IMG/VR virus record: IMGVR_UViG_3300045988_004495 | Location: 1-5,791 of that record | Strand: one strand, 5' to 3' | Source of the DNA: a virus | Length of the DNA stretch: 5,791 nucleotides | Shown here: in pieces, positions 1 through 5,791 of the stretch | How positions within the stretch are numbered: the first letter of the stretch is position 1 | How the letters are laid out: the number at the start of each line of letters is the position of its first letter | Translations under genes and position numbers: made by a program | Notes under the pieces: model-generated | What the model was told of the DNA's origin: nothing | Database searches by the model: none | The model's input: the letters and a program-made list of their open reading frames with translations, nothing else

Positions 1-119
1 ATTTTTTTTGTTACGTATCCTGCAACATATCTATATGTTTCTGGTACTGCTTGTGCAATTTGGATTTGACCGTTTCCCCACAGTTTTTCTAGCCATTCAC
101 TTGTATAGTATCCGTTGTG
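1..119. repeat. Terminal direct repeat, copy 1. This is the assembly overlap of a circular genome.
   Basis: By base-by-base comparison, nt 1-119 are identical to nt 5673-5791. The repeat lies inside the VP4 reading frame and restores it. Confidence 0.97.
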
Positions 120-662
120 ATGGATTTTGTACAGCTGTTTTAGGTCTGTTGGTTCCCATCCGTATAGTATCATATGGTAGTGCGGCCTTGCTGTTTGTTC
201 TCCGTATTCTCCCGCACAGAAGAATCTTAATCTTGATTTGTAAGCTCTCCTGAGCCTTTTTAAGAACTTTTGTACGTCTGTGTATAGTAGTGTTTGCACA
301 CTTTCCGGTGTTTTTTTCCCCGGTTTCCATACATATTGCACTTTTCTCATGATTTCGCCTGTGCTAAGAATCATTCCCGGTACGTGGTCATCATCGTAAG
401 TTAGTGTGATAAACCAGATTTGTTCTTTTGGCCATTGTCTCGCCTCTAGTTCTATTCTTGTTGTCCAGTCTTCTCTTTGCTGTATTCTGCACCCAATGCA
501 TTGTCCGCAAGGTATTAACATAACTTTTGGTTCATACATCAAATCTTCATATTTTAATTTTTTGCCCACTCTTTCAGAATAGCGGGCAAGTGAATACACT
601 TGCCCGCTGATTTCTCTGTTTTCTGGGCTGTATATCCGAATTAACGGCTTATAGCAGCTCAT
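1..662 (-). CDS. VP4: Replication initiation protein VP4 (HUH rolling-circle endonuclease), N-terminal 220 codons. The ORF runs off the window start and continues at 5674 because the genome is circular.
   Basis: I hand-translated the minus strand from the ATG at 662-660: MSCYKPLIRIYSPENREISGQVYSLARYSERVGKKLKYEDLMYEPKVMLIPCGQCIGCRIQQREDWTTRIELEARQWPKEQIWFITLTYDDDHVPGMILSTGEIMRKVQYVWKPGKKTPESVQTLLYTDVQKFLKRLRRAYKSRLRFFCAGEYGEQTARPHYHMILYGWEPTDLKQLYKIHHNGYYTSEWLEKLWGNGQIQIAQAVPETYRYVAGYVTKK. There is no stop down to nt 3. The frame matches tracked ORF 5315..5674 after wrap (662-2=660, divisible by 3). Motifs present are FITLTY (RCR motif 1), PHYHMILY (HUH, codons 174-182) and YVAGYVTKK (two catalytic Tyr, codons 27-29 and 15-17; compare phiX174 protein A YVAKYVNKK). 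AGGAG lies 10 nt upstream, inside the VP2 3' end. The ORF is absent from the track, presumably because it has no in-window stop. Confidence 0.92.
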   Translation of the reverse strand, partial: MSCYKPLIRIYSPENREISGQVYSLARYSERVGKKLKYEDLMYEPKVMLIPCGQCIGCRIQQREDWTTRIELEARQWPKEQIWFITLTYDDDHVPGMILSTGEIMRKVQYVWKPGKKTPESVQTLLYTDVQKFLKRLRRAYKSRLRFFCAGEYGEQTARPHYHMILYGWEPTDLKQLYKIHHNGYYTSEWLEKLWGNGQIQIAQAVPETYRYVAGYVTKK

Positions 663-665
663 TTT

Positions 666-1559
666 TTATTTGCTCCTTCCTGCACCACCACCGGCTCTAT
701 TTCTATTGCCTGTGATGTTGTCAATTCCGTGTCCGTTTCTTACGTTGTCCATGGCTTTGTTCATGTTTCCTCTTAATTTTTCGCCTGTTTTTCTGCCTGC
801 TCCGATTGCTTTATCGATTGCGTTTCCTGTGTTTTTGCCGATGTTGGATAGTGTTTCCTGCAATCCTAACGGCGTCATTCCTGTACTGCTAAGCATCTGA
901 TTCCAGCTTTGTGCGGCGTTGTACCAGTCACTTTGTGACCAACTTTCACTTGAGTACGAGTTGGGTACAAAGCCACTTGCTCTGCTTACTCCTAGCGCAC
1001 TTGACGATGGCGCACCCATGCTTGCACCTGAAATTGTTCCTGCGCTACCTCCCGGTGTGCTTGCGCCGCCGTTCTGGAATGCCAATATAGGATTAAGTCC
1101 AGCTTTTTTCATGTCCGCAACTGCTCTTTGATAGGCTGTGTTAGACATGTGTTCTTGCCATTCCCTGTTTTTCATTGCTTCCGTTGAGTTAAAGTTCATC
1201 GCCGCGCTGTTCTCGATGTGGTTGTATATGCCTTGCGCGATTGCTCCTAACGTGTTGTAACCCATCTGTTCCAGCATTGACCTTTGATTGAATTGACTTT
1301 GCCTTTGCCCTTCTGCGTTTTGATATTGGTATGCGCCTTTCAGGTATTGCATTACTTGTTCGTCATTTGTTCCGGATTTGCTCATGCTCTGACTGCTTCC
1401 ACCGCCTTGCTGTGTGCTTCCGCCTTGGCTTTGGCTTTGACCTACTTGTCCCCATGCGCCGAATGCATTTCCTAGTGCTCCTGCTGCGTTTGCTACTGTT
1501 CCAATTGTTCCTGCAATGTTTCCAATTGTTCCTAGTGCTCCTAAAAGTGAAAATGCCAT
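666..1559 (-). CDS. VP2: Minor capsid / DNA pilot protein VP2
   Basis: This 297-aa ORF lies immediately downstream of the major capsid gene. It has a Gly/Ala-rich hydrophobic N-terminus ([37 protein letters not shown]), a Q/S/G-rich low-complexity region and a central [20 protein letters not shown] segment, all characteristic of gokushovirus VP2. Its stop TAA (668-666) lies 3 nt before the VP4 ATG. Confidence 0.85.
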
Positions 1560-1569
1560 TTTTTAAAAT

Positions 1570-1589
1570 AGCCGGGATTTCTCCCGGCT
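1570..1589 (-). terminator. GC-rich hairpin in the VP1-VP2 intergenic spacer. It is a candidate partial intrinsic terminator/attenuator or a translational control element.
   Basis: The coding strand reads TAA-GAAAGGAGAA-AGCCGGGA-GAAA-TCCCGGCT-ATTTTAAAAA-ATG. The stem is a perfect 8 bp (1570-1577 with 1582-1589) with a 4-nt loop, followed by AUUUU and then the VP2 start. Confidence 0.4.
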
Positions 1590-1599
1590 TTCTCCTTTC

Positions 1600-3276
1600 T
1601 TATAACTTGTACAGCCCCGGTACGCTGTAAAGCGGCATCCTGCGGGTTGTCTTGTTTGCTACGCGAATTGCTCCAAAGAACTGCGGTTCGTCTTCTACGA
1701 TTAACGTTCTTGCAATTTCCTCTTTTCCTTCTGCCATCCATTCCTGCGACAGTGTGGGCACTGTCGAGTAATTATCTGCATAGTGCCAAAAATCGAGTGT
1801 CCCCGTTGCGTTGCTTCGCATTAAGCCGCTTACACGGTTCGGCTTCATCCGGTAGTCTGCCCATGCTTCTTGATAGCCAAAGGTTTCATCATCGGTTGCA
1901 TCGCCGGTGAGCATGATTTCCTTCTTTTTTACTGGCTGTTCGCCCAGATTTGCGAACTGCGGCACGTAATAGTCTAGGCGGTCTTTTCTGCTCCAAAAAC
2001 GTTCAAGGCCCTGTTGGTAGCTTCTGTTATGTCTTACACAACATACTCCAATTACAAAGCCGTGCTCTTCAAAACTCTTTGTGAAAGAACTCTCATTGAT
2101 GGGTGTTACAGACATTGCACCGGTTTCACCGATAGGTGTGTCGTTGCTTGTCTGCTGTCCACTGGTCTGCACGATTTGGTTAATGTTGACGTGGTAGCGT
2201 CCACCACCCAGGTATTCAGGCACTTGTACTGTTTTATCCGAAATGATTACATCCCAGATTGCCTGTACCTGCTCTCTGTACCTGGAACCGCCCCGTGCTA
2301 GCGCTTCATAGTACTGTTGTACGCTGATTGCCTGCCGCAACTGGTTGATTGTTGCCGATGTTGCATTGTCTAGTCTTGCTTCCATTGGTACCCATGTAGA
2401 TACACCGTTTGCATCTTTGCCCAAAAGTACCCTTGGCTTTCCGTTATCTTCGTTTTTTGTGGGTGCTCCTAATGTATTTCCGCTTGCCGGTACAAGATGC
2501 GTTGCACCGTTGCTGGTCATGATTCCGTAGTCCTGTAGTTCCTCTGCTGAAAAACTCCATTGTACTCTTGCATTTCCAGTTAGCGGCAGTGTTACGCTTG
2601 GCCCACGTTGAGCATATGGCATGCAGGATGTGAAATAGTCGTGGAATTTATTTACCGGCAGCGGTCTTCCTCCTGTTACTGCTTCAAGTAATGTTACTGA
2701 CATTACTTCTTTGCCCGGGATATCACTCATTGAATAGCTTACATCTTTATCATCTGTTTTGATTGTCGCTGCGTTTCCAACGTTTTCATCTCTGAAAAAT
2801 TCGTTCCAGATTTTAACGTATGCTCTGACAGGTAGCGCGTTGATGCTGAACGGCTTCTCTACTTTTGTGGGGACTCCCATATAATCCAGTATCGTTTTTT
2901 CATTTGGCATTGGGAACGTTTTACTTCCGTTGATTTTGATTTGCGGCATAGCATACGTTTTTGTAGGCATCCACGGCGTTTCCTCTACTTCGCCCATAAA
3001 GTGCTTAAAGTTGTCCCACAAAATGCGGTTTGGACAGAAGAAATAGTAAAAGTCAATAAAACTGTCGTCCATTACTGGGTATTTTGGAGTTGTCATGCGG
3101 ATGATTGCCGCTGTATCCACACTGAATGTGTCGCCTGGTAATACTTCATCTACGTAAAACGGGATGAGTTTGCCCGCGTCGAACGTTGTCAAAATCGTCT
3201 GGTCTCGATTGAACCGCGTTCGGCTTGCTTTCATCTGTGGAATCTCGTTAAAATGCCGTTCGTTATTCCGATTCAT
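1600..3276 (-). CDS. VP1: Major capsid protein VP1 (phage F-protein family)
   Basis: This 558-aa ORF is the largest in the genome. Its N-terminus, MNRNNERHFNEIPQMKASRTRFNRDQTILTTFDAGKLIPFYVDEVLPGDTF, matches the conserved gokushovirus VP1 signature (S/TR.RF......TTFD.G.LIP...DEVLPGDT). AGGAG lies 9 nt upstream of the ATG (GAAGGAGAGTTGAAGAATG). Confidence 0.95.
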   Translation of the reverse strand: MNRNNERHFNEIPQMKASRTRFNRDQTILTTFDAGKLIPFYVDEVLPGDTFSVDTAAIIRMTTPKYPVMDDSFIDFYYFFCPNRILWDNFKHFMGEVEETPWMPTKTYAMPQIKINGSKTFPMPNEKTILDYMGVPTKVEKPFSINALPVRAYVKIWNEFFRDENVGNAATIKTDDKDVSYSMSDIPGKEVMSVTLLEAVTGGRPLPVNKFHDYFTSCMPYAQRGPSVTLPLTGNARVQWSFSAEELQDYGIMTSNGATHLVPASGNTLGAPTKNEDNGKPRVLLGKDANGVSTWVPMEARLDNATSATINQLRQAISVQQYYEALARGGSRYREQVQAIWDVIISDKTVQVPEYLGGGRYHVNINQIVQTSGQQTSNDTPIGETGAMSVTPINESSFTKSFEEHGFVIGVCCVRHNRSYQQGLERFWSRKDRLDYYVPQFANLGEQPVKKKEIMLTGDATDDETFGYQEAWADYRMKPNRVSGLMRSNATGTLDFWHYADNYSTVPTLSQEWMAEGKEEIARTLIVEDEPQFFGAIRVANKTTRRMPLYSVPGLYKL

Positions 3277-3661
3277 TCTTCAACTCTCCTTCTTTTGGCT
3301 TTTCTTTTGGCGTTTCTTTCTGCATCTCCTGCAGTGCGATTGCGTTTGCTTGTGCCGTTGCAATCATTCGGTGATATTCGTGGATGTTCTGTGGCCAGTT
3401 CGTGATATCCATCTCTGTCCCGTCCAATGCTCCCTGTGAAAGGCTCTGCATAAACTGCGGGTCAAAACTCGCTTTTCGGACGATGTTTTTAATGTCGCAT
3501 TCTTCTGCATAGCTTTCAATTTCTGCTTGGATGTCAATACTTTCTGTTTCCTGCAGATATTCTTTTCCCTCTTTGTCTTTTGCCCATACGTACTGTTTAC
3601 GTTGTGTTTCTCCTGATGCTGAAAAGAGGGGCTTTCGCCCCTCTTCGTACCTCTTATTCAT
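3263..3661 (-). CDS. VP3: Internal scaffolding protein VP3
   Basis: This 132-aa acidic protein lies directly upstream of VP1 and overlaps it by 14 nt. The segments IQAEIESYAEECDIKNIVRKA and DITNWPQNIHEYHRMIATAQ resemble the conserved core of Chlamydia-phage-type scaffold proteins. The start overlaps the stop of the upstream ORF (ATGAATAA), and GGGAGGG lies 8 nt upstream. Confidence 0.7.
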   Translation of the reverse strand: MNKRYEEGRKPLFSASGETQRKQYVWAKDKEGKEYLQETESIDIQAEIESYAEECDIKNIVRKASFDPQFMQSLSQGALDGTEMDITNWPQNIHEYHRMIATAQANAIALQEMQKETPKEKPKEGELKNESE

Positions 3662-3893
3662 CCTCTTTGCCCTCCCATGCTTTATCGTTCATGTTCCGGA
3701 ATTCGCCGGTTTCGTCTTCAAACTCTGCCAGCTTATAGCCCACATAGTCAGCCGGGGACTGGCCGATAAATGTGCTCTTGTCCTTCTGCATCACATTGCA
3801 CATTCGTGCAAACGTGTTGTTGTTTTTGCTTTCGCCTACCCATGCGTAACATTTTGCAATTTTGTCGTAGATACCATAGTAGCCATGAATCAT
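3654..3893 (-). CDS. Small nonstructural protein, possibly VP5-like. Function is unknown.
   Basis: This 79-aa ORF has an AAGGA Shine-Dalgarno sequence 6-7 nt upstream and is tightly packed between the J-like gene and VP3. The pattern YGIYDKIAKCY...NNNTFARM...DYVGYKLAEFEDETGE resembles, from memory, the IYD.KA..Y / G.FD..TGE pattern of small conserved gokushovirus nonstructural proteins. I could not verify this. Confidence 0.55.
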   Translation of the reverse strand: MIHGYYGIYDKIAKCYAWVGESKNNNTFARMCNVMQKDKSTFIGQSPADYVGYKLAEFEDETGEFRNMNDKAWEGKEDE

Positions 3894-3908
3894 ATTTTTT
3901 CCTTTCTT

Positions 3909-4031
3909 TTAGAGCCGAATCCCGCCGCGCATTGGCTTCTGACTTAGGTTGATACTTTTTGTTTTTCGCGCGGTTACGTTAAACATGTGTTTGTCTTTTG
4001 CGCCGCGCATGATTTTACGATGTCGCCCCAT
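3909..4031 (-). CDS. Small basic DNA-binding/packaging protein (phiX J-like, gokushovirus ORF8-like), 40 aa from an internal start of the tracked 63-aa ORF
   Basis: The sequence is MGRHRKIMRGAKDKHMFNVTARKTKSINLSQKPMRGGIRL, with 12 Arg/Lys in 40 aa and the characteristic C-terminal PMRGGIRL. The ATG at 4031 has GAAGGGGG 7 nt upstream. The longer form from 4100 would overlap the 75-aa ORF by about 86 nt, and I did not look for an SD before it. Confidence 0.75.
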   Translation of the reverse strand: MGRHRKIMRGAKDKHMFNVTARKTKSINLSQKPMRGGIRL

Positions 4032-4242
4032 TATAGAACCCCCTTCTGATAAGTTCCAACTCGATGGCTTCGGCAAAACTTTTGCATTGCCAAATTTCAT
4101 CTATCATCTTTTTTGCGGTATTAATCTCGCTGATTTTTCGCAGGATTTTGTAATCGTTGTCGATTTCTTTGTATTTTTTTTCGAGCAGTTCAGTTAGGTC
4201 TTTTTCGGTCTGGTCTCTGACATTCCATGATTTTGCATTCAT
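4015..4242 (-). CDS. Hypothetical protein, 75 aa, predicted helical and charged
   Basis: This is a tracked ORF on the coding strand. AAGGAA lies 9 nt upstream of the ATG, and the ORF fits the compact gene packing, with a 17-nt overlap on the J-like gene. I recognise no motif in it. Confidence 0.5.
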   Translation of the reverse strand: MNAKSWNVRDQTEKDLTELLEKKYKEIDNDYKILRKISEINTAKKMIDEIWQCKSFAEAIELELIRRGFYNGATS

Positions 4243-4248
4243 TTTTGT

Positions 4249-4365
4249 TTATTCCTTTTCGTTCGGCTGGTCGTGCAGGGCATGATAAATCTCGTCCAGC
4301 TTTTCCAAGATTCGCATCATAATTTCGATTGCCTGTTTCACGTCTTTAATGGAAATCAGTGCCAT
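4249..4365 (-). CDS. Hypothetical small protein, 38 aa, not in the ORF track
   Basis: Hand translation gives MALISIKDVKQAIEIMMRILEKLDEIYHALHDQPNEKE*. The ATG at 4365 is 2 nt after the peptidase stop and has GGGGG 7 nt upstream, the same architecture as the J-like gene. The ORF exactly fills the gap between two other genes, and its stop is 6 nt before the next ATG. Confidence 0.45.
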   Translation of the reverse strand: MALISIKDVKQAIEIMMRILEKLDEIYHALHDQPNEKE

Positions 4366-4367
4366 TT

Positions 4368-4760
4368 TTATACCCCCTTTCTGTATTTTGTGTTTCGTGT
4401 ATCAAAATGCACCCAGTTGTCGTATACGATGATACCGCAGCTGTTTGGCACGATTTTGTCTAGTACTTTTGCAAGTTCTTTTGGCTTTATGCCGGCTGAT
4501 CTGATGTCTGCTGCCATTCCTCTTGTATGGTAGCTGTATTTTGCTCCACCTACTTTTGCGTTGTGGCTTACTGTGCGGTATCCGCTTGTGATTGTTATTG
4601 GCTTCCCGATTTTATCTCTTGCAATGTCAAGAAGGATTGCTAGATATTCGTCAACGAACACGATTGGCGTGTTGTCTTTACAGGCGAATTCTTTTACTCG
4701 GAAATGGTTTGTAATTTTTACGTTTCCTTGTGTTTCCATTACATACGCTTTGATTTCCAT
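4368..4760 (-). CDS. Zinc metallopeptidase of the M15 / hedgehog-DD-peptidase fold (Peptidase_M15_3-like), a putative peptidoglycan hydrolase (endolysin-like)
   Basis: This 130-aa ORF carries the ordered family motifs FRVKEFACKD, SGYRTVSHN, SYH(78)TRGMAAD(85) and WVH(118)FD(120). These correspond to the H..D..H zinc ligands and the SGYR...N substrate-binding motif. AGGAG lies 9 nt upstream of the ATG at 4760. There is no N-terminal signal peptide or hydrophobic segment. Confidence 0.8.
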   Translation of the reverse strand: MEIKAYVMETQGNVKITNHFRVKEFACKDNTPIVFVDEYLAILLDIARDKIGKPITITSGYRTVSHNAKVGGAKYSYHTRGMAADIRSAGIKPKELAKVLDKIVPNSCGIIVYDNWVHFDTRNTKYRKGV

Positions 4761-4793
4761 GGTTTGCTTCTCCTTTCTTTGCTTTCATTTGAT

Positions 4794-4822
4794 ATGTTAT
4801 CATACACCTACTGAATTTTCAA
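4794..4822 (-). promoter_or_regulatory. Candidate sigma70-type promoter for the peptidase-led operon
   Basis: The coding strand reads TTGAAA (4822-4817), a 17-nt spacer, then TAACAT (4799-4794), about 35 nt upstream of the peptidase ATG. The -35 element lies inside one arm of the 49-nt inverted repeat. The match is to a generic consensus only. Confidence 0.3.
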
Positions 4823-4855
4823 GGGTTGCACAGCAACTTTTGAAAATTCAGTAGG
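4807..4855. repeat. 49-nt inverted repeat (long hairpin or cruciform) upstream of the peptidase gene
   Basis: CCTACTGAATTTTCAA (4807-4822) is the perfect reverse complement of TTGAAAATTCAGTAGG (4840-4855). Pairing extends inward through GGGTTG/CAACTT (4 Watson-Crick pairs plus 2 G-T) to a 5-nt loop, CACAG (4829-4833). Confidence 0.9.
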
Positions 4856-4868
4856 TTCGCCGCAGGCG

Positions 4869-4896
4869 TTTTTAACATTTTCCACAGACTTTTCAA
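4869..4896 (-). promoter_or_regulatory. Candidate promoter with an extended -10 element
   Basis: The coding strand reads TTGAAA (4896-4891), a 16-nt spacer, then TGT-TAAAAA (4877-4869). It is built from the repeated motif itself, so specificity is uncertain. Confidence 0.25.
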
Positions 4897-5032
4897 CATT
4901 TCAACATTGTTAAACTTTAGCATAACAGAGTGTTTTAACATTTTAACATTTTTTCAACAAATCTTTTAACGTTTGTTTTTACTTTTTTTTAACGTTTTAA
5001 CGTTCAAAATTATCTGTTTTCAACTTTTCCAC
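4869..5032. repeat. Array of T-tract + YAACRT motifs (iteron-like), flanked by TTTTCCAC
   Basis: On the plus strand, YAACRT cores start at 4873, 4894, 4902, 4936, 4944, 4967, 4990 and 4998. Variants are CAACAA at 4955, CAACTT at 5021 and TAACAG at 4923. There are three tandem doublets with 8-bp spacing. Each core is preceded by T3-T8. TTTTCCAC occurs at 4878-4885 and 5025-5032. Confidence 0.85.
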
Positions 5033-5070
5033 TTACTCTACTACTACGGCTACAACAAGTTATATAATAA

Positions 5071-5116
5071 TACGCGTGCGCATGTGCGCGCGTCTACGCG
5101 TGCGCATGTGCGCGCG
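5071..5116. repeat. Perfect tandem direct repeat, 2 x 22 nt (TACGCGTGCGCATGTGCGCGCG) separated by TC. Each copy is a strictly alternating purine-pyrimidine tract.
   Basis: Copy 1 is 5071-5092 and copy 2 is 5095-5116, and they are identical. The alternating R/Y runs span 5070-5093 and 5095-5116. Each unit is also an imperfect palindrome centred on CATG (16 of 20 positions self-complementary; the other 4 are G-T). Confidence 0.95.
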
Positions 5117-5137
5117 ATACATTAGCATCTATCGATA

Positions 5138-5168
5138 GCGACAGCCCCATGAGCTGGGGCGCTGTCGC
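5138..5168. other. GC-rich bulged hairpin
   Basis: GCGACA (5138-5143) pairs with TGTCGC (5163-5168), and GCCCCA (5144-5149) pairs with TGGGGC (5155-5160). There is a 2-nt bulge (5161-5162) and a 5-nt loop, TGAGC. Confidence 0.8.
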
Positions 5169-5196
5169 AAGGGGGAGACCTTTGGTCTCCCCCTTG
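5168..5196. other. Perfect 13-bp hairpin with a 3-nt loop
   Basis: CAAGGGGGAGACC (5168-5180), TTT, then GGTCTCCCCCTTG (5184-5196). It abuts the previous hairpin and shares C5168 with it. There is no U/T tract on either strand. Confidence 0.9.
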
Positions 5197-5269
5197 CTAA
5201 ACTAACTAGAGTGTAATATGATATTTTTAACTCATTTTCGGTGTCTCTTTGAGAAACCAGACGGAAGAG

Positions 5270-5303
5270 AAGCCCAGTACCTTACTTGATAGGTACTGGG
5301 CTT
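5270..5303 (-). terminator. 13-bp stem hairpin 11 nt downstream of the VP4 stop. It is a candidate end-of-operon terminator or an origin hairpin.
   Basis: AAGCCCAGTACCT (5270-5282) pairs perfectly with AGGTACTGGGCTT (5291-5303). The 8-nt loop is TACTTGAT on the plus strand. On the coding strand the stem is followed by CUCUUCC, which is pyrimidine-rich but not a clean U-tract. Confidence 0.4.
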
Positions 5304-5314
5304 GGTGACACTGA

Positions 5315-5791
5315 TTAGAGTATTCCACGTTTTTTCGTTTGTTTTTTTGTAACACGCTCTTTTGTTTCTAACTGCGTTTTGTAGTCTTTGCCTTCAAGCT
5401 GCAATCTTTTTTGTTCGATTGCCTTTCTTTGTCTGTTCTGCTTGATTCTCCACAGCCTTTCCGGGTTTTCTTTTTCCATCATCTTTTCATAGTATCGCGG
5501 TATTTGTGCCTGTTTTCCGTTCGTACATTGAATGTAGCCTTGTTTCCAGATTTCTTCTTTGTGCTCTTGATAGTAGGCATCTCCTAGCCCCGGTTTAAGT
5601 GACATGCACGCGAATGGCTTTTGCTGTCCTAATTCATAGTAAGCATTTGCTTTCTTGCCGTCAATTTCGTACATTTTTTTTGTTACGTATCCTGCAACAT
5701 ATCTATATGTTTCTGGTACTGCTTGTGCAATTTGGATTTGACCGTTTCCCCACAGTTTTTCTAGCCATTCACTTGTATAGTATCCGTTGTG
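5315..5791 (-). CDS. VP4: Replication initiation protein VP4, C-terminal part. The tracked 119-aa ORF plus 39 upstream in-frame codons lie in the terminal repeat. The true start is at 662 after circular wrap.
   Basis: The tracked ORF 5315..5674 begins at an internal Met of the YVTKKMYEIDGKK segment. Positions 5675-5791 are identical to 3-119 and stay open in the same frame. The stop TAA is at 5317-5315. The lysine/arginine-rich C-terminal tail (RQRKAIEQKR...KKQTKKRGIL) is typical of microvirus Rep proteins. Confidence 0.9.
   Translation of the reverse strand, partial: HNGYYTSEWLEKLWGNGQIQIAQAVPETYRYVAGYVTKKMYEIDGKKANAYYELGQQKPFACMSLKPGLGDAYYQEHKEEIWKQGYIQCTNGKQAQIPRYYEKMMEKENPERLWRIKQNRQRKAIEQKRLQLEGKDYKTQLETKERVTKKQTKKRGIL
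5673..5791. repeat. Terminal direct repeat, copy 2. This is the assembly overlap of a circular genome.
   Basis: This copy is identical to nt 1-119, which implies a circular unit of 5672 nt. Confidence 0.97.

Follow-up and report, generated by a model that had tools for sequence, protein, structure and literature searches.

A Peptidase_M15_3 Gene without an Evident Membrane Partner in a Complete Gokushovirus Genome

The window analyzed here, that is, the whole stretch of 5,791 nt, has a redundant end: bases 5673-5791 duplicate bases 1-119 exactly, and the genome is therefore a circle of 5,672 nt, the features of which are collected in Table 1. A Gokushovirinae-type context was taken to consist of VP1-VP5, all encoded on the same strand of a ∼4.5-6-kb circular genome. 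The full set of VP1, VP2, VP3, VP4, and VP5 is present on one strand of the circle and, judged from its sequence, the window is one complete gokushovirus genome. An earlier sequence-only reading of this DNA had called it a microvirus, and the Pfam matches of VP1 (Phage_F) and VP3 (Chlamy_scaf), the PHROGs match of the VP2 pilot protein, and the presence of VP4 and VP5 bear this out. The same reading had placed the peptidase gene first after a control region, with ORFs of 38, 75, 40, and 79 aa as neighbors; the 554-nt stretch upstream of the gene is indeed non-coding, and all four ORFs exist. The position directly after the control region is not obviously a "late" one, which counts against reading the gene as an endolysin. 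The control region contains six TTTTAACRTTT repeats, two 22-nt GC-rich repeats, and four hairpins, together with promoter-like sites on its minus strand (for example, 4822 to 4794). No canonical intrinsic terminator was returned by the terminator scan, though the hairpins are strong, and no RNA family (Rfam) was found in the window.

Downstream of the peptidase gene, the helix of ORF38 is strongly amphipathic (muH 0.70). A role of ORF38 as a peptidase-specific partner or chaperone was rejected because ORF38 also occurs in gokushoviruses that lack the peptidase; its distribution makes it one of the lineage's backbone genes. ORF75 accompanies the peptidase in 64 of the peptidase-bearing sources; none of the four genomes examined that lack the peptidase has it. 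The start assigned to VP8 is supported by a Shine-Dalgarno sequence, AGGGGG, upstream of it. The N-terminal 60 residues of VP2 are Gly-rich and uncharged and form the most hydrophobic segment on the coding strand (Kyte-Doolittle value over 19 residues, KD19, of 1.46).

Table 1. Features of the window, in order of position
Feature	Position	Strand	Remarks
VP4 replication initiator, N-terminal part	1-662	-	Spans the circle junction; 339 aa in total
VP2 DNA pilot protein	666-1559	-	PHROGs
VP1 major capsid protein	1600-3276	-	Pfam Phage_F, E 1.6e-134
VP3 internal scaffold	3263-3661	-	Pfam Chlamy_scaf
VP5	3654-3893	-	Phage_ORF5
VP8/J-like basic DNA-binding protein	3909-4031	-	40 aa from M24 of a 63-aa ORF; phrog_10695
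ORF75	4015-4242	-	Helical 75-aa protein
ORF38	4249-4365	-	Conserved 38-aa acidic amphipathic-helix protein directly downstream of the peptidase
Peptidase gene	4368-4760	-	ATG start, 130 aa; predicted single-domain Peptidase_M15_3, LAS-type zinc peptidoglycan peptidase, endolysin-like
Codons H118-F-D120	4401-4409	-	H118, 4407-4409; D120, 4401-4403; at the position of LAS "H-x-H"
Codons H78 to D85 (H-x6-D)	4506-4529	-	H78, 4527-4529; D85, 4506-4508
Codon R62 of the SGYR motif	4575-4577	-	Invariant
Peptidase start codon ATG	4758-4760	-	
Control region	4761-5314		Non-coding, 554 nt; between VP4 stop and peptidase start
GGAG Shine-Dalgarno	4770-4773	-	9 nt 5' of the peptidase ATG
"ORF40"	4819-4941		In the control region; lacks a Shine-Dalgarno; probably not a gene
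VP4 replication initiator, C-terminal part	5315-5672	-	
Terminal repeat	5673-5791		Assembly overlap of a circular contig, not biology

The 130-aa protein matches Pfam Peptidase_M15_3 (PF08291) at 78.4 bits against a cut-off of 23.2 bits (E 5.4e-22), with residues 19-120 covering positions 2-108 of the 108 in the profile, and PHROG 894, "endolysin," with an E value of 4.9e-40. Membership of the M15 family had been proposed from a full ordered set of motifs, and every motif is in place: FRVKEFACKD at residues 20-29, SGYRTVSHN at residues 59-67, the first metal motif, H78-x6-D85, which conforms to the H-x(3-6)-D of the family, and a second motif, V117-H118-F119-D120. Some homologues carry the JGI name MepK/YcbK (DUF882). 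This identity was considered for the present protein and rejected, the scores lying below threshold in both Pfam (23.4 versus 27) and NCBIfam (39 versus 185). With a net charge of +8, the small protein is strongly basic, and it is without a wall-binding domain. Its N terminus, MEIKAYVMETQGNVKITNHFRVKEF, is hydrophilic and, in agreement with the sequence-only reading, neither a signal peptide nor a TM segment was found in the protein, nor a SAR domain; the maximum KD19 of 1.08 falls in an internal, buried helix. N-terminally extended, membrane-anchored isoforms were also considered and rejected, as the 142-199-aa versions in databases are hydrophilic read-throughs of the control region. The gene is intact and, from its dN/dS of 0.08-0.30 against 26 relatives, under purifying selection.

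H78 and D85 do not vary among 37 microviral and 28 diverse homologues (alignments A1 and A2), and H118, D120, and R62 are likewise invariant in the homologue alignments. The best solved relative is the Streptomyces albus G zinc D-Ala-D-Ala carboxypeptidase (PDB 1LBU; phmmer 6.6e-5, profile 9e-12, and Foldseek top match), the Zn ligands of which, H154 and D161, align in sequence with H78 and D85. This enzyme (MEROPS M15A, LAS fold) is ∼28% identical over the aligned columns and differs in having an extra N-terminal PG-binding domain. The sequence and profile alignments to 1LBU end before the H118-x-D120 motif, which sits on a predicted β strand (117-120) and reads H-x-D as opposed to the "H-x-H" of LAS enzymes; this second active-site motif would supply the third ligand and the catalytic residue, and H118, which the sequence-only reading had assigned as the third metal ligand, is a plausible candidate for it. 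In the PDB, the top Foldseek matches of a structural model of moderate confidence (pLDDT 79.8) were all M15/LAS enzymes, namely 1lbu (prob 1.00), VanXYc, the LysECD7 endolysin, and LdcB, at weak scores (best E 7e-3, TM 0.45). The top matches in BFVD were phage "Peptidase M15A" proteins, including those of Microvirus mar50/52/54/59, with E values down to 2e-11 and TM of 0.64-0.67. The modeled fold is consistent with that of solved M15/LAS enzymes, as had been anticipated from the motifs, and this evidence identifies the protein as a zinc peptidase of the M15 family whose active site is conserved.

The subfamily comprises 896 database matches and 299 IMG/VR loci, and the closest public protein cluster (P0001) is 98% identical to the peptidase. 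KX513868.1 encodes a peptidase that is also 130 aa long, 80% identical in protein and 81% in nucleotide sequence, at the same genome position, in an order that runs from the control region to the peptidase, then to ORF38 and on to VP3. In the nearest genome, MZ821031 (86.8% nucleotide identity), identity is 89-92% for ORF38, ORF75, and VP8 but only 60% for the peptidase. In KT264799, MG945157, MG945391, and MG945423, the ORF38/VP8/VP5/VP3 synteny is found without the peptidase, and there are no TM ORFs in these genomes either. These comparisons suggest that the peptidase is an accessory gene, exchanged as a cassette between microvirus lineages.

Among more distant proteins, those with 36%-48% identity are annotated endolysins of SP6, K1-5-like, Vibrio, Klebsiella, and Faecalibacterium phages, many of which adjoin an annotated holin. 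In the Clostridia/Lachnospiraceae prophages L002-L004, the homologue comes after holin-like ORFs with three and two TM segments. Over the whole group of tailed-phage M15_3 endolysins (SP6 gp46 and its counterparts in the phages and prophages named above), full-length identity to the microviral peptidase is 36%-50% and the motifs are shared; single-domain members are equal to it in size, so that microviral and tailed-phage homologues have the same length and the same motifs. The tailed-phage enzymes adjoin holins or carry wall-binding or GH25 modules, whereas the microviral gene has neither. Outside the microviruses, the nearest relatives carry fused GH25 muramidase, PG_binding_1, SH3_3, ricin-lectin, or dockerin modules, which indicates that they would act on the assembled wall. 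The single-domain form is more typical of endolysins from phages of Gram-negative hosts, and the nearest cellular homologues are from Firmicutes; this observation, too, counts against an endolysin.

Canonical endolysins depend on a holin, and a cytoplasmic endolysin without export is normally inert, a further point against an endolysin role. ChiX, an LAS peptidase that has no signal peptide, needs its holin ChiW (PMC5778951). A TM scan was performed on stop-to-stop frames of at least 20 codons in all three coding-strand frames, with a threshold of Kyte-Doolittle 1.6 over 19 residues. Over the whole genome, no TM-grade segment was found on the minus strand at this threshold, the highest KD19 values being those of the VP2 N terminus and of the buried helix of the peptidase, and a looser scan (1.3 over 17 residues) added nothing that was conserved. 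As a positive control, the same scan recovered the 3-TM and 2-TM holin-like ORFs beside the homologues in prophages L002-L004. No coding-strand ORF with a TM-grade segment was found in 77 of 80 related genomes, nor was a holin, signal or SAR sequence, or E-like overprinted membrane gene recognized in these 77. Small TM ORFs occur on the coding strand of L011 (55 aa, overlapping the peptidase start) and of KT264793 (39 aa, in the VP8-VP5 interval). That these two and the TM ORF of L056 form a family of microviral holins was considered and rejected, since none matches a PHROG holin or has a homologue at another locus. An antisense holin over the peptidase (a 97-aa plus-strand ORF at 4561-4854) was also rejected, since open antisense frames are not maintained across 26 relatives; hydrophobic ORFs on the plus strand are to be expected because of the T-rich composition.

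Analogous to the present genome, phiX174 is a tiny ssDNA phage that achieves lysis without a holin-endolysin pair. Its protein E, which inhibits MraY and has no enzymatic activity, is a membrane protein whose gene is overprinted and whose TM helix is N-terminal. An E-like overprinted small ORF with such a helix was not found in the three coding frames here; frames that overlap VP1 are sporadic and not conserved. The sequence-only reading had reported neither a holin nor an E-like gene, and its claim stands for all coding-strand ORFs of at least 20 aa. At the level of the scans, therefore, neither mark of a canonical holin-endolysin cassette was detected, be it a nearby holin or an endolysin with a signal peptide or SAR domain of its own.

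M15_3 peptidases were described in human-gut Gokushovirinae and Alpavirinae in 2012, when an endolysin role was proposed and the gokushovirus enzymes were tied to Firmicutes (Faecalibacterium) (Roux et al., PMC3394797). The present gene belongs to the same Pfam family and the same virus group and is a further allele. Microvirus peptidases are treated as standard lysis-associated accessory genes (PMC9239249; PMC11499846), the reported accessory lysis genes of microviruses being peptidases or amidases (PMC9239249), and GenBank relatives are annotated as "peptidase M15" (KX513868.1) or "similar to peptidase" (MG945xxx records). The rarity implied by the sequence-only reading thus does not hold: horizontally acquired M15 peptidases in microviruses have been known since 2012 and are routinely annotated, and the gene is textbook-adjacent. 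Its remark that no functional test was known is correct for the present subfamily in a microvirus but not for microviruses at large, as purified Gp7 of the microvirus Ebor degrades peptidoglycan in zymograms (2025, PMC11980548). Ebor Gp7, with an HHpred match to 6SSC (PMC11980548), is likewise an accessory microvirus peptidoglycan hydrolase of similar size (146 aa). It comes from another subfamily, Tainavirinae, and from a phage of Rhodobacter, and Ebor has a 45-aa predicted membrane protein whereas the present genome has none.

On balance, we consider it probable, though well short of assured, that the protein is a catalytic-domain-only endolysin that derives from tailed phages of Firmicutes, was exchanged as a cassette, and aids progeny release on top of a holin-less lysis route. 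An ancestor of the gut gokushovirus clade would have captured the gene from Firmicutes (Clostridia) tailed-phage lysis cassettes or wall hydrolases, and it would then have been kept by purifying selection and swapped as a cassette between microvirus lineages. The peptidase, if catalytically competent as its active site suggests, would cut peptidoglycan stem peptides; it may build up in the cytoplasm late in infection, dissolve the wall, and free the progeny. With neither a holin nor a signal peptide or SAR domain encoded, the enzyme would have to reach the wall without a dedicated phage membrane protein. The likeliest access is through failure of the membrane or envelope caused by the lineage's own putative core lysis mechanism, since both a peptidase and a TM ORF are missing from more distant gokushoviruses in which the ORF38-VP8-VP5-VP3 order is the same. 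The peptidase would then hasten or complete lysis and not trigger it. A holin may nevertheless be helpful, as a few relatives (L011 and KT264793) carry small TM ORFs.

The lack of an export device in the window and in 77 of the 80 relatives would also fit a peptidase that never leaves the cell interior. Such a cytoplasmic "enzymatic amurin" would destroy stem-peptide precursors (D-Ala-D-Ala, UDP-MurNAc-pentapeptide, or inner-leaflet lipid I/II), and with wall synthesis blocked, growing cells would lyse as they do with phiX174 E, so that no holin is needed. The best solved relative by sequence, 1LBU, is a DD-carboxypeptidase that acts on pentapeptide termini; VanXY-type D,D-peptidases are among the fold matches; and both the peptidases and the amidases reported as microvirus accessory genes (PMC9239249) could, we infer, act on soluble precursors. 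Overexpression of cytoplasmic VanX lyses E. coli by depletion of D-Ala-D-Ala, according to work cited in PMC11514776 (Sohya, 2014; Kamioka, 2013). VanX, a zinc D-Ala-D-Ala dipeptidase of the type that Foldseek groups with M15/LAS enzymes (the VanXY matches), would by that citation lyse from the cytoplasm without export; it differs in being a dipeptidase of a vancomycin-resistance operon, with only distant, fold-level similarity to the peptidase. Against action on precursors, homologues that are 40%-50% identical adjoin holins and carry fused wall-binding or muramidase modules, their normal substrate being the assembled wall, and no sequence feature, length and motifs included, sets the microviral clade apart from them. 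Moreover, tailed phages hold such enzymes in the cytoplasm before holin triggering and, to our knowledge, no premature lysis has been reported. We therefore regard this mode of action as unlikely.

A holin would equally not be required if a few packaged or capsid-bound copies of the enzyme opened the peptidoglycan locally at genome delivery, a role that would matter especially for a host with a thick Gram-positive wall. Tailed phages do have M15 domains within large tail or virion proteins (e.g., 905-1191 aa, Gp5-like), and a small protein with a charge of +8 is compatible with co-packaging with ssDNA. Ebor Gp7 was found in purified virions (PMC11980548), but the signal was at trace level, and the T=1 capsid of gokushoviruses offers very little free space. 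The peptidase has no capsid-targeting extension relative to tailed-phage endolysins, the closest homologues whose context can be identified are lysis-cassette endolysins, and the peptidase-less related genomes show that the backbone does not require the enzyme, all of which makes a function at entry improbable. An ordinary holin-endolysin or E-like arrangement whose membrane partner was overlooked (an ORF below 20 aa, overprinted, antisense, or weakly hydrophobic) might be suggested by the small coding-strand TM ORFs of L011 and KT264793, the 45-aa membrane protein of Ebor (PMC11980548), the long, uncharged, Gly-zipper-like VP2 N terminus, or the amphipathic helix of ORF38, but it is very improbable given that a scan able to detect the real holins of L002-L004 found no segment at KD19 1.6 in three coding frames down to 20 codons and that nothing conserved appeared at 1.3, that antisense frames across the peptidase are not kept open and plus-strand hydrophobicity follows from T-rich composition, that the L011 ORF is without a homologue in any other locus, and that ORF38 and the VP2 N terminus also occur in peptidase-less genomes.

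In an abundant gut clade represented by ∼80 genomes, a membrane ORF hardly ever occurs together with the peptidase, whereas holins do accompany its homologues in tailed phages of the likely host group. This makes the clade a clean test bed for two questions: whether an endolysin can function without a holin and whether such an enzyme acts on cytoplasmic precursors. Genome synthesis has precedents in other gokushoviruses (PMC7062461). Three single-gene lysis routes are known, by inhibition of MraY, MurA, or MurJ. Precursor destruction, if true, would add a fourth, in which the substrate is destroyed, and it would explain why a whole gut gokushovirus clade keeps an "endolysin" without a membrane partner. 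The Firmicutes affinity of the peptidase is also among the few hints at a host for gut gokushoviruses that are uncultured.

The sequence-only reading had described a 130-residue microviral protein bearing the motifs of M15 zinc peptidases, and the open reading frame is there, with the stated length and each of the quoted motifs, residue for residue. Pfam Peptidase_M15_3 is matched over its entire profile at 78.4 bits (threshold 23.2), and PHROG 894 "endolysin" at 4.9e-40; both bear out the proposed family. The only match among PDB sequences (phmmer) is 1LBU, the zinc DD-carboxypeptidase of Streptomyces albus; a profile built from diverse homologues lifts this match to 9e-12. For an AlphaFold2 model (pLDDT 79.8), the best Foldseek matches in the PDB are all M15/LAS enzymes, with weak E-values: 1lbu (probability 1.0), VanXYc, the LysECD7 endolysin and LdcB. 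Predicted viral structures gave strong matches (to 2e-11), namely phage "Peptidase M15A" proteins, several of them from Microvirus mar isolates. R62, H78, D85, H118 and D120 do not vary among 37 microviral sequences, nor among 28 with identities as low as 38%, and dN/dS is 0.08-0.30 against 26 relatives. Together, the profile matches, the 1LBU alignment, the fold matches, the invariant residues and the dN/dS values make the enzyme identity secure. Of the proposed metal site, H78 and D85 align with H154 and D161 of 1LBU; H118 stands level with D120 as candidate third ligand, the alignments to solved structures ending before the H118-x-D120 motif. The microviral protein is the catalytic domain alone.

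Positions 5673-5791 are an exact copy of 1-119; this 119-nt terminal duplication is the assembly overlap of a circular contig, giving a genome of 5,672 nt. Every gene lies on the - strand, and strong Shine-Dalgarno sites (GGAG, GGGGG or AGGA) precede nearly all of them. By megablast, the neighbors are gut Gokushovirinae of humans, pigs and monkeys, the nearest genome being MZ821031 (86.8% identical across 85% of the window).

Genes, in coding order, and control-region elements of the window
Feature	Position	Strand	Remarks
Non-coding (control) region	5314 to 4761		554 nt; first in coding order
Peptidase	4760-4368	-	second in coding order
ORF38	4365-4249	-	directly downstream of peptidase
ORF75	4242-4015	-	after ORF38
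VP8/J-like	4031-3909	-	after ORF75
VP5	3893-3654	-	Pfam/PHROGs, Phage_ORF5
VP3	3661-3263	-	Pfam/PHROGs, Chlamy_scaf
VP1	3276-1600	-	Pfam/PHROGs, Phage_F, 1.6e-134
VP2 pilot protein	1559-666	-	Pfam/PHROGs
VP4 replication initiator	662-1, then 5672-5315	-	Pfam/PHROGs; crosses circle junction
TTTTAACRTTT repeats	4870-5005		six copies
GC-rich 22-nt repeats	5071 and 5095		two, perfect; TACGCGTGCGCATGTGCGCGCG
Hairpin	4806-4856		24-nt arms
Hairpins	5138-5168; 5167-5197; 5270-5303		three more, four in all

All stop-to-stop frames of at least 20 codons on both strands of the circularized genome were scanned for transmembrane (TM) segments (Kyte-Doolittle 1.6 over 19 residues). No coding-strand frame reached this threshold, in agreement with the earlier claim that no holin or E-like gene accompanies the peptidase. 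The highest coding-strand hydrophobicity belongs to the N terminus of VP2 (1.46), followed by a buried helix in the peptidase. Residues 1-60 of VP2, the most membrane-like coding-strand segment, are uncharged and Gly/Ala-rich with a repeated small-xxx-small spacing, and are conserved in relatives whether or not these have the peptidase. Hydrophobic ORFs abound on the + strand because that strand is T-rich; an antisense ORF over the peptidase gene was rejected, its frames not being held open in relatives. Among 80 related complete or near-complete IMG/VR genomes, retrieved via their peptidase and scanned likewise, 77 have no small coding-strand TM ORF. A lower threshold added only the peptidase's own helix, a pseudo-ORF derived from control-region repeats and non-conserved frames within VP1. 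That the scan can detect such ORFs is evident from three Clostridia/Lachnospiraceae prophages with 47% identical homologues, where it picked out 1-TM, 3-TM and 2-TM ORFs directly upstream of the peptidase. Exceptions among the microviruses are a 55-residue one-TM ORF overlapping the peptidase start codon in one relative (L011, 2775-2942) and a 39-residue TM ORF between VP8 and VP5 in KT264793.1 (5057-5176), neither with a PHROG holin match or a homologue elsewhere; a further locus (L056) has a small one-TM coding-strand ORF at 111-260. Each of the three is unique among the loci, and they may be holin-like genes acquired independently or arisen de novo. The peptidase has neither a signal peptide, as originally noted, nor a SAR domain. 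Longer database versions were considered as anchored forms and rejected, being hydrophilic in-frame read-throughs of the control region.

The control region is unusually long and probably houses promoters, terminators or the origin; Rfam gave no match within it, and no canonical terminator was called. "ORF40" (4819-4941, -; MLKHSVMLKFNNVEMLKSLWKMLKT...) shows apparent peptide-level conservation in 14 relatives. It lacks a Shine-Dalgarno site, the DNA repeats are reflected in its MLK/VLK periodicity, and its length ranges from 30 to 140 residues; gene prediction joins it in frame to the peptidase in some relatives (P0018, 188 residues; P0117, 198 residues). The stretch is probably an element at the level of the DNA, not a gene.

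ORF38, which has its own Shine-Dalgarno site, encodes an acidic protein of 38 residues that contains a strongly amphipathic helix (muH 0.70) and has no match in Pfam, PHROG or NCBIfam. All 82 peptidase-bearing sources have ORF38, at 63%-97% identity, often above that of the peptidase, and it is among the best-conserved genes of this gut gokushovirus lineage, peptidase-less genomes included. None of the 31 GenBank records with ORF38 gives it a feature of its own; it is either unannotated or covered only by the annotation of a neighboring gene. Its presence in peptidase-less gokushoviruses led us to reject it as a dedicated peptidase partner. Four such distant genomes (KT264799, MG945157, MG945391 and MG945423) carry ORF38, VP8, VP5 and VP3 in the same order. 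Because this order persists without it, the peptidase is an accessory gene, inserted between the control region and a backbone older than itself. The four genomes likewise lack a TM ORF, and the backbone evidently releases progeny by a mechanism with neither a peptidase nor a recognizable membrane protein. ORF75, helical and without a family match, occurs in 64 of the 82 ORF38-carrying sources with a peptidase and is missing from these four genomes, which have a different ORF of 68-75 residues just upstream of ORF38, the slot taken here by the peptidase. The genome is a mosaic in which the peptidase gene is swapped as a cassette, since the nearest genome, MZ821031, is 89%-92% identical in ORF38, ORF75 and VP8 (85%-92% with VP3 included) and only 60% in the peptidase, whereas the peptidase of the more distant KX513868 is 80% identical. 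Recombination of this kind has been described (Kirchberger et al., 2022; PMC9239249).

A peptidase of this type in a microvirus is a known kind of gene, as publications from 2012 to 2025 and GenBank annotations of the window's relatives ("peptidase M15" or "similar to peptidase") attest. Eleven M15_3 peptidase genes were reported in human-associated Gokushovirinae and Alpavirinae, with horizontal acquisition shown, homologues in holin-endolysin cassettes and an endolysin role proposed (Roux et al., 2012; PMC3394797). Peptidases were later treated as lysis-associated accessory genes in several microvirus families (Kirchberger et al., 2022; PMC9239249), and M15 peptidases occur in cultured marine Occultatumvirinae (PMC11499846). 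Purified Gp7 of microvirus Ebor degrades peptidoglycan; Ebor also has a 45-residue membrane protein (Bardy et al., 2025; PMC11980548). The suggestion that such genes are sporadic in microviruses was an understatement: 896 matches were found at E 1e-5 or better, with 299 IMG/VR loci, and the best 120 of the 896 lie on contigs of ∼6 kb or less, save one of 10 kb.

In 50,697 phage genomes, tblastn matched 348 records; the non-microviral ones are annotated endolysins of SP6, K1-5-like, Klebsiella, Proteus, Vibrio and Faecalibacterium phages (36%-48% identity), often adjoining an annotated holin. Among 1.84 billion cluster representatives there were 11,751 matches, of which the closest non-microviral ones (43%-50% identity) carry the domain joined to GH25 muramidase, PG_binding_1, SH3_3, ricin-lectin, Listeria-Bacteroides-repeat or dockerin modules and are wall hydrolases acting outside the cell and endolysins of modular build, of a kind typical in Firmicutes. 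Among species-representative genomes, relatives were confined to Lachnospiraceae or Clostridia MAGs, in agreement with the Faecalibacterium affinity of gokushovirus peptidases (Roux et al., 2012; PMC3394797). The closest cellular-genome homologue (50% identity; L001, a Lachnospiraceae MAG, 7998-8393) lies in a tailed-phage context between a tail-fibre-like gene and a large terminase gene, with no adjacent holin and no TM ORF nearby.

The initial observation is confirmed, and its interpretation is supported in part. The best-supported reading, which we consider reasonably probable, is an endolysin-type stem-peptide hydrolase assisting progeny release. Such an enzyme would reach the wall only after the membrane had been compromised by the lineage's own core lysis process, and would act as an accelerator of lysis, not its trigger. 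Attack on wall precursors in the cytoplasm would dissolve the paradox of a peptidase with neither export signal nor membrane partner: peptidases, unlike glycosidases, have cytoplasmic substrates, and cytoplasmic VanX lyses E. coli through D-Ala-D-Ala depletion. The holin-linked, wall-targeted relatives nevertheless make this unlikely. Comparably improbable is a virion-borne entry lysin, which is plausible if the host is thick-walled and has precedents in tail-associated M15 domains and the trace amounts of Gp7, and nothing more, in Ebor virions (PMC11980548), but is disfavored by capsid volume and by the context of the homologues. A membrane partner that exists but was missed is more doubtful still, being largely excluded by the TM scans. 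That a membrane partner is systematically absent throughout the clade is a genuine puzzle of modest scope, open to experimental test.
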